A stretch of DNA of 64,000 nucleotides from Dehalococcoidia bacterium (GTDB taxonomy: Bacteria; Chloroflexota; Dehalococcoidia; Bin125), in the NCBI GenBank assembly GCA_963663895.2, contig CAXXRD010000001.1, positions 608,001 to 672,000 of the forward strand, in the 5' to 3' direction. The position numbers were made by a program, and so were the translations under genes. The notes beneath the pieces were generated by a model that was not told where the DNA came from, did no database searches, and worked only from the letters and a program-made list of their open reading frames with translations. Positions 1 through 64,000 of this stretch are shown here, piece by piece. Position 1 is the stretch's first letter. Each line of letters begins with the position of its first letter.

Positions 1-2
1 GG

Positions 3-473
3 TACGGACTCGCCAATCTGTGTGAGCTGATCGGATATGACTTCGACCATCACCATGCCCTCGAAGATGCAAAGGCAGCAGGGCAAGTGATCATTGCAGC
101 AATGGAAAGCACCGGCCTTGCTCTCCCCGACCTCGTCAGGCGATCAGTGGCACCCATCAATCCTCAAGCGTCGGATCCCCGCAGAGAAGGAAACCCGGAG
201 GGGGTGCTGTTCGGAGAGACGGTAGTGTTCACCGGGGCGCTGACCATGGTTCGGTCAGAGGCAGCCAGCTTGGCGGCGTCCGTCGGCTGCAACGTTGACG
301 GGAGCGTCACGATGAAAACCACTGTTCTCGTCGTGGGAGATAGCGATATCAGGAAGCTCGTGGGACACGACAAGAGTTCCAAGCATCGTAAAGCTGAGAA
401 TCTGATAGAGAAGGGCATCCCCATCAGGATCGTGGGGGAGGCAGACTTCATGGCGATGGTTGCCGGAGCCTAG
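3..473 (+). CDS. 3' part of DnaQ/DEDDh 3'-5' exonuclease with C-terminal BRCT domain (5' end outside window)
   Basis: The frame is open from nt 3: YGLANLCELIGYDFDHHHALEDAKAAG (Exo III H-x-A-x-x-D motif), then BRCT-like VVFTGAL...GCNVDGSVTMKTTVLVVGD...SSKHRKA...EADF. Confidence 0.8.
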   Translation, partial: YGLANLCELIGYDFDHHHALEDAKAAGQVIIAAMESTGLALPDLVRRSVAPINPQASDPRREGNPEGVLFGETVVFTGALTMVRSEAASLAASVGCNVDGSVTMKTTVLVVGDSDIRKLVGHDKSSKHRKAENLIEKGIPIRIVGEADFMAMVAGA

Positions 474-520
474 AAGGCGCGAGATGCCACCAACCGAGCA
501 AGAACAGCAGTGCTGCGGTC

Positions 521-765
521 TTACGCGACCAGTTCGCGGTACGACAGCGTCTCTGTCCGCACGATGCGCCGCAGCGTGTCGATGAAGATCTGCTCGTTGT
601 CGCGGTTGTTGTAGCGCCACTCCGGCTCCGACAGGCAGCGGTCCAGATGCTTCGCGCTGACCTTGTGGATGACCCCATTAGACTGCGTTTGAAGAGCCTC
701 CACATGCCCTCGATCGAGTTCGTGTGCACGTCGCCGATCATCCACTGCTCTCCCGAGTGATTCGC
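521..765 (-). mobile_element. IS1595-family (ISXO2-like) transposase remnant: C-terminal fragment, frameshifted
   Basis: Two overlapping minus frames join to NHSGEQWMIGDVHTNSIEGMWRLFKRS / GVIHKVSAKHLDRCLSEPEWRYNNR. This matches the IS1595 HTNxIEGxW...KHLxxYLxEFxWRYN signature. The N-terminus is absent. Confidence 0.75.
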
Positions 766-901
766 ATTTCAGAGCCCAAGATGAAACTCTGCCGTCTGTC
801 GCACGGGGAATGCTTGATCGCCGGGCGACGCGACTGACAGAATCGCCCCCACTTCAGCGGTCCCCACACGTTTCCACGGGCGACGAAGGCAGGGGTGGGA
901 G

Positions 902-2323
902 ATGACCAACGCCGATCTGGATCTCTGCTATCTCACGGGGACGGAAGCGCTGGAGCGGTTCCGCAATCGCTCGCTCTCGCCCGTTGAGCTCATGGAGTCC
1001 GTGATCGCCCGCGCCGAGGCGGTCAACCCCCAACTCAACGCCGTCACCTACGACTTTTACGAGCGCGCGCGCACGCAAGCCCGGAAAGCGGAAGCGCGAT
1101 ACATGGGCGACGGCCGGCCGCGCGCGCTGGAGGGCCTCCCGGTCGCGATCAAGGACTTTCACCCCGTCAAGGGAGAGATCACCACCTTCGGCTCGAAGAT
1201 CTTCGAGGACTTCCGGCCCGACTACACCGCTCCCACCGTCGACCGGCTCTTCCGCGCCGGCGCCATCATGCATCTGCGCACCACCACGCCCGAGTTCGCC
1301 TACTCCGGCGCCACGCACAGCCCGCTGTGGGGGATCACCCCCAACCCCTGGAACCTGGCGTACACCTCGGGGGGCTCCTCCGGCGGCGGCGCCGCCGCCG
1401 TGGCGGCCGGCATGACCACCCTCGCCGACGGCACCGACGGCGGCGGCTCGATCCGGATCCCCTCGTCGGCCTGCGGGGTCGTGGGCTACAAGCCACCCTT
1501 CGGCCGCAACCCGCTGGACCGCGACCACCCCTTGGAAACGATCCTGCACTACGGCCCGATCGTCCGCAGCGTGGCGGACGCGGCGCTGATGCAGAACGTG
1601 ATGTCCGGTCCGCACCCGGAGGACCTCTGCACGCTCCCCCAGCGGGTACGGCTCCCGCTCGACCCCAAGGGCGTCAAGGGATGGAAGATCGCCTTCTCCA
1701 TGGATCTCGGATACGTGGAGGTGGACCCAGAGGTCCAGGAGAACACCCGGGCGGCGGTCGCGACGCTGCGGGAGATGGGTTGCCAGGTCGATGAGGTGGA
1801 CTTGGGATGGAACTGGGGCGTGCTCGACACCTGGATGACCCACTGGGAGGGGCTGTTCGCCGCCGTCGCGGGCGACTTTCTCCCGCGCTGGCGCTACGAG
1901 ATGGACCCGTACGTCGTGCGGCTACTCGAGAACAGGCTCGGCCACAGCGCCTCCCGGCTCTATCGCTGCAACCTGTTCCGGGGCGAGATGTGGCGCAAGC
2001 TCCAGCCCGTCCTGCGGAGATACAACGCCCTCGTCTGTCCCACGCTCGCGGTCCCGGCGGTCAAGGCGGATCACAACGACGCCGACCCCGACTTCCGAAT
2101 CAACGGCCAGCCGATCCAGGCCTACGTCGGCTGGGTCATGACGCACGGCTTCAATCTCGTCAGTCAATGCCCCGTCATGAGCGTGCCGACCGGTCTCTCG
2201 TCCTTCGGCATCCCCACGGGGATGCAGATCGTGGGCAGGCCCTTCGACGATCCCAGCGTCTTCCGCATCGCCACGGCCTTCGAACGGGCGCAGCCCTGGC
2301 GCGACCAGCGTCCGCCGATCTAG
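902..2323 (+). CDS. Amidase-signature family amidase
   Basis: GLPVAIKD (catalytic Lys), GGSSGGG, GTDGGGSIRIPS (Ser-cisSer-Lys triad). Confidence 0.92.
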   Translation: MTNADLDLCYLTGTEALERFRNRSLSPVELMESVIARAEAVNPQLNAVTYDFYERARTQARKAEARYMGDGRPRALEGLPVAIKDFHPVKGEITTFGSKIFEDFRPDYTAPTVDRLFRAGAIMHLRTTTPEFAYSGATHSPLWGITPNPWNLAYTSGGSSGGGAAAVAAGMTTLADGTDGGGSIRIPSSACGVVGYKPPFGRNPLDRDHPLETILHYGPIVRSVADAALMQNVMSGPHPEDLCTLPQRVRLPLDPKGVKGWKIAFSMDLGYVEVDPEVQENTRAAVATLREMGCQVDEVDLGWNWGVLDTWMTHWEGLFAAVAGDFLPRWRYEMDPYVVRLLENRLGHSASRLYRCNLFRGEMWRKLQPVLRRYNALVCPTLAVPAVKADHNDADPDFRINGQPIQAYVGWVMTHGFNLVSQCPVMSVPTGLSSFGIPTGMQIVGRPFDDPSVFRIATAFERAQPWRDQRPPI

Positions 2324-2470
2324 CAGGGCGCGGATCCCGGAAGCCCGCCGCGCGGGGGAAGCGCGAGACGGCGGACCGCGGCGCCGATCAGCCGCGCGCG
2401 GCGGCGCCCACGATCCCGCCACGCTCCCGAGGCGCCGGGGCCGGCGAGAGACGCCCGCGGGCGAAGGAGA

Positions 2471-3604
2471 TCACCCGCTCGCAGCCACGGCGCGCGGATC
2501 CCAGGCGTGCACGTGCGGAAGCACGTGCTCCGCGAAGAGCCGCATGCTGCGCTCCGCCACGTCCGCGGGCATGCCGCCGTAGCGGAAGCTGAAGATGAAC
2601 TCCTCGGCGCTCGTCATCCGTTGGATGTACTCGATCTTCTCAAGGCACTGCTGCGGCGTGCCCCAAGCCTGGGGCTCGGCGTTGAACTCGCCGATCTCCT
2701 CGGGCGTCTTCTTCGTCAGGGTCTTGCCGAAACTGGCGTAGTAGTCGTAGCCGGCGGCGTTCTTGAACTGCGCGCTATCGGTGAAATGGTAATGACGCTC
2801 GATACTGTCCTGCATCTCGACCGTATGCCGCAGGATCACCTCCCAGGCCTCGTCTTCCGAGTCGGCGCAGCTCACGTTCACCACCACCGTCGGCTGGAGC
2901 GGCTCCCAGCCCCGCTCCGCACGCACGGCGTTGAAATCCCGCACGTCCTTCTGATATCCGTCCCAGCTCTTCTGGTTCGTGAGCAGCATGCCCACCCCGG
3001 CGTTCGCCAAGATCGACAAGCTCTCGGGGCTCACCCAGGCCGCCTTGAGCGTGCCGGCCAGGTTCGCCGTGCGCGGCCGCGGCCGGATGGTGGTCTCCGG
3101 GATCGTGAAGTGCTCGCCCTCGAACGAGAACCACTCCTGGGTGAGCGCCAAGCGGATGATCTCGATCGACTCCATGAAGCGGCCGCGTGACTCACTCAAG
3201 GGAACGCGGTAGGTGTCGAACTCGCGCTGCGCCACGCCGCGGCCCACGCCCAGGATCAAGCGCCGGCCCTGAAGCATGTGATCCAGCACGCAGATCTGCT
3301 CCGCGATCGTGATGGGGTCGTACCAGGGCAGAACGATCACCATCGAGCCGACGTCCAGACGCGAACTCAGCCCCGCAAAGTGGCTCAACTGGAACAAGGG
3401 GCTCCCGCTCATGATGTAGGGAGCGAAATGGTGGTCGAGCGCCCACATCGCGTCGAAGCCGAGCGGATCGGCAAGGCCATAGAGACGCAGCTCTTCGTCC
3501 CAGATCTGCTGGTCCGAGACGACCGGCGCGCGATCGACCGCCTTGGCCTCGAAGCGTTCCCAGTCCTGGTAATTCTGAAAGTTGAAGCAGACACCAGCCT
3601 TCAT
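2471..3604 (-). CDS. Luciferase-like (LLM class) flavin-dependent monooxygenase
   Basis: GFDAMWALDHHF, LDHMLQGRRLILGVGRG, GTPQQC, SMRLFAEHVLP. ATG at 3604 follows an AAGGAG RBS. Confidence 0.88.
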   Translation of the reverse strand: MKAGVCFNFQNYQDWERFEAKAVDRAPVVSDQQIWDEELRLYGLADPLGFDAMWALDHHFAPYIMSGSPLFQLSHFAGLSSRLDVGSMVIVLPWYDPITIAEQICVLDHMLQGRRLILGVGRGVAQREFDTYRVPLSESRGRFMESIEIIRLALTQEWFSFEGEHFTIPETTIRPRPRTANLAGTLKAAWVSPESLSILANAGVGMLLTNQKSWDGYQKDVRDFNAVRAERGWEPLQPTVVVNVSCADSEDEAWEVILRHTVEMQDSIERHYHFTDSAQFKNAAGYDYYASFGKTLTKKTPEEIGEFNAEPQAWGTPQQCLEKIEYIQRMTSAEEFIFSFRYGGMPADVAERSMRLFAEHVLPHVHAWDPRAVAASG

Positions 3605-4040
3605 CTTGGACTCCTTGCTCCACGAAACCAGAGCGCCTGGGAGAGGCCGCGACACGGCCCACCCGCACCGCGCAGGCTACATCCGCTGCCCCCATCGCCG
3701 CTAGACGCAATCGAGCCGGTACCCGTTTCCCGGCCACGAGTTTCGGAGAGCTTGCGCCGCGTGGAGGCCGGATGCGCAGGTCAAGCAGCGCTTCTCGGAC
3801 TTTGCCGGTCTCCCCGCGGCGATGCAGCGCCGGACAACGCCCGCGGTCCAACCCTAGCCGGGCCGCTCTTCCGGGAACGGGCACCTCGCTCCCAGCGCCA
3901 CGCCCCTGCCTGCCCCCTGTTAACTCTCAAACTTATGTTGTGAAACCAGAGGACTCGCAACAGGAACCCGCTCCCATGACGACCAAACGCGATGGCGGGT
4001 GCGTTCCGCGCGCGCTAGCAACCACGGTGCGGCTGCTCCT

Positions 4041-5301
4041 ATGACTGTACGCCCTCCCAACCGCCTCGCTCGCCGGCTCGGCCTCGGCGGCGCGACCGTG
4101 ATCGGTCTCGGATCGATGATGGACGCGGGGCATCTTCATCGCAGTGGGCCCTGCTGCCGCCGCCGTCGGCTCGGGGCTGCTGCTGGCGCTGGCGCTGGCC
4201 GCGGCGGTCGCCACATGCAACGCCACCGCCTCCGCCCGCCTCGCGGCTCGCTACCCGGCCTCGGGCGGCACCTACGTCTACGGCCGCGAGCGGCTCGGCA
4301 GCGGCTGGGGCTTCATCGCCGGCTGGGCCTTCCTGGCGGGGAAGATCGCGACGGCCGCCACCATTGCCCTCGCTTTCGCGGCGCACACGGCGCCAGGCGC
4401 CGAACGCCCGGTCGCCGTCGCGGTGGTGGCGCTCTTCACAGCAGTCAACCTGCTCGGGATCACCAAGACCGCCTGGGGCACCGGCGCACTCGTCGCGATC
4501 GTCCTGGCCATGCTGGCGATCACCGTCGGCGCCATGCTCGGCGGCGGCACCGTCACCAGCAGCCACCTCACGCCGTTCTGGCCGAGCGATCATCCCCTTG
4601 ATCTGTTGCGCGGGGCCGGCTTTCTCTTCTACGCCTTCGCCGGCTACGCACGGATCGCGACTCTCGGCGAGGAGGTCAGGCACCCGGCTCGCACCATTCC
4701 TCGCGCCATCGCGCTTGCCCTGGTGACCGTCCTCGGCGTCTACGCACTCGTCGCCATCAGCGCCATCCTCGCGGCCGGACCGCAGCAGCTTGCCGGCACG
4801 GACACGCCGATCCTCGCGGCCGTCGAGCTCGGCTCCTTGAACGAACTCGCCCCCGCCGTCCGCATCGGCGCCGCCATCGCAGCACTCAGCGTCCTCGTCG
4901 CCCTGCTCGCGGGCACCAGCCGCACCGTCTTCGCAATGGCGGCCAACGCAGACCTCCCGCCTCCTCTCGCCGCCGTCCAACCCCGAACGCAGGTCCCACA
5001 TCGCGCCGAGCTGCTGGTGGCGGCGCTGGTGATGATCGCGGTCGCCTTTTTCAACCTCCGCGAAGCGCTCGGCTTTGCCGCCTTCACGGTCCTCGCCTAT
5101 TACGCGATCACGAACCTATCCGCCTGGACCCTCAGCGGCCCGCGCTCCTTGCCGCTGCGCTTGGTCGCCACGCTCGGCCTCATCGGCTGCGGCGCCCTGG
5201 CGATCGCCCTCCCCACCGAATCCGTCATCAGCGGAGCAGCCGTCCTAGCGGTGGGCTTCGCGGTCTGGCTTATTCGGCGACGACTCTTAACCGATCGCTA
5301 A
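4041..5301 (+). pseudogene. APC-family amino acid permease with a +1 frameshift near codon 30 (or an assembly error)
   Basis: ATG 4041 gives MTVRPPNRLARRLGLGGATVIGLGSMMDAG. Removing one base from the GGGG run at 4127-4130 continues in frame as IFIAVGPAA...YPASGGTYVYG...FYAFAGY, the typical APC TM1 GSMIGAGIF and later motifs. Confidence 0.75.
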
Positions 5302-5343
5302 CCTTCAACCCGGATCATTTTCCTAGCCTGCGCCACAGATTCC

Positions 5344-5772
5344 ATGAGCCAGCCCAACCGCGGCCTGCCACACTACCTCTTTATCTGCGTGCACAACGCC
5401 GGCCGGTCGCAGATGGCGGCCGCGATCTGCGACCGGCTCGCGGGCGGGCGGGCACGCGCCTCCTCCGCAGGAACGCAGCCCGCTCCGCACATCAACCCCA
5501 CCGTCGTCGAAGCACTGGCCGAGATCGGCATCGACATCTCCACCCGGCAACCGCAGCTCCTCAGCGACGACCTCGCCGCCGGCGCTCAGCGCGTCATCGC
5601 CATGGGTTGCTCCATTGAAGAGGCCTGTCCATCCATCCAGACCGACAAAAACTGGGACCTGCTCGACCCCGCCGGACGCTCGCTGGCCGAAGTCCGCGCC
5701 ATCCGCGACGAGATCTACCAGCGCGTCCAAGGGCTGCTTGAGCGGGCTGCTACTCCAAGCGGCAAGACGTGA
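5344..5772 (+). CDS. arsC: Arsenate reductase, LMW-PTP fold
   Basis: P-loop FICVHNAGRSQMA, SAGTQP, MGCSIEEACP (resolving Cys pair), WDLLDP, IRDEI. Confidence 0.85.
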   Translation: MSQPNRGLPHYLFICVHNAGRSQMAAAICDRLAGGRARASSAGTQPAPHINPTVVEALAEIGIDISTRQPQLLSDDLAAGAQRVIAMGCSIEEACPSIQTDKNWDLLDPAGRSLAEVRAIRDEIYQRVQGLLERAATPSGKT

Positions 5773-6473
5773 CCCCGCCGCTCACCCGCCCACTGATCGC
5801 CGAATTCTTCGGAACTTTCGGCTTGGTGTTCCTCGGCGCCGGCGCCGCCACCATTGATGCGCACACGGACGGATCGCTCGGACGCGTGGGGATCGGTGTC
5901 ACCTTCGGATTGGCCGTCGCGGCGATGATCCTCGCCTTCGGCCGCGTCAGCGGCGCCCATATCAATCCCGCCGTCACCCTCGGCCTGACGGCGGCAGGCC
6001 ACTTCCCCGTGCGTTCTCTCCCCCCCTACGTCATCGCGCAGCTCGCCGGAGCCCTGCTCGCCGCCGCCGCGCTCTGGGGATTGTTCCCGAGCCAACCCGG
6101 CCATCTCGGCGCGACACTCCCAACGGGCGATATCTGGCAATCGTTCGGGCTTGAGATCGTCCTGACCTTCGTGCTCATGTACGGAATCTTCGCCACGGCC
6201 GTCCAAGCAGGCGCTCCCCTCCCAGTGATCGCCGCGACCGCCGGCGGGATCGTCGGCCTCGAAGCCACCTTCGCCGGCGGTATCTCCGGCGCCTCGATGA
6301 ATCCCGCCCGCTCCTTCGGCCCCGCCGTCGCCGCCGCCGCCTGGGACGACCTCTGGATCTACTGGCTCGCTCCAGCACTCGGCGCCCTGGTCGCCGTGCC
6401 GCTCCACCGCCTGCTCCGCCCGACGCCAGCGTCCACCGTATCCGTCAACCACGGCTCCGATCATCAATGCTAA
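5769..6473 (+). CDS. MIP/aquaporin-family channel (probable arsenite efflux route)
   Basis: SGAHINPAVT and GASMNPARSFGP NPA motifs. GTGA overlap with arsC. Confidence 0.9.
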   Translation: MTPPLTRPLIAEFFGTFGLVFLGAGAATIDAHTDGSLGRVGIGVTFGLAVAAMILAFGRVSGAHINPAVTLGLTAAGHFPVRSLPPYVIAQLAGALLAAAALWGLFPSQPGHLGATLPTGDIWQSFGLEIVLTFVLMYGIFATAVQAGAPLPVIAATAGGIVGLEATFAGGISGASMNPARSFGPAVAAAAWDDLWIYWLAPALGALVAVPLHRLLRPTPASTVSVNHGSDHQC

Positions 6474-6578
6474 CGGCCTCTTTACGCGCTTTTAGCCCAC
6501 GCTTAAATCACCGACGGGCCATCCGGCATACCGTGAATGCACAAATAGCGCGCCGATGCATGCTCCAGAAAGGCCCTC

Positions 6579-6758
6579 TTGAAAACACTCTTCCGGCACC
6601 GCCCGCATCCACGCCGCCATGCCCCCCGTCGCTCCCATTGGTCCCCGCACATCATGAGCCAACTCACGGCGCTGTACGCCACCGCGCACCTCGACACCCT
6701 CGTCGGCACCCCGCACGACTTCAACCGCTGCAACTGCCCGCACTGTCGAAACGACTGA
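6579..6758 (+). CDS. Putative 59-aa His/Arg-rich small protein with C-terminal CxCxxC (below the ORF-track cutoff)
   Basis: AGAAAGG RBS, then TTG 6579: MKTLFRHRPHPRRHAPRRSHWSPHIMSQLTALYATAHLDTLVGTPHDFNRCNCPHCRND*. No homology recognised. Confidence 0.35.
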   Translation: MKTLFRHRPHPRRHAPRRSHWSPHIMSQLTALYATAHLDTLVGTPHDFNRCNCPHCRND

Positions 6759-6992
6759 GGCTCGCCACCGCAGTGCCCACTAGGCGCGGCCGGCTTCAAT
6801 CCCGCCTTGCGTCCTCATAACGGCTTCCCAATCCGTCCGCCGCAAGCGCCGACTCGGCCTGCCCTGCCAGCGGCCGCTTCCGTGGGTCGCGGGCCGGCGG
6901 CGGAGCCACCGCCGTGCTTCACCCCCGTGCCTCTCTCCGATCCGTCCAAGTCACCGCTCCCCCAATCCGTTCGGCAGGCTACGCTGCCCTCC

Positions 6993-8519
6993 GTGGAAGG
7001 CCGCATCGCCGTTATCGACATCGGTTCCAATTCCGGGCGCGTCGTCATCGTGCAGCCGGAAACCGGGGGGCATCTCGAAATCATTGACGAGCAGAGTGCT
7101 CCTCTGCGTCTCGCTCTCGAGGTCAGCCGCAGCGGAGAACTCAGCCCCGCCGCCATTGAGTGGACCCTGCACGCTCTCAAAGACTTCACGGCCGTCGCGC
7201 GCGGCGCGGGAGCGGTCCGCACCGTCGCCGTCGCGACCGCCGCCGTGCGCCGCGCCACGAACGGCGAGGCCTTCGTTCAGCGCCTTCGCGACGAACTCGA
7301 CTTAGACGTCACCCTCATCGACGCGCAAGAGGAAGCCCGCCTGGCCTTTCTCGGGGCGGTCTACGGCCTCCCGGCCGAGGACGGTTTCTTCGTCGACATC
7401 GGCGGCGGCAGTCTGCAGATCGTCCACTTTGCGAACCGCCAGCCCCTTGGCACCTGGTCCATCCCAATCGGCGCGCTCTTGCTCGCCGAGCGCTTCCTCA
7501 CGAGCGACCCGCCCACTACGAACGAACGGAAGGCCGCCGCCGATCATGTCAAGCAAGGGCTCGCCGAGGCGCGAATGCCCCCGCCCGACGGCGGCGCCCA
7601 AACCCTTGTGGGGACCGGCGGCACCATTCGCAACCTGGCCAAGATCGACCGGCGCCGGCGCGCCTATCCCATCGCCCGCCTCCACGGCTACCGCCTCCAA
7701 CGCCGCAATCTCCAGCGGATCGTCGCCAGCCTCGCAACGCAACCCCTCACGGATCGGGCCCAGACCCCAGGCTTGAACCCCACCCGCGCCGACTCGATCG
7801 TGGCCGGCGGCATCGCGCTTGACGCCGTGATGCGCTACCTGCGCACGGACCTGCTCACCGTCAGCGGCCAGGGCTTGCGCGAAGGGATCGCACGAGGGGC
7901 GGTCTTCGAGCATCTTCCCTCCGCCCACGCCGTCCGTGAAGCCTCGGTCGAGGCGCTCTGCCGCCGTTTCGCGGATGCCGACCGCGAGCGCGGCCAGCGG
8001 CGCGCGCAAGCCGCCAAGATCCTTCTCGATCACCTGCTCACCGACATCCCTTCTCCCATTGCCGAAGCCGTCCTCCTCGGGGCCCGCCTGCTCGACATCG
8101 GCAGCGTGATCGACTTCTACAACCGGCATAAGCTCACCGCTGAAATCGTCCTCCGCACGGACCTCAACGGCTTTTCGCACCGCGATCTCGCCCGCCTCGC
8201 CGCGGTGATCCGGATCGCAGAGAAGCCTGGGCTCAGCGCCAGCACCTATCGACCTCTGCTCGATCTGCGCGAAGACGAAACCCTGGAGCGGGCGGCGACT
8301 ATCCTGGCCCTAGCGGACGAGAGCGTGCGCCGCACGCCGCCAGCGCAACCGGTCCAGCTTGACTGCTGGAGCACCGGCCCGACCGTGCACCTGCGCTTCC
8401 CGGCGGGAGGAAATTGGCGCCCCGGAAAGATCGGCACGCGCTTCCTCCATGCCTTCGGACGCGCACTTGTGCTAGAAGAGTCCTTGGATGCCGCCAGCCG
8501 AGAGGGACACGAAACTTAA
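6993..8519 (+). CDS. ppx: Ppx/GppA exopolyphosphatase
   Basis: IAVIDIGSNS, AVATAAVR, EEARLAF, VDIGGGSLQI, GTGGTIR, GLREG, plus a C-terminal HD-like domain. GTG 6993 is preferred over the Pro-rich extension from 6807. Confidence 0.92.
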   Translation: MEGRIAVIDIGSNSGRVVIVQPETGGHLEIIDEQSAPLRLALEVSRSGELSPAAIEWTLHALKDFTAVARGAGAVRTVAVATAAVRRATNGEAFVQRLRDELDLDVTLIDAQEEARLAFLGAVYGLPAEDGFFVDIGGGSLQIVHFANRQPLGTWSIPIGALLLAERFLTSDPPTTNERKAAADHVKQGLAEARMPPPDGGAQTLVGTGGTIRNLAKIDRRRRAYPIARLHGYRLQRRNLQRIVASLATQPLTDRAQTPGLNPTRADSIVAGGIALDAVMRYLRTDLLTVSGQGLREGIARGAVFEHLPSAHAVREASVEALCRRFADADRERGQRRAQAAKILLDHLLTDIPSPIAEAVLLGARLLDIGSVIDFYNRHKLTAEIVLRTDLNGFSHRDLARLAAVIRIAEKPGLSASTYRPLLDLREDETLERAATILALADESVRRTPPAQPVQLDCWSTGPTVHLRFPAGGNWRPGKIGTRFLHAFGRALVLEESLDAASREGHET

Positions 8520-8532
8520 TGGCGCAAGATTA

Positions 8533-9294
8533 ATGGTGCAAGACAACTTCCAGCGCGGAGAATCCGGCTTTCCCGGCCGCCTCATCGTCGTCGAAGGGAT
8601 CGACGGCTCCGGGAAAAGCACCCAGATCGACCTACTCCAGAAATGGCTCCAGAGTCGAGGCTATCTCACGATCTTCACGGAGTGGAACTCCTCTCCCATC
8701 GTCAGAGCCACGACGCGCCGCGGGAAGCGGCGCCACCTGCTGACTCCCCTGTCCTTCAGCTTGATCCACTCCGCCGACTTCGCCAGTCGCGTGCATGCCC
8801 AGGTTCTGCCCGCCCTGCAGGCCGGCGCCATCGTGCTCGCCGACCGCTACGTCTACACGGCGTTCGCGCGCGACGCCGCGCGCGGGGTCAGCCGCCCCTG
8901 GCTGCGCCGGCTCTACTCTTTCGCCGCCGACCCCACGCTCGCCTTCTATTTCGACGTCCCCCTCGAAGAAGCCATCCAGCGCATCGTCCAGTCCCGCGCC
9001 GCCATCAAGTACTACGAGGCCGGCATGGACATGAACCTGCACGAGGACCTCTTCGAGTCGTTCCGCATTTTCCAAGGGCAGATCCTGAACGAGTACGAGC
9101 ACCTCGTCGAGGAGTTCCATCTCATTCGGATCGACGCCACCGAGCCGCTCGTCGACCAGCAACAGCGCGTGCGCGAGATCGTCGAGCCGCACCTTCAAGG
9201 AGTCGCCCGCATCCCCGATCGCGATATGCACGACTTCCTCCGCCAAGTGGGGTTGCAGGGCCGCTATATCCGGGAAGCGCAGCCAGCTCCATGA
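8533..9294 (+). CDS. Thymidylate-kinase-fold P-loop kinase, subunit 1 (intact Walker A); candidate polyphosphate kinase subunit
   Basis: LIVVEGIDGSGKSTQ, LADRYVYT, YYEAGMD. Lies directly downstream of ppx. Confidence 0.8.
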   Translation: MVQDNFQRGESGFPGRLIVVEGIDGSGKSTQIDLLQKWLQSRGYLTIFTEWNSSPIVRATTRRGKRRHLLTPLSFSLIHSADFASRVHAQVLPALQAGAIVLADRYVYTAFARDAARGVSRPWLRRLYSFAADPTLAFYFDVPLEEAIQRIVQSRAAIKYYEAGMDMNLHEDLFESFRIFQGQILNEYEHLVEEFHLIRIDATEPLVDQQQRVREIVEPHLQGVARIPDRDMHDFLRQVGLQGRYIREAQPAP

Positions 9295-10019
9295 CGCGCC
9301 TCGCCTTCTACGGTGACCCTCCTCCCAACGTCGAAGGGGCCGATCTCCCCGGCCGGCTCATCGTCCTCGAAGGGACGGACGGTGTCGGCCGCTCCACCCA
9401 TATCGCCCTGCTGAAGGAATGGCTCGAGGCCCACGGCCACGCCGTGATCGACACCGGCCTGCGCCGCTCCGATCTCGCCGGCCGCGGCATTGAGCGGGCC
9501 AAGCGAGGCAACACCCTGGACAGCCTCACCCTCAACCTCTTCTATGCAACCGATTTCCTCGACCGTCTCGAACACCAGATCATCCCCGCCCTCCGCGCCG
9601 GGATGGTCGCACTCGTGGACCGCTACATCTTCTCCCTGATCGTCCGCGCGGCCGTGCGCGGCGTGCCGCGCGACTGGATTCAAGATGTCTACGGCTTCGC
9701 CCTCATCCCGGACAAGGTCATCTACCTCGACATCGACATCGCCCAACTACAGCCGCGGGTCGTCGCCAGCCACGGATTCGATTACTGGGAATCCGGCCAG
9801 GACTACCTCCGCACCCCCGGCCTCTTTGACGGCTGGGTCACGTACCAAACCGCGCTGCTGGCGGAGTTCCGGCGGCTTGCGGATCAGCATGGCTTCACCG
9901 TCGTCAACGCGCGCGGCACCCTCGCCGAGGTCTTCCACGACCTCCAACACGAGGTTCGCCAAGTCGTCGAAGGGATGTCACGCCAGTCGGTCCTCCCCCC
10001 AGAACCGAACGACGCGTGA
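9291..10019 (+). CDS. Thymidylate-kinase-fold protein, subunit 2 (Walker A Lys->Arg)
   Basis: LIVLEGTDGVGRSTH, LVDRYIFS, YWESGQD. ATGA overlap with subunit 1 at 9291-9294. Confidence 0.8.
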   Translation: MTRLAFYGDPPPNVEGADLPGRLIVLEGTDGVGRSTHIALLKEWLEAHGHAVIDTGLRRSDLAGRGIERAKRGNTLDSLTLNLFYATDFLDRLEHQIIPALRAGMVALVDRYIFSLIVRAAVRGVPRDWIQDVYGFALIPDKVIYLDIDIAQLQPRVVASHGFDYWESGQDYLRTPGLFDGWVTYQTALLAEFRRLADQHGFTVVNARGTLAEVFHDLQHEVRQVVEGMSRQSVLPPEPNDA

Positions 10020-10053
10020 ACGGAGCCCGGCCACGCGCCACCCTCCACGAGTC

Positions 10054-10554
10054 CTAAGGTGCCAGTGCGCGCAGCACCCGAGGAGGGAGAAACTCCAAGA
10101 GTGCGCCGCGTCCCTCTGCCGGCGCGCCCCAGCACTGCACTCTTGCCACGCCGCCCTTCTTCCACTCCGCGGTCATTGCGCGCGCCGAGCCAGCGAGCAG
10201 ATACGCCAGCACCTCACTGAGCAACGGCTCATGTCCCACCACTCCCACGCTGCCTCGCCCGCGTTGCTCCGCGAGCACCCGCACAACACTGGCGGGATCC
10301 CCGATCGCCAATGCCTCGCAGGGCGTCGGCGGCGGCCAGCCCGCTTCGGCGTGCGCGATCTGCGCCGTCTCCCATGCCCGCTCATATGGACTCGAAAGGG
10401 AAACTTCCACCGCTGCCCCTAAGGCGCGCAAGCCCCGGGCCGCGGCTCGAAAGCGACGCCGTCCTCGATCCGTCAGCGGCCGGAGCGAATCATCCGGCCA
10501 GGCTTCCGCGTCGCGCTCGGCCGCGATGGCATGCCGGACCAAGTAGATCTCCAC
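10054..10554 (-). CDS. sixA: Phosphohistidine phosphatase SixA
   Basis: IYLVRHAIA, RPLTDRG, SSPYERAWETA, VVGHEP, KKGG. GTG start at 10554. Confidence 0.88.
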   Translation of the reverse strand: MEIYLVRHAIAAERDAEAWPDDSLRPLTDRGRRRFRAAARGLRALGAAVEVSLSSPYERAWETAQIAHAEAGWPPPTPCEALAIGDPASVVRVLAEQRGRGSVGVVGHEPLLSEVLAYLLAGSARAMTAEWKKGGVARVQCWGAPAEGRGALLEFLPPRVLRALAP

Positions 10555-10558
10555 GCGC

Positions 10559-12151
10559 TTAGGACTCCTGGAGTGCCGCCCGGAGCGTCCGCCACCGCTC
10601 CTCCCGCACCCGCGCATACGCCGACGGGAAAGCGAGACGCAGCTCCAGTATCTGCACCCGATATCGCTCCAGCACCTCGCCCATGGCGAGCACCGTCCGC
10701 GGCGGCAGCTCCGTACCTTCCTCCTCTGCGATCATCCGCAGCCGCCCTATCGCCACGGCAGCGTCTTGGTGCGCGCCCAGGACCTCTTGCAAGCGCCGCA
10801 GCGCCCGTGCCAGCCGCTTCGCCGCCCGGCCGTACTCGTCCGACATACACTCCAGGGCGTAGCGCAGTCGCTTCCCGCGGATCCGCAAGGCGTGATACGC
10901 GCTCGCAGGGGAATCCACAGCGATCGCGTCCCCTTGCCTGCGCACCGCGCGCAGATACGGGCGCAGCAAGCCCGGCAGCGCCTCACGCGCGGGCGTCAGC
11001 GCCGCCGCCGGCGCGCGCGCCGGCCCTTCTCGAACGAGATCCGTCATCCCCGCTCCGAGCCGCGCGTATCGCTCCGAGTTCAAGGCCTGCAGCATCCCCG
11101 CCCGCGCGACACGCCGCTCGGCTTCCAGTAACGGCCGGAGCGACTCGAAAGCCGCCCGTTCGTCGGCTTCCGCGGCCTCTTGCCACGCCTCCAACTGTTC
11201 CAGCTGCACATCCGTATCGCGTACCGCTCCCAACTCTGCGCCAAGCCAGCGCAGCTCCCGCCGCACAGCAGCGCTTTCACCCGGCAAGCACCGCTGAAAG
11301 AGACGCAACGCCGCGCGCAGGCGGCGCACCTGGACGCGCATGCGATGCAGCGCCTCAACGTCGTCGCCCAGACGCGTACCCGGCTCTTCCTCCAGCAGAG
11401 AGCGCCATTGCTCACGGAGAGCTGCGAATGCCACCTCTCCCACGGATCCCTCCGGCAGTCCCCGTCGGGGGGTCAGATCCCGGCCCACCAGCGGCCGCAG
11501 CCCGGCCAACGCCAACCCGAGCTCGTACTTCGACTGCGTCGCCGGCCGGATCGTGCAGTCCTCCTGCAGAGCGTCCACGAGAAGCCGCAGCGCTGCTTCA
11601 TGTCCCTCCGCCACCTCCACTTCCACCCGTTGCAGATGCCCGGATACGCGACGTCCTTTCACGAGCACCGCCGATGTGTCGAGCGCGATCTCCCCGGCAA
11701 CGGCGCCATTCGCCTCGACCGGGAGCGCTTGCCGCAGCATCCGGAGCTCGAACAAGGGCCGCAGGGAGCGCACGCCAAGTGCCCGCAGCCGCTCTCCCAC
11801 CGGGCCGGGGGCATCCAACAGCGTCCCCGGCTCCGCCGTCGTGACGCGTTCGCTGATCTCTACCCGACTCCTGAGCGCCCCGCTCGCCTCACCGAAGGAC
11901 TTCAACGTCGCCGTGATCCGTCCCTCGCTGCTACGCAGGCGCAACGCGTACCGGCTTCGGTACACCCGCCAATCGTCGCTGTCTAAATACAGGTCGCCGA
12001 TCTTCCGCTGGACCGGCGCCGCGGCGCGCAAGGGCGGCGGCAACGACGGCGACAGGCACCAGGCACGAACCGCGCTCAGGTCCGCCGCGTCGAATTGCCA
12101 CTCGACTTCGCGCTCGCCATCGTTTCGGATCCGCGGGGATACCTTCGTCAC
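10559..12151 (-). CDS. CYTH + CHAD domain protein (polyphosphate-binding)
   Basis: N-terminal CYTH (EREVEWQF, DLYLDSDD, ALRLR, EIALD, VEVE, SKYELGL). C-terminal CHAD (EALHRMRVQVRRLRAAL, LGAVRDTDV, HALRIRGKRLRY, LQEVLGAHQD). Confidence 0.9.
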   Translation of the reverse strand: MTKVSPRIRNDGEREVEWQFDAADLSAVRAWCLSPSLPPPLRAAAPVQRKIGDLYLDSDDWRVYRSRYALRLRSSEGRITATLKSFGEASGALRSRVEISERVTTAEPGTLLDAPGPVGERLRALGVRSLRPLFELRMLRQALPVEANGAVAGEIALDTSAVLVKGRRVSGHLQRVEVEVAEGHEAALRLLVDALQEDCTIRPATQSKYELGLALAGLRPLVGRDLTPRRGLPEGSVGEVAFAALREQWRSLLEEEPGTRLGDDVEALHRMRVQVRRLRAALRLFQRCLPGESAAVRRELRWLGAELGAVRDTDVQLEQLEAWQEAAEADERAAFESLRPLLEAERRVARAGMLQALNSERYARLGAGMTDLVREGPARAPAAALTPAREALPGLLRPYLRAVRRQGDAIAVDSPASAYHALRIRGKRLRYALECMSDEYGRAAKRLARALRRLQEVLGAHQDAAVAIGRLRMIAEEEGTELPPRTVLAMGEVLERYRVQILELRLAFPSAYARVREERWRTLRAALQES

Positions 12152-12287
12152 AAGACAGACAGCATAACGATCTTGTCGCTTGCCCGTGTCGCTCGTCCGC
12201 AGTCAACCGTTGATTGCCGGGAGATACAGCGACCGATCGAATCCGGCGGCTCGACCGAGAGACTCCACCTCGTTCGCCCGCAACGCC

Positions 12288-13031
12288 TCAGCCGTCGGCG
12301 GCCAGCACCTCGGCCTGTGCAAAGTCAGCTTGAGCCGCGTCCGCCTCGCCTAAGCGGTCGTGGATCTCACCGCGGGTCCGATAGGCCATCGCAAGGGCGG
12401 GATCCAGTCCGATCGCCTCGTTGGCGTCCGCAAGGGCTCGGGCAAGATCGTTCTTCGCAAGGTATGTCCTCGCACGCGCGACGAACGTCTCCGCGACATC
12501 ATTGTTCAGCAATATTGCGCGGTCAAAGTCGACAAGCGCGGCATCCATATCTCCGAGATCCAGATAGGCAAGCCCGCGAATCTGATGCACGACTGCCAGC
12601 ACAGCGAACGAACAGGGCGCGCGGTGAGGTGGCCCGTGGGCGATCCGAGGGCAGCGTGTGCCGACTGGCCCGATCGTGATCGCACGATCGGCATCCGCAA
12701 CCGCGCCCAGCGAATCCCCTTGGAGAAGGCGGATCTCGGCGCGGTTGCTGAAAGCAAACGGCAATCCGTCATCGGCCGCGATCGCACGATCGAAGTCCAC
12801 CAACGCCAACTCTATTCGATCCATCGATCGATAAAGCTCCCCGCGATCGTTATAGGCGAGCGCGAACTCGTCATTGCTGGCGATCGCATCGCTGAAGGCC
12901 ATGATCGCACCGGCGAAGTCTCCTTGCTTGCGCAATTCCACCCCGCGTTCGTAGTCGGCCTGGCCTGGGGTACCGCAGCCCACGAACAGAACCGCGAGTC
13001 CAGCTATCACAACGAGCGGTATGCGTCGCAT
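12288..13031 (-). CDS. TPR-repeat lipoprotein
   Basis: Signal peptide with lipobox LFVG-C, then several AYNDRG...ALVDFDRAI-type TPRs. Confidence 0.8.
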   Translation of the reverse strand: MRRIPLVVIAGLAVLFVGCGTPGQADYERGVELRKQGDFAGAIMAFSDAIASNDEFALAYNDRGELYRSMDRIELALVDFDRAIAADDGLPFAFSNRAEIRLLQGDSLGAVADADRAITIGPVGTRCPRIAHGPPHRAPCSFAVLAVVHQIRGLAYLDLGDMDAALVDFDRAILLNNDVAETFVARARTYLAKNDLARALADANEAIGLDPALAMAYRTRGEIHDRLGEADAAQADFAQAEVLAADG

Positions 13032-13358
13032 GGGGACCGCTTCCTTCGTCCCACACGCGGCCCGCGCGCGGACGGCTCATTCTACGAGATCGGGCTGCGG
13101 GTCCCGATACCGAGCGGTGTGTTCATCATGAGATGGACGCAGACCGGCGGACTCGTGAGGGCGGCCCGCACCTGCCGGAACGCATCCACAAAGGGCTGTC
13201 GCTGGTTCCAAACTCGTCTTCGCTCCACCGCCCGACGTTGCACCGTCCGCCATCGACCCGGATCAGAGCCAACAGCCGAGCCTGCTCCACTTACCGCGAG
13301 CCGGGACGGACCGGCGCGACGGTTAACTCTCCCTCCGAGACCTACTATCGTGTGCGCC

Positions 13359-14348
13359 ATGGAACCGACCGAGGCCCAACTCGTCGAAATGTTCCGGCGG
13401 ATGGTGCGGATCCGGGAATTCGACGAGCGCGCCGGCCTGCTTTTGGAACGCGCGATCGTGCCCGGAGCCGTGCACCTCTACGTGGGGGAGGAGGCGGTCG
13501 CCGTGGGCGTCTGCGCGCACCTCAACGACGACGACTACATCACCTCCACACACCGCGGGCACGGCCACCTCATCGCCAAAGGCGGCGATCTCGGCAAGAT
13601 GTTCGCCGAGATATACGGCAAGGTCACGGGTTACTGCCACGGCAAAGGCGGATCGATGCACATGGCCGATCAGTCCCTGGGCATCTTGGGCGCGAACGGG
13701 ATCGTCGGCGCCGGTGGGCCGATCGCAGCGGGCGCAGGCTATACCTGCAAATTCCGCGATCAAGGGCAGGTGACCGTGTGCTTCTTCGGCGACGGCGCCG
13801 CCGCCGAAGGATCGATGCACGAGGCGGGCAACCTGGCGGCCGTCTTGAACTTGCCGGTCATCTTCGTCTGCGAGAACAACCTCTACGGCGAATTCGCTCG
13901 CGTTGACGAGCACCACGCGATCAGCGACATCGCCGACATGGCGACGGGATGGGGCATGGCCGGCGCAGTGGTCGACGGGATGGACGTGCTCGCCGTCTAC
14001 GAGGCGGCCGGCGAAGCCGTCGCCCGCGCCCGCCGGGGAGAGGGGCCCACCCTCCTGGAGTGCAAGACCTACCGCTTCTATGACCACCTCGGTCGCGATT
14101 ACGGACTCACCAAACGGCCCGAAGGCGAGATCGCGCACTGGAAGGCCCGCGATCCCATCATGCGTCTCGGCGCGGCTCTCGCGGATCGCGGCCTGATCAG
14201 CGCGGCCGATCAAGGGCGGATCGTGGAGGAGACACGCGCGGAGATCGAAGCGGCGATCGCGTTCGCGCAAGAGAGTCCGGAACCGGCGCCGAGCGCGCTC
14301 CTCGAGGATGTGTACGTGCCCGAGCCCGCCGGGACCACCAACGACTAG
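13359..14348 (+). CDS. TPP-dependent 2-oxoacid/acetoin dehydrogenase E1 alpha subunit
   Basis: HLYVGEEA, STHRGHGH, GKGGSMH, FFGDGA...ENN, ECKTYR. True start is ATG 13359, inside the 12360 ORF. Confidence 0.92.
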   Translation: MEPTEAQLVEMFRRMVRIREFDERAGLLLERAIVPGAVHLYVGEEAVAVGVCAHLNDDDYITSTHRGHGHLIAKGGDLGKMFAEIYGKVTGYCHGKGGSMHMADQSLGILGANGIVGAGGPIAAGAGYTCKFRDQGQVTVCFFGDGAAAEGSMHEAGNLAAVLNLPVIFVCENNLYGEFARVDEHHAISDIADMATGWGMAGAVVDGMDVLAVYEAAGEAVARARRGEGPTLLECKTYRFYDHLGRDYGLTKRPEGEIAHWKARDPIMRLGAALADRGLISAADQGRIVEETRAEIEAAIAFAQESPEPAPSALLEDVYVPEPAGTTND

Positions 14349-14360
14349 TGTAAAAACGTA

Positions 14361-15344
14361 ATGTCGGAAAAGCTCTTCAGCCAGGGCATCGTCGAAGCGC
14401 AGGCACAGGAGATGCGCAGCGACCCCACGATCTTCGTCGCCGGCGAAGATATCGAACTGGGCGGCGTATTCGCGACCGCCAAGGGGCTGCGCGAAGAGTT
14501 CGGCTCACGCGTCTTCAACACACCGATCGCCGAGGCCGCCATGACGGGGTTGGCGATCGGAGCCGCCGCGACCGGGATGCGGCCCATCGTCGAGATCATG
14601 TTCATGGACTTCATGACCGTCGCCATGGACCAAGTCGTCAACCAGATGGCGAAGATGCGCTACATGTTCGGCGGCGAGACACGGCTTCCCCTCGTGCTGA
14701 TTACCCACGCCGGCGCCGGACATCAGAACGCCGCCCAGCACAGCCAGAGTTTGGAAGCCTGGTTTTGCCACGTCCCCGGGCTGAAAGTCGTGTGGCCCTC
14801 GGACCCCTACGACGGGAAAGGGCTCATGATCGCCGCGATCCGCGACGACAATCCCGTTATCTACATCACCAACAAGCTTGCGCTCGGCACGCGCGCGGAT
14901 GTCCCGGACGACGCCTACACCGTGCCGATCGGGAAAGCGGCCGTGAAGCGAGAGGGAGAGGACGTGACCGTCGTGGCGGTGGGAGCGATGGTGCCCGAAG
15001 CGATCAAGGCCGCTGACGCCGTTGCCGAGCGTGGTCTGAGCGTCGAGGTCGTGGATCCGCGGACCCTGTCCCCGCTCGATACGGACACGATCGTGCGCTC
15101 GGTGCGGAAAACCGGCCGCGCGATCGTCGCGCACGAAGCCGTGCAGTTCTGCGGCTACGGAGCAGAAGTAGCGGCGCAGATCGCCCAACATGCCTTCGAC
15201 GAGTTGGATGCCCCCGTGCTGCGCGTCGGCGCACCCTTCAGCCCGGTGCCCTTCAATCCCAACTTGGAGAGGGCGTGGCTGCCGGGTGCGGAGGAGATCA
15301 TCGCGAGCATCGAGCAGCTCCTACCCGCGGGAGCGAGCGCCTAA
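14361..15344 (+). CDS. TPP-dependent 2-oxoacid/acetoin dehydrogenase E1 beta subunit
   Basis: GEDI, NTPIAE, RPIVEIMFMDF, AQHSQSLE, DPRTLSPLD. Confidence 0.92.
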   Translation: MSEKLFSQGIVEAQAQEMRSDPTIFVAGEDIELGGVFATAKGLREEFGSRVFNTPIAEAAMTGLAIGAAATGMRPIVEIMFMDFMTVAMDQVVNQMAKMRYMFGGETRLPLVLITHAGAGHQNAAQHSQSLEAWFCHVPGLKVVWPSDPYDGKGLMIAAIRDDNPVIYITNKLALGTRADVPDDAYTVPIGKAAVKREGEDVTVVAVGAMVPEAIKAADAVAERGLSVEVVDPRTLSPLDTDTIVRSVRKTGRAIVAHEAVQFCGYGAEVAAQIAQHAFDELDAPVLRVGAPFSPVPFNPNLERAWLPGAEEIIASIEQLLPAGASA

Positions 15345-15426
15345 GCTTCATGACGACGCGGCTCCGAACGCTGCACCCGCGACAACGGTCCGCCCGATCG
15401 GGCGGATCCGCCTAGCGCAAATCCAG

Positions 15427-17250
15427 TTACGAATCCCGGGCGGCACGCACACGCGCCGTGGCCTCTTCATCCACGGCCAGCGTCTCCGGTCTCTTCGGAT
15501 CCCCCCGAACCACCACGCCGTACACACGACGGGCACGCGGGATGCCGACAAATCCCTCGATCACGTCGTGGAGCACGCGCGCGGGACGCCGTCCGAACGG
15601 ATCGCCGTAGCCCCCGCCGCCGTCGGATAGGGAAAGGATCCGCTCACCGACCTCAATCCCCTGCTCGCCGACGATATCAGGCAGCCGTACGCGGGACCCA
15701 TCCCGTTGGATCAGATACGCCTTGGACCCCAGCGCGGCAGCGCCGCCCTGCACGCCCTGGGGCGCGTGCTGCATCCCGTCCATGGTGTAGTGCACGGTGA
15801 GCGGATCCCAGCGCGGCCCGTAAACGCAGATGTTGCCCGGCGCACCGCGCTGCCGCCCTGCCCCCTCTGAATCGGGGCGGATGGACTTCTGAAAGACGAC
15901 AAAAGGATATTTCTGTTCAACCACCTCCGTCTCGTCGATATAGAGGAGGCCGCCCGCCCCCGCCGAGCTGAACGAGAGCCAACCATCCACCTCTGCGCTC
16001 CCGGGGCCGCCCGCCGTGCCACTGAACAGTTGCAACAAGTAGGGCTCATCGCGCTCCCGGTGATGGCCGGAAAGCACTCCCATGAACGGTCCTTGCCCGA
16101 AGCAGGCTTCGGCGAGGCCGATTCCATCGCGGAGCCGCCCGAAGGCCGCGAAGATCATCCCCTGCGTGCGACTCGCGACGGTCGTCGTCGCCATTGAGCA
16201 CGAAGTGGGGTGACGTGGAATGCCAACCGCGCAATTCTCCCGCAGCAGGACGGTGAATCGCCGAAAGGCGCCAGCGTTCTGCGGCACGGCGTTCACGCGC
16301 GCGCCGGGTCTCGAATTGAGCACGTTGAGGACGCCCGCAATCGCGGCGTTGCGCGCAGTGGACTCACTCAGGTTCAAGCCGGTAGCCGTGCAGTCCGGAT
16401 TGTCTCGCAAGTCGACCGTCACCCGGCGAGCAGCGGGGTCCACGTCGATCTCTGCCTGGATCGTGAGGCCTTCCTCCGGAAAGCCGGGGAACGGATCGAC
16501 GGTGGTGCGCGCCCGTACCTTTCCGGCGGGGAGCCGGCTAATCGCCTCCACGGTGAGCCGCTCGCTGTAGTCCAGCCACCCGCAGATGAAGCGCTGGACG
16601 GCCGCCAGTCCGAACTTGGCGCAGAACTCCTTGAGCAGCTGCTCGCCCACCCGGGCCGCCGCCAGCATCGCCAGATAGTCCCCATACCAAATCTGGGGAG
16701 CGCGGATCCGCTTCTGGCACATGCGGACGATGTCGCCCACGTCCCGATACTGCTGCTGAATCCGCACGCAGGGGAAGATCAGGGCACCCTCGTTGTAGAC
16801 ATCCACGGCGGTCGGGATGTAGGTGCTCGGAAGCGCGTTGCCGATATCCGAAAGGTGCGCCTTCACGCACACCGTAAAGATGTGGGTCCCGGCGACGAAA
16901 ACCGGAACGATAATGGTGTGGTCGGCAGGGTGGGAGCCGCCAATGTAGGGGTCGTTGTGGAGAAAGGCATCGCCAGCCGCGAACTCGGGATGCAGGTCCG
17001 CCATCGACGCGCAAATCGGGCTCGATCCGAACACGTGCACCGGCATCCCTTCAGGAGCGGCGATAAGATTGTGGGCAGCGTCGACGAGGGAGCACGAGAA
17101 ATCGCGCGCCACAAGCGTGGTCGAGCGGGCCGTGCGCACGAGCGTGTTGGTCATCGCGCGGGTGATGCCATCGAGACGATTGGCCATGACGAGGAGCTGG
17201 ACCGGATCCAGCTCGTCCGCGTCACCGGCAAGGCCTGTGGGTGCTGGCAT
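15427..17250 (-). CDS. Hydantoinase B/oxoprolinase-family subunit (paralog 1, canonical PVH type)
   Basis: RDFSCSL, GMPVHV, HNDPYIGGSHPAD, AHLSDIG, DSEGAGRQRG, GGGGYGDP. Confidence 0.9.
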   Translation of the reverse strand: MPAPTGLAGDADELDPVQLLVMANRLDGITRAMTNTLVRTARSTTLVARDFSCSLVDAAHNLIAAPEGMPVHVFGSSPICASMADLHPEFAAGDAFLHNDPYIGGSHPADHTIIVPVFVAGTHIFTVCVKAHLSDIGNALPSTYIPTAVDVYNEGALIFPCVRIQQQYRDVGDIVRMCQKRIRAPQIWYGDYLAMLAAARVGEQLLKEFCAKFGLAAVQRFICGWLDYSERLTVEAISRLPAGKVRARTTVDPFPGFPEEGLTIQAEIDVDPAARRVTVDLRDNPDCTATGLNLSESTARNAAIAGVLNVLNSRPGARVNAVPQNAGAFRRFTVLLRENCAVGIPRHPTSCSMATTTVASRTQGMIFAAFGRLRDGIGLAEACFGQGPFMGVLSGHHRERDEPYLLQLFSGTAGGPGSAEVDGWLSFSSAGAGGLLYIDETEVVEQKYPFVVFQKSIRPDSEGAGRQRGAPGNICVYGPRWDPLTVHYTMDGMQHAPQGVQGGAAALGSKAYLIQRDGSRVRLPDIVGEQGIEVGERILSLSDGGGGYGDPFGRRPARVLHDVIEGFVGIPRARRVYGVVVRGDPKRPETLAVDEEATARVRAARDS

Positions 17251-17382
17251 CGCACATCCCTCGCTGTGCGGAGCAGGCTAGCAAGCGCCCGCGAGCAAGC
17301 GGCGCGGTCTGTGTAGACTCTCGCCGACGCAGGGTTCGACCGATCCCCGCTCAAGAGCGGCGGGGCGAGTGAGGAAGGTGCG

Positions 17383-19176
17383 ATGACGGATTCCGGGAGT
17401 ACCTCTCAAATCGATCCGATCACGGTCGAGGTGATCCGCAGCGCCTTCATCGCCACCTGCAACGAGATGGCCTTGACGGTGGCCAAGACCGCCTATTCGA
17501 CGCCCGTGAACGAAGGCAACGACCTCGCCACCGGCCTCTACGACCGCGACGGCAACCTGGTCGCCCAAGGCGAGTTCGACCTGCCGGCCTTCGTCGGCCT
17601 GACGATCCTGACCGTGCCGGAGATCATGCGGATCATCGGCCCGGAGAACATCGAGCCGGGCGACATCTACATGATCAATGACCCCTATGTGGCCACGACG
17701 CACTGCAACGACATTCATTTCATCAAGCCGATCTTCCATGCAGGCGAGCGCGTGGGGTTCGCTTCTTCCACGGCGCACTGGTCGGACGTCGGCGGTGTCG
17801 CGCCGGGGACGCTGAACACCGCCGCCCGCAGCCACTACGAAGAAGGGATGCGTATCCCCGGCGTGGCGCTCTACAAGCGCGGGGTCTTCAACGAGGACAT
17901 CGTCTCGCTCTTGCTAGTGAACATGCGGCAGTCCTGGGAGCGGATCGGCGACCTCAACGCGCAGCTCGCGGCCGTTCGCGCGGGTGAAGCCCGGCTCTTG
18001 GCCCTGACCCGGAAGCACGGCCCCGAGGCCGTGCAGGCGACGATGGACGCCGTCCAGGACCACTCCGAGCAGCTCGCGCGCGCCGCCTTCCGCAGCCTCC
18101 CGGACGGCGTCTACACGGCGGAGGATACGGTCGATCAAGACCAGTACACCGGCCAGCCCAAGACGATCCGCCTCACGCTGACGATCGAAGACGACCACGC
18201 GACCTTCGACTACACGGCCAGCGACGGCCCAGCGCTCTCCGGCATCAATGGAACGATCGCAGGGACGACCTCCGGCACCTTCATCGCGATCGCTTCGATC
18301 TTGCCGCCCATGCAGATGAACGCAGGCGTCATGCGCGCGATCGACCTGCGAGCGAAGCGGGGGTCGATCGTATGGGCGCAACCGCCGGTCGCGGTCTCCG
18401 TCATGACGATCACCGTGATGGACTGCGTGATCGGCGCCGCCACGCTCGCGCTCGGGAAGGCCCTGCCGAAGCGAGCCGTGGGCATGGCCTCCGGCATTCT
18501 GAATTCCACCTACGCGGGCGTCGACGATCGCCCCGGCTTCGAGGCGCCCTTCATCAATTACACCTGGGCGTTTGGAGGGATGGGGGCCGCGCGGGATCAC
18601 GACGGTCCCAACTGCACCGCGCCGCCATTCGGCGCGGCCGTCTCCAACATCCCCTGCGAGCTGCAAGAGCGCCGCTACCCGATCCTCTACCGCCGCTCAA
18701 GCGTGCTGGCCGACTCCGGCGGACCGGGACGCTCGCGCGGCGGCGCCGCGCTCAACACGATCGCGGAGTTTCCTTTCGGCGCGGTCCGCAACGCCGGGCT
18801 CTCCACCCTCGGCAACCGCGAGCAATTCGGCCCGCCGGGCATCTTCGACGGCGAGACCGGCCAGCTGGCTCGGCTTTCCCTCAACGACGGCACCGAGAGC
18901 GAGCGCCACCTCGGCACGACGGCCACCAACGCCCCGGTCGGCACGGGAGACGTGCTGACCTTTCGCACCAACGGCGGCGGCGGCTTCGGCGACCCATTGG
19001 AGCGGCCGCCGGAGCGCGTCCTGGAGGATATTAAGGACGACTATGCAACGCCCGCCGGCGCGCGCGAGCAATACGGCGTCGTCGTGAAGGAGATCGACCG
19101 GCGCAGGGTGCACTACGAAATCGATCGCGAAGCGACCGCCGAGCTGCGGGTAGCGATGCGCGCCGCACGCGGCTAG
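17383..19176 (+). CDS. Hydantoinase B/oxoprolinase-family subunit (paralog 2)
   Basis: DPITVEV, NDPYVATTHCND, AHWSDVGG, DSGGPGRSRGG, GGGGFGDP. Confidence 0.9.
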   Translation: MTDSGSTSQIDPITVEVIRSAFIATCNEMALTVAKTAYSTPVNEGNDLATGLYDRDGNLVAQGEFDLPAFVGLTILTVPEIMRIIGPENIEPGDIYMINDPYVATTHCNDIHFIKPIFHAGERVGFASSTAHWSDVGGVAPGTLNTAARSHYEEGMRIPGVALYKRGVFNEDIVSLLLVNMRQSWERIGDLNAQLAAVRAGEARLLALTRKHGPEAVQATMDAVQDHSEQLARAAFRSLPDGVYTAEDTVDQDQYTGQPKTIRLTLTIEDDHATFDYTASDGPALSGINGTIAGTTSGTFIAIASILPPMQMNAGVMRAIDLRAKRGSIVWAQPPVAVSVMTITVMDCVIGAATLALGKALPKRAVGMASGILNSTYAGVDDRPGFEAPFINYTWAFGGMGAARDHDGPNCTAPPFGAAVSNIPCELQERRYPILYRRSSVLADSGGPGRSRGGAALNTIAEFPFGAVRNAGLSTLGNREQFGPPGIFDGETGQLARLSLNDGTESERHLGTTATNAPVGTGDVLTFRTNGGGGFGDPLERPPERVLEDIKDDYATPAGAREQYGVVVKEIDRRRVHYEIDREATAELRVAMRAARG

Positions 19177-19194
19177 CGCCGCGCGTCTCCCGAC

Positions 19195-21543
19195 ATGGCG
19201 TCGATCACCCGGACAGACTTGGGCGCCGCCTTGCCGGATCTGCGCACGACGCTGCGGATCGCAGGGCTGGACGCGCCGGTTCTGATCGAGCGGGACCCCT
19301 GGGGGATCCCGCATATTCGCGCAAAGAGCGAAGCGGACCTCTACCTCGGACAGGGCTTCGCAACCGCTCAGGATCGTCTCTGGCAGATGGACTACGACCG
19401 CCGGCGCTGCCTGGGAAGCTGGGCAGAGTGCGTCGGAGCACAGGGACTCGCCAACGACCGGATGTTGCGCCGGCGTGGGCTGGCCCAGGCGGCCCGCGCC
19501 GACTACGACGCCTGTAGCCCGGCGGCGCGTGCCATGCTCGACGCCTACGCGGAGGGCGTGAACGCATTCCTGCAAACAACGGCCAGCCTCCCCGTTGAGT
19601 ACCGACTCCTGGACACGCGCCCGGATCCTTGGGAGCCCTGGCACTCTTTGCTTGTGTACAAGATGCGCAACACCGCGGAAGGATCCTTCCTCCAGAAGCT
19701 CTTCCTCGGACGTCTGACGGCGACGCTGGGGCCCGAGCGGGCCGCCGCATTGGTTCCGGGCTACCCGCGCGGCCACGCGCTCACCGTGCCGCCGGGCGCG
19801 CTGTACGATGGTCCCACGCTGAACGGCATGGCCGAGCTGGCCACGGTCGCCGCCGCGCTGGCGCCGCTGCGCGAGATCGATCTCGGCAGCAATGCCTGGG
19901 TCGTCGCGGGCGCGCGGACGGCGTCCGGCCTGCCGCTACTCGCTGGGGACTCGCACCGGGGGCTGGATACGCCCAACGTCTACTACCAAATCCACCTTGC
20001 CTGCCCGGATTTCGACGTGATCGGGCAGGCCCTGCCCGGCTTTCCGGGCGCGTTGCACTTCTGTCACAACCAGCACGTCGCCTGGGGCATGACCTATGGC
20101 TCCTGTGATACGCAGGACCTCTTCGTGGAAGAGGTGCGCGCGCACGAAGGATCACTCCAGTACCGCTTCCTGGATAAATGGCGCCCGGTGCAGCAGCGCA
20201 GTGAAGTGATCCGGGTCCGAGGCGCGGCGCCCGAAACCGTCACGGCGCGCGCAACACATCACGGAGCCGTCATCGCGGGCGATCCGGCGGCGGGCCGTCT
20301 CATCACCTTAGCCGACCCCGGCGCTGCCACGCCGACCGCTTGGGTCGATGCGGCACGGGAGGCGATGCACGCGCGCTCGGCCGACGAACTCGAAGCAGCG
20401 CTCGCCGGATGGACGGACCGCGTGAACAACTACGTCTATGCCGACGTGTCGGGCGCCTTTGGCTACGCACTCCGGGGGCGTGTTCCCCTCCGCCCGGAGA
20501 GCAACGGTTGGGGCCCGGTGCCCGGGTGGAACGGCCGGCATGAGTGGAACGGCTACATCCCACCGGCGGAGCTGCCGCGTAGCCGGAATCCGAAGAGTGG
20601 ATACCTCGTGAGCTGCAACCAGCGGATCGCCGATGGGAGCTATCCGTACTTCCTCGGACACCTGTGGAGCCCCGCCTATCGGGCCCACCGCATCACGGAG
20701 CGACTCAACGCGCTCCCGGTAGGAGAGATCACGGTCAGAGAGATGGCGAGCATCCACGCCGATGCCGTTTCCCTGATGGCGCGCAAGCTGAGCGACGCGG
20801 TGGCGCGTCTGGACCTGCACGGAGACAGCGCCCGCGCACAGCGCATCCTCACGTCGTGGGACGGACGCCTCACCGCCGATGCGCCCGCACCCGCCATCTA
20901 CGCCGCGCTGCAAGCGGAATGGGACGCGCGCATTGTCCAGGAGGCCTACGGCCCCTTGGCCCGTGACATCTTGGCCGGCACGGACGCGGGCGGAGCCGGG
21001 CACTACGCGCGGGGGGTTCGGTCGCATGTGATCGAGGAGCTTGGCACGGTTGGAAGTCGCTACCTGCCGATCGAGGAGGAGCCAGCCATGCTGGGGGACG
21101 CCCTGGAGAGCGCGGTCCGCACGCTGACGGAGCGCGCGGGGCCCGATCCGGACCAGTGGCGTTGGGGAGCGCTGCACCACACGATGCACACGCATCCGCT
21201 GGCGGCCGCTTTCCCCCAAGCGGCGCAACTGCTGCACCCGCCACAGGTCGCCGCTGCAGGCGGTGGCGACACACCCCTCGCCGGGTCGTTCGCGCTGCAC
21301 GGCAGTTTCACGGTCGAGGCCGCTTCCGTCGCACGCTACGTGCACGACCCGGCTGATTGGACCCGCTGCCGTTGGATCGTCCCCTTGGGAGCCTCCGGGC
21401 ATCCCGGCAGTCCGCACTACGCCGATCAACAGCAGGCTTGGGCGGCAGTCGATACGATCCCGCAATTGTGGGATCGCGCCGTCATCCGCGACCGAGCGGA
21501 GTCCGCTCAACACCTCCAATCCCTGGGGACGTCGGCCCGGTGA
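19195..21543 (+). CDS. Penicillin acylase family Ntn-hydrolase (no evident signal peptide)
   Basis: RDPWGIPHI, AQDRLWQMD, autocleavage site G/SNAW, LLAGDSH, GASGHPGSPHYADQ. Confidence 0.9.
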   Translation: MASITRTDLGAALPDLRTTLRIAGLDAPVLIERDPWGIPHIRAKSEADLYLGQGFATAQDRLWQMDYDRRRCLGSWAECVGAQGLANDRMLRRRGLAQAARADYDACSPAARAMLDAYAEGVNAFLQTTASLPVEYRLLDTRPDPWEPWHSLLVYKMRNTAEGSFLQKLFLGRLTATLGPERAAALVPGYPRGHALTVPPGALYDGPTLNGMAELATVAAALAPLREIDLGSNAWVVAGARTASGLPLLAGDSHRGLDTPNVYYQIHLACPDFDVIGQALPGFPGALHFCHNQHVAWGMTYGSCDTQDLFVEEVRAHEGSLQYRFLDKWRPVQQRSEVIRVRGAAPETVTARATHHGAVIAGDPAAGRLITLADPGAATPTAWVDAAREAMHARSADELEAALAGWTDRVNNYVYADVSGAFGYALRGRVPLRPESNGWGPVPGWNGRHEWNGYIPPAELPRSRNPKSGYLVSCNQRIADGSYPYFLGHLWSPAYRAHRITERLNALPVGEITVREMASIHADAVSLMARKLSDAVARLDLHGDSARAQRILTSWDGRLTADAPAPAIYAALQAEWDARIVQEAYGPLARDILAGTDAGGAGHYARGVRSHVIEELGTVGSRYLPIEEEPAMLGDALESAVRTLTERAGPDPDQWRWGALHHTMHTHPLAAAFPQAAQLLHPPQVAAAGGGDTPLAGSFALHGSFTVEAASVARYVHDPADWTRCRWIVPLGASGHPGSPHYADQQQAWAAVDTIPQLWDRAVIRDRAESAQHLQSLGTSAR

Positions 21544-21690
21544 GGCCGCGGAACGCGAGCACTACGGACAACGCCGCCGCAGCGGCGACGGAAGCCAGTC
21601 AGTTGCCGAGGGGATTCGCTCCGCCACAGACCCACCGGTACGCTCGCCAACCCGGCCCTCTCACCCGATAATCGCGCGTCAGAGGCACGG

Positions 21691-22503
21691 ATGGCAGCAA
21701 GGGAACGCATGAATCCCGATCCTGAACGAGCAGCAAAGGCGGCGATCCTCAGAGCCTGGATGCGCGGCGCCGCCGCCTACGATCACGATGCCGGCCACGG
21801 ACTGGCAACGCCCGCGGTCAAGCGAGCCTGGACAAGCGCGCTCCAGGACAGTCTGGGCGCAGGTCCCTTCGCGCTGCTGGACGTGGGCACCGGCACGGGG
21901 CTGCTGGCCGTGCTCGCCGCCCTGCTGGGACACCGCGTCACCGGCATCGACTTCACCGCCGCCATGTTGGAGCACGCCCGCCAGCGCGCCGGGCACGCAA
22001 ACGTCCGCGTCGAGTGGCGTGAGGCCGACGCCACCGCGCTGCCGTTCGCCGACTCCAGCTTCGACGCCGTGGTCAGCCGGCACGTCTTGTGGACGATGAC
22101 AGACCCGCGGCGCGCCTTCCGAGAATGGATACGGGTCGTGCGGCCGGGTGGCCGCATCGTCTGGTTCGATGGATTAGAGCCCGGGACGGCCCGTCACGCC
22201 GTGCGGCAGCGAGCCGCGAAGATCATCCGGCGGCTGCAGCGCGCGCCGGATCACGCCTCGGACCACAGCTACCCTCCGGAAGCGATAGCGGCCTTGCCGC
22301 TACACGCGCTCCGCACCACGGAGCCAGTGGCGGCGCTGCTGCGCGAGCTCGGCGTGACGGACGTCTCGTTCCGCTTCCTGCCGGAGGTGGCGCGGGCGGA
22401 GCGGGAAGGGCAGTCGCTTGTAGAGCGGCTGGCCGGATCCAAACCGCGGTACGCGGGGGCATTCGTGGTAAGCGCGGAGATGAAGGAGCAAGGAGCGAGA
22501 TGA
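21691..22503 (+). CDS. Class I SAM-dependent methyltransferase
   Basis: LLDVGTGTG, TGIDFT, ADATALPFADSSFDAV, VVRPGG. Confidence 0.88.
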   Translation: MAARERMNPDPERAAKAAILRAWMRGAAAYDHDAGHGLATPAVKRAWTSALQDSLGAGPFALLDVGTGTGLLAVLAALLGHRVTGIDFTAAMLEHARQRAGHANVRVEWREADATALPFADSSFDAVVSRHVLWTMTDPRRAFREWIRVVRPGGRIVWFDGLEPGTARHAVRQRAAKIIRRLQRAPDHASDHSYPPEAIAALPLHALRTTEPVAALLRELGVTDVSFRFLPEVARAEREGQSLVERLAGSKPRYAGAFVVSAEMKEQGAR

Positions 22504-24098
22504 CCACTGCATTTATCAATGGGCGCATCCTGACAATGGACGAATCGATACCCAACGCCGCCGTCGTCGTCGTGCACCAGGAAGAGATCGTCGCCGTTGG
22601 AGAGGAAGCGCTGCTCAACGCTTACCCAGACGCCGAGCGCTACGACCTCGGGGGCAAGCTCCTGATCCCGGGTTTCATCGACGCCCACTGCCACCTCTCG
22701 ATCGCCGCCCTGCACCCACGCTGGGCCAACCTGGAGGAGGTCCACACCCTGGATGCGCTGCGCGAGGCGCTGCGGAAGCAAGCGCAACGGGAGCCCGAGG
22801 CGCAGTGGATCCGCGGCTACCAATGGATGCCGGGCCTCGGAAGACCGAAAGTCACGCGCCACGATCTGGACCAGATGGGATTCGACCGGCCCGTCATCCT
22901 CGCGCACTTCACGCTGCACCAGGGATTGGTCGATTCGCGGGGGCTGGAACTGCTCGGCATTGACCGCCGGACGGTCGCGCCCAAGGGTGGCGTCATCGTG
23001 CACGACCGCCAAGGCGAGCCGACCGGCCGTCTCTTGGAGTCCGCTTGGAGCGAGGCGAACGCCCGCTCGCTGGCCGCGTACGGTCAACGCGAGCGCTGGG
23101 GGGAGCTCGTCGCGCAGCGGGGGCGGACGCTCCTCGCCGACGGGGTCACCGCCGTGCACGACGCCGCCTGCTCGCCGGCTGCGGAAGGCCTCTACCGGTC
23201 GATGGCCGCGCGCGGCGACCTCCCGATCTCCGTCCTGGCCATGCCGCATCCCGCGACGCTGTTCACCAACCGCTATCGCACACGGCTCGACGGACCGTTG
23301 ACGGGCGACGGCGACGCCTGGTTTCGCGTCGGGCCGATCAAGCTCTTCGCCGACAACGGAACGAGCGGCGCTATCCGGGCTACGCGTGACGGGGAGCCGG
23401 TGGAGATCGGCGAGATCTTCTCCCTGTTGCCCGAGGGAGTGCTGGAGGCTACCCGAAAGGGGTTCCGCGTGGCGGTCCATGCCCTGGGTAACTTCGGCGT
23501 CGAACGCGCGCTCGAAGCGTTCGCGGAGGCGCAGGGCGCGCGGCCCGGCTTCGATCACCGGTTCCGCCTCGAGCACGTCGGTCTCGCGTCGTCCGATCAG
23601 ATCGCACGCATGGCGGAGCTGGGGGTGATCGGCGTGGTGCAACCCGGCTTCGTCGACGCCTTCGCGCACGCGGGCGACAGCTACCGCTACGACGGTATCG
23701 GCCTCCTTCCCTTCGGCGAGATGGCGGCCAAGGGCGTCCGCCTGGCCGCTTCCTCGGACGACCCCTGCGTATTCTCAGGACCGATCGGCACCGCCCTCTG
23801 CGGCGCCACGCGGCGCTCGCGCGACGGGATCGCGCTCGGGCCCGAGCAGGCCCTGCCACTGAGCGAGTGGATCCGCGGCTACACGATCAACGCCGCCTTC
23901 GCGGGCGGGCAAGAGCACGAGCGCGGCAGCCTCACGTCCGGCAAGCGCGCAGACCTCGTCCTGCTCGATGGGGCGCTCCAGGTGGACAACTCGCCGCGCG
24001 TCGTTGAGACGTGGGTCGCGGGAGCCAAAGTCTGGAGCGATGCGAGCGCCGCACCTGCAGACGGCGACGCCGGATCGGCCCAACGCGGCACGCGGTAG
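22500..24098 (+). CDS. Amidohydrolase-3 (YtcJ-like) metal-dependent hydrolase
   Basis: PGFIDAHCH, IKLFAD, AVHALG, FRLEH, SSDDP, YTINAA, GKRADLV. ATG 22500 overlaps the methyltransferase stop. Confidence 0.9.
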   Translation: MTTAFINGRILTMDESIPNAAVVVVHQEEIVAVGEEALLNAYPDAERYDLGGKLLIPGFIDAHCHLSIAALHPRWANLEEVHTLDALREALRKQAQREPEAQWIRGYQWMPGLGRPKVTRHDLDQMGFDRPVILAHFTLHQGLVDSRGLELLGIDRRTVAPKGGVIVHDRQGEPTGRLLESAWSEANARSLAAYGQRERWGELVAQRGRTLLADGVTAVHDAACSPAAEGLYRSMAARGDLPISVLAMPHPATLFTNRYRTRLDGPLTGDGDAWFRVGPIKLFADNGTSGAIRATRDGEPVEIGEIFSLLPEGVLEATRKGFRVAVHALGNFGVERALEAFAEAQGARPGFDHRFRLEHVGLASSDQIARMAELGVIGVVQPGFVDAFAHAGDSYRYDGIGLLPFGEMAAKGVRLAASSDDPCVFSGPIGTALCGATRRSRDGIALGPEQALPLSEWIRGYTINAAFAGGQEHERGSLTSGKRADLVLLDGALQVDNSPRVVETWVAGAKVWSDASAAPADGDAGSAQRGTR

Positions 24099-24195
24099 CA
24101 GGGACTGCCGCGAAGCGCGTGTCACGCGAAGGCCTTGGCGGCAGAGATCGGCCGGCAACCGTCACACCCCGGCCGCAAGCCGGTGCGGCGGCGGC

Positions 24196-24984
24196 CTAGC
24201 CGTCGTCCAGAGACGCCGCCATATGCACCGCGAAGAACGCGCCCTGCGGATCCGTCATCTGCGCAATGCGGCCCCCGCCGGGGATGTCCATGGGACCGAC
24301 GACCACCTCGCCGCCCAACTCCCGCGCCCGCGCCGCCAGAGCGTCCACGTTGTCGGCATTGATGTAGATCGTCCAGGAAGGCGGCCCGGGCATCTCGGCG
24401 CTCGTGTTGAACATCCCACCGATGTCCTGCCCGTCGTGCTTGATGATCTGGTAGGCCCCGCCGCCCGTTTCGCCCATATCGAACACGTCGCCCTTCTCCC
24501 AGCCGAATAGCGTCTGGTAGAAGTCGAAGGCGGCGCCGTCATCGCTGGTGCAGAGCTCGTGCCATACGATCGCGCCTTGCTGCTGGCCGGCGCTCGGGGG
24601 CGGACCGGCCTCCGGCTGGAAAACGGCGAAGACGGCCCCCTGCGGATCGGCAACGACCGCGAATCGACCCACGCTGGGGATGTGCATGGGACCCGCGAGC
24701 GTCCGCGCTCCCAGCCCCTGCGCTTTCTCGACGGTCGCATCGAGATCGGGCACGCCGACGTATGAGAGCCAGTGCGACGGGGCACCCATCCGCCGGGCGT
24801 CGTCCGGCAGCTCCATGACGCCTCCGATCGGCAGCGCGTCCAGCATCCACATCGTGTAAGGCTGCTCGCCACCCTCCCACCACGACGTGCTCCAACCCAT
24901 GAGCGCCTTGTAGAACGGCTGCGCGGCGGCGGGATCGGACGTCAGCAACTCGTGCCAGATAAAGCGACCAGCGAACTCGTCCAT
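24196..24984 (-). CDS. VOC (glyoxalase/bleomycin-resistance) family protein with two tandem domains
   Basis: FIWHELLTSDP...FYKALMGW and IVWHELCTSD...FYQTLFGW, two DPQGA motifs. ATG 24984. Confidence 0.88.
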   Translation of the reverse strand: MDEFAGRFIWHELLTSDPAAAQPFYKALMGWSTSWWEGGEQPYTMWMLDALPIGGVMELPDDARRMGAPSHWLSYVGVPDLDATVEKAQGLGARTLAGPMHIPSVGRFAVVADPQGAVFAVFQPEAGPPPSAGQQQGAIVWHELCTSDDGAAFDFYQTLFGWEKGDVFDMGETGGGAYQIIKHDGQDIGGMFNTSAEMPGPPSWTIYINADNVDALAARARELGGEVVVGPMDIPGGGRIAQMTDPQGAFFAVHMAASLDDG

Positions 24985-25200
24985 GGCTAGGCTTCTCCGA
25001 GGGATTCGCGAACTCGATCGGGACAGGCCGGCAACGCCGCAGTCTAAGGCCCTGGTTTGCAGGGGCAACGAACCGGCGCGCTGCGGGCGGCAAATCCTCC
25101 GCCGAATTTCCCCGCCCGCGCTTGGCCGGAGGCATGCTCTTCGATCCGCTAAGCTCACGCGGCCGCAGTGGGCGGTGCGCGCGAGACCACGGGAGCAACG

Positions 25201-25530
25201 GTGGCATACGACGAACGCCTGGCGGAGCGGATTCGGGAGGTCCTGGGCCGCAAGCGCGACGTGCGGGAGCAAAAGATGTTCGGCGGCCTCTGCTTCCTCC
25301 TGCGAGGCAACATGTGCTGCGGGATCGTCGGCGACGAGCTCATCGTCCGGGTAGGGCCGGACGCATACGAAGCCTCGCTCGCGCGGCCGCACGCCCGGCC
25401 GATGGACTTCACAGGCCGTCCGATGCGAGGGCTGGTGTACGTCGCAGCCCCAGGACTGCGAACCAAGCGCGCGCTTTCGCAGTGGCTGGACCGGGGCGTG
25501 GTTTTCGCATCGTCGCTTCCTCCCAAGTAA
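25201..25530 (+). CDS. TfoX/Sxy N-terminal domain protein
   Basis: MAYDERLAERIR, KMFGGLCFL, LIVRVG, MDFTGRPM. GTG follows a GGGAG RBS. Confidence 0.85.
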   Translation: MAYDERLAERIREVLGRKRDVREQKMFGGLCFLLRGNMCCGIVGDELIVRVGPDAYEASLARPHARPMDFTGRPMRGLVYVAAPGLRTKRALSQWLDRGVVFASSLPPK

Positions 25531-25684
25531 GCCCACCCCTCCTCGCAAAGAAGCAGACAGGCGAGGGACAGCGCTCCCGTCCCGTCCGGCGCCGCGGAGC
25601 GGCGAGCGGCCCGGCGCGCGTTGACGCTCCGGAGGGCCGCGCCTAGCCTGCCCCTCTCTGCAGCGAGTAACACGGGAGATGCCG

Positions 25685-26491
25685 ATGGCCGGCCGACTGG
25701 AAGGCAAGGTCGCCTTGATCACGGGCGGCGGCTCCGGAATGGGACGCGCAGCCGCGCTGCGCTTCACGCGCGAGGGCGCCAAAGTCGTCCTCGCCGACAT
25801 CGCCGACGACGGCGGCAACGAAACGGTGCGGCTAGTCACCGCGGCCGGCGGCGACGCCACCTACGTCCGCTGCGACGTGGCCAGCGCGCGCGATGTGGAG
25901 TCCGCAGTTGCGCGGACGGTCGCCGCCTACGGCCGGTTGGATTGCGCCTTCAACAACGCGGGAATCGAAGGCGCACCCGGCAGTTTCATCGGGGACGTCG
26001 AAGAAGAAGACTGGGATCGCGTCCACGCCATCAACCTCAAGGGCGTGTGGCTCTGCATGAAATACGAGATCCGGCAGTTCCTCGCGCAAGGGAGCCCGGG
26101 CGCGATCGTCAACAACGCCTCGGCCGCCGCGCTCTCGGGATGGCCTGAAGGATCGGTCTACGCCGCGGCGAAGTCGGGCGTGATCTCCCTCACCAAGACC
26201 GCCGGACTGGAGTACGGATCGAAGGGGATCCGGGTGAACGCCGTCTGTCCCGGATTCATTCGCACGCCCATGGCCGAGCGCATGTTCGTCGATTTCCCCG
26301 AGCTGCCCAAGCTCTACGCCGACCTGACTCCCTTGGGCCGGGTCGGCGAAGCGGCCGAGGTCGCGGAGGCTGTCGCCTGGCTCTGCTCGGCCGAGGCCTC
26401 CTTCGTCTCCGGAGCCGTGCTTTCGGTGGACGGCTCACTCATGGCCGGGGGCGGCGCTCCCCCCGCCGGTATCGGCGCCGACCTCGAATAG
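25685..26491 (+). CDS. Short-chain dehydrogenase/reductase
   Basis: TGGGSGMG, NNAG, YAAAK, NAVCPG. Confidence 0.92.
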   Translation: MAGRLEGKVALITGGGSGMGRAAALRFTREGAKVVLADIADDGGNETVRLVTAAGGDATYVRCDVASARDVESAVARTVAAYGRLDCAFNNAGIEGAPGSFIGDVEEEDWDRVHAINLKGVWLCMKYEIRQFLAQGSPGAIVNNASAAALSGWPEGSVYAAAKSGVISLTKTAGLEYGSKGIRVNAVCPGFIRTPMAERMFVDFPELPKLYADLTPLGRVGEAAEVAEAVAWLCSAEASFVSGAVLSVDGSLMAGGGAPPAGIGADLE

Positions 26492-26624
26492 CGCCGAACT
26501 CCACCCGGATCGCGGCGCGGAGATGGACCGCCCAGCGTGACGTGGCGCCCGCGTGCGTCCGGGCGCGGGCGGCGATGCTAGCGTGATCCGCGCCGAAACC
26601 CGTGAACCCAAAGGAGTCTGTGCG

Positions 26625-27017
26625 ATGAAAAAAGAGACGTTCCGAGTCGATGGTATCTCCCAAGTGCTCGAAAAGGCGCAGGTGCCCCTCTCGCCCGTTG
26701 TCAAGGCAGGCGATTTCGTCTTCGTCTCGGGCATGCCTCCGCTCGACCCCGTTTCGGGCACCGTGCCTCGCGCGGACATCGTGCGGCAGACGGAGCTAGT
26801 GCTGGAAAACGTGAAGGCGGCCTTGGAAGCGGCTGGCTCGTCACTAGCGAAAGTCGTCAAAACCACGGTCTACATCGCCAACGCGGCCTACTTCCCCACC
26901 GTCAACGAGGTCTACGCGCGCTACTTCCCGCACGACCCGCCCGCCCGCACCTTCGCCACCGTGGGCTCTTGGCCCTGGGAATTCGACATCGAGATCGAGT
27001 GCGTGGCCATCGCCTGA
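26625..27017 (+). CDS. RidA/YjgF/UK114 family protein
   Basis: VFVSG, VVKTTVY, NEVYARYF, PART, IEIECVA. ATG follows AAGGAG. Confidence 0.88.
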   Translation: MKKETFRVDGISQVLEKAQVPLSPVVKAGDFVFVSGMPPLDPVSGTVPRADIVRQTELVLENVKAALEAAGSSLAKVVKTTVYIANAAYFPTVNEVYARYFPHDPPARTFATVGSWPWEFDIEIECVAIA

Positions 27018-27169
27018 CGCGGCTTCCCCGCACCGCCGGCGAGCCGCTCAACGCTGTTTAGGCGAATGGGGCAGGCCGCTGGAGTGGATCGAGGCGACCT
27101 CGCTAGTCGTATTGACGCGGCGTGCATGGCGAGTTGCCGTACCATCACCGCGCGAGACGAGAGGACATC

Positions 27170-28009
27170 ATGGCGATCTGGGAACTGATCGTGGATGCGC
27201 TCAGCAGCGCTCACCGTGGCGGTCAAGAGTGGCTCAGCGCGAGGGAAATCATCCAGGCCGTCGAGGGGATCGCGCCCGAAACGAACGACCGGACCATTCG
27301 CCTTCAGGTGAAGTTCCGCTGCATCAATGACCCAAGCAAGAGGAATGGGCCCGGCCTGCAGTATCTGAAGAACCCGCTATTCATCACCGATAATCCCGCT
27401 ATGTACGGTAAGCGCTACCGGCTGCTCTCGGAAGCAGAACGCAACACGTTCCTTGCCAATCCGCGAGAAGACCTCGATCAGTACAGCTACACCCAAGTGC
27501 TGGAGTGGCTGCAAAACTCAGCAACCCCAATAGTCATTGGAGATGGTGAGGACACCTCCGACGAGGAGTCCAGCGACGATCTGGCGGGACCAGCCTTACT
27601 TGAACTGCACTTACAAGACTATCTCTTCCGGAATTGGAAGCAGCACTTCCCTGATCTGGATCTCTACAAGGGAACACGTGGCCGAGAATTCGTCACTACC
27701 GATCCAGGCGTCGGCATCATCGACTTTCTCTGTACCGACCGCGATGGCAACTTCGTCGTCATTGAGACCAAGCGCGACCGCCCGGACCGAAAGGCTATCG
27801 GACAGGTCCTCGGGTACATGGGCTGGGTGAGCACGAGGCTGGCTGAAGGACGCCGCGTGAGCGGCATCCTGATCGCGAACTCAGGCTCAGACTCGTTACG
27901 CATGGCGATCGCCGCCGTTCCGAACCTCGAACTCAGGGTCTATGAACTGTCGTTCGCAGTTCACCGCGAGCAGCCACAAAATCGCAAGAGGACGAGCGAG
28001 GCCACCTAA
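27170..28009 (+). CDS. NucS/DUF91-like PD-(D/E)xK endonuclease with an N-terminal helical domain
   Basis: LELHLQDYL, GREF, IIDFLC, VVIETK, AIGQVLGYMGWV. Visibly more AT-rich than its neighbours. Confidence 0.78.
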   Translation: MAIWELIVDALSSAHRGGQEWLSAREIIQAVEGIAPETNDRTIRLQVKFRCINDPSKRNGPGLQYLKNPLFITDNPAMYGKRYRLLSEAERNTFLANPREDLDQYSYTQVLEWLQNSATPIVIGDGEDTSDEESSDDLAGPALLELHLQDYLFRNWKQHFPDLDLYKGTRGREFVTTDPGVGIIDFLCTDRDGNFVVIETKRDRPDRKAIGQVLGYMGWVSTRLAEGRRVSGILIANSGSDSLRMAIAAVPNLELRVYELSFAVHREQPQNRKRTSEAT

Positions 28010-28197
28010 AGTAATCATCTCCTCCTTGCAGATCGCCTCGTTCGGCAACCTCGGATTAGATCAGACGCCACAGTGATCTCGAAATGGCGGGCGCGGGCTG
28101 CTTGTGCACGAAGGATGCGGAAGCCAACCGTTGGGAGAAGAGGCAGGGCAGGGTAGTAGAAAGAGCGTTCCCGATCTCGTCCGCGAGAGGAACTCGG

Positions 28198-28253
28198 TTG
28201 ACGGTCCCGCCGGACAGTACCTAGACTCCCGACTCGCATAAGAATACCTCTCA
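28198..28253 (+). promoter_or_regulatory. Sigma70-type promoter with downstream Fur/Zur-box-like operator
   Basis: TTGACG (28198-28203), 18-nt spacer, TAGACT (28222-28227). TAAGAAT-A-CCTCTCA (28239-28253) matches 11 of 14 positions of the TGAGAAT-n-ATTCTCA 7-1-7 box. Confidence 0.6.
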
Positions 28254-28276
28254 TTTTAACGAGGTGGAGCCGGCCG

Positions 28277-29128
28277 CTGGATTGGCTCACCGATCCTTGG
28301 CAATTCGAGTTCATGCGGCGCGCGTTCCTCGCCGGCGCGGTCGTCGCCGTGGCCGCGCCGGTGGTGGGCACGTTCGTCATCGTCCGAGGGCTTGCCTTCC
28401 TCGGCGACGCGGTAGCCCATACGCAACTGGCTGGCGCGGCGGTCGCCTTGGTGGCGGGAGCAAGCTCCGTGCTGATCACGCTGGGAGCCGCGGTCGCCGC
28501 GGTGCTCACGGCGCTCGGCGTCGTGGGGCTGACCCGGCGCGCGCAGGTCCGCGAGGATACGGCGATCGGGATGCTGTTCGCGGGATTCTTCGCCTTCGGC
28601 ATACTCCTCGTCAGCCGTCAGCGAAACTTCGCCGTCGATCTCAACAACTTGCTTGTCGGCAACATCTTGGGCGTCGCCGATCAGGACCTGATCGTGATGG
28701 GCGCGCTCGCAGCCGTCGTACTCGCGGCGACGTGGCTCTTCTACGCAGAGCTTCGCTACGTGGCCTACGACCCGGAGATGGCGGCGGCCAGCGGGGTGCC
28801 CGTCACGCTTGTCCAGGTCGGCCTGCTGGTTTTGATCTCGCTGGGGGCGGTCGTCGCATTCCGGCTCGTAGGGGTCATCCTGACCCTGGCGATGCTCGTT
28901 GCTCCAGCCGCCACGGCGGCGCTGCTCTTCCGAACGCTGCCTCGGATCATGTTCGGCGGGGTAGCGGCGGGGATCGCATCGATCGTGATCGGGCTCTATG
29001 CCTCGTTCCACGCCAACGTGGCCGCCGGCCCCGCGATCGTGCTGGCCGCGGTCGCCCTATTCGGACTGGCCTTCCTCGTCTCGCCGCGAGGGCTGCTGCA
29101 GCGGCGGGCGGTTCCGTTCCACCAGTAA
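28277..29128 (+). CDS. Mn/Zn metal ABC transporter permease (ZnuB/MntB family)
   Basis: FMRRAFL, LGDAVAH, EDTAIG, LVGNILG, VGVIL, PAATA. The conserved-looking DWLTDPWQFEF lies upstream of ATG 28313, suggesting a CTG start at 28277 after GAGGTGGAG. Confidence 0.88.
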   Translation: MDWLTDPWQFEFMRRAFLAGAVVAVAAPVVGTFVIVRGLAFLGDAVAHTQLAGAAVALVAGASSVLITLGAAVAAVLTALGVVGLTRRAQVREDTAIGMLFAGFFAFGILLVSRQRNFAVDLNNLLVGNILGVADQDLIVMGALAAVVLAATWLFYAELRYVAYDPEMAAASGVPVTLVQVGLLVLISLGAVVAFRLVGVILTLAMLVAPAATAALLFRTLPRIMFGGVAAGIASIVIGLYASFHANVAAGPAIVLAAVALFGLAFLVSPRGLLQRRAVPFHQ

Positions 29129-29151
29129 CCCGCGACTGCTAGGGTGGTGGG

Positions 29152-29634
29152 GTGACTAGGGCGGTGTCCGCGACGCAGGATGCCAGTGTGGCGGCGCTTC
29201 CGGCGCTGCACACGGCGATCGCTGGCCGCTTGGAGGCTGCGCGTCAGCGCTACTCGCGCGGGCGGCGAGCTTTGGTCGATGTGTTGGCCGGATCGGAACG
29301 GCCCGTCACCTCGGCGGAGATCGCGCTGCGCGATCCCATGCTGTCGCTCAGCTCCGTTTACCGCAACCTCAGCGTTTTGGAGCAGGCGGGCGTCGTCCGG
29401 CGATTAGTCACGCAGGAAGACAACGCCCGCTACGAACTCTCGGAAGAGCTGACCGCCCATCACGATCACCTGATCTGTGAGCAGTGCGGCGAGGTCAGCG
29501 ACTACACGCTGGGGGCTCAGTTGGAGCAGGCGATCACCGCCGCGCTGGATACGCTCGCAAAGCGGTCGAGCTTCCACCCGCGCCGTCACCACCTGGAGAT
29601 TGCCGGGCTCTGCGATCGCTGTGCCGAACCGTGA
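29152..29634 (+). CDS. Fur-family transcriptional regulator (Zur-like)
   Basis: SLSSVYRNL, HHDHLICEQCG, GLCDRC. Confidence 0.88.
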   Translation: MTRAVSATQDASVAALPALHTAIAGRLEAARQRYSRGRRALVDVLAGSERPVTSAEIALRDPMLSLSSVYRNLSVLEQAGVVRRLVTQEDNARYELSEELTAHHDHLICEQCGEVSDYTLGAQLEQAITAALDTLAKRSSFHPRRHHLEIAGLCDRCAEP

Positions 29635-29710
29635 GGTCTGCGCGGCTCGCCGCCGCCACGGGCCAGGCAGACGGCACTAGGCTCTCAAGGCAGTACGGAA
29701 CGCGCATCGC

Positions 29711-30691
29711 ATGCCGGCGATCGTCACGAAGCAACTGACGAAGCACTTCTCCGCGACGGTTAGAGCCGTCGACGGGATCGACCTGACGGTTCCAAAGGGC
29801 TGCGTCTTCGCATTCCTGGGAGCCAACGGATCCGGAAAGACCACGACGATCCGCATGCTCACCACCCTGTTGCGCCCGACCGCGGGCGAGGCCACGGTGC
29901 TCGGGCTCAATGTGCGGCAGGATGGCGCCGCGCTGCGCAAGCGCATCGGCGTTGCGCTGCAGGAAGCCGGCCTGGACGACCTGCAAACGGGCCGCGAGCT
30001 GCTGCGCCTGCAATGCCATCTGTACGGGCTGCCCTCGCACATGGTGCGGCAGCGGACGCAAGAGCTGTTACAAGCGGTCGACATGGGGGAGGCCGCGGAC
30101 CGGCGGGTGGGAACCTATTCCGGCGGCATGCGCCGCCGCATCGATTTGGCCTCGGCGCTCGTGCACAGTCCCGAACTGGTCTTCCTGGACGAGCCCACCA
30201 CCGGACTCGATCCGATCAGCCGCGAAGCGCTGCACCAGCAGATCCTCTCGCTCAATCGCGAAGACAACGTGACCTTCTTTCTGACGACGCAGTACCTGGA
30301 GGAAGCCGACAAACTGGCAGATGAGGTGGCGATCATCGACCGCGGCCGGATCGTGGCCCAAGGCTCGCCCGCCGCCCTCAAGGCAACGATCGCCACCGAC
30401 GTCGTCACGATCGGAGTGCGCGGCGCGGAGGCCGCGCTGGCGGCGGTGGCAGAGCAACTCGGCCACCTCGAAGGGGCAGAGTCGGTGCGGCGCGTCGATG
30501 AGTCGCTGGTGGTCTACATCCGAGATGGCAGCATGCAGATCGCCCCGATCGTGCAGCTTCTGAGCGAAAACGGCGTCGCGGCGCGGACGGTGACCCTGGC
30601 GCAGCCCACTCTGGACGATGTGTTCTTGCGCAAAACGGGATACCACATGGTCGAGCACGAGGACGACGACGCAGAGGGCGACAGCGCATGA
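29711..30691 (+). CDS. ABC exporter ATPase (DrrA-like)
   Basis: GANGSGKT, YSGGMRRR, FLDEPTTGLD, C-terminal PTLDDVFL. Confidence 0.9.
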   Translation: MPAIVTKQLTKHFSATVRAVDGIDLTVPKGCVFAFLGANGSGKTTTIRMLTTLLRPTAGEATVLGLNVRQDGAALRKRIGVALQEAGLDDLQTGRELLRLQCHLYGLPSHMVRQRTQELLQAVDMGEAADRRVGTYSGGMRRRIDLASALVHSPELVFLDEPTTGLDPISREALHQQILSLNREDNVTFFLTTQYLEEADKLADEVAIIDRGRIVAQGSPAALKATIATDVVTIGVRGAEAALAAVAEQLGHLEGAESVRRVDESLVVYIRDGSMQIAPIVQLLSENGVAARTVTLAQPTLDDVFLRKTGYHMVEHEDDDAEGDSA

Positions 30692-31452
30692 GCGCGCTCA
30701 TCCGATCCACCTTCCAGCTCTCCTGGCGCTCGCTGAGGGAAACCGTCCGGCAACCGGGGGTCGAGGTACAGAACCTTTTCATCCCTTTGTTCTTTTTCGC
30801 GACCGGCGTGGGCGCACTGAGCAGCATCGCCGCGGGCGCGTTCGAGATCGACAACTACACCGGCTTCCAGTTGCCCGTGGCCTTCCTCACCGCGATCGCG
30901 GGCGCGGCCAGCATCTCGGGCCTGGCCGCGGTGCTGGACATCGAGCGCGGCTACCTCGACAAGTTGCTGCTCACGCCCGCTCCCCGGTCATCACTGGTCT
31001 TGGGGCGCATGCTGGCAGACAGCGTTCGGGGGGCGCTTTTAACGCTGATCATCCTCATCGTGGGGTTGATCGCCGGCTCGGGACTGGAGACCGGCGTCGG
31101 GGGGGCGCTCGTCATCCTCGCCATCGCCGCGGTCTTCGGCATGGCGTACTCCGCGATCGGGCTGGGGCTGGGGCTGCGAACGGGGAACCTGCAAGCAGCC
31201 CAGGCGGGACTCCTAGTCTTCTTCCCGCTGCTGTTCTTGTCGCCCGCCTTCGCACCAACGGACGTCTTCGCTCCCTGGCTTGACGCACTCGCCACCGTCA
31301 ACCCCGTGACTTACATCCTCACGGGAATTCGCGCGCTGGTGCTGGAGGGCTGGGACGGTGAAGCCATCGGGCTGGCCTTCGGATGCACCCTCGGCCTGGG
31401 TACCGTCACCACGCTATTCGCGTTCTGGGGGCTCCGTCACCGCACGCGCTAA
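30688..31452 (+). CDS. ABC-2 type permease (DrrB-like)
   Basis: About six TM segments, DIERGYLDKLLLTP, NPVTY. ATGA overlap with the ATPase. Confidence 0.88.
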   Translation: MSALIRSTFQLSWRSLRETVRQPGVEVQNLFIPLFFFATGVGALSSIAAGAFEIDNYTGFQLPVAFLTAIAGAASISGLAAVLDIERGYLDKLLLTPAPRSSLVLGRMLADSVRGALLTLIILIVGLIAGSGLETGVGGALVILAIAAVFGMAYSAIGLGLGLRTGNLQAAQAGLLVFFPLLFLSPAFAPTDVFAPWLDALATVNPVTYILTGIRALVLEGWDGEAIGLAFGCTLGLGTVTTLFAFWGLRHRTR

Positions 31453-31463
31453 GCGGGCGGCGC

Positions 31464-32540
31464 TCAGGCGACCGCAACAGCACCAGCTTTGATCGCGGGC
31501 AGAACTTCCTGCGCGAAGAGGCGCATGCTGGCCTCGACATCGGCGGTCGGCATGCCGCCGTAGGCGAAGACAAACGAGATGTGCTGCGCGCCGGTCTTCT
31601 TCTGCAGTTCGAGGATCTTCTCGATCGTTTGGTCGGGCGTGCCCCACGGCTGCAGGCTGCAGTAGAAGGCGGCGCCTCCGTCATCGCCGGCGCGCGTCAG
31701 CGCATCCGCGATGTTGCCGTAGAACTCATAGCCCTTAATGTCACGGAAATGCGACCCGGCGAGCTCGTAGTGCTCCATCGCCGTGCCGTAGTAGAAGCCC
31801 ATGTACTTGCGTACCATCTCCTCGACGTGGTCGGGATCGTGGTGCACGTACGTAAAGGACGTGAGAATCGGTGGCGGCGCCGCGGTGCCGTTGGCACGCT
31901 GATAGGCGCCACGGTAGGTCTCGAGATCCTGCAAAATCTGCGGCCACGGCTTCTGCGGGTTGATCAGCAGGCCCAAGCCGAGGCCGGCGATGATGTCGTA
32001 CGTCTCTGGGGAGATGGCGGCGCAGTAGGTCCGGCCCTCGAACGACTTAAAGGGGCGCGGCCGCAGCTCGGTGCGGGGTTGCTTGATGATCTCGCCGTCG
32101 TACTCCACCCAGCCGCTCTCCAACGAGCGCACGAAGAGGTCGGCGCTCTCCAGGAAACGCTGTCGGCTCTCGGACATCGGTACCTGGAAGCCTGCGAACT
32201 CGCGCCGCGCCGCGCCGCGGCCCATCCCCAAGATCAGGCGGCCGTTGGAGATGACGTCGAGGAGGGCCACCTCCTCGATCGCACGGATCGGCTGGTGCCA
32301 CGGAAGCACGATCACCTCGGTCCCCAGCTCGATCTGCTCGCTGCGCGCCGCCACCCACGTGAGGTACTGCGTGGGATCGGGGGTGACCTCGTAATTGCTG
32401 AAGTGGTGCTCCGTCGCCCATACGGAATCGAAGCCCAGGGGCTCGGCCAACTCGGAAAGGTAGAGTTGGTCGTCCCAAACTTCCTTATCGGAGACCGTCT
32501 TCGAATGGTTCTGGAAGATAAAGAGGACGCCAGCCTTCAT
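31464..32540 (-). CDS. Luciferase-like (LLM class) flavin-dependent monooxygenase
   Basis: MKAGVLFIFQN, GFDSVWATEHHF, NGRLILGMGRG, GTPDQ, SMRLFAQEVLP. Confidence 0.9.
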   Translation of the reverse strand: MKAGVLFIFQNHSKTVSDKEVWDDQLYLSELAEPLGFDSVWATEHHFSNYEVTPDPTQYLTWVAARSEQIELGTEVIVLPWHQPIRAIEEVALLDVISNGRLILGMGRGAARREFAGFQVPMSESRQRFLESADLFVRSLESGWVEYDGEIIKQPRTELRPRPFKSFEGRTYCAAISPETYDIIAGLGLGLLINPQKPWPQILQDLETYRGAYQRANGTAAPPPILTSFTYVHHDPDHVEEMVRKYMGFYYGTAMEHYELAGSHFRDIKGYEFYGNIADALTRAGDDGGAAFYCSLQPWGTPDQTIEKILELQKKTGAQHISFVFAYGGMPTADVEASMRLFAQEVLPAIKAGAVAVA

Positions 32541-32549
32541 TCGCAACTC

Positions 32550-32966
32550 CTAGCGTGCATCAGCGGGGTGGAATAGGGGCAGGGTGATCGTATCGGACAT
32601 CTCACGGAACTCGACCTCGACAGGCAGACCGATCCGCACCGCTTCCGGGTCGCAGCCCACGATGTTGGTCAGCGTGTACCAGCCTTCCTCCATCTCGACG
32701 ATCGCCACGACATAGGGCACCGCAAAAGCGGGCTGCTGCGGGCGATGGACGATCGTAAACGAGTAGACCGTACCGCGGCCGCCGCTGGGAACCCAGGCCA
32801 GCTTGGGGCTGAAGCAGCGCGTGCAGGTGACCTGCGGGATGAAGACATGCGCTCCGCAGTCGTCGCAGCGCTGCACCACAAGCTCGCCCCGCTTGCAGGC
32901 GTCCCAGAAGGGTTGCGAGAGCGCACTCGGCTGCGGCAGCGGGATCGTAGCGCCGGAGTCGGTCAT
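32550..32966 (-). CDS. DUF35/ChsH2-type Zn-ribbon + OB-fold protein
   Basis: PFWDA, QRCDDC...CTRC, GTVYSFT, PYVVAIVE, IGLPVEV. Confidence 0.88.
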   Translation of the reverse strand: MTDSGATIPLPQPSALSQPFWDACKRGELVVQRCDDCGAHVFIPQVTCTRCFSPKLAWVPSGGRGTVYSFTIVHRPQQPAFAVPYVVAIVEMEEGWYTLTNIVGCDPEAVRIGLPVEVEFREMSDTITLPLFHPADAR

Positions 32967-34129
32967 GTCGCCGGCGTTCGGCCCAAGAGCAGCACTTCCA
33001 TGAACAGCGCCGCCGCGCCGCCGTTCGTGCACATCGCCACCTTGACATCCGGCACCTGCACCGGCCCCATTCGTCCCCGGATCTGGTCCGTCCCGGCGAT
33101 CACCTTCTGCAGCATTTGCGCGACGCCCGGATGCGCGAAGGACATAGTGCCGCCGTTGGTGCAGAGCGGGAACTGTCCATCAAGGTGAATGCGCCCATTC
33201 ATCACGAAGGGGCCGCCCTCTCCCTCTCCACAGAATTCGAACGCCTCGAATTGGCGGACCAACTCGAAGGAAAACGGATCGTAGAACTCACAGACGTCAA
33301 CGTCGCGGGGAGTGAGGCCAGCCATCGCGAACGCCTTGCGGGCCGACCACCGTCCGACGTATCCGTATTTTCCCCACACCGGCGCCATCACATACGAGGG
33401 ACCCATGCGCTCCATGGCACCGCCCAGGATGTAGACCGGAGGGCCGGGAAGCTCTTGGGCACGCTCGACCGTCGTGAGCACGACCGCAGCCCCGCCTTCA
33501 CTCGTCATCGCGCAGTCGAGCAGGTGGTAAGGGTCGGCGACCATGCGCGAGTCGAGGATGTCGCTCCGCGTGAAGGGGCCTCGGCCGTAATAGACGGCTT
33601 GGGGATTCCTATGCCCGTGATTACGGATCGTCGCCGCGACTTCCGCCAGCTGCTCGGGCGTCGTGCCGTATTCATGCATGTGGCGCCGGGCGATGAGAGC
33701 GAACTCGGCCGCGGTGTAGAGGCCCCAACACTCGACGAACTCATTGGAGGGGCGCGTCCAGGGCGCGGTCTTCTCACGCTCCGCGTAGCGACCGGTCTGT
33801 CCGGCGGCGAGCACGACCGTCTCGCAGAGGCCCGCGCCGATGGCGGTGGCAGCCTCCAAGAGAGCGGGTACGCCCGGCCGCTGGGTGCCGATCCAAGCGG
33901 GGTTGCCGCCCAGGAGGTAGTTCAGATGAGCCGCGGTGGTCTGGAGTCCCATGCCCACGTTGCCGTTGATCCCGTCAACGGCCGAGGGCCCGATCCCCGC
34001 ATCAGCCAGCGCCCCACGAATGGCGTCGATCGTGACGTCCAGCGAGCTCTTATCGGGCAGCACCCGCGCTTGCGGGGTGTTGTAGGCACCGACGATCGCG
34101 ACGCCGTGCATCGGGTTGGCGGCGACCAT
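32963..34129 (-). CDS. SCP-x/Ltp2-type thiolase-fold protein
   Basis: ARRHMHEYG, NPQA, DCAMTSEGGAA, FYDPFS, TNGG. ATG 34129 follows GGGAG. Overlaps the DUF35 gene. Confidence 0.85.
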   Translation of the reverse strand: MVAANPMHGVAIVGAYNTPQARVLPDKSSLDVTIDAIRGALADAGIGPSAVDGINGNVGMGLQTTAAHLNYLLGGNPAWIGTQRPGVPALLEAATAIGAGLCETVVLAAGQTGRYAEREKTAPWTRPSNEFVECWGLYTAAEFALIARRHMHEYGTTPEQLAEVAATIRNHGHRNPQAVYYGRGPFTRSDILDSRMVADPYHLLDCAMTSEGGAAVVLTTVERAQELPGPPVYILGGAMERMGPSYVMAPVWGKYGYVGRWSARKAFAMAGLTPRDVDVCEFYDPFSFELVRQFEAFEFCGEGEGGPFVMNGRIHLDGQFPLCTNGGTMSFAHPGVAQMLQKVIAGTDQIRGRMGPVQVPDVKVAMCTNGGAAALFMEVLLLGRTPAT

Positions 34130-34393
34130 ACAGACTCCCATCCGGCGGTGAAGGCAAGCGATCCTAGCATGGCCCTGCGCAATGCGGCGGCGGGGCCGCA
34201 GACGAGCCCACACTTCCCTAAGAATTCCGCACATGCGGGCGACGCCGGCCGAACCGGGCAGCGCGATCGTCGTGATCTCGCTCACCGCCTCGTCCAAGCG
34301 TCCGCCGCCTGCGACGAACTCGCTCTGGTACCGGGACAGACCGCGACCCCTGCTCCGGTCAACGGCAGCCGCAAGCGCCAAGCGGCGCGCCGC

Positions 34394-34864
34394 TCAGAGT
34401 GGGGCCGGCGCCCCTTCGGCCAGCGCCTTCCCCAGGCGATCGAGCTCCTGGCGCAGCCGCCGCTGCATCAAGCGGCGGAGCAGTGGAGCTCCCAGCAGAA
34501 AACTCACGCTGGTCGCGCGACTGTCGGAGCCGGCCTTCATCCGGTTCTCAATGCGGCTGCCGCTCTTGGCCGGTTCGATCGTGACCGTTCTCTGGAAAGG
34601 AAAGGGGCCGCCGATCGACCGGATCGTGAAGCAACGCGGCGCGTCGAAGGCAGTCACTTCGTAGCGGATATCGTGGGTACGGCCGCCGTAGGTGTACTTG
34701 CTCACGAAAGTCGACCCGGCGCCGAATTCGCCCTCGGAGACCCGGCGCGGCTCCGACACGCCAATCACCCAACATGGCATGTTCTCGACCGCGGAACTGA
34801 AAGCGAACACTTGATCCGGCGCCTGCCGCACGACGCTGGATGCCGCTGCTTCAAGCCATCGCAC
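34394..34864 (-). CDS. SRPBCC/polyketide cyclase-like protein
   Basis: PDQVFAF...ENMPCW, EVTAFDAP, C-terminal helix LRQELDRL. Confidence 0.7.
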   Translation of the reverse strand: MRWLEAAASSVVRQAPDQVFAFSSAVENMPCWVIGVSEPRRVSEGEFGAGSTFVSKYTYGGRTHDIRYEVTAFDAPRCFTIRSIGGPFPFQRTVTIEPAKSGSRIENRMKAGSDSRATSVSFLLGAPLLRRLMQRRLRQELDRLGKALAEGAPAPL

Positions 34865-34917
34865 GCCGCCTACCCTTCCGTACGCGGCACGCTACCATCC
34901 CTGCACGGCAGGGAGCG

Positions 34918-35886
34918 ATGCACGACGCGGACAAACCCGGCTTCCTCTTCTCGGTCGCGCCGGGGCAGCGGCGCACCATGATCGCGCTCGCCCAGGAACT
35001 CGACCGGCGGGGCTTCCCCTTCCTCTACTGTCCGCATGGGGCGGGGGGCGCGATCGAGCCCGGGCAACAGCGCATCGCCCGGCCTTACCGCATTCCAGCT
35101 CCTTACGACGCGCTGGGGCAGGCGTTCGCGCTGATCCAGGCAACGAAGCGCATGACCATCGGCAGCGGCGTCGCCGTCACCTACACGCGCCATCCCACCG
35201 AGATGGCGGCAACGGCCAACCTGATCCACGAACTCGGCAACGGCCGGTTCATTCTGGGCCTCGGCGTGGGGCACGGCCCGATCCTGCAGCAGTTCGGCTA
35301 CGTGCCCGAAGCGCCGATCGCGCATCTGCGCCGCTATGTGGAGGCGCTCCGCGCGGCTGCGAGCGATCGGCCGCTGCCAGCCATCGTCTTTGCGGCGCTG
35401 CGCAAACGCATGACCGCGCTCGCGGGCGAACTCGCGGACGGCGTGCTCTTCGCCAATGCCGCCCGCTCGCACATCCCCGTCTCACTGCGCGAGATCCCCG
35501 CCGCCGGGCGAGCGGCCTTTCTCATCGGGAACTTCGCCCCCTGCTACGTCGCGGAGGATCGAAGCGAGGCGCTGACGGCGGTCCGGCGGGCGCTGACCAA
35601 CTACATGACGCTTCCGAACTACCAGCGCTACTTCATCGAAGCCGGCTATGCGGACGCAGTCGCGCAGGGTCGCGCCGCCATTGAGGCCGACGACCAGCCC
35701 CAACTCGAAGCCTCGATCTCAGAGCGCATGGCGGAGGACATCTGCGTCTTCGGCACCCCCGCCGAAATCAGAGCCCAGGTCGCCGCCTTCCGAGAGGCCG
35801 GCGTGAACCAAGTCGGCCTCTCCACGCTCTTCCACACGCAAGACCAGGCCAAGGCGATCGCGCGCGTCGCCGCCGCCTTCGACTAG
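34918..35886 (+). CDS. LLM class flavin-dependent oxidoreductase (tandem copy 1)
   Basis: GSGVAVTYTRHP, GRFILGLGVGH, LAGELADG, GTPAEI. Confidence 0.85.
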   Translation: MHDADKPGFLFSVAPGQRRTMIALAQELDRRGFPFLYCPHGAGGAIEPGQQRIARPYRIPAPYDALGQAFALIQATKRMTIGSGVAVTYTRHPTEMAATANLIHELGNGRFILGLGVGHGPILQQFGYVPEAPIAHLRRYVEALRAAASDRPLPAIVFAALRKRMTALAGELADGVLFANAARSHIPVSLREIPAAGRAAFLIGNFAPCYVAEDRSEALTAVRRALTNYMTLPNYQRYFIEAGYADAVAQGRAAIEADDQPQLEASISERMAEDICVFGTPAEIRAQVAAFREAGVNQVGLSTLFHTQDQAKAIARVAAAFD

Positions 35887-35966
35887 CAGACGGTTGTCCC
35901 GCCAGGCAGGCGATCGCTAGCCTCGCTCGTGACCGCCCCCATTCGTGAATCGAACTGGAGACCCCG

Positions 35967-36941
35967 ATGGAGTCCAAGCCAGGCTTTCTGTTCTACGCCG
36001 TGCCGGGTCAACGCAAGTCGATGATCGCGGCGGCCGAGGAGCTCGACCGGCGCGGCTTTCCCTTCATCTACTGCAACCACGGATCCGCACGCGTTTTGCC
36101 GGCCGGCCAGGAGGCGCAGCAGTCAGGCGTGGTCCGGACCTACATCGGCACGGCGGTGACGGACGGCCTGAGCCACTGCCTGGCGATCGCGATGCGGACG
36201 AAGCGCATCACCGTCGGCACGGGGATCGAGGTGACGTACACCCGGCACCCGGTCGAAATGCTCGGCGTGGCGAACTACATCAACGAGGTCAGTGGCGGCC
36301 GCTTCCTCCTCGGAATCGGACCCGGCCACAACGAGATCCTCCGGCAATGGAACTACCCCATCGAGAAGCCCTTGGCGCACATGCGCCGCTACACGCAGGA
36401 GCTGCGCGCGGTGGCGACGGGCCAGCCGATCCCGCCGCTGATCTTCTCGGTGCTGCGCAACGGCATGCTGCGCTTAGCCGGCGAACTCGCCGACGGCGCG
36501 ATCTGGGCCAACGCCGTCCTCTCCTACCTGCCAACGGCGCTCAAGGAAGTCCCGGCCGAGAAGCGGGATTCCTTCATCGTGGCAAATCTGGCTCCCTGCT
36601 ACGTCTCGGAAGATCGCGCGGAAGCGTTGGAAGCCGTGCGCGTGGCGCTGACCAACTACCTGACGCTAACGAACTATCAGCGCTACTTCACGGAAGCGGG
36701 CTACGGGAAAGAAGTGGAGCAGGCGAAGGCGGCGATAGCCGCGAACGATCACGCCGGAGTCGCGGCGGCCGTGTCGGAGCGCATGGCGGACGATATCTGC
36801 CTCTACGGCAGCGCAGCGGACGTGCGGGAGAGATTCGAGGCCTTCCAGGCGGCCGGGGTGAACCAGATGTGCGTCTCGACGCTGTTCCACAGCGACGATC
36901 AAGCCGAGGCCATCCTGCGAGTCGCGGACGCGTTCGATTAG
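35967..36941 (+). CDS. LLM class flavin-dependent oxidoreductase (tandem copy 2)
   Basis: GTGIEVTYTRHP, GRFLLGIGPGH, LAGELADG. Confidence 0.85.
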   Translation: MESKPGFLFYAVPGQRKSMIAAAEELDRRGFPFIYCNHGSARVLPAGQEAQQSGVVRTYIGTAVTDGLSHCLAIAMRTKRITVGTGIEVTYTRHPVEMLGVANYINEVSGGRFLLGIGPGHNEILRQWNYPIEKPLAHMRRYTQELRAVATGQPIPPLIFSVLRNGMLRLAGELADGAIWANAVLSYLPTALKEVPAEKRDSFIVANLAPCYVSEDRAEALEAVRVALTNYLTLTNYQRYFTEAGYGKEVEQAKAAIAANDHAGVAAAVSERMADDICLYGSAADVRERFEAFQAAGVNQMCVSTLFHSDDQAEAILRVADAFD

Positions 36942-36945
36942 CCCC

Positions 36946-37869
36946 GTGCAGAAGCCGGGCTTCGTCCTCAGCGCACCGCCGGGACAGCGCAAGGCGATCA
37001 TCGAAGCCGCCCGGGAACTGGAACGGCGCGGATTCCCGCACGTGCTGTGCCCGCACGAATACGCGCGGCCGCACGACGCGCAAGCGCCGTACGACTGCCT
37101 GAGTCTCTGCACCGCGCTGGCCCAGGCGACGCAGGCGATCCGGATCGTGAGCGGCGTCGCGGTGACCTACACCCGTCCCCCTGCCGACATGGCCGCGGCC
37201 GCCTCCTTCAATTACGAAATCAGCGACGGGCGCTTCATGCTGGGCCTGGGTTCGGGCTACAAGATCGTGCTCGATCGCTTCGGCATCAAGACGGAGCCAC
37301 CCATCCCGCACATGCGGCGCTACCTAGAAGAGCTGCGATCCGCGGCAACCGAGCAACCGCTGCCCCCCATTCTCATCGCCGCGCTGCGGCGGAGAATGGC
37401 CGCACTGGCGGGAGAGCTCGCGGACGGACTGATCGGCGGCAACTGGGCGCTTTCCCATGTCCCGGCAACCCTCGCCAGCATCCCGGCCGACCAGCGTGAC
37501 CGGCTCATCGTTGCCAACGTCACCCCCGTGTATCTCTGCGATGATCGAGCAGAAGGACTGGCGTTCATGCGCCGGCTCTGCGCAGCCTTCAGCCGCATCC
37601 CCACCTACGCCGCCTACTTCAGCGAAGCCGGCTACCAGGAAGAGGTCGAGCGGGCGCAGGCGGCCTTCGCAGCGGGCACGAGCCAAGCGGCGGACGCCAT
37701 TTCGGAACGCATGGCGGACGATATCGGCATCTTCGGTTCCCCCCACGACATCCGGGAGCGCGTCGAGGCGTGGCAAGCGGCCGGCGTGAACTGGCTTACG
37801 CTTTCGACGCTGTACCCAATCCGCGACCGCGCCGCAGCGGCGCTCCGCGTGGCTGCAGTCTTCGACTAA
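36946..37869 (+). CDS. LLM class flavin-dependent oxidoreductase (tandem copy 3)
   Basis: SGVAVTYTRPP, GRFMLGLGSG, LAGELADG. Confidence 0.85.
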   Translation: MQKPGFVLSAPPGQRKAIIEAARELERRGFPHVLCPHEYARPHDAQAPYDCLSLCTALAQATQAIRIVSGVAVTYTRPPADMAAAASFNYEISDGRFMLGLGSGYKIVLDRFGIKTEPPIPHMRRYLEELRSAATEQPLPPILIAALRRRMAALAGELADGLIGGNWALSHVPATLASIPADQRDRLIVANVTPVYLCDDRAEGLAFMRRLCAAFSRIPTYAAYFSEAGYQEEVERAQAAFAAGTSQAADAISERMADDIGIFGSPHDIRERVEAWQAAGVNWLTLSTLYPIRDRAAAALRVAAVFD

Positions 37870-37947
37870 ATCGACCGCCCCTCGACCGCATTGCCCCCTC
37901 TGGCGCCCAATAGTTGTTTATGTCTCTTGATCATGGGCAGGTTTTCC

Positions 37948-38095
37948 TTGACAGCCCTCTTGGCCCACTGAAAAAATTCGCGGATAGGGTGTACCGCTTG
38001 CCCGATGATCTGTCGGGCTGCGGTAGCATTGGCAAGCCTTGGCCGGTCACCCGCCGGGCGGGGTTTCTATCCGTTGTCCCCAAGCATGCTGGGGC
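37948..38095 (+). promoter_or_regulatory. Putative promoter (-35 TTGACA) and structured 5' leader of the SBP gene
   Basis: TTGACA at 37948 with a weak AAAAAT -10. CGGATAG (37981-87) pairs with CTATCCG (38067-73), enclosing the TACCGC..GCCCGA/TCGGGC..GCGGTA hairpin. Confidence 0.35.
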
Positions 38096-38133
38096 GAAGA
38101 CTGCGCAGTTGGATTAGCTGAAGGAGGAGCGGA

Positions 38134-40008
38134 TTGAGCGAAAGCTTCATCGACAAAACGAACAGGAAGGTGATGCGACGCCGGGTAAGCCGGCGCAGCA
38201 TCCTCGCCGCGTCGGGAGCGGCTGGCCTCGGGGCCGCAGGGTTAGCTCTCGTAGGCTGCGGCGACGATGACGACGATGCGCCGGCGGTCGCTCAGGCCCC
38301 GGCCGCTCAGGCCCCGGCTGCTCAGGCCCCGGCTGCTCAGGCCCCGGCCGCTCAGGCCCCGGCCGCTCAGGCCCCGGCAGAGCAAGCTCCCATGGAAGAG
38401 CAGATGCCCATGGAGGAATCCATGGAGTTCGGGCCCGCGACGCATGAGGCGGTGCCGCCGCGGTCCAGCAAGGACATCGCGGTTCTGGCAGTGAGCGCGA
38501 CCCCGATCGCGGTCGACCCCGACTACGGTCACGGCAGCCCGCAGACCTGGGAATCGTGGATGAACGTCTTCGACCAAACGATCAAGTTTGGTTGGCGGGA
38601 CTACCCATTCGACGTCGGCGAAGTCAATCACGTCGGCTATGTCTCGTTCGAGAACGACGACCTGCTGCCCTGGATGCAGGAATCGTGGGAACTCAGCGAG
38701 GATCAGACGAGCCTCGTGATCAACATCCGGCCAGGCGTCCAAAGCTCGACCGGCAACGAGTTGACCGCTGAGGACTTCGCCTACCGGATCGACCGGGCCT
38801 TCGGGTTGGGCGCCATCGGCGCTTTCTTCACCCAGCTCATCAACATCGACCCGGAGAACCCGTACGAGATCCTGGGCCGGCACCAGATCAAGGTGAATTC
38901 GACGAACCCAAACGGCCTCCTGCTCCCCATCTGGGCGAACAGCGCCTGGCAGGTCATCGACCAGGTGGAGGCGCGCGCCGCCGCCACCGCCGACGACGAG
39001 TGGTCCGTGGAATGGATGGCGCAGAATGGGGTCGGCTTCGGGAGCATCGCGGTCGACACCTTCGGAACCGGTGAGCGCGTCGTCTTCACTGCGAACCAGA
39101 ACTACTTCCGCGGTGAGCAGCCGATCACGAACATCGTCTACGAAGAGGTTCCGCAGGCCTCCAACCGCCTGGCGGCGGTGGCGGCCGGCGAGGCCGACGC
39201 GGCCTACGGGCTTCCCGGAGAGCTGTGGATCCAGGCCCGCGACGAGGCGATCCAGAACCCGATCGCCATCAAGGGCAACCTGATCATCTTCGGGTTCATG
39301 AACGCGCTGCGGGAGCCGTGGCAGGACCCGCGGACGCGGCAAGCGATGAACTGGGCGACCCCTCGCCAGGAGATCCTGGACATCGCCTACGGAGGCTTGG
39401 GCGTACCGTGGACCACGGTCATGACCTCGATCTTCCCGGGCGTCAACGAGAGTGTCGTACCCTGGGGCGCGGATCCCAACGTTGGCGAGGCCCGCGCGCT
39501 ACTCGACGCGGCCGGTCAAAGCGACGGCTTCGATGTCACGCTCGACTACGACACCTCCGTGGCGCAGTACGAGCGCATCGGCGTGCTGCTGCAAGACGCG
39601 TACTCCAACATCGGCGTGAACGTCACGTTGAACCCGCAGCCGAATGGGCCCTACGCGGCCGAGGCCACTGGCAAGCAGAAGACTTTCGGACTCTGGCAGG
39701 ACGCCTACATCCAGCCGGACCCGATCTACTTCCTGAACCTTGGCTACGACGCCGGGCTGGGCGGCATCAACAACTACGGACAGGTCGACGACCCGGAGTT
39801 GAACGACATGCTGGAGCGGGGCAGTCTCTTCACGGACCTCCAGGACCGTGTGGATATCGCAACGCCGATCCAGGAGCGGGTCGTGGATCTCGCGCCGTAC
39901 ATCTGGTTGGTGGAGCCGTTCTACACCAACGTGCTCAACGAGAACCTGCGCGGGTTCCGCTGGCACACCACCCAAGAGACCTACTGGTCGGATATGTACT
40001 TCGTCTAG
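38134..40008 (+). CDS. ABC solute-binding protein, family 5 (DppA/OppA-like), Tat-exported lipoprotein
   Basis: SRRSIL twin-Arg, LVG-C lipobox, GNELTAEDF, DPRTRQAMNWA, EARALLDAAG. TTG follows AAGGAGGAG. Confidence 0.88.
   Translation: MSESFIDKTNRKVMRRRVSRRSILAASGAAGLGAAGLALVGCGDDDDDAPAVAQAPAAQAPAAQAPAAQAPAAQAPAAQAPAEQAPMEEQMPMEESMEFGPATHEAVPPRSSKDIAVLAVSATPIAVDPDYGHGSPQTWESWMNVFDQTIKFGWRDYPFDVGEVNHVGYVSFENDDLLPWMQESWELSEDQTSLVINIRPGVQSSTGNELTAEDFAYRIDRAFGLGAIGAFFTQLINIDPENPYEILGRHQIKVNSTNPNGLLLPIWANSAWQVIDQVEARAAATADDEWSVEWMAQNGVGFGSIAVDTFGTGERVVFTANQNYFRGEQPITNIVYEEVPQASNRLAAVAAGEADAAYGLPGELWIQARDEAIQNPIAIKGNLIIFGFMNALREPWQDPRTRQAMNWATPRQEILDIAYGGLGVPWTTVMTSIFPGVNESVVPWGADPNVGEARALLDAAGQSDGFDVTLDYDTSVAQYERIGVLLQDAYSNIGVNVTLNPQPNGPYAAEATGKQKTFGLWQDAYIQPDPIYFLNLGYDAGLGGINNYGQVDDPELNDMLERGSLFTDLQDRVDIATPIQERVVDLAPYIWLVEPFYTNVLNENLRGFRWHTTQETYWSDMYFV
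38290..38379 (+). repeat. Six tandem 15-bp repeats GCTCAGGCCCCGGC(C/T/A) encoding the (AQAPA)6 linker
   Basis: Directly visible, and in frame within the SBP. Confidence 0.9.
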
Positions 40009-40033
40009 TCGGTCCTCGCAGGGAAGCGAGAAC

Positions 40034-40064
40034 AGGGGCCGCCCTCCGGGCGGCCCCTCTCTTT
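40034..40064 (+). terminator. Rho-independent terminator of SBP 1
   Basis: AGGGGCCGCCC-TCC-GGGCGGCCCCT followed by CTCTTT. Confidence 0.75.
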
Positions 40065-40322
40065 GCGCTCACATCGCCACCCCCGTATGGCCCCGGGTTC
40101 ACTCTTCGGACGAAGCCGGCCCAATTCTCTCCCCTCACCCTCCCCCCAAGCGTCGAGCCTTTTCTGCACTCTTTCTCAGCGTCTCCCAGCATCGGAAGGC
40201 CAATCGCCGAAACCGTGTCCTCGCCTCGCCTGCGCTGGATAAGGTCCGACCGAGAACGAGCGGCCGGTAAGCCGGGGCTCACCCCCGTCCGTCCAGCGGG
40301 ATCACGGACGGATCGCGGGGCA

Positions 40323-40356
40323 CAAAGAAGGGGCCCGGCATCTCTGCCGGGCCCCT
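40323..40356 (-). terminator. Rho-independent terminator of SBP 2
   Basis: 12-bp stem AGGGGCCCGGCA/TGCCGGGCCCCT, followed by TCTTTG on the minus strand. Confidence 0.75.
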
Positions 40357-40390
40357 CAACCGTCGCGCTACGGAATCGTCTTCATGCCTC

Positions 40391-42274
40391 CTAGGAGGTG
40401 AAGAAGACCTCCCCGTAATCGATCTGGTTGTCCGTGCGGTGGTAGTAACCACTCAGGTTGTCGCGCCAGATCCAGGACGGGTCGGTCCAACACATCCAGG
40501 CCATCGGCGCGTCCTCGGCAACGATGCGCTGCGCCTCCGCGAAGTGGCCGAAGGCCTCCTCGGAGAGATCGTCGCCCACGTTGACGCCGGCCTCCAGCGC
40601 CTGCCAGAACTCCGCCGACTGGGCGCGGCCCTTGTGCCATCCGGCCCAGTTGAGGATGGAGTCCGGGGTGAAGAAGAGACCGAGGTAGTACGGAATCGTC
40701 TGCACGATCGCGTAGTCCCTGGTCATGAACCCCGGCAGCCCCTCGTCACCGATGGAGCGGTTCTCGTTGGACTCGGAGGGCGTCAGGCCCTTGAGCTGCA
40801 CGTCGATGCCCGCCGCCGCGGCGGACTCCTTCATGAGGATGACCGCCTCCTCCTGGTCGGGGAAGGCGAGCTCGAAGCCCATCTCGAAGCTGAAACCATC
40901 CGCAAGGCCGGCCTCGGCCAGCAGCGCGCGGGCCCCGTCGATGTCCGTCTTGACGTATGGCTCGAACAGGTCGGGGCGCGACCCGGGGATCGGGTCCCAA
41001 ACCATCCCGAACTGCCGGCGAGCGCGGCCTTGGTAGACCGTGTTGATGACCTCGTCGTAGGGGATCGTCTGCAGGAAGGCCTGCCGGACGCGAACGTCGT
41101 CGAACGGCTGCACGCCGAAGTTCATCGTCGCCCACAGGCTGAGGTCCGTGAAGGCGTCCGGCACGAAGATGCCCTCACTGGCCGCCGCGTCGACCTGCTC
41201 GCGAGCGAGCATCTGACGCGCGATGTGCACGTCGCCGCGCTTCACCAGCGAGAGACGCGTCGAGGTTTCCGGCACTACGCGCCAGATCATGCGCTCCGGC
41301 CGGTTGGGGTTACCGCCCACCCAGTGCTCGTTGCGCAGCCACAGGGCCTGCTGGCCCTGGGTGAAGCTGTCCACGTAGTAGGGGCCGTGGCCATGGGCGT
41401 TATTAACGGCCCACTCAGCGGCCCACGGGTCGGCCTCCGTCGAGTTCTCCATCAGCCGCCTGGAGTCGACGATGGAGCCGCCGTGGTTGTTGGCGATCGC
41501 GTGCTCGAACGTCGTGAACGGCTGCGGCAGTTGGAACTGGACCGTGTAGTCATCGATCCGCCGAACCTGACTATCGATGTCGAAATCATCCCGATTCCGG
41601 TAGAGACCGAGGGCGAAGTCCTGGACGAAGGCTCCGATCAGATTCAGATGGAACTTGCGATCCTGCGTGTAGACCACATCGTCCGCCGTGAGCTCGTTGC
41701 CCCAGGGACTCATGACCCCTTCCCGCAGCTTGAAGGTATAGGTCATGCGGTCGTCGCTGCGTTCCCAATCCTCAGCGAGCATCATCTGGAAGTCGTCGCG
41801 CTGGCCGCCCACCGACTGCTGCAGGTAATCGCCGTCAAAGACCGTGGGCTTGATGGCGTAGCGCATCAGCTGGGCATGCTCGTTGACCGAGGCTTCCTGG
41901 CTCTCGTTCACCGAGGCCAGTTCCTGGTCCAAGGTGGTCCAGAGGGTCGCCTGCGCGACGATCAGGTCCCGCTCGACATCTGCTGGCTCCGGGGCAGGAG
42001 CCGGCGCCTCGTCCGGCATCTGCTCCGCCGGCATCTGTTCGTCCGGCATCTGCTCCGCCGGGGCTTGAGCAGCTGGCGCCTGAGCGGCCGGGGCCTGCGC
42101 GGCCGGGGCTTGCGCGGCGGCTGGCGCATCATCGTCGTCGTCGCCACAGCCCACGATTCCGATGGCGACCGCGCCGAGCCCGGCGCCTCCCATGCTGGCC
42201 ATAACTTTGCGACGAGAGACGCGGCGGTCGGCCCACCACCTCTTCGTCGTCTTCGGACTCTTCTTGATGTACAT
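40391..42274 (-). CDS. ABC solute-binding protein, family 5, Tat-exported lipoprotein
   Basis: SRRKVM, IVG-C lipobox, YTFKLREG, GNELTADDV, GHGPY, DVRVRQA, ARALLAEAG. ATG 42274 follows AGGAGG. Confidence 0.88.
   Translation of the reverse strand: MYIKKSPKTTKRWWADRRVSRRKVMASMGGAGLGAVAIGIVGCGDDDDDAPAAAQAPAAQAPAAQAPAAQAPAEQMPDEQMPAEQMPDEAPAPAPEPADVERDLIVAQATLWTTLDQELASVNESQEASVNEHAQLMRYAIKPTVFDGDYLQQSVGGQRDDFQMMLAEDWERSDDRMTYTFKLREGVMSPWGNELTADDVVYTQDRKFHLNLIGAFVQDFALGLYRNRDDFDIDSQVRRIDDYTVQFQLPQPFTTFEHAIANNHGGSIVDSRRLMENSTEADPWAAEWAVNNAHGHGPYYVDSFTQGQQALWLRNEHWVGGNPNRPERMIWRVVPETSTRLSLVKRGDVHIARQMLAREQVDAAASEGIFVPDAFTDLSLWATMNFGVQPFDDVRVRQAFLQTIPYDEVINTVYQGRARRQFGMVWDPIPGSRPDLFEPYVKTDIDGARALLAEAGLADGFSFEMGFELAFPDQEEAVILMKESAAAAGIDVQLKGLTPSESNENRSIGDEGLPGFMTRDYAIVQTIPYYLGLFFTPDSILNWAGWHKGRAQSAEFWQALEAGVNVGDDLSEEAFGHFAEAQRIVAEDAPMAWMCWTDPSWIWRDNLSGYYHRTDNQIDYGEVFFTS
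42010..42125 (-). repeat. Degenerate 15-bp repeats encoding a (QAPAA)x4 + (EQMPD/A)x3 linker
   Basis: Visible in the translation, and as repeated CCGGCATCTG units on the + strand. Confidence 0.75.
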
Positions 42275-42564
42275 GCTCTTTCGCTTCCTCCTACTTGCTA
42301 GACGACCTGCGTCGCGTCGCTCCACCGGGAACGAAGTCCCGGCCCTAGCTTGTGTGGAGCGTACATTACTCGATACAGCCTTAGATCAAGTGACTCGCAC
42401 CGCACCTCCTTGGCATCTTTCAGAATTATGTCCCTAAGGCGCGCTGCCGCGCCCTGGAAAGGTCGCAGTGTCGCCGATCGAGGCGCGTCAGTCCAGCCCG
42501 CGCACCGCGCGCGGATTTAGTGACACAATGGGCCCAAAGCTGCCTAGCGTGAGAGGAAGGTGCC

Positions 42565-43125
42565 ATGCCCCTGACCCGTGTCCCGCACGAAGCGTTGGCC
42601 GAGGACTATCGCGCCATGGTCGAGGAATGCATCGATCAGGCCGGCGACGCCCGTTTCCTGGAGATCGGCGCCAATGCGCCGCACATGATGCAATTCTACT
42701 TCGGCGAGTTCTACGAGAAGATCTTCTTCGCGGGCGTCGCTCCCGTCCCGATCAAGGAGCTCGCGCGGCTTCGCCTTTCCACCCTGCACGGCTGTGCGTT
42801 GTGAAACAAGGTCAATACCGTCTCGGCGAGACGGCACGGTATCACCGACGCGCAGATCGCGAGCTTGGACGACTTTGAGAACGGGCCCTTCGATGAGCGG
42901 GAGAAGGCTGCCCTGCGACTGGCGACGGTCATGGCATGGACCGCGCCGCGCGGCTACGTGGACGATATCCTGGAAGCGCAGTTGCGCGAGTATTTCTCGG
43001 ACGCCCAGATCGTCGAGCTGGGAATGGTCTGCGCCCAACTGGTCGGGATGGCGAAGCTTCTGTTCGTTTTCGACTGGGCGGATAAGGAAGATTACTGCCC
43101 ACTGGCGCCGCTCCCAGAAGCATAG
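42565..43125 (+). CDS. AhpD/carboxymuconolactone-decarboxylase family protein with in-frame TGA (probable selenocysteine, CxxU), 186 aa
   Basis: IKELARLRLSTLHGCAL-TGA(42802-04)-NKVNTVSARRHGITDAQIASLDDFENGPFDEREKAALRLA...FSDAQIVELG continues in one frame. A hairpin follows the TGA. Confidence 0.8.
42805..42836 (+). promoter_or_regulatory. Candidate bacterial SECIS element
   Basis: CCGTCTC-GGC-GAGACGG hairpin (42818-42834). The loop begins with G, 20 nt after the UGA. Confidence 0.6.
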
Positions 43126-43222
43126 GCCCCGCGCTGTCGGCATCCACCGCATCAGCGGCGATTCGCTGGCAGGCGGCTGCCTTCCGGCCGACATGATCCG
43201 TCCGTCTATATACTGAGTCCCC

Positions 43223-45010
43223 ATGCCACACGCACCTGCCGACGACACTGCGGGCATCGATCCCGTCACGTTCGAAGTGGTCCGCAACGCCTTCGTCTCG
43301 ATCTGCAACGAGATGGCGCTGGTGGTCGCCAAGACCGCCTACTCCACCCCCGTCAACGAGGGCCGCGACTTCGCCAGCGGCATCTACGATCACGAGGGCA
43401 AGCTGATCTCCCAAGGCGAGTTCGACTTGCCCGCTTTCGTGGGGCTCACGCATCTCACGGTGCCGGAAGTGATCCGAGCGATCGGGCGGGAAAACATGCG
43501 GCTCGACGACATCTACATGATCAACGACCCCTACGTGGCCAGTACGCATTGCAACGACATTCACTTCGTGAAGCCGGTGTTCATCGACGGGAAGCTGGTG
43601 GCGTTCGTCTCGGCCACCGCGCACTGGTCGGACGTGGGAGGCATCGCTCCCGGATCGCTGATCTGCGCGGCGCGGACGCACTTCGAGGAAGGCGTGCGCA
43701 TTCCGGCGGTCACGATTTATGAGCAGGGGGTCCTAAACGAGGACATCCTCTCCCTGCTCCTCTCCAATATGCGCCAGTCCTGGGAGCGTCTGGGCGACTT
43801 CAACGCGCAAGTGGCGGCCGTGCGGGCGGGCGAGGCGCGCTTCCACGCGCTGGTGGACCGGCACGGGTTGGACGTCGTGCGCGGGACGATGGCGGAGGTG
43901 CAGGACTATTCCGAACGGATGGTCCGGGCCGCCTTCGCCAGCCTTCCGGACGGCAGCTATTACGGAGAGGACCGCTGCGATCAGGACATTTTCACCGGAG
44001 AGCCCAAAGCGATGCGGCTCACGCTCACGATCCGCGGCGACCAGGCGGTCTTCGACCTGACCGAGAGCGACGGCCCAGCGGAGTGCAGCATCAACTGCAC
44101 GATCGCGGCGACCACGTCGGCGCTCTTCATCGCCTTGGCGTCCATCCTGCCGCCCATGCCGATCAACAGCGGCGTGATGCGCGCGATCGAGATCAAGGCC
44201 ACGCGCGGATCGCTCGCCTGGGCAGAGCCCCCGTCGGGAATCTCGGGGCTGCCCGCCACCACCATGGACACGGTGACGAGCTGCGTGACGCAGGCGCTCA
44301 GCCAAGCGTTGCCCGAGCGCGGCGTCGGCGCCGCCTACAGCATCCTGAATTGCGTCTTCTCCGGTTTCGACGAACGGCCCGAGTTCCTGTCGCCTTTCAT
44401 CAACTACGTATGGGGCTTTGGCGGCATGGGAGCGACTGCGAGCAAGGATGGGACCGCGGCAGCGGCCGCCCCCTACGGCGGCAGTATTCAGACCATCCCC
44501 TGCGAGCTGCAGGAGCGCCGCTATCCCGTCCTCTGGCGCCGCCATCAGCTCCTCCCCAGCTCGGGTGGACCCGGCGCCACCCGCGGCGGCTTGGCGCTCG
44601 ACGAGCTGGTGGAGTTTCCCTTCCAGTCCGGCGTCGTCTCGTGCATCGGGGCGCGCGAGCGCTTTGGCGCACCCGGCCTCTTTGGCGCGGGCGACGGCGC
44701 GACGGCGGGTTTGATCATCAACCGGGGGACCGAGTCGGAACGCAACCTGGGGGTGATGGCGCTTCACCAACCCGTCAGCGCCAACGAGGTCATGTCGTTG
44801 TGGTCGGGCGGGGGAGGCGGCTACGGCGACCCGCTGGACCGGCCGCTGGAACGGGTCCTGGACGACGTCAAGGACGAGTACATCTCGATCGAGGGCGCAC
44901 GCGCCCAGTACGGCGCGGTCATCCGTGAGGTCGACCGCCGCACACTCGCCTTCGAGATCGATGTGGCAGCGAGCGAGCGGCTGCGGTCCGAGCGACGCGC
45001 CGCCCGTTAG
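43223..45010 (+). CDS. Hydantoinase B/oxoprolinase-family subunit (paralog 3)
   Basis: DPVTFEV, NDPYVASTHCND, AHWSDVGG, GGGGYGDP. Confidence 0.9.
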   Translation: MPHAPADDTAGIDPVTFEVVRNAFVSICNEMALVVAKTAYSTPVNEGRDFASGIYDHEGKLISQGEFDLPAFVGLTHLTVPEVIRAIGRENMRLDDIYMINDPYVASTHCNDIHFVKPVFIDGKLVAFVSATAHWSDVGGIAPGSLICAARTHFEEGVRIPAVTIYEQGVLNEDILSLLLSNMRQSWERLGDFNAQVAAVRAGEARFHALVDRHGLDVVRGTMAEVQDYSERMVRAAFASLPDGSYYGEDRCDQDIFTGEPKAMRLTLTIRGDQAVFDLTESDGPAECSINCTIAATTSALFIALASILPPMPINSGVMRAIEIKATRGSLAWAEPPSGISGLPATTMDTVTSCVTQALSQALPERGVGAAYSILNCVFSGFDERPEFLSPFINYVWGFGGMGATASKDGTAAAAAPYGGSIQTIPCELQERRYPVLWRRHQLLPSSGGPGATRGGLALDELVEFPFQSGVVSCIGARERFGAPGLFGAGDGATAGLIINRGTESERNLGVMALHQPVSANEVMSLWSGGGGGYGDPLDRPLERVLDDVKDEYISIEGARAQYGAVIREVDRRTLAFEIDVAASERLRSERRAAR

Positions 45011-45023
45011 CGGGGCTGCGGCC

Positions 45024-45929
45024 CTAGCGCGCCTGGACCCACTCGCCGATACGCTCGATCGCTTGCTGTCCCTCCGGCAGCATCCCCGCGAACTGCTGCC
45101 ACACATGCACCATCTCCGGCCACTCCTCCAGCGTCACATTGACGCCGGCCGCTCGAGCACGCTCAGCGACGCGGGTCGTGTCCGCGAGGATGATCTCATG
45201 ATCGCCGACCTGCATCAGCAGCGGCGGCAGTCCCGCCAGCTCCGCATACACCGGTGAAGCGAGGGGGGTTTGGGCGGGAGCGCCGCCAAGGTACAGCCCG
45301 GCCATTCGCTTGAGGCCGGCCTCCCCGATCATCGGATCGACATCTTTCCGCGTTTGGAGGGTCTCCCCGCTGACCGCCATGTCGCTCCAGGCGGAGAGGG
45401 TGACCGCGGCGTCGGGAAGAGGAATCCCAGTGTCGCGGGCTTGCACGAGCGCGGCGAGGGTGAGACCCCCTCCGGCCGAATCGCCCGCCACCAACGTCTT
45501 GCCGGCAGGTTTGGGGCCGTCAGGCCCGTTGTCGTGCATCCAGCGGAGAGCAGCGACCGCATCGTCGACGGCAGCCGGGTAGGGATGCTCGGGCGCGAGG
45601 CGATAGTCCAGGAAGAGCGCTGCGTAGCCGGTCGCGGCAGCGATCCGCGCAACGAGATCGCGGTGCGTGTCCAGCGATCCAATGACGTAGCCCCCCCCGT
45701 GCAGGTAGAGCAGCCGCTTGTCGGGATCGGAGTTCGGCGCCTGGACCCATTCCGCCGGAATTCCCTCTGCCTTGGTCGCAGCGGTCCGCGTTCCTTCGGG
45801 CGGGGGCATCCCGTTACTGTTCAGGAGCAAGCGCAAGGCATCGTACGTCTTCGCCTCCATGTGCTCGTCGATGATGCTGGCGAGCTTACCCGCCATCCCA
45901 CGGACCTTCTCAAGCTGTTCGGATGCCAC
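45024..45929 (-). CDS. Alpha/beta hydrolase, HSL family esterase/lactonase
   Basis: HGGGY, DYRLAPEHPYPA, GDSAGG, MVHVW. Confidence 0.92.
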   Translation of the reverse strand: MASEQLEKVRGMAGKLASIIDEHMEAKTYDALRLLLNSNGMPPPEGTRTAATKAEGIPAEWVQAPNSDPDKRLLYLHGGGYVIGSLDTHRDLVARIAAATGYAALFLDYRLAPEHPYPAAVDDAVAALRWMHDNGPDGPKPAGKTLVAGDSAGGGLTLAALVQARDTGIPLPDAAVTLSAWSDMAVSGETLQTRKDVDPMIGEAGLKRMAGLYLGGAPAQTPLASPVYAELAGLPPLLMQVGDHEIILADTTRVAERARAAGVNVTLEEWPEMVHVWQQFAGMLPEGQQAIERIGEWVQAR

Positions 45930-46135
45930 CGGTGCTCCTCCTCATTAGCTATCACTGCTCTTAGTGCCACTTGAACCAGCGCTTGCCGAAAAATCGCTAC
46001 GCAGCGTTCTGTCGCAGGTTCTACCACGGCAGCGGCCCTCGCGCGAAGGCTCGAAGCCAACAGCCCCTGTATCATCCTGCAGCAGAAGGACGCGCCGGGT
46101 GGGTCGGCGCGCACGGTACGGTGACAGGAGACGGG

Positions 46136-47743
46136 ATGGGAACGACGGCGCGGCGCAGCATTTGGGCCTGGGGGTTGGAATCCGAAGAGCCGAGCGAGGC
46201 CGACCGGAAGGCGGAAGCCAAACGGATGGCGGAGGAGTATGGCACCGTGGTCGACCCGCCCCCGCTGCCCACCATCGATCGCGTGGACATTGGGGCGCCC
46301 CGGATCCAGGCGCCGGACGCCCTCGCCACGATCTGCGCCAACGACAAGCACGACCGCGCCGCCCATGCCTACGGACGCTCCTATCCCGACAAGCTGCGCG
46401 CTTTCCAGGGCGACTTTCGCAACGCCCCGGACCTCGTCGCCTACCCGAGCAGCGAGGAGGAGGTCAGCGCCGTTCTCGAATGGTGCTCCGACAACGGGTA
46501 CGCGGCGATCCCCTACGGCGGAGGATCGTCCGTGGTCGACGGCGTGAATCCGCCCGAGGGCTACGACGGCATCGTGACGATCGATCTGACGAGGTTGGAC
46601 CAGGTACTGGAGATCGATGAATCGTCGCGCGCGGCGCGCATCCAGGCGGGCGTTTTGGGCCCGGCCCTGGAGGCGCAGTTGAAGCCGCACGGGTACACGC
46701 TGCGCCATTTCCCGCAGTCGTTCGAGTTCTCCTCCCTGGGTGGCTGGATCGTGACCCGTTCCGGAGGGCATTACGCCACCAACCACACGCACATCGACGA
46801 GTTCGTGGAGTCGGTACGGATGGTCACACCGCGGGGCATCTGGGAATCCAGGCGGCTCCCCGGGAGCGGAGCCGGCCCGAGTCCGGACCGCCTCGTCATC
46901 GGCAGCGAGGGCATTCTCGGGATCGTGACGGAAGCGTGGATGCGGATTCAGAAGCGGCCCCGCTTTCGGGCATCCGCCGGCGTCCGCTTCCCCGACTGGG
47001 CTTCGGGCTTCGAAGGAACCCGCCAGGTCGTCCAAGCGAAGCTCTGGCCAGCCAATCTGCGGCTCTTGGACCCAGCCGAAGCGCAGAAGGGCTCCGGGTT
47101 GGATGGGAAGCAGTCGCTGCTGATCATCGGTTTCGAATCAGCGGAGGTGCCGCAGGGCGCCTTCATCCAGGAAGCCGTCCAGATCGCCCGCGCGGCCGGC
47201 GGGCAGATCGACGACGAAGCGATCGTCGTCGACGACGGCACGGGGAACCCCACGGGGCGCGGCGGGAACGTCGGCGCCTGGCGGGATTGGTTCATCCGCG
47301 CCCCCTATGCCAAGAACACCCAGGTTGGGCTGGGGCTGATCGCCGACACCTTCGAAACCGCGATCACGTGGGACCGCTTCCCCGAGTTCGATGCGGCGGT
47401 GCGGACCGCCATGACGGACATCTTGCAGCGGGTCTGCGGCGGGGGAGAGATCGCGTGCCGCTTCACCCACGTCTACCCGGACGGACCCGCGCCGTATTAC
47501 ACCTACGCCGGGTTTGGCACGCCGGGGGCGGAGTTGGAGCAGTGGAACATGATCAAGGCGGCCGGCTCGGACGCCGTCATGAACGCCGGCGGGACCATTA
47601 CGCACCATCACGCCGTTGGCCGGATGCACCGTCCTTGGTACGACGGTCAGCGACCGGATCTCTTCGCGGGAGCGCTGCGCGAAGCCAAGCGCTCCCTGGA
47701 TCCCAACGGCGTCCTAAATCCAGGCGTTCTGATCGACCCGTAG
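46136..47743 (+). CDS. FAD-binding oxidoreductase (alkyl-DHAP-synthase-like, VAO family)
   Basis: PYGGGSSV, LRHFPQSFEFSSLGGW, GSEGILG, THHHAVG, DPNGVLNPG. Confidence 0.88.
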   Translation: MGTTARRSIWAWGLESEEPSEADRKAEAKRMAEEYGTVVDPPPLPTIDRVDIGAPRIQAPDALATICANDKHDRAAHAYGRSYPDKLRAFQGDFRNAPDLVAYPSSEEEVSAVLEWCSDNGYAAIPYGGGSSVVDGVNPPEGYDGIVTIDLTRLDQVLEIDESSRAARIQAGVLGPALEAQLKPHGYTLRHFPQSFEFSSLGGWIVTRSGGHYATNHTHIDEFVESVRMVTPRGIWESRRLPGSGAGPSPDRLVIGSEGILGIVTEAWMRIQKRPRFRASAGVRFPDWASGFEGTRQVVQAKLWPANLRLLDPAEAQKGSGLDGKQSLLIIGFESAEVPQGAFIQEAVQIARAAGGQIDDEAIVVDDGTGNPTGRGGNVGAWRDWFIRAPYAKNTQVGLGLIADTFETAITWDRFPEFDAAVRTAMTDILQRVCGGGEIACRFTHVYPDGPAPYYTYAGFGTPGAELEQWNMIKAAGSDAVMNAGGTITHHHAVGRMHRPWYDGQRPDLFAGALREAKRSLDPNGVLNPGVLIDP

Positions 47744-47876
47744 CGCAACGGTGTCGGCCTGGAGTGAAAGATGTTGCGCGCGCCCTAGTGCGGGCTGGGC
47801 TTGAATGCTACGGTGAGCCGGGAATCGCGAGGCCGTACGCCGCTCCGCTGAGCGTTACGCCTACTACGACAAGCTT

Positions 47877-49283
47877 TTGGGTCTGTTTCACCGCTTCTTC
47901 AGTCACCCGACCGAACCCGTAGCGACCGTTGCTCCGGCCGCCGCGCCGCGCCGTGCATCCACGGCGGACGTCCCCCCGCCCGCGGGCGAGCAGCGCTCGG
48001 GCAACGGCGCCTCCCGATCACGACGGCGACGGCGGCGCAGCGGTAGACGGTCCCATTCACAGCGCGAGCCCGATCGCTCGCGTGCCGCGGCCGTCCAGGC
48101 GCTCAGCTCGGGCGGGTACCGCCTGCCCGCACTCGAGGAGCTCGACCGCATCGACCGCGCGCAATATCCACCCGACTTCGAAGCGCTGGGCCTCGGCGAT
48201 CGTTCGTTGGCAACCGTGACCGCTCTCGGCTTCAACGTGCCCACGCCGATCCAGCGCGAGACCATTCCGGTGCTCCTCTCCGGCGCGGATGTCGTCGGGC
48301 AGGCGCAGACCGGTACGGGGAAGACGCTGGCCTTCGGATTGCCCCTCGTCGAGCGGCTCGACCGGGACTCGGCCAAAGTGCAGGGCATCGTGCTCGTCCC
48401 GACGCGCGAACTCGCGGATCAGGTCTTCAGCGTCCTGGACTTCCTGGCGACAGCCGCCGGCTTGCAGGCGATCGCCCTCATGGGCGGGCGCCGGCTGGAC
48501 CAAGACTTTGCCAAGCTCGCCGCGCAGCCGCAGATCGTCGTCGGGACGCCAGGCCGCGTGATCGACCATCTCGAGCGCCGCACGCTGGACCTGAGCGGCG
48601 TGCGCGTCGCCGTCCTGGACGAAGCCGACCGCATGCTCGACATCGGCTTCGAGCCGGATATCCGCCGGATCCTCAATCGCTCTCCCCGCAACCGTCAGAC
48701 GGCACTGTATTCCGCCACCATCCCCACCACGATCAAGACGCTGATCTGGAGATACATGCGCGACCCCCAGCACGTCCACACGGAGACAGAGCGCACCATC
48801 CCCCTCATCCGCCAGCGGTACTACGAAGTCGCCGAGCGGGACAAGCTCGACGCGCTCATGGAGCTGTTCCCCGAGATGCGCGGGCGGACGCTGATCTTCT
48901 GCAATATGAAGGTCACCGTTGATCGGCTGGTGCGCCGACTCCAGAGCGAGGGCGTCCCCGCCGAAGCGATTCACGGGGACATGGACCAGCGCAAGCGCGA
49001 CCGGGTCATGCGGCGCTTCCGCGCTGGCGAATTGCAGATTCTCGTCGCGACGAACGTCGCTGCGCGCGGCCTGGACATCGAAGACGTCAAGCACGTCGTG
49101 AATTTCGACGCCCCGCACACCGCGGAAGACTATATCCACCGCGTCGGGCGCACAGGCCGCGCGGGGCGCGACGGCAGCGCCACCATCTTCGTGGCAGAGT
49201 GGGATTTGGAAACGTTCGAGTCGATTCGGAAGGCAGCGGGTCCCGCGCTCGAGCGGGGGCAGCTCGCCCTCTACGCCAACTGA
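47877..49283 (+). CDS. DEAD-box RNA helicase
   Basis: Q-motif PTPIQ, AQTGTGKT, PTRELA, TPGR, DEAD, SAT, ARGLD, HRVGRTGR. Confidence 0.95.
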   Translation: MGLFHRFFSHPTEPVATVAPAAAPRRASTADVPPPAGEQRSGNGASRSRRRRRRSGRRSHSQREPDRSRAAAVQALSSGGYRLPALEELDRIDRAQYPPDFEALGLGDRSLATVTALGFNVPTPIQRETIPVLLSGADVVGQAQTGTGKTLAFGLPLVERLDRDSAKVQGIVLVPTRELADQVFSVLDFLATAAGLQAIALMGGRRLDQDFAKLAAQPQIVVGTPGRVIDHLERRTLDLSGVRVAVLDEADRMLDIGFEPDIRRILNRSPRNRQTALYSATIPTTIKTLIWRYMRDPQHVHTETERTIPLIRQRYYEVAERDKLDALMELFPEMRGRTLIFCNMKVTVDRLVRRLQSEGVPAEAIHGDMDQRKRDRVMRRFRAGELQILVATNVAARGLDIEDVKHVVNFDAPHTAEDYIHRVGRTGRAGRDGSATIFVAEWDLETFESIRKAAGPALERGQLALYAN

Positions 49284-49419
49284 GTGGAACGTATCGTGAT
49301 CAAGGAGGGGATCGCCCGAGAAGCAGGTTTAGCAACAAGATGAGCTACGATGATTTGGCACGAGAGCCCCGATCGGGCTAGCAGCCGGTAGCCCGGCTCG
49401 GAGGATTACGCAGTAACCC

Positions 49420-49704
49420 ATGAGAATTTACGTCGGCAATTTGCCGTTTTCCTCAGGCGAGGAAGACGTGCGTCAACTCTTCGCTACCTACGGCAACGTG
49501 GTTTCGGTGGGGCTTCCCACGGACCGCGAAACAGGACGGCCGCGCGGCTTCGGCTTCGTCGAAATGTCGAATGAGGATGCCCAGAAGGCGATCGAGGCCT
49601 TGGACGGGCAGACCTTCGGCGGACGCACCCTGCGGGTCAACGAAGCCCGGCCCCGCGGGGACCGCGGCGATCGCGGCGACCGTGGCGGCGGCGGGCGCTG
49701 GTAG
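49420..49704 (+). CDS. RRM (RNP-1) RNA-binding protein
   Basis: RNP2 IYVGNL, RNP1 RGFGFVEM, Gly/Arg-rich tail. Confidence 0.95.
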   Translation: MRIYVGNLPFSSGEEDVRQLFATYGNVVSVGLPTDRETGRPRGFGFVEMSNEDAQKAIEALDGQTFGGRTLRVNEARPRGDRGDRGDRGGGGRW

Positions 49705-49873
49705 GCGTCTCGAACACACACGACGAAGCCCGGCGCCGTCCGGGATCGTTCGCCGGCGACGGGGTCCGCCGATAGCGGCCGCCGCCGCCGTGTGACCGGA
49801 TCCAAATCCGCGCCCGTGGAATCGGGCGACCGCCAAGCGAGATTCCACGATCGCGCCGCGGTTGGGAGATGCC

Positions 49874-51172
49874 GTGCCCGAGGATGCGCCGCCGTCGATC
49901 AGCCTCCCGTCCGTCGCTGACGAGCGCCCGCCAGCGGGTCTCTCGCCGTGGCAAGCGGCGTTGCATTTCTTCGAGGATGGCGCCCGCCGCGTCCAGCTGG
50001 ACGAAGGCTGCGCCGATTTGCTGCGCCGCCCTTGGCGCGAACTGCACGTATCGGTTCCGATCCGCCGGGACAACGGCACCCTTGAAGTGCTGGCGGGATT
50101 CCGCGTGCAACACAACGGCGCCCGCGGACCGTATAAAGGAGGCGTCCGCTTCCACCCCAAGGCGGATCTGGACGAAGTGCGCGCGCTCGCAGCGCTGATG
50201 ACGTGGAAGACCGCCGTACTGGACCTGCCGTTCGGCGGCGCCAAGGGCGGGGTGCAGTGCGACGCCACCACGATGTCGGAGAACGAACTGCGACAGATCA
50301 CGCGCACCTATACCCAAAACATCGCCCACCTCCTCGGCGTCAGCCGCGACATCCCAGCACCCGACCTCGGCACCAACGCCCAAACGATGGCTTGGATGAT
50401 GGACGCCTACGGCGCTCGCTATGGCTATTCCCCGGGGATCGTGACGGGCAAGCCGCCCGCACTGGGCGGCTCGGAAGGACGCGCGGAAGCAACGGGGCTA
50501 GGCGTCGCGTTGATCACGCGCGACACCGTGCAGGCGATGGGTCGTGGATTGGAAGGGCTCCGCGTCGCCATCCAAGGCTATGGCAACGTCGGTGCCAACG
50601 CCGCGCGCTATCTGGACGCACTAGGGGCCACGATCGTCGCCGTTTCGGACATCCACGGGGGCGTGCATGATCCGGACGGGCTTGATGTCGCCGGGCTCCA
50701 GGCCCACTACGCGCGGACCGGCAGCGTCGCCGCCATGCCGGGCATCCAAGACTGTAGCGGCGAGGCGCTGCTCCACACCGAATGCGACGTCCTCATCCCC
50801 GCCGCGATCAACGGCGTCATCAATCGGGAGACGGTGGGCGGCGTGCAGGCGCCACTCATCGTGGAAGGGGCGAACGGACCGGTCACGCCCTACGCCGACC
50901 ACGAACTCACCAAACGCGGCGTCGTGATCGTGCCGGACATCATCGCCAACGGGGGCGGCGTCACCGTGTCGTATTTCGAGTGGACGCAGAACGTCCAGCG
51001 CTACCACTGGGGGCAGGAGCGCGTCGCGGAAGAGTTGGAGCGCGCGCTCTGCAGCGCTTATCGCGATCTATTGGTACGCGCCGCCAGCGACGGCGTCACG
51101 CTCCGGGCAGCAGCGTTCATGACCGGAATCGAGCGGGTGGCGGAGGCGATCCGTCTGCGCGGCTTCCTCTAG
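49874..51172 (+). CDS. gdhA: Glutamate dehydrogenase (Glu/Leu/Phe/Val family)
   Basis: RGPYKGGVRF, MTWK, GGAKGG, DIPAPD, VTGKP, QGYGNVG, EGANGP, PDIIANGGGV. Confidence 0.9.
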   Translation: MPEDAPPSISLPSVADERPPAGLSPWQAALHFFEDGARRVQLDEGCADLLRRPWRELHVSVPIRRDNGTLEVLAGFRVQHNGARGPYKGGVRFHPKADLDEVRALAALMTWKTAVLDLPFGGAKGGVQCDATTMSENELRQITRTYTQNIAHLLGVSRDIPAPDLGTNAQTMAWMMDAYGARYGYSPGIVTGKPPALGGSEGRAEATGLGVALITRDTVQAMGRGLEGLRVAIQGYGNVGANAARYLDALGATIVAVSDIHGGVHDPDGLDVAGLQAHYARTGSVAAMPGIQDCSGEALLHTECDVLIPAAINGVINRETVGGVQAPLIVEGANGPVTPYADHELTKRGVVIVPDIIANGGGVTVSYFEWTQNVQRYHWGQERVAEELERALCSAYRDLLVRAASDGVTLRAAAFMTGIERVAEAIRLRGFL

Positions 51173-51174
51173 CG

Positions 51175-52263
51175 CTACTCAAGTGCCGCGAGCACGGCGG
51201 GGAGATCGGCCGCCGCGCCCGCCACGCCACGGACTATCGCGTCCCCGTCGATCACGACGGCACGAAATTCGCCGTCCACCTCGAACGCGGCACCGACATC
51301 ACCGCGCCATCTCAAGGCGACGTGCTCCGCCGGCACGGTGGCATCCTCCTCGATCAAGATGGCCGTCGGATACCCTCCAGCTCGCGCCACGGCAGCGGCT
51401 TCCGCCGAACAGGCCAAGCATCCCGGCGGGCTGAACAGCAGAATCAACGGCGCTGCGAGATTATCCGACAAACGCCACGCCTCCCCACCATCGAGCCGCT
51501 GCGCCAAGAAGTCGGGCGTGGGCGCCCCGACCGTCGGAGCCTCGGGAATCCCGTCGGGATTGAACCGCAGCGGCAGCGCCTTCGGACCGGGCAGTGGCTC
51601 CGCCCCGACTACCTCGTCCAGCGTGGTCATGAGCGCGGCGACCTGTTCCTCGAAGGTGTCGTCCGGCGCCTGGCCGACGAAAATGGTGTCGATGACGCCA
51701 TCCGGCCGGACGAAGATGGAATTCGGCGGCCCCACTACCCCGTATCGCCGTGTCACGCCGCCGCCGAAATCCATCGGGAGGATGAAATCAATGCTGAACT
51801 CATCGCGAAAGGCGGCAGCCGATCGCCGCGCCTCTTCAATATTCACGCCCGCGACCACCAGCCCAGCCTCACGGTACTGGCGCTGAAGCCGCACGAGGAC
51901 GGGGATCTCACGTCGACACGGGGGACACCAAGACGCCCAAAAGTTCAGCACGACCGGATGGCCGCGCCAATCCGAGAGCCGGAACCGCCCCCCGTCGAGC
52001 GTTTCGAGCTCAAAATCGGGCGCCAGCGCTCCGGCCGCCACGGCCACCGGCCGCTGGCCCGGATTGAGATAGCGCGGGAGATCGGCCGGTCCGAACGCGT
52101 CGCCCGTGCTCAAGCCCTCCCCTCGTAGCGCAAGCCAGAGCGCCAGCGCCACCGCCCCCATCACCAGCACGCCCACGGCCAGCGTGCGCCGACCGTGGTA
52201 CTCGCGCGGGCGGTTGGGATTCTCGTCCGGAAATACGCCCTCGTCCGTCTGTGGAGCGTCCAT
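51175..52263 (-). CDS. Membrane-anchored TlpA/ResA-like thioredoxin protein with a second thioredoxin-fold domain
   Basis: TM anchor, APDFEL, NFWASWCPPC. Second domain has TPDF...GCLAC. Confidence 0.82.
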   Translation of the reverse strand: MDAPQTDEGVFPDENPNRPREYHGRRTLAVGVLVMGAVALALWLALRGEGLSTGDAFGPADLPRYLNPGQRPVAVAAGALAPDFELETLDGGRFRLSDWRGHPVVLNFWASWCPPCRREIPVLVRLQRQYREAGLVVAGVNIEEARRSAAAFRDEFSIDFILPMDFGGGVTRRYGVVGPPNSIFVRPDGVIDTIFVGQAPDDTFEEQVAALMTTLDEVVGAEPLPGPKALPLRFNPDGIPEAPTVGAPTPDFLAQRLDGGEAWRLSDNLAAPLILLFSPPGCLACSAEAAAVARAGGYPTAILIEEDATVPAEHVALRWRGDVGAAFEVDGEFRAVVIDGDAIVRGVAGAAADLPAVLAALE

Positions 52264-52352
52264 CCCGCCGTGCCCTCCGTGCTAGCTTGCTGCTAGCCTA
52301 CCGTTCACCCTGGGAGGCGGACGACGGCGCCGTGCAGTGATTGAGAAACGCT

Positions 52353-52862
52353 ATGACCGATCGCCAGCTCCAAGACCTGCTCGACAAGCAAGCGATCTAC
52401 GAGGTCCTCGCGCGCTATACGCGCGGCGTCGATCGCCTCGACCGCGAGATGATCCTGTCCTGCTATCACCCCGATGCGTTCGACGATCACGGCGGCTATC
52501 AAGGGACGGCCGAGGGGCACGTCGATTGGTCGTTCGAGGTCCTCGCCCCGTTCAAGCTCTCGAATCATCGCCTCGGCAACCTGCTGATCGACATCCAGGG
52601 CGACACGGCCTACAGCGAGTGCTATGTCTTACCCTATCTCGCCGGGAGCGACGCGGACGGCGCCAGCAAGCATCAATACTTCATCCTGCGCTTCATCGAC
52701 CGCTTCGAACGGCGCAGCGGCGGCCCTTGGCTGATCGCGCATCGCGTCCTCAGCTTCGACTGGAACCGCATTGACCCAGTGGAGGTCGGGCGTGCGCTCA
52801 CCGACGACTACATCGTGGGGCGCCGGGACAAACAGGACCCCGTCTACCAGCGCCCTTCCTAG
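52353..52862 (+). CDS. NTF2-like/SnoaL_4 family protein
   Basis: LLDKQAI, YTRGVDRLD, YHPDAFDDHG, RFIDRFERR. Confidence 0.82.
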   Translation: MTDRQLQDLLDKQAIYEVLARYTRGVDRLDREMILSCYHPDAFDDHGGYQGTAEGHVDWSFEVLAPFKLSNHRLGNLLIDIQGDTAYSECYVLPYLAGSDADGASKHQYFILRFIDRFERRSGGPWLIAHRVLSFDWNRIDPVEVGRALTDDYIVGRRDKQDPVYQRPS

Positions 52863-52883
52863 CGTCCAGGGAGAGGTCCGTCC

Positions 52884-54677
52884 GTGACCGCATCTCAGCC
52901 ACCCGCCCATTCCGGATCACTCGTCGACCCCGTCACCTACGAGCTCGTGCGCAACACTTTGCTCGCCATCTCCAACGAGATGGCGCTGGTGGTCGCCAAG
53001 AGCGCCTATTCAACGGCGATCAACGAAGGGTTGGATTTCGCCAACGCCACCTACGACGGACAGGGACGGCTGTTGTCCCAAGGTGAGTACGATCTGCCCG
53101 CCTTCGTCGGGATCACCATGCTCGCGATCCCGGAGGTCGTGCGCGCCATCGGCCGGGAAACCATGGCCGAAGGCGACATCTACATGATCAACGACCCCTA
53201 CGTCGCCAGCACGCACTGCAACGACATTCACTTCGTCAAGCCGATCTTTGTCGAAGACGAGATCGTCGCCTTCCTCTCCTCGACAGCGCACTGGAGCGAC
53301 ATCGGCGGGGTCGTACCGGGCACGTTGAATCTCAGCGCGAAAACGCACTACGAGGAAGGTCTGCGGATCCCAGCGGTGACGATCGTCAAGCAGGGTGAAC
53401 TACAGGAGGATCTGCTCCGTCTCATCTTGGCCAACGTGCGTGAGGCCTGGGAGCGCGTCGGCGACCTGAACGCACAAACCGCCGCGTTGCGGACGGGCGA
53501 GCAGCGGATGCACGCGCTGTTCCGCAAACACGGAAAGGCCAAAACGCTGGCCACCTTCGCGGAGATGCAAAACCACGCCGAACGGATGGTCCGGGCGGCG
53601 TTACGCGAGATCCCGAACGGTGTCTACGCATCCACCGATCTGATCGACCAGGACCTCTCGACGGGGGAGCCCGTTGCGATCCGCCTCAAGATCACGATCG
53701 AGGACGACCATGCCATCTACGATCTGACCGAGAGCGACGACGCCGCCGGATCCGGCATCAACGGGACACTCGCCGCAACGACCTCGTCGATCTACAACTC
53801 CACGGCGGCGCTGCTCCCGCCCATGCCGATGAACTCCGGGATCATGCGGGCGATCGAGATCCGCGTGCGCCCCGGATCGATCTGCTACGCGCAGCCGCCC
53901 GTCGCGATTTCGGGCACGGCGGCAACCAGCTTGGAGTGCACCTTCGCGGCGGTGGTGAAGGCGCTCAGTCAAGCCTGGCCGGAGCGTGGCTGCGGCGTGT
54001 CATCCACGATCCACAACACCTGCTACAGCGGCGTGGACGGGCGCGCGGGGTTTGGCGCCCCCTTCATCGAGTACGTCTGGTCCGTGGGCGGGATGGGCGG
54101 CACCCAGAAGAAAGACGGCGCCAACGTCGTCGGATCGCCCTACGCCGCCAGCATCACCAACATCCCGGTAGAGCTGCAGGAGCGCCGCTATCCGCTGCTC
54201 TGGAACCGCTATCAGGTCATGCGGGATTCGGGCGGCCCCGGCCGCTCGCGCGGAGGCCTCGCCCTCACCCAGCACTGCTCGTTCCCGTACCAGCCGGGGC
54301 TACTCAACAGTTTCGGCAACCGCGAGCGCTTTGGTCCGCCCGGAGTTTTCGGCGGTGGCGCCGGCAAGACCGCCGGACTAGTGCTCAACCTGGGGACCGA
54401 GAACGAGCAGCGGATGAGCTCGTTCTCTACACAGGTGCCGGTCGATGTGGGAGACACTCTGACGCTCTGGTCGAACGGCGGGGGCGGCTACGGCGATCCA
54501 CTCCAGCGACCGGTCGAGCGCGTCCTGGAAGACGTGAAGGACGACTACCTCTCCGTCGCGGCGGCCCGGGAGCAGTACGGTGTCGTCATCCACGAGCGCG
54601 ATCGGCGCCAGCTGTGGTTCGAGATCGACGAGGCCGCGACGGCTGCTCTCCGCCGCGAGCGGAGCGCTGCCCGCTAA
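52884..54677 (+). CDS. Hydantoinase B/oxoprolinase-family subunit (paralog 4)
   Basis: DPVTYEL, NDPYVASTHCND, AHWSDIGG, DSGGPGRSRGG, GGGGYGDP. Confidence 0.9.
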   Translation: MTASQPPAHSGSLVDPVTYELVRNTLLAISNEMALVVAKSAYSTAINEGLDFANATYDGQGRLLSQGEYDLPAFVGITMLAIPEVVRAIGRETMAEGDIYMINDPYVASTHCNDIHFVKPIFVEDEIVAFLSSTAHWSDIGGVVPGTLNLSAKTHYEEGLRIPAVTIVKQGELQEDLLRLILANVREAWERVGDLNAQTAALRTGEQRMHALFRKHGKAKTLATFAEMQNHAERMVRAALREIPNGVYASTDLIDQDLSTGEPVAIRLKITIEDDHAIYDLTESDDAAGSGINGTLAATTSSIYNSTAALLPPMPMNSGIMRAIEIRVRPGSICYAQPPVAISGTAATSLECTFAAVVKALSQAWPERGCGVSSTIHNTCYSGVDGRAGFGAPFIEYVWSVGGMGGTQKKDGANVVGSPYAASITNIPVELQERRYPLLWNRYQVMRDSGGPGRSRGGLALTQHCSFPYQPGLLNSFGNRERFGPPGVFGGGAGKTAGLVLNLGTENEQRMSSFSTQVPVDVGDTLTLWSNGGGGYGDPLQRPVERVLEDVKDDYLSVAAAREQYGVVIHERDRRQLWFEIDEAATAALRRERSAAR

Positions 54678-54703
54678 GGCCGAGCGGGCAGGGGCGAGGC
54701 GCG

Positions 54704-56482
54704 ATGAGTAGCGGCGGACCCGGAACCGTTGATTCGATCACCTTCGAGATCGTGCGAAACTCGTTCATGGCCGTCTGCGCCGAGATGGCGCTGGTCGTAT
54801 CCAAGACCGCCTACTCACCGCCCATCAACGAAGGCAAGGACTTCGCCGGCACCGTCTCCGACGCGGACGGCAATCTGGTAGCGCAAAGCGAGTTCGACCT
54901 GCCCGCCTTCGTGGGACTCGGGATGTTCACCGTCAAAGAGGTGATCAGCCAGGTCGGGCTGGCGGCAATGGAGCCGGACGACATCTTCATGATCAACGAC
55001 CCCTACGTCGCCAGCACCCACTGCAACGACGTGCACTTCATCAAGCCCGTGTTTTACGGCGCGGAGCGCGTCGCCTTCGTCGAGTCGACGGCACACTGGA
55101 CCGATGTCGGCGGTCCCATCCCAAGCTCGCTCAACTCCCGCGCCACGTCGCACTTCGAGGAGGGCCTGCGCATCCCAGCGGTCAAGATCTACGAGCGGGG
55201 CGAGATCCGCCAGGACGTCCTGGACCTGATCCTGGCCAATATGCGCGAGCCCTGGGAACGGATGGGCGACCTCAATGCCCAGTGCTCGGCGCTGCGAACC
55301 GGCGACGCGCGTATCCAGCGGATGTGCCAGAAACACGGCACCACCGTGGTGCGCACGGTCCAAGCCGAGATGCAGAACCACTCCGAGCAGCTGATCCGGG
55401 CGACGCTGCGGGACCTGCCCGACGGGACCTACGAGGCCGAGGACCAGAACGACCAGGATTTCTCGACCGGCCTGCCCGTCACCTTCCGCGTCAAGCTCAG
55501 CATCGACGGCGATCACATGACCTTCGACCTTACCGAGAGCGACGACGCGGCCGGCTCCGCCATCAATACCAGCATCGTCGCGACCACATCCTCCATCTTC
55601 AACGCCATCGGGTCCGTGCTGCCTCCCATCCCAATGAACGCGGGCGTCCTACGGGCCGTTGAGATCAAGGCGCGCCCCGGATCGATCTGCCATGCACAGC
55701 CGCCACGCGCCGTGTCGACGCAGGGGACCAGCATGGAGATCATCATCGCCGCGGCGACGGCGGCGCTGAGTCAAGCGCTGCCCGAGCGCGGATCGGGGAC
55801 GTGCTCCACCGTGTTGAACACCGCCTACGCCGGTTACGACGAACGGCCGGGCTTCGAGACTTTTTTCTTGGAGTACGTCTGGGCAGTGGGCGGCATGGGC
55901 GGCACCAAATACAAAGACGGCTCCAACGTGGTCGGCTCCGCCTGGGCCGCGACTATCCAGAACATCCCCGTCGAGCTGCAGGAGCGCCGCTTCCCCCTCT
56001 TCTGGCGGCGCAACATGCTGTTGCCAGACTCCGCCGGCCCCGGCCGGCGCCGCGGCGGTCTGGCGCTCGAGCAGATCTGCGAGTTCGTCTTTCAAGGCGG
56101 CACCCTCACGAATTTCGGCAACCGTGAGCGCGTGGGGCCACCCGGTGTTTTCGACGGCGGACGCGGCGCCACGGCCGGCTTAGTCCTCAATCAGGGAACC
56201 GAGCGTGAGCGCGCGGTTGGCCTGGTCGCCTCCAACGTCCCGGTCAGCAGGAGCGAGACATTGCGCTATTGGTCGGCGGGCGGCGGCGGCTACGGCGATC
56301 CACTGGAGCGGGACCCCCGCCGCGTGCTCGACGACATCCGGGACGACTACCTCTCGATCGGCGCCGCGCGCGAGCAGTACGGTGTAGTGGTGCAAGAGAT
56401 CGATCGCCGGACCCTGCGATACGCCGTCGATGAGCGCGCCACCGAGCAGCTGCGCGCCCGGCTGCGCGCGGAGCGGCTGTAG
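54704..56482 (+). CDS. Hydantoinase B/oxoprolinase-family subunit (paralog 5)
   Basis: DSITFEI, NDPYVASTHCND, AHWTDVGG, DSAGPGRRRGG. True start is ATG 54704. Confidence 0.9.
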   Translation: MSSGGPGTVDSITFEIVRNSFMAVCAEMALVVSKTAYSPPINEGKDFAGTVSDADGNLVAQSEFDLPAFVGLGMFTVKEVISQVGLAAMEPDDIFMINDPYVASTHCNDVHFIKPVFYGAERVAFVESTAHWTDVGGPIPSSLNSRATSHFEEGLRIPAVKIYERGEIRQDVLDLILANMREPWERMGDLNAQCSALRTGDARIQRMCQKHGTTVVRTVQAEMQNHSEQLIRATLRDLPDGTYEAEDQNDQDFSTGLPVTFRVKLSIDGDHMTFDLTESDDAAGSAINTSIVATTSSIFNAIGSVLPPIPMNAGVLRAVEIKARPGSICHAQPPRAVSTQGTSMEIIIAAATAALSQALPERGSGTCSTVLNTAYAGYDERPGFETFFLEYVWAVGGMGGTKYKDGSNVVGSAWAATIQNIPVELQERRFPLFWRRNMLLPDSAGPGRRRGGLALEQICEFVFQGGTLTNFGNRERVGPPGVFDGGRGATAGLVLNQGTERERAVGLVASNVPVSRSETLRYWSAGGGGYGDPLERDPRRVLDDIRDDYLSIGAAREQYGVVVQEIDRRTLRYAVDERATEQLRARLRAERL

Positions 56483-56484
56483 CG

Positions 56485-57783
56485 ATGCCCGGCGATCCCA
56501 CCGATTTCACGCCGTATCTCGCCCCATCCCGGGGCGCGCGCGCGGGCCGGCGGGTCGAGGTCAGTGAAGCACTGGGGGCGATCGAGAGCGGACAGCGCGT
56601 TCTCGTCGGCCAAGCGTGCGGGGCGCCGCTGCTATTCTTCGAAGCCATGGTGGCGGAGCGCGGCCGCTGGGACGCGCTGGAGATCATCTTCGGCATCCAA
56701 CTGGCGCGCCTGCCCATCGTCGACTATCCCGGCGAGCCGTTCCGTTTCACCACGCTGCAACCCAACCCCTACCTCAAGCCGGCGGCCGAGGTCGTGACGC
56801 CGCTCCCCTCCCGGATCTCGGACGTGCCGGCGCTCTTCACGCCCAACGGCAGCCAGCCTGTTGACGCCGTCCTGATCCACGTCAGCCCTCCAGGGCCGGA
56901 GGGACGACTCAGCATGGGGACTTCCGTGGGCGTCATGATCGACGCCGTCCGCAGCGCGCCACTGGTGATCGCCCAGGTCAACCGCTTCATGCCGTACACG
57001 TTCGGCGCCGGCGAGCTGCGCCGCGACGAGATCGACATGCTCGTGGAGTTGGACGGCCCCTTGGTCGAGCTGGCGCGCGGGCCGGCCGGCCAGGTGGAGG
57101 AGCAGGTCGCGGAACAGGTCACGGCGATCGTCCCGGATGGGGCGACGCTGCAGTTCGGCATCGGCGCCGTGCCGGAGGCGATCAGCGCGCGCCTATCGGC
57201 ACGGCGCGACCTTGGCGTACATTCGGGCATGATCAGCGACGGCATCATCGAGCTGGTCGAGTCCGGCGCCCTCAACGGGGCAGCCAAAACGCTCGATCGC
57301 GGCACGATCATCACCGGCGAATTGATGGGGACCCGCCGACTGTTCGACTGGGCAGACCGCAACCCGCTCGTGCGGATGGCGCCACCGGCCTACACGCACG
57401 GCGTGTCGGTGCTGGAGCGCGGCCATCGTTTCACGGCGATCAACTCGGCGATCGAAGTCGGCCTCGACGGCAGCGTCAACGGAGAGGCGATCGGCGGCCG
57501 CCTCGTCTCGGGACCAGGAGGACAGCCCGACTTCGCCGAGGGGGCGCTGCGCTGTCCCGGTGGAATGAGCGTGGTGGCGCTCCCCTCCACCGCCGCCAAA
57601 GGCAAACGCTCGCGGATCGTCCGCCGGATTAGCGGCGAGACACCCGTCACGGTGCCCCGCCATCAAGTCGATCGCATCGTCACGGAATACGGGGGCGCCT
57701 CGCTCTACGGCCGCACGCTGCCTGAGCGAGCGCAAGCCCTGCGAGCGATCGCCCATCCGGAATTCCGAGAAGAGTTGGCCTGA
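56485..57783 (+). CDS. Acetyl-CoA hydrolase/transferase (4-hydroxybutyrate CoA-transferase-like)
   Basis: DGATLQFGIG, LGVHSGM, AINSAIEV, SGPGGQPDF, IVTEYG. Confidence 0.85.
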   Translation: MPGDPTDFTPYLAPSRGARAGRRVEVSEALGAIESGQRVLVGQACGAPLLFFEAMVAERGRWDALEIIFGIQLARLPIVDYPGEPFRFTTLQPNPYLKPAAEVVTPLPSRISDVPALFTPNGSQPVDAVLIHVSPPGPEGRLSMGTSVGVMIDAVRSAPLVIAQVNRFMPYTFGAGELRRDEIDMLVELDGPLVELARGPAGQVEEQVAEQVTAIVPDGATLQFGIGAVPEAISARLSARRDLGVHSGMISDGIIELVESGALNGAAKTLDRGTIITGELMGTRRLFDWADRNPLVRMAPPAYTHGVSVLERGHRFTAINSAIEVGLDGSVNGEAIGGRLVSGPGGQPDFAEGALRCPGGMSVVALPSTAAKGKRSRIVRRISGETPVTVPRHQVDRIVTEYGGASLYGRTLPERAQALRAIAHPEFREELA

Positions 57784-57843
57784 GCCGTTGACTCGCAAGC
57801 GTCACAGCCCGATCCTGTCGCACCAAAGCTAGAGGAGGAACAG

Positions 57844-58788
57844 ATGCCGAACGCCCCGAGCCTGGACGAGGTCTTGTCGTACTTCGAAACACTGTCGAAT
57901 TGGGGGCGCTGGGGCGCGGACGACCAACTCGGCGCGATCAACATGATCAGCCCGGCCAAGCGCCGGGAAGCGGCGGCGCTGGTCACGGAGGGGATCACGG
58001 TCTCCTGCGCCTGGGATATCAACTCCGTAATGGCACACGATCCCTCCTACCGCCGGCCGCAGCGGATCATGCTGGGCACCGGCGAGGACCTCCAGGACCC
58101 AGCCACGGGCGACCGCTGGGGCTTCGCGTGGGAATTCCTCGGCCTGATCTACCACGGCTTCGCGGTCACCCACCTCGATAGCCTGGCCCACGTCTTCTGG
58201 GACAAGAAGATGTACAACGGCGTCCCGGCCGAGCGTGTGGCGTCCGAGAAGGGCGCGCAGGATTATGCGATCAGCGTCCTGGGGCAAGGCGTCAACTCAC
58301 GCGGCGTCCTGCTGGATGTCGCGGCGACAAAGGGCAAGGACTGGCTGGACGCGGACGAGACGGTCTTTCCCGAGGACTTGGAGGCGGCCGAGCGGCGCCA
58401 AGGCGTGCAAGTGAGCGAGGGCGATATCCTGCTCCTGCGCACCGGCCACGCGCGCAAGCGGCGCGTGCCCAAGGACCAGCGTGGCGACGAGAGCGGCATC
58501 CCTAGTTGGCAGGCGGCCTGCCTGCCTTGGCTGCGCGCGCGCGGCGTGGCCATGATCGGCTCCGACACCGCCAACGACGTCGCCCCGCAGCAGTACGAGG
58601 GCATGGAAAATCCCGTCCATCTCGTGGGCGTCACGGCGATGGGGCTGTGGCTGATCGATAACTGCGACCTCGAAGCCCTGCACGCAACCTGCGAGGCCCA
58701 ACAGCGCTGGGCCTTCCAACTGACGATCGCGCCGCTGCGCTGGCTGGGCGCGACCGGCTGTCCGGTTAATCCCATCGCCGTGTTCTAG
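57844..58788 (+). CDS. Cyclase-family (kynurenine-formamidase-like) metal hydrolase, copy 1
   Basis: NWGRWG, YHGFAVTHLDSLAH, RGVLLD, RTG, DNCDLE, ATGCPVNP. Confidence 0.88.
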   Translation: MPNAPSLDEVLSYFETLSNWGRWGADDQLGAINMISPAKRREAAALVTEGITVSCAWDINSVMAHDPSYRRPQRIMLGTGEDLQDPATGDRWGFAWEFLGLIYHGFAVTHLDSLAHVFWDKKMYNGVPAERVASEKGAQDYAISVLGQGVNSRGVLLDVAATKGKDWLDADETVFPEDLEAAERRQGVQVSEGDILLLRTGHARKRRVPKDQRGDESGIPSWQAACLPWLRARGVAMIGSDTANDVAPQQYEGMENPVHLVGVTAMGLWLIDNCDLEALHATCEAQQRWAFQLTIAPLRWLGATGCPVNPIAVF

Positions 58789-58798
58789 CGAAACCCCC

Positions 58799-59746
58799 AT
58801 GCCGACTCCACCCGCCGAAAGCGCAGTGCTCGCCTACTTCGAGCAGCTCTCGAACTGGGGCCGCTGGGGCGACGATGATCAACTGGGAACGCTCAACCTC
58901 GTCACCAGCGACAAGCGCCGGGCCGCCGCCGCCTTGATCCATGAAGGCGTCGCCGTCTCATGCGCTTGGGATATCGTCTCGGACTCGCAACCCGATCCGA
59001 GCTTCCGCCACCCGCAGCGGATCATGCTGCTTACGGGGGACAACCTGGAAGCGCTGCATTGGGGCGGCGAGGCGGCCTTCTCGCTCGACTTCCTCGGCGC
59101 GGCCTATCACGGCTTCACCATCACCCACCTCGACGGTCTCTGCCACGCCTTCTGGGCGGGCAAGATGTACAACGGCTACCCGGCCGCCGCGGTGACGGCG
59201 CGCGAAGGGGCGACGCAGCTCGGGATCGAAGCGCTGCAAAGCGGCGTTGTGACGCGGGGCGTCCTGCTGGACATCGCCGCTCTGAAGGGCAAGGACTGGC
59301 TCGAACCGGGTGAGCCCGTGTATCCGGAGGACCTCGAGGCAGCGGAGGAGCGTCAATCCGTGCGCGTGGAGGAGGGCGACGCGCTCTTCCTACGCACGGG
59401 CTGGGGCAAACGCAAGCGCCTCCCCAAAAGCCAGCGCCCATCGACCGACGGCGCCTATCCCGGTTGGCACGCAGCTTGTCTGCCCTGGTTCCACGAACGG
59501 GGCATCGCCATGATCGGCGCGGACACCGGCAACGACGCCTATCCCTCGGGCTACCAGAAGCTCCAGCATCCCATCCATTCGATCGGGATGGTGGCGATGG
59601 GGCTGTGGCACATCGACAACTGCGACCTCGAAGAGCTCGGCGCGACCGTTGAGCGCCTCGGACGCTCCGCTTTCCATCTCTCGCTGGCGCCCCTTCGCTG
59701 GATCGGCGCGACCGGCTGCCCGGTCAATCCGATCGCGCTGTTCTAA
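58799..59746 (+). CDS. Cyclase-family metal hydrolase, copy 2
   Basis: NWGRWG, YHGFTITHLDGLCH, RGVLLD, DNCDLE, ATGCPVNP. Confidence 0.88.
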   Translation: MPTPPAESAVLAYFEQLSNWGRWGDDDQLGTLNLVTSDKRRAAAALIHEGVAVSCAWDIVSDSQPDPSFRHPQRIMLLTGDNLEALHWGGEAAFSLDFLGAAYHGFTITHLDGLCHAFWAGKMYNGYPAAAVTAREGATQLGIEALQSGVVTRGVLLDIAALKGKDWLEPGEPVYPEDLEAAEERQSVRVEEGDALFLRTGWGKRKRLPKSQRPSTDGAYPGWHAACLPWFHERGIAMIGADTGNDAYPSGYQKLQHPIHSIGMVAMGLWHIDNCDLEELGATVERLGRSAFHLSLAPLRWIGATGCPVNPIALF

Positions 59747-60594
59747 CGGCCTTCCAGCATTCCGTAGGCTTCCGCCAACTCCGTCGCCTCCATCATGCCG
59801 ATGAACTCCGCAAACTCGCGCGGACGAGGCGTGCGATCACGATAGTCGGTGATGACGCCCTGCTCTCGCAGGGTGCGCCACGCCTCGCGCACGGCACGGT
59901 ACGCCACCATGATCGACGTGGCCGGATAAAGCACAACCTTGACGCCGCTCTGCTCCACGGCTGCGCGAGACTCCTGCGTCGCCAGGATGAGGAGCGGGAC
60001 CGGCAACGCCGCGGCCACGGCGGGAGCGTCCTCCAGTTTGAGAAAGGGAAGCATCACCAGGTCCGCGCCGGCCTCGGCGTAGGCGCGCGCCCGGTCGACG
60101 GCGTCGTCGAGCGTCGTGACGGTGATAGCGTCGCTGCGCGCGATGATGACAAAGTCCGGATCGGTCCGCGCGCCGACCGCCGCACGAACACGCGCGACCC
60201 CTTCCTTCTTGCTCACCAACACGTCCTTACGGCGGATGAAGTGCTTGCCCGCTAAGAGGTCCTCGATATGCACACCCGCCAGCCCCGCCCGCTCGCACTC
60301 GCGCACGGTCCGCCGCACGTTGAGCGGCGTGCCTCCCGCATCGTCCATATCGGCGATGATCGGAATATCCACCGCCGCGACGGCGTTTCGCACCTGCGCC
60401 AACAGCTCGGTCATCGTGACCAACGAATGATCGGGGATCCCGTAGGCGCTGGCCGCACAGGCATAGCCACCGAGGTAAACCGCCTCAAACCCCTCGGCTT
60501 CGACGATGCGCGCCGTCATGGCGCTGTGAGCCCCGGGAACGATGAGTGTGCCCGGTTGCGCCAGGATCTGTCGCAGGCGGGTGGTCCCTTTCAT
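59743..60594 (-). CDS. Isocitrate lyase/PEP mutase superfamily protein (PrpB-like)
   Basis: PGAHS, GFEAVY, IIADMDD, HIED, IIARSD, YAEAGAD. Confidence 0.85.
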   Translation of the reverse strand: MKGTTRLRQILAQPGTLIVPGAHSAMTARIVEAEGFEAVYLGGYACAASAYGIPDHSLVTMTELLAQVRNAVAAVDIPIIADMDDAGGTPLNVRRTVRECERAGLAGVHIEDLLAGKHFIRRKDVLVSKKEGVARVRAAVGARTDPDFVIIARSDAITVTTLDDAVDRARAYAEAGADLVMLPFLKLEDAPAVAAALPVPLLILATQESRAAVEQSGVKVVLYPATSIMVAYRAVREAWRTLREQGVITDYRDRTPRPREFAEFIGMMEATELAEAYGMLEGR

Positions 60595-60885
60595 TCTCTC
60601 TCCTCCTCACCATTCGGTGCCTCGCTAAGCGCCACCGACGCTATCACGCCCGAACCGCACGTATGGTGCGACCATCGATGCGGGCGCGCGCGAAGACGGA
60701 CAGCACAGTCCGTTGGACGCAAGCCCGCCGAGCACTCATTGAGGAGCGGGTCCGCCGGCGCCGCCCATCGCGGCGGGCAAGGCCCTGCCGTCCTCGTAGG
60801 AGCGCCGCCCATTCATCGGCTATCCTGCCGCGGTCAAGCGACCGGGAAACGAGCCGCGGAAACCCGCGGCATGCGGAGGTAACCT

Positions 60886-61974
60886 ATGAAGGCCGCCGTT
60901 CTTCGAGAGACCAAGCAGCCGCTGACGCTGGAAGAGGTCACCATCGACGACCCGAAGCCGGGCGAAGTGCTGGTGCGCACCGGCGCGACCGGCGTCTGTC
61001 ACAGCGACCTGCACTACATGCTCGGTGCCTATCCCCACCCGCTGCCGACCATCCTCGGGCACGAGTCCGCGGGGACAGTGGAGCAGGTAGGCGAGGGCGT
61101 GACGACCGTCAAAGCGGACGACCGCGTCGTGCTGTCGTTCGTGCCGTCTTGCGGCAACTGCGAGCGCTGCGTGGAAGGCAGGCCAGTGCTCTGCCTGCGC
61201 ACGCGACGGGGCGAACGGCCGGACAAACTGACGCAGGGCGAGGCGTCGATCAACCAGTTCGCGGGCATGTCGGCGTTCGCGGAGATGCAACTCGTCCAGG
61301 AGAGCGCCTGCATTCCATTGCCCGACAGCGTGCCGATGGAATCCGCCTGCCTCGTAGGCTGCTCAGTGATGACGGGCTTCGGCGCAGTCGCCAACACAGC
61401 GCAGATGGAGCCCGGCTCAACCGTCGCGGTCATCGGGCTCGGCGGCGTCGGGCTCAACATCGTGCAGAGCGCGGCGCTGGCCGGCGCGAGCCGGATTTTC
61501 GCGGTCGACATCGCCGAGGACAAGCTGCAAGCGGCGCGGCAGTTCGGTGCGACCGACACGATCGACGCCTCCCAAGACGATCCGGTCGATTCGCTCAAGA
61601 AATCGACCAAGCGAATCACCGGCGGCGGCGTCGACTACGCCTTCGAGGCGATCGGGCTGGCCAAGACCGCCGAACAGGCCTTCGCCATGGCGCGGCGCGG
61701 CGGCGCGGCCGTGATCGTCGGCATGGTGCCCGTCGGTGAGCGGATCAGCGTCCCCGCCGCGCAGTTCCTGACCGAGAAACGCATCCTCGGGAGCTTCTAC
61801 GGCAGCGCGCGGCAGGCGAAGGATATGCCCAAGCTGCTGCAGCTTTACCAGCAGGGCAAGATCAAGATCGACGAGATGATCACGAACCGCTACGCCCTCG
61901 ACCAGATCAACGAAGCCTACGACGACCTCCAGAAAGGCGCGATGCTGCGCGGCGTCCTGACTTTCGATAGCTGA
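60886..61974 (+). CDS. Zn-dependent alcohol dehydrogenase (MDR)
   Basis: GVCHSD, GHE, CGNCERC...C, GCSVMTG, GLGGVG. Confidence 0.93.
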   Translation: MKAAVLRETKQPLTLEEVTIDDPKPGEVLVRTGATGVCHSDLHYMLGAYPHPLPTILGHESAGTVEQVGEGVTTVKADDRVVLSFVPSCGNCERCVEGRPVLCLRTRRGERPDKLTQGEASINQFAGMSAFAEMQLVQESACIPLPDSVPMESACLVGCSVMTGFGAVANTAQMEPGSTVAVIGLGGVGLNIVQSAALAGASRIFAVDIAEDKLQAARQFGATDTIDASQDDPVDSLKKSTKRITGGGVDYAFEAIGLAKTAEQAFAMARRGGAAVIVGMVPVGERISVPAAQFLTEKRILGSFYGSARQAKDMPKLLQLYQQGKIKIDEMITNRYALDQINEAYDDLQKGAMLRGVLTFDS

Positions 61975-61990
61975 CGAGGGCGGGCACGGG

Positions 61991-63415
61991 CTAAAGCGCC
62001 ATCTCCGGTACCTGGGCGGGTACGTTCAAGGGACAGCCCGTGGCGGCGATGACCTCTCCGGCATCGATACCGGGCGCCAACTCCCGCAGGAGCAGGCCGC
62101 CGGGCGTCACATCGATCACCGCTAGGTTGGTGACGACAGTGTCCACGCAGCGGCGCGCCGTAATGGGCAGCTCGCAAGCGGAGACCAAACGCGGGCGGCC
62201 GCTTCTGGTGGTGTGCTCCATGATCACGATCAACTCGGAGCCGCCGGCGATGAGGTCCATCGCCCCGCCCATCGCCGGCGCGGTCTTGCCCGGCCGGTAC
62301 CAGTTAGCGAGGTCTCCGGCCTCCGACACCTCGTAGCCGCCCAAAACGACGGCATCGAGGTGGCCGCCGCGCGCCATCGCGAAGGAGCTGACGCTGTCAA
62401 AGATGCTGCTGCCCGGGACAAGCTCTAAGGGCAAGCTGCCTGCATCGAAAAGGTGCGGCTGCCAGCGATCCCGATCCGTAAGGCCCTGGTATCCAAGAAT
62501 GCCGTTTTCGCCCTGCAACATGACCGGCGCCTTGAGCTCATCGAGCCAGCGCGCCACAAGCGTCGGCAACCCCACGCCGAGATTCACATAGTCGTAATCG
62601 GCGACCATCCGCGCAACGCGCAGCCCCATCTGCTCCCTCGTGAGGCCTCGCGCCTCACCTTCCATGGCCGGCGCCGCGGTCGGGTCCTTGCGATAGCCCC
62701 ACGCCTCACGGAGCAACTCGTCCCGTGCGATCCCGTGACGCACAACGCTGTCGACGAAGATGCCGGGCAGGTGCACTCCTTCCGGCGCGATCGCGCCCGC
62801 GGGCACGATGGTATCCGCCTCCACGACAACCGTTCGTGCGGCCGTGGCCATGGCCGTCTGGAAATTGCGCGTCGTGCCCTGGAAGCGGCAGTTCCCGGAT
62901 TCATCGGCGACCTGGACGCGCAGCAGGGCATAGTCGGCGGGAAGCGCACGTTCGAACAGATGGGGGCGGCCGTCAAAGTCACGCTGCTCCTTGCCTCTGG
63001 CAACCTCGGTGCCGACTCCCGTCGGCGTGAAGAACCCGGCCACGCCCGCGCCGGCTGCACGGATTCGCTCGACGAAGGTCCCCTGGGGCACGATCTCGAG
63101 CTCGACCGCGCCGCGCAGGATCGCCTCTTCAAACGGCGTGCGCGCGTGCGGCTGGCCGGCGCCGGAGCCGATGAACTTCTTGACCAAGCCACGTTCGGCA
63201 AGCTGCTGGGGCGTGAAAGCCCCTTTGCTCACGGAGTTGCAGATGATGGTGAGGTCGCCCGCTCCGTGATCAGCCAGCGCGCCCAGCAGCGTGCCGGGCC
63301 AAGAAACCGTGGTCGAGAAGCCGCCGACCATGATCGCCATGCCCGGCCGCACGCCGGCGATCGCCTCCGCCGCGGAGGCCACGACCTTGGTCGCATCAGC
63401 CTTCCCGGCAGCCAA
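61991..63415 (-). CDS. Fused 3-oxoacid CoA-transferase (A and B subunits in one chain)
   Basis: A domain: MVGGF, PQGTFVERIRAAG, TGVGT. B domain: VNLGVGLP, catalytic GENG, RGGHLD, MGGAMDL. Confidence 0.88.
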   Translation of the reverse strand: MAAGKADATKVVASAAEAIAGVRPGMAIMVGGFSTTVSWPGTLLGALADHGAGDLTIICNSVSKGAFTPQQLAERGLVKKFIGSGAGQPHARTPFEEAILRGAVELEIVPQGTFVERIRAAGAGVAGFFTPTGVGTEVARGKEQRDFDGRPHLFERALPADYALLRVQVADESGNCRFQGTTRNFQTAMATAARTVVVEADTIVPAGAIAPEGVHLPGIFVDSVVRHGIARDELLREAWGYRKDPTAAPAMEGEARGLTREQMGLRVARMVADYDYVNLGVGLPTLVARWLDELKAPVMLQGENGILGYQGLTDRDRWQPHLFDAGSLPLELVPGSSIFDSVSSFAMARGGHLDAVVLGGYEVSEAGDLANWYRPGKTAPAMGGAMDLIAGGSELIVIMEHTTRSGRPRLVSACELPITARRCVDTVVTNLAVIDVTPGGLLLRELAPGIDAGEVIAATGCPLNVPAQVPEMAL

Positions 63416-64000
63416 CTAGAGTCCCATCGTCGGCACATCGGCGGGCACGGTGAGCGGGCAACCCGTCGCCGCCACGACCTGCTCCACGCTGACTCCCGGC
63501 GCCAGCTCGCGCAGATGCAGCCCGTCCGCCTCGACGGCGATCAGGGCGAGGTTCGTGACGATGGTGTTGACACAGCCGCGTCCCGTCACCGGGAGGGTGC
63601 ACTCCTCGACGATGCGCGGGACGCCCTTGCGGGTCGTGTGCTCCAGGACCGCGATCAGCTCCGCATCGCCGGCGATCAGGTCCATCGCCCCGCCGATCAG
63701 CGGCCCGCCGACGCCGGGCCGGACCCAGTTGGCGATGTCGCCGCCACCGGACACCTCGTAGGCGCCCAGCACGACCGCATCCAAGTGGCCGCCGCGCGCC
63801 ATGGTGAAGGCCCCCGCGCTATCGATCACGGCGCTTCCCGGCAAGAGCTCGGCCGGCTGGCTGCCGGCGTCGAAGACGTTGGGGTCCCAGCGCGCCTTAT
63901 CGGCCAGGGCCCGGTAGCCCATCACTCCGTTTTCCCCGTGCAAGACCACCTCCGCCCCGAGCCGCTCGAGCCAGCGCCCGGCGAGCACCGGGAGACCGAT
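63416..64000 (-). CDS. 3-oxoacid CoA-transferase, second copy (B domain visible; 5' end outside window)
   Basis: HGENG, RGGHLDAVVLG, IGGAMDL, CTLPVTG. The frame is open to the window edge (IGLPVLAG). Confidence 0.85.
   Translation of the reverse strand: MGLPVLAGRWLERLGAEVVLHGENGVMGYRALADKARWDPNVFDAGSQPAELLPGSAVIDSAGAFTMARGGHLDAVVLGAYEVSGGGDIANWVRPGVGGPLIGGAMDLIAGDAELIAVLEHTTRKGVPRIVEECTLPVTGRGCVNTIVTNLALIAVEADGLHLRELAPGVSVEQVVAATGCPLTVPADVPTMGL

Follow-up and report, generated by a model that had tools for sequence, protein, structure and literature searches.

In Sulfolobus acidocaldarius, two adjoining genes encode a heteromeric polyphosphate kinase of family 3 (PPK3), which consists of Saci_2019 (cPPK3) and Saci_2020 (rPPK3) (Hofmann et al., JBC 2026; PMC12995831; preprint, bioRxiv 10.1101/2024.08.28.610084). 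This is the two-gene kinase beside ppx that the preliminary description of the present DNA had named as a precedent. Saci_2019 makes polyphosphate (polyP), Saci_2020 is inactive alone and stimulates Saci_2019, neither protein phosphorylates dTMP, and the holoenzyme is α2β2 (PMC12995831). The operon is arranged in the order sixA-ppx-cPPK3-rPPK3-CHAD, and STK_15430 of Sulfurisphaera tokodaii (PDB 2plr, 4nzy, 4rzx, and 5h70) is treated as a cPPK3 homolog; two-domain class II PPK2 proteins, e.g. PA3455, are cited as an analogy for PPK3 (PMC12995831). Operons of this type, in which PPK3 accompanies PPX, SixA, and CHAD, were also predicted in bacteria (Data S1, Fig. 5/S19): the bacterial members are termed "a few" in the same text, whose table covers 47,545 genomes and gives for each of a Chloroflexota bacterium and Pelolinea submarina no PPK1, one PPK2, and one PPK3 (PMC12995831). 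Here, we compared these systems with a locus in the window, i.e., the whole 64,000-nucleotide stretch of Dehalococcoidia bacterium DNA that was analysed.

Organization of the locus

The first gene of the locus, ppx (positions 6993..8519, plus strand), encodes an exopolyphosphatase of the Ppx/GppA family. It starts with GTG at 6993, and the open frame extends back to TTG at 6807. Its product matched Pfam Ppx-GppA and Ppx-GppA_III with 199.4 and 39 bits, respectively, and scored 263 bits against TIGR03706 (exo_poly_only), under the cut-off of 307. It is followed on the same strand by gene A (8533..9294, 253 aa, with an alternative in-frame ATG at 8488), which encodes a cPPK3-like putative catalytic subunit, and gene B (9291..10019, 242 aa), which encodes an rPPK3-like putative partner subunit. 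The two genes overlap by ATGA (9291..9294, plus strand), in which ATG 9291-9293 starts B and TGA 9292-9294 ends A.

A SixA-like histidine phosphatase gene (10054..10554) and a CYTH-CHAD fusion gene (10559..12151, 530 aa), both on the minus strand, are convergent with gene B, and 34 bases separate the facing stop codons. The longest sixA ORF, reaching 10617, overlaps the CHAD gene; GTG at 10554, 4 bases past the CHAD gene stop, is more likely to be the start than 10617. The SixA-like product matched Pfam His_Phos_1 (42.9 bits) and the SixA structure 1ujb (E 1.1e-5), and its score of 61.7 bits against TIGR00249 (sixA) was under the cut-off of 74.5. The fusion protein combines a triphosphate-tunnel domain with a polyP-binding CHAD domain (Pfam CHAD, 203 bits; CYTH, 42.8 bits). 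In PDB searches, it matched the CHAD domains 6qv5 (E 3.6e-21), 6qv7, and 3e0s, and its residues 54-300 matched the inorganic triphosphatase 5a60 (E 3.8e-6). Analyses of ORFs and Pfam domains bore out every sequence statement of the preliminary description, namely, the Tmk-fold pair behind ppx, the ATGA overlap, the motifs, and the convergent sixA and CYTH-CHAD genes.

The same five protein families as in the archaeal operon are clustered here, and two adjoining Tmk-fold paralogs stand right after ppx, the c-type before the r-type. The present locus differs in its bacterial, high-G+C host, in the location of sixA and CHAD on the opposite strand, and in the fusion of CHAD to CYTH. The preliminary description had also stated that the locus contains neither ppk1 nor ppk2. 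This holds for the window, in which none was found; elsewhere in the genome, however, PPK2 is encoded at G000:C5:145489-146151, on a different contig (E 2.3e-83), which is a further difference from the Sulfolobus system. PPK1 was not found in the genome (assembly 91% complete). This profile of no PPK1 found, one PPK2, and a PPK3 pair is the same as that given for the two bacteria tabulated in the published text, and the phylum-level neighbourhood is also the same.

Motifs, phylogeny, and predicted assembly of the pair

Both products matched Pfam Thymidylate_kin (A, 67.7 bits; B, 63.9 bits), and neither matched PF03976 (PPK2) at E ≤ 0.01. A contains GSGKST as Walker A, DRY as the DRX motif, TEWNSS, and YYEAGMD in a lid insert. 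The corresponding motifs of B are GVGRST, in which the Walker A Lys is replaced by Arg, DRY, DTGLRR, and DYWESGQD; B also carries a conserved N-terminal FYGxxPP extension, a difference from the Sulfolobus system. A and B share the P-loop kinase fold, DRY, the lid arginines, and the dimer face with canonical Tmk (TIGR00041, PF02223). They differ from it in the dTMP-site motif, since the canonical EPGGT is aligned with EWNSS in A and GLRRS in B, and in the lid insert of approximately 14 residues, which occurs in A, B, and the Sulfolobaceae-type pair and not in canonical Tmk. A resembles cPPK3 in its intact P-loop Lys and DRX Arg, its missing EP motif, and its lid insert.

The Walker Lys and DR[YF] were each conserved in 81/81 aligned A-type rows. 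Among B-type rows, the Walker Arg and DR[YF] were each found in 78/79, and the constant P-loop change is the Lys to Arg replacement with the DRX arginine retained. Sulfolobaceae-type rPPK3 rows have the Walker A Arg, as in B, in 6/8 cases and Lys in 2/8; all 12 of the 12 such genes examined read DGY where B has DRY. Several Lys/Arg columns, e.g. A positions 66, 67, 155, and 159, were kept in at least about 0.9 of the A-type and Sulfolobaceae-type cPPK3 rows and far less in B (positions 67 and 159, 0.00). Loss of basic columns conserved in the c subunit, together with a predicted heteromer, is a likeness of B to the archaeal r subunit. All B rows kept Lys/Arg in the columns of A positions 105, 113, 117, and 150.

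The closest solved structure for both proteins was STK_15430 (2plr/5h70 for A), with E 5.9e-49 for A and 4.9e-30 for B, as compared with 2.5e-17 and 8e-10, respectively, for the best true Tmk. A showed 44% identity over 203 residues to a protein identical with the STK_15430 chain, and B showed 35%; identities to the characterised archaeal type were 44% and 32%. A retains TEWNSS, DRY, and the lid insert and differs from the shorter archaeal protein (213 aa) by a C-terminal tail of approximately 35 residues. The solved STK_15430 structures are without an r-subunit heteromer. By pairwise BLASTP, B scored slightly higher with Sulfolobaceae-type cPPK3 (115 bits) than with rPPK3 (97 bits).

In a tree of 94 rows, canonical Tmk from 8 related genomes was separated from A and B by a branch of 3.3 substitutions/site (support 100), and this length was 3.3-3.6 across trees. 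Both proteins branch outside canonical Tmk, and the pair belongs to the PPK3 family. A fell in a 44-row set (support 99) that also contained 8 rows of Sulfolobaceae-type cPPK3, including one with the sequence of PDB 2plr, and B fell in the B clade. B-type and Sulfolobaceae-type rPPK3 rows formed an unresolved grade in the free tree. A single clade of 33 B-type rows (window B included), 8 Sulfolobaceae-type rPPK3 rows, and P0142 was not rejected by the AU test (p-AU 0.942), the group having been named only after tree inspection; the best constrained tree was 44.4 log-likelihood units above the free tree. These placements indicate that A is a clear cPPK3 ortholog and B its probable partner paralog, in support of the polyP kinase pair suggested in the preliminary description.

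Modelling of the A-B complex gave a median score of 0.81 in three runs, and the best of 3 controls gave 0.00. The score mark was reached by 116/157 solved complexes and 2/215 mismatched pairs, counts that are rough because our own alignments were used for the model. The runs shared at least 84% of contacts, with partner pLDDT of at least 82. Because the interface in the model is pseudo-symmetric, with A 77-89 and 122-130 against B 79-94 and 126-136, the score may reflect memory of solved Tmk homodimers.

Conservation of the pair and its neighbours

At 78 of the best 80 related loci, which represent approximately 17 phyla, the two genes stood in the order A-B on one strand, and the other 2 were cut by contig ends. 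The pairing is far above chance. At 50% identity and E ≤ 1e-30, 314 related clusters were obtained, and the nearest named homologs were from Dehalococcoidia/Chloroflexota MAGs. The pair thus occurs at every uncut locus of this set, as against the "a few" bacterial members of the earlier report. Fused c-r forms occur elsewhere. Two-domain class II PPK2 similarly joins an active kinase module to an inactive paralogous module for oligomerisation; it belongs to another family, and here the modules are two genes, not a fusion.

The linkage to polyP genes was also recovered: among the best 80 related loci, PPX was a neighbour at 51, SixA at 32, and CHAD at 27, with at least one of these at 54 and none found at 26. 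The five-gene layout was conserved in both same-genus genomes, whose orthologs of the pair (P0003 and P0273) were 94-95% identical. Of the 19 same-family genomes, 11 contained the pair; PPK1 was found in none of these 11 and PPK2 in only 3, all of this genus. Outside this genus, 6 genomes with the pair, representing five genera of the same family, were examined, and no PPX, SixA, or CHAD was found within approximately 5 kb of A-B.

Candidate function and alternative explanations

We consider it highly probable that ppx-A-B is an operon for an exopolyphosphatase and a two-subunit PPK3, with A as the catalytic subunit and B as its helper. A, a P-loop kinase with the fold of thymidylate kinase, would no longer have the dTMP pocket, would have acquired a basic surface, and would move phosphate reversibly between ATP/ADP and the polyP chain end. 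By analogy with the Sulfolobus enzyme, the main direction would be polyP + ADP to ATP at low energy charge. B, a non-catalytic or weakly catalytic paralog, may bind A via the old Tmk dimer face and its own N-terminal extension and boost the activity of A through oligomer assembly. We infer the activity, direction, and stoichiometry of A-B and the regulatory role of B by such analogy, and the function proposed for the bacterial member is drawn from its homology to a single archaeal enzyme. The convergent CYTH-CHAD protein would contribute polyP binding and short-chain hydrolysis and SixA a putative phosphatase, so that the five genes may form a complete polyP module.

That A, B, or both are simply dTMP kinases, as automatic annotation has it, and adjoin ppx by accident seems very improbable. 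Both match Thymidylate_kin, A just clears the cut-off of the dTMP-kinase equivalog TIGR00041 (83.5 versus 83.25 bits), the nearest structure was deposited as "Probable thymidylate kinase", and no other tmk was found in this assembly. Against this stand the missing EP motif of the dTMP site in both proteins, the long branch that separates them from canonical Tmk in 8 related genomes, the A-B pairing and PPX linkage kept across phyla, and the lack of dTMP kinase activity in Saci_2019 and Saci_2020 (PMC12995831). Moreover, a canonical tmk accompanies the pair in both same-genus genomes (E ~1e-45), and it maps by synteny exactly into the gap between the C4 and C2 contig ends here, where the canonical tmk of this genome would be placed. 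The separate tmk sought after the preliminary description is, therefore, present in the genus. Scarcely credible is a relic or redundant locus without present function, with PPK2 covering polyP-nucleotide exchange. The genome does contain PPK2, and the pair-bearing relatives of other family genera lack ppx, sixA, and CHAD nearby; against this, both frames are intact, A has all catalytic motifs, and the same-genus genomes retain near-identical orthologs and the five-gene layout. Contigs from an RNA library that differ by 0-4 letters lie on ppx, on gene A, and across the junction of B and sixA; they are weak evidence in the same direction, as DNA is possible in the library.

It is unlikely, though less so, that the pair is a polyP-linked Tmk-derived phosphotransferase with a main reaction other than that of the Sulfolobus enzyme, or that B provides another site, of weak activity or for nucleotide sensing. 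Such a reaction could be polyP-dependent phosphorylation of AMP, GDP, or another acceptor, like that of class II/III PPK2, and B would then not be purely a structural helper. In its favour, identity to the characterised type is just 32-44%, and the genus also has PPK2, with which the pair could divide the work. B keeps DR[YF] and the four shared basic columns, and its only constant P-loop change is a conservative one. In P-loop enzymes, however, the Walker A Lys to Arg change usually abolishes phosphotransfer, which argues against B as an active site. Also against this alternative, the P-loop, DRY, the lid insert, and the A-specific basic columns are common to A and Sulfolobaceae-type cPPK3, and the characterised operon brings together these five families as well. 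The activity of the Sulfolobus enzyme with GDP is reduced, and the inactivity of rPPK3 is explained by loss of the DRX arginine (PMC12995831); B retains this arginine and so might not be catalytically dead.

The reading of A and B as PPK3 subunits is not required to explain polyP metabolism here, because the genome already has PPK2. The novelty implied in the preliminary description did not hold. The system is already known: PPK3, with its bacterial members, has been published (2024-2026).

The polyphosphate locus and its surroundings

The locus consisted of five genes. ppx (6993–8519, plus strand; Pfam Ppx-GppA, 199 bits) was followed by gene A (8533–9294, plus strand; 253 aa; Pfam Thymidylate_kin PF02223, 67.7 bits) and gene B (9291–10019, plus strand; 242 aa; PF02223, 63.9 bits), and a sixA-like gene (10054–10554 or 10054–10617, minus strand; Pfam His_Phos_1) and a CYTH-CHAD gene (10559–12151, minus strand; Pfam CYTH and CHAD, the CHAD match scoring 203 bits) completed the set. 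Thirteen bases lay between the stop of ppx and the start of gene A, and ATGA at 9291–9294 could be read as both the end of gene A and the start of gene B, a 4-base overlap. What the preliminary description states on the sequence of this locus proved correct throughout. The five-gene layout was maintained in both same-genus genomes. Between 6300 and 12600, one promoter-like site (0.4 expected) and two terminator-like sites (2.5 expected) were found; both numbers are at chance level and uninformative on operon structure. RNA-library contigs of sequencing run X20 covered 8250–8471, 8874–9022 and 9809–10191; these pieces cannot show strand, ends or co-transcription, and the stretches between them carry no information either way.

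Directly upstream of ppx, a low-molecular-weight phosphatase/ArsC-like gene (5344–5772, plus strand; LMWPc, 64 bits) and an overlapping MIP channel gene (5769–6473, plus strand; 170 bits) are likely an arsenic-handling pair; an amino-acid permease gene was located at 4144–5301. Near-identical DNA to 6500–12400 was present in 19 sequencing runs, which came from 10 studies and each contained at least half of the sampled words. The label of several of the runs is sponge metagenome, and small pieces of the same region occurred in one coral metatranscriptome; such labels give a hint of habitat only. The stretch between ppx and gene A was 14 bases shorter in a contig of run X7, owing to a deletion at 8524.

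Gene A and the catalytic subunit of PPK3

The family-3 polyphosphate kinase (PPK3) of Sulfolobus acidocaldarius has been described by Hofmann et al. (J Biol Chem 2026; PMC12995831). According to that paper, Saci_2019 (cPPK3) makes polyphosphate (polyP) from ATP, and Saci_2020 (rPPK3), inactive alone, stimulates Saci_2019 with a maximum at 1:1. Neither protein phosphorylates dTMP, the real dTMP kinase being Saci_0893. The holoenzyme is α2β2 and prefers the reaction polyP + ADP → ATP. The Sulfolobus operon has the order sixA-ppx-cPPK3-rPPK3-CHAD, and bacterial dTMPK paralogs with PPX, SixA and CHAD as neighbours are reported to belong to the clade and predicted to be PPK3; in Data S1, Chloroflexota genomes are scored 0 for PPK1, 1 for PPK2 and 1 for PPK3 (PMC12995831). 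The preliminary description had interpreted genes A and B as a polyP kinase pair. This interpretation was supported by the results below, but its novelty was not, as the PPK3 system had already been published (PMC12995831), and nothing new in kind comes from this particular window.

For comparison, 12 Sulfolobaceae-type loci were used. In one of them, L105, the order was Ppx-GppA, the c gene, a second Tmk-fold gene and a weak CHAD match, which agrees with the published Sulfolobus operon (PMC12995831). Gene A was 44% identical to the L105 protein, itself identical to the PDB chain 2plr/5h70 over 213 of 213 residues. Among all PDB sequences, 2plr/5h70 (STK_15430) was also the top match of gene A with an E-value of 5.9e-49, versus 2.5e-17 for the best true Tmk; STK_15430 is given as a homolog of cPPK3 in PMC12995831. 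The motifs of gene A were GSGKST, TEWNSS, DRY and YYEAGMD, with the Walker A lysine and the DRX arginine intact. Both the Walker lysine and DR[YF] were present in 81 of 81 aligned homologs of gene A (A-type rows), [TS]EWNSS in 78 of 81, and the Walker lysine with DRY in all 121 of its closest homologs. In the alignment columns of A positions 66, 67, 155 and 159, Lys/Arg occupied 0.90–0.98 of the A-type and Sulfolobaceae-type c rows versus 0.00–0.30 of the B rows; at position 67 the c-type value was 0.90 and at position 159 it was 0.95, with 0.00 in B rows at both. These columns may belong to the conserved, positively charged cleft that is expected of c and not of r.

Two trees were constructed. 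The first (78 rows) contained A and B of the window, pairs from 32 of the best 80 loci found in the genome scan, eight canonical Tmk of related genomes and four representatives. Loci were chosen at two per phylum, with four each for Nitrososphaerota and Chloroflexota, leaving out 48 of the best 80. The second (94 rows) added eight Sulfolobaceae-type pairs. Four of the 12 Sulfolobaceae-type loci (L104, L107, L111 and L114, the c gene of the last having an internal TAA) were left out of the trees, as were L087 and L093, two of 10 canonical tmk regions, for which the P-loop pattern picked no ORF. In tree 1, a branch of 3.57 (support 100*) separated canonical Tmk from the rest, and the 33 A rows were set apart by one branch and the 33 B rows by another (99* each). 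In tree 2, a 44-row set (99*) united gene A with the Sulfolobaceae-type c subunits. In both trees, the eight canonical Tmk were separated from the A clade by a branch of 3.3–3.6 (100*). Gene A resembles the cPPK3 of S. acidocaldarius in its Walker lysine and DRX arginine, its missing EP motif, the rPPK3-type paralog next to it and its PPX, SixA and CHAD neighbours, and we assigned it by sequence as a cPPK3 ortholog. Beside the cPPK3 clade stood a third kind of paralog (P0268 and P0181; 97* for the two), in which NKY replaces DRY and the Walker lysine is intact; it may be another kind of partner subunit.

The possibility that gene A or B is the canonical dTMP kinase of this organism had to be weighed. 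The only Thymidylate_kin matches in the window's own assembly (2.37 Mb, 5 contigs, 91% complete) were genes A and B, and the canonical Tmk of eight relatives gave only weak matches in it, on A and B. Gene A also scored 83.5 bits against the NCBIfam dTMP-kinase equivalog TIGR00041, just over the cut-off of 83.25, and gene B 64.6 bits, below it. However, both same-genus genomes had a canonical tmk in addition to the A-B pair. In one of them, G002, this tmk lies between blocks that map to the extreme ends of contigs C4 (C4:123138) and C2 (C2:808483) of the window's assembly, and the C4-C2 gap measured on G002 was about 5.7 kb. This synteny indicates that C4 and C2 are neighbours and that the canonical tmk was almost certainly lost in the assembly gap, and the argument that A or B must be the real Tmk because no other is present was therefore rejected. 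Canonical Tmk relatives read EPGGT or EPRGT where gene A reads EWNSS, so that the EP (dTMP) motif is not conserved. Genes A and B were without this motif of the thymidine pocket and did not cluster with canonical Tmk, which makes their assignment as canonical dTMP kinases very improbable. Neither A nor B matched the PPK2 profile PF03976 at E ≤ 0.01, and a match to TIGR03708 (16.7 bits) was just of P-loop length.

Gene B and the partner subunit

Gene B, a second Tmk-fold paralog overlapping the end of gene A, is located where rPPK3 follows cPPK3, and reads GVGRST, DTGLRR, DRY and DYWESGQD. In its aligned homologs (B-type rows), the Walker lysine position was arginine in 78 of 79, the remaining row being incomplete, and DR[YF] was retained in 78 of 79; all 120 closest homologs of gene B read G-R-S-T. 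The Sulfolobaceae-type r genes had DGY in 12 of 12, in agreement with PMC12995831, and the Walker arginine in six of eight aligned rows, the other two having lysine. The text and legends of PMC12995831 attribute the inactivity of rPPK3 to the loss of the DRX arginine. In gene B, this arginine, Arg111, is not replaced: unlike the DGY of Sulfolobaceae-type rPPK3, the motif reads DRY, and DR[YF] is kept in nearly all B-type rows; gene B was hence filed as a variant form of the PPK3 partner paralog. The Walker change in rPPK3 is not discussed in the text and legends of PMC12995831, where 'Walker' appears a single time in the main text and 'lysine' only in a reference, and where the supplement uses 'Walker' only in a legend. 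A lid insert of about 14 residues and the absence of EPGGT distinguished A, B and the two Sulfolobaceae-type subunits from canonical Tmk. The Y(Y/W)ExGxD motif, which had been pointed out in both proteins in the preliminary description, turned out to be part of this insert.

The r subunits of the Sulfolobaceae type came out in tree 2 as a group on a long branch (2.16, 100*), amid B lineages in unresolved order. When the tree was constrained to join the B-type and Sulfolobaceae-type r rows, it was 44.4 log-likelihood units above the free quick tree with a p-AU of 0.942, which, because this group was defined with the tree already known, indicates compatibility with, and not proof of, common descent. 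BLASTP of gene B gave 97 bits versus r and 115 bits versus c of the Sulfolobaceae type, and was of no help on this descent.

The complex of A and B was modelled in three runs from their own alignments (47 and 40 rows). The median score was 0.81, and the best of three controls scored 0.00; of the solved complexes and mismatched pairs used for calibration, 116 of 157 and 2 of 215, respectively, attain the mark of this test. Contact agreement among the runs was at least 84%, and the partner pLDDT was at least 82. The modelled interface joined A 54–89 and 117–130 to B 61–94 and 126–136, together with the N-terminal residues 8–13 of B, which belong to a B-specific extension and are conserved among B homologs. 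Since the interface is pseudo-symmetric and similar to the Tmk-type dimer face, the pass of the model may partly reflect solved Tmk homodimers. The model predicts that gene B forms a hetero-oligomer with gene A.

Spread of the pair and its meaning

The loci examined were the best 80 of at least 597 stretches from one scan of species-representative genomes. At least 516 stretches were confirmed by tblastn; since canonical Tmk is also matched by one of the two search patterns, this figure does not give the number of PPK3 genomes. The best 80 loci were distributed over about 17 phyla: Acidobacteriota (20), Verrucomicrobiota (16), Nitrososphaerota (8), Chloroflexota (6), Nitrospirota (5) and about a dozen others. 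An A-type gene was followed by a B-type gene on the same strand in 78 of them, the other two being interrupted by contig ends, and c preceded r in all 12 Sulfolobaceae-type loci. Among the best 80 loci, the neighbours included PPX in 51, SixA in 32, CHAD in 27, all three in 20 and any of them in 54. When only the 50 loci flanked by at least 3 kb upstream and 4 kb downstream were counted, the numbers were 33, 22 and 19, with any of them in 34. Family membership, pairing, linkage and motif states are what the analysis showed directly. An exhaustive representative search yielded 314 clusters at 50% identity (E ≤ 1e-30), so that the wording 'a few bacteria' in PMC12995831 understates the range, and the PPK3 family looks much wider than this. 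In six loci of other genera of the same family (L096–L101, from G008, G015, G004, G007, G009 and G018), no ppx, sixA or CHAD gene lay within about 5 kb of A-B, which shows that the polyP surroundings of the pair vary even between closely related organisms.

Several homologous proteins were fusions, of which just one possible case is mentioned in the text of PMC12995831. P0123 and P0004 (by length also P0006 and P0008) were c-r fusions of 427–460 aa with two Thymidylate_kin stretches, and P0126, P0133, P0140 and P0178 (621–696 aa) had a C-terminal Ppx-GppA domain III/HD domain after one (P0178) or two Tmk-fold stretches. In P0175, P0207, P0208, P0214, P0216, P0238 and P0226 (771–1276 aa), a cPPK3-like domain 42–48% identical to A was joined to an MFS transporter and DUF2252/APH-like kinase domains (Pfam), which looks like a phosphate-homeostasis architecture; P0175 begins with an SPX domain. 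In P0170 (2575 aa), P0205 and P0242, the cPPK3-like domain was fused to InPase inorganic pyrophosphatase domains. P0170 also had an ART-PolyVal ADP-ribosyltransferase domain, an architecture like that of polyvalent proteins of mobile elements.

The window's assembly had one PPK2, on contig C5, and PPK1 was not found in it at 91% completeness. Among 19 genomes of the same family, the A-B pair was present in 11; none of these had PPK1, only the three of this genus had PPK2, and the two genomes with PPK1 were without the pair, a distribution that is illustrative only as the genomes are related. In eight of the 11 pair-bearing genomes, neither PPK1 nor PPK2 was found, and PPK3 would be their sole candidate polyP kinase.

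We consider it very probable that the locus encodes a PPK3. By analogy with the Sulfolobus enzyme, gene A would be the catalytic subunit acting between ATP/ADP and polyP, and gene B its oligomerising activator. Ppx would trim polyP, the CHAD domain would tether the CYTH triphosphatase-like domain to polyP, and SixA may have a putative regulatory part. A tentative and rather doubtful proposal concerns most of the PPK3 family, in bacteria and non-Sulfolobaceae archaea: the partner, instead of being an inactive kinase as described for Sulfolobus, might bind nucleotides without transferring phosphate and, as a sensor of energy charge, determine in which direction the catalytic subunit works; the Sulfolobaceae rPPK3, with its DGY and long branch, would then be derived and atypical. 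In the partner, the DRX and lid arginines are retained and only one change is constant, from Lys to Arg in Walker A, which fits binding of ATP/ADP without phosphate transfer. This differing signature offers a concrete and cheap handle on how PPK3 is regulated. Furthermore, the sources that give these proteins a name label them as dTMP kinase or thymidylate kinase, and genome-based pictures of polyphosphate metabolism consequently miss a kinase in many uncultured bacteria.

Follow-up and report, generated by a model that had tools for sequence, protein, structure and literature searches.

AhpD proper acts together with AhpC and the lipoamide system, and the genes encoding these components are often adjacent. 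In the AhpD of Mycobacterium tuberculosis, it is the second cysteine of the CxxC motif that attacks AhpC as a nucleophile, and a Glu/His proton relay includes a histidine located four residues past this cysteine. In Escherichia coli fdhF, the SECIS element that directs the insertion of selenocysteine (Sec) is a hairpin within the coding sequence, directly 3' of the UGA, that is read by SelB and has a loop G approximately 20 nt from the UGA. The bSECISearch model uses a spacing window of roughly 16 to 37 nt.

CxxU selenoproteins of the AhpD/CMD kind have been known since 2005, when 27 AhpD-like (COG2128) and 4 CMD-domain (PF02627) sequences were described from the Sargasso Sea (PMC1088965). In the GOS data of 2008, AhpD-like 1 (COG2128) and AhpD-like 2 (pfam02627) were counted 299 and 70 times, respectively, and ranked with the commonest selenoproteins of the sea (PMC2398784); both sources agree with the initial annotation of the present locus, in which AhpD-like selenoproteins were said to be known from metagenomes. 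Several AhpD/CMD Sec families are treated in reviews of 2022 (PMC9312934) and 2026 (PMC13188914), and the account of BSepDB places the Dehalococcoidia among the selenoprotein-rich bacteria (PMC13326102). As characterized in this literature, the marine AhpD-like/CMD CxxU selenoproteins have the PF02627 domain, Sec in place of the second Cys of CxxC, widespread Cys homologs, and a small G-containing loop after the UGA, and annotation usually misses their genes.

The gene described here shares these properties and is an additional member of this kind. It differs from the marine proteins in its host, which belongs to a Chloroflexota lineage with a duplication of the gene, and in that its product falls below the cut-offs of the named NCBIfam models. 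In the window (the whole 64,000-nucleotide stretch of DNA that was analyzed), positions 42565 to 43125 very probably constitute one gene for a 186-residue CMD/AhpD selenoprotein, in which UGA is read as Sec by means of a SECIS element and which is likely to be a thiol/selenol oxidoreductase. A selenoenzyme of this length had been proposed in the initial annotation, and the proposal is now backed by Cys/TGA alternation among homologs, selection, the hairpin, and the Sec machinery of the genome.

Gene organization and reading frame

The features of the locus are summarized in Table 1. Two open reading frames (ORFs) on the forward strand, of 79 aa (42565 to 42804) and 86 aa (42865 to 43125), lie in a common frame and are separated by the TGA and the 20 sense codons that follow it, exactly as had been noted before. 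The 86-aa ORF is opened by TTG at 42865, and the whole frame is closed by TAG at 43123 to 43125. When the TGA is translated as Sec (U), the read-through product has 186 residues, including ...KELARLRLSTLHGCAL-U-NKVNTVSARRHGITDAQI... around the codon in question. The two ORFs represent one gene, since neither half could fold alone; the structure predicted by AlphaFold2 is one domain that extends across the TGA, in keeping with the earlier view that both halves are needed for the fold.

Table 1. Positions of the features of the selenoprotein locus and its neighbors in the window
Feature	Position	Strand	Remarks
Complete selenoprotein gene	42565..43125	+	186 codons from ATG to TAG; CMD/AhpD fold
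Shine-Dalgarno-like AGGAAGG	42554..42560	+	4 nt before ATG; read directly from the sequence, putative function
UGA read as selenocysteine, residue 80 (predicted)	42802..42804	+	Column is TGA in relatives and Cys in most homologs
Redox motif H75-G-C77-A-L-U80-N81-K-V-N84	42787..42816	+	H75, G76, C77, C80, N81, and N84 at least 90% conserved
SECIS upper hairpin (predicted)	42818..42834	+	7-bp stem, GGC loop; in register across Sec forms, covarying
ABC solute-binding protein family 5	40391..42325	-	Upstream, divergent; Pfam SBP_bac_5, E 7e-59
Hydantoinase B/oxoprolinase	43223..45010	+	Downstream, 97-nt gap; Pfam Hydantoinase_B, E 1.8e-144

TGA is a normal stop codon in this genome. Among 677 frames of at least 500 codons, 288 terminate with TAG, 278 with TGA, and 111 with TAA, and no internal TGA was found in the genes neighboring the locus; TGA is therefore not recoded globally. 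In the region from 34840 to 47743 of the window, the nine Pfam-supported genes that were checked end with TAG (seven), TAA (one), and TGA (one).

An exhaustive protein search gave 990 matches at E <= 0.001, 128 at 1e-10, and 16 at 1e-30, and the public protein sets proved to contain the halves and truncated ORFs that pipelines had been expected to produce from such a gene. P0107, P0141, P0156, and P0062, which include the 79-aa and 69-aa representatives, end right after HGCxx, and P0116 ends after HLCxx. Many of the matches are C-terminal halves; of these, P0065 is the 86-aa half of the window gene itself, and P0040 and P0058 come from other lineages. The gene matters mainly for annotation, being mis-called as halves in public protein sets; the scientific surprise is low, and no open question is answered by it.

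Alternation of cysteine and TGA in homologs

A word-indexed search yielded 62 homologs, most of which are 185 to 195 aa long and 42 to 50% identical to the 186-residue protein at a query coverage of 91 to 99%. The full-length Cys homologs (185 to 192 aa) share the MP... N-terminus with it. The alignment used below (A1) contains 44 sequences, i.e., the query and 43 of the 62 homologs, after near-duplicates and a few fragments were dropped. The initial annotation had placed the TGA at the second Cys position of the GCxxC motif, and in A1 this position is Cys in at least 90% of the sequences. Among the best 80 loci of the genome_contigs set, 79 carry the motif, with Cys in 77 and TGA in 2 of them at this column; the remaining locus, L110, failed the motif pattern and was left out of the count.

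A search of 61 related genomes gave nine matches at E <= 1e-50, each with exactly one in-frame TGA. These matches, five orthologs and four paralogs, are located in five genomes (G000, G001, G002, G011, and G039), and all nine of these Chloroflexota sequences read HGCxxU with the U in the identical column. The actinobacterial locus L094 also has TGA at the Sec column, which brings the TGA forms to 10 in all, with identities of 47 to 95% over the compared segments. The Sec site was masked for a quick maximum-likelihood tree of 87 sequences, in which the nine Chloroflexota Sec forms constitute one clade (SH-aLRT 99) with both paralog groups inside, and so Sec has been kept through a duplication and while the copies diverged to 52% identity (whole protein). 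The long branch of L094 is unplaced, and the tree would be compatible with one common origin of Sec that includes L094.

Both flanks of the column are under selection. Among the three same-genus orthologs, dN/dS was 0.09, 0.04, and 0.09 over the 95 codons past the TGA and 0.16, 0.09, and 0.17 over the 60 codons ahead of it, and there were no frameshifts or extra stops downstream; the part after the TGA is at least as constrained as the part before it. Together with the homolog alignments, these values bear out the prediction that Cys and TGA would alternate at a single position, flanked by conserved sequence on either side.

A change from TGT or TGC to TGA requires only a single base, and gene callers report only halves (P0065 from the window, P0040 and P0058 from other lineages), so that a nonsense change of the second Cys codon might have left a pseudogene expressing nothing but the 79-residue fragment. 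This explanation is very improbable and is already contradicted by the data: the TGA is kept at 10 loci and in both copies of an old duplication, the codons beyond it evolve under the low dN/dS given above with an intact frame, the hairpin described below covaries and is specific to the TGA forms, and the genome contains the full Sec machinery.

An error of sequencing or assembly, with TGC or TGT as the true codon, is more improbable still, to the point of being practically negligible. The genome is apparently metagenome-assembled, as is its closest named relative, a Chloroflexota MAG (locus L037, at the same position as G001), and the window itself may stem from run X1. However, contigs of runs X1, X3, and X4, which belong to three studies, bridge 42802 to 42804 with no other letter, and eight further assemblies of relatives have TGA in that column. 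The independently assembled contigs thus speak against the assembly error that had been considered in the initial annotation.

Hairpin downstream of the UGA

The perfect 7-bp hairpin with a G-initiated loop that had been described 20 nt after the UGA is present as stated. It is composed of CCGTCTC (42818 to 42824), GGC (42825 to 42827), and GAGACGG (42828 to 42834), and the apical loop begins 20 nt past the TGA. Compared with the fdhF SECIS element of E. coli, the stem sequence is different, the loop (GGC) is shorter, and a bulged U is not evident; reading by SelB is putative here. In the description of bacterial SECIS elements in PMC1088965, a stem-loop just 3' of the UGA has a small apical loop containing G, and the hairpin of the window gene likewise has a small G-containing loop close to the 3' side of the UGA, at a distance that lies inside the spacing window of the bSECISearch model.

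The pairing was scored in register, i.e., nucleotides 17 to 23 with nucleotides 33 to 27, counted from the U of the UGA. All seven pairs are formed in 9 of the 10 Sec forms, and six are formed in L094, which has a C/A mismatch or a bulged A; the GGC loop is found in all 10. In contrast, none of the 77 Cys forms has seven pairs, even when the register is shifted by up to 3 nt either way. Their most frequent pair count is 3 (0 pairs in 1 sequence, 1 in 2, 2 in 20, 3 in 26, 4 in 17, 5 in 9, and 6 in 2). In the alignment of the 10 Sec forms, 69 of the 70 cells are paired, and three of the seven pairs have changed on both sides (U-A/C-G/G-C, C-G/U-A, and U-A/G-C). The covariation score was equaled by 0 of 500 shuffles, and sliding the partner by 1 to 3 columns reduced the paired cells to 36 to 54%. 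Because the 10 Sec forms are kin and perhaps represent four or five lineages, these counts overstate the number of independent events. The compensatory changes coincide with amino acid changes (TVSARR versus SASAKR), which means that the RNA structure is kept at a cost in protein sequence. The hairpin is accordingly conserved, covarying, and specific to the TGA forms, and it provides a clean example of a coding-region SECIS with a covarying stem.

The folding energy does not distinguish the region. For the 75-nt stretch, z was -0.15, and 77 of 200 shuffles folded at least as well; the mean energy of the hairpin region (-10.7 kcal/mol) is no better than those of the Cys homologs in the comparison (-10.5 to -14.7 kcal/mol), which are GC-rich. 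We replaced folding energy by in-register pair counts because energy does not separate Sec from Cys forms, and the hairpin is non-random by its position and by comparison, not by its energy. Since three nucleotides make a tight loop when closed by C-G, the real apical loop may be the 5-nt CGGCG. An Rfam scan of 42500 to 43200 detected no SECIS family, its only match being a chance snoRNA-like one with an E of 0.64. Several sequences would allow a lower stem between the region right after the UGA and that at about +37 to +45; the registers differ, however, and we make no claim for this element.

Each of the runs X1, X3, and X4 contains a further contig that matches only 42802 to 42834, with one or two differences, and has flanks unlike those of the window. 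When translated by eye, these flanks read ...THGCFL before the TGA. The near identity of the 33 bases suggests either a constraint on the element at the nucleotide level or an exchange between homologs. In these communities, the window gene shares the SECIS stretch, almost letter for letter, with a homolog that is more distant.

Selenocysteine machinery and other selenoproteins

The genome encodes the Sec machinery that the initial annotation had implied. SelA (404 bits), SelB (327 bits; 349 bits with the C-terminal part), and SelD (359 bits) are all above the curated cut-offs, and tRNA-Sec was detected both by ARAGORN (tRNA-SeC, anticodon tca) and by Rfam RF01852 at 71 bits, above the cut-off. 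The selD gene (locus L010, G000 contig C2:564495-565427, + strand) has an in-frame TGA of its own within the LCGGU motif, and, by eye, a hairpin loop at a similar distance, approximately 21 to 24 nt past its UGA.

A paralogous CMD/AhpD selenoprotein gene (locus L014, G000 contig C3:81905-82453, - strand) encodes a protein 52% identical to that of the window gene, with the motif HGCHFU, its own TGA, and the covarying hairpin CCGCTTC-GGC-GAAGCGG. Paralogs are likewise present in G001, G002, and G011. The selenoproteome of the organism gains two members, the window gene and the paralog on contig C3, and, as selD carries its own TGA, comprises at least three selenoprotein genes.

Fold and active site of the subfamily

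Residues 45 to 100 of the read-through product, a segment that spans the TGA, match Pfam CMD (PF02627) at 34 bits (cut-off, 23). With the curated NCBIfam models, in contrast, the 186-residue protein stays below every cut-off. The top match, NF053654 ('YciW-related (seleno)protein'), has 47.2 bits where 310 are required, which is only a hint toward the YciW-related (AhpD-like 1, COG2128) group, and TIGR01926, NF041047, NF041238, and NF041537, which are given as AhpD-type selenoprotein models in PMC13188914, gave no match at E <= 0.1.

The structure predicted by AlphaFold2 from the alignment is an all-helical single domain of 10 helices (pLDDT 89.4, pTM 0.83), with block means of 88 to 98 over residues 51 to 120, which include residue 80. 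In a Foldseek search, 6k40, 2prr, 3c1l, 6ohj, and 2ijc were found at a probability of 1.00 and TM values of 0.62 to 0.73 (0.67 to 0.73 for the first four). The A1 profile matched PA0269 (PDB accession numbers 2ijc, 2o4d, and 7xw1) with E values of 5.5e-19 to 1.3e-18, Atu0492 (2gmy) with 3.6e-14, and the debrominase Bmp8 (6ohi/6ohj) with 4e-7 over residues 61 to 163.

PA0269 from Pseudomonas aeruginosa (7xw1 is titled 'AhpD from P. aeruginosa') and Atu0492 are thus the closest solved relatives by sequence, sharing the CMD core over residues 62 to 163 and a GCxxC in the same helix turn. Whereas the window protein has 186 residues, these proteins have 145 to 153 aa and lack both the N-terminal extension of approximately 60 residues and the E-x-x-C-P tail. 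They have Cys instead of Sec, in the context NGCxxCxxxH (Asn, -2; His, +4), while in the subfamily motif HGCxxC/U-NxxN position -2 is His and positions +1 and +4 are Asn. Residues that are at least 90% conserved in A1 include K64, R68, S72, H75, G76, C77, C80 (the U position), N81, N84, E175, and C178. The +4 position, occupied by His in the AhpD type, is Asn84 here and is Asn in at least 90% of the subfamily. The previous remark that the His after CxxC is replaced is right as far as it was tested, namely against the GCxxCxxxH of PA0269 and Atu0492. The rearrangement of His and Asn is found in Cys members as well and is therefore a trait of the subfamily rather than of its Sec members.

The likeness to M. 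tuberculosis AhpD extends to the fold class and the CxxC redox centre, and the role of the second cysteine as the nucleophile of that enzyme fits the presence of Sec at this position. Since the histidine at +4 is Asn in the subfamily, catalytic details cannot simply be copied from AhpD. E175-x-x-C178 of the E-x-x-C-P tail is nearly invariant (at least 90% in A1) and lies on the low-confidence C-terminal tail of the model; one might speculate that C178 serves as a third redox residue. The codon of C178 is at 43096 to 43098. In all, the protein is only mildly novel, by virtue of the rearranged active-site residues, the conserved tail cysteine, and Sec in two paralogs.

Putative mechanism and possible reactions

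The hairpin in the mRNA, with its 7 bp and GGC loop, would act as a bacterial SECIS element that recruits SelB and Sec-tRNA(Sec) to the ribosome, with SelA making Sec from the selenophosphate that SelD would supply. The product, in which Sec takes the place of the second Cys of CxxC (C77-x-x-U80), is most likely a thiol/selenol oxidoreductase. In such an enzyme, the target of attack by U80 would be an oxidized substrate or partner (e.g., a peroxide, a peroxiredoxin, or some other disulfide or sulfenate), and the resulting adduct would be resolved by C77 as a selenenylsulfide.

A different chemistry based on the CxxC of the CMD fold, e.g., reductive dehalogenation as in Bmp8, was also considered. 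Such a reaction would parallel the chemistry of the deiodinases, which are Sec dependent. The profile match to Bmp8 is significant, and few full-length fold matches are as good as that to Bmp8 (TMq 0.73). The surroundings of the active site are unlike those of the PA0269-type AhpD, gene context does not support a peroxiredoxin partner, and the stretch of the window occurs in sponge-metagenome runs. On the other hand, the similarity to the PA0269 type (E of about 1e-19) is far stronger than that to Bmp8, and the histidine that Bmp8 has at +3 after CxxC (GCxxCKSH) is missing from the subfamily. In addition, the genes flanking the window gene include neither a halogenase gene nor a related one, and the Cys homologs come mostly from freshwater and soil Proteobacteria and Actinobacteria, not from sponge symbionts. 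We regard a Sec enzyme of this other chemistry as unlikely, and we would give equally small weight to the broader proposal that the HGCxxU-NxxN...ExxCP subfamily is a distinct Sec enzyme, not an AhpD-type peroxidase partner, that could dehalogenate brominated metabolites. If that proposal were true, the subfamily would combine a moved active-site His with a flexible-tail Cys as a possible third redox residue, and two Sec paralogs of such an enzyme would have been kept in a Chloroflexota lineage found in sponge-metagenome runs. A thiol/selenol oxidoreductase remains the preferred reading of the window gene.

Genomic neighborhood and distribution

The neighbors of the window gene are an SBP_bac_5 protein and hydantoinase B (Table 1), and, unlike what is often the case for AhpD proper, neither AhpC nor lipoamide-system genes are adjacent at the window locus. 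The link to hydantoinase B is not conserved, since another ORF, which appears luciferase-like by eye, lies downstream of the ortholog in G011. From 138 ORFs prepared for 69 loci, 60 flanking ORFs of 30 homolog loci were scanned; no neighbor family occurs at more than two of these 30 loci, and a Redoxin/AhpC-TSA gene adjoins two of them. Gene context was rejected as a clue to function.

No match at E <= 1e-25 was obtained in 300 other Chloroflexota genomes from across the phylum. The subfamily is therefore patchy in the Chloroflexota, and horizontal transfer is plausible. Most of the Cys homologs belong to freshwater or soil Proteobacteria and Actinobacteria, and sponge-metagenome runs are among those in which the window stretch is present. 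RNA run X18 matches only 42500 to 42547, upstream of the gene.

Farther upstream in the window, two genes for luciferase-like monooxygenases are located at 34840 to 35886 and 36946 to 37869, and a gene for another family 5 solute-binding protein (38134 to 40008, + strand) precedes the divergent one at 40391 to 42325 (- strand). The latter protein has a repetitive N-terminal linker rich in Ala, Pro, and Gln (AQAPAAQAPAAQ...).
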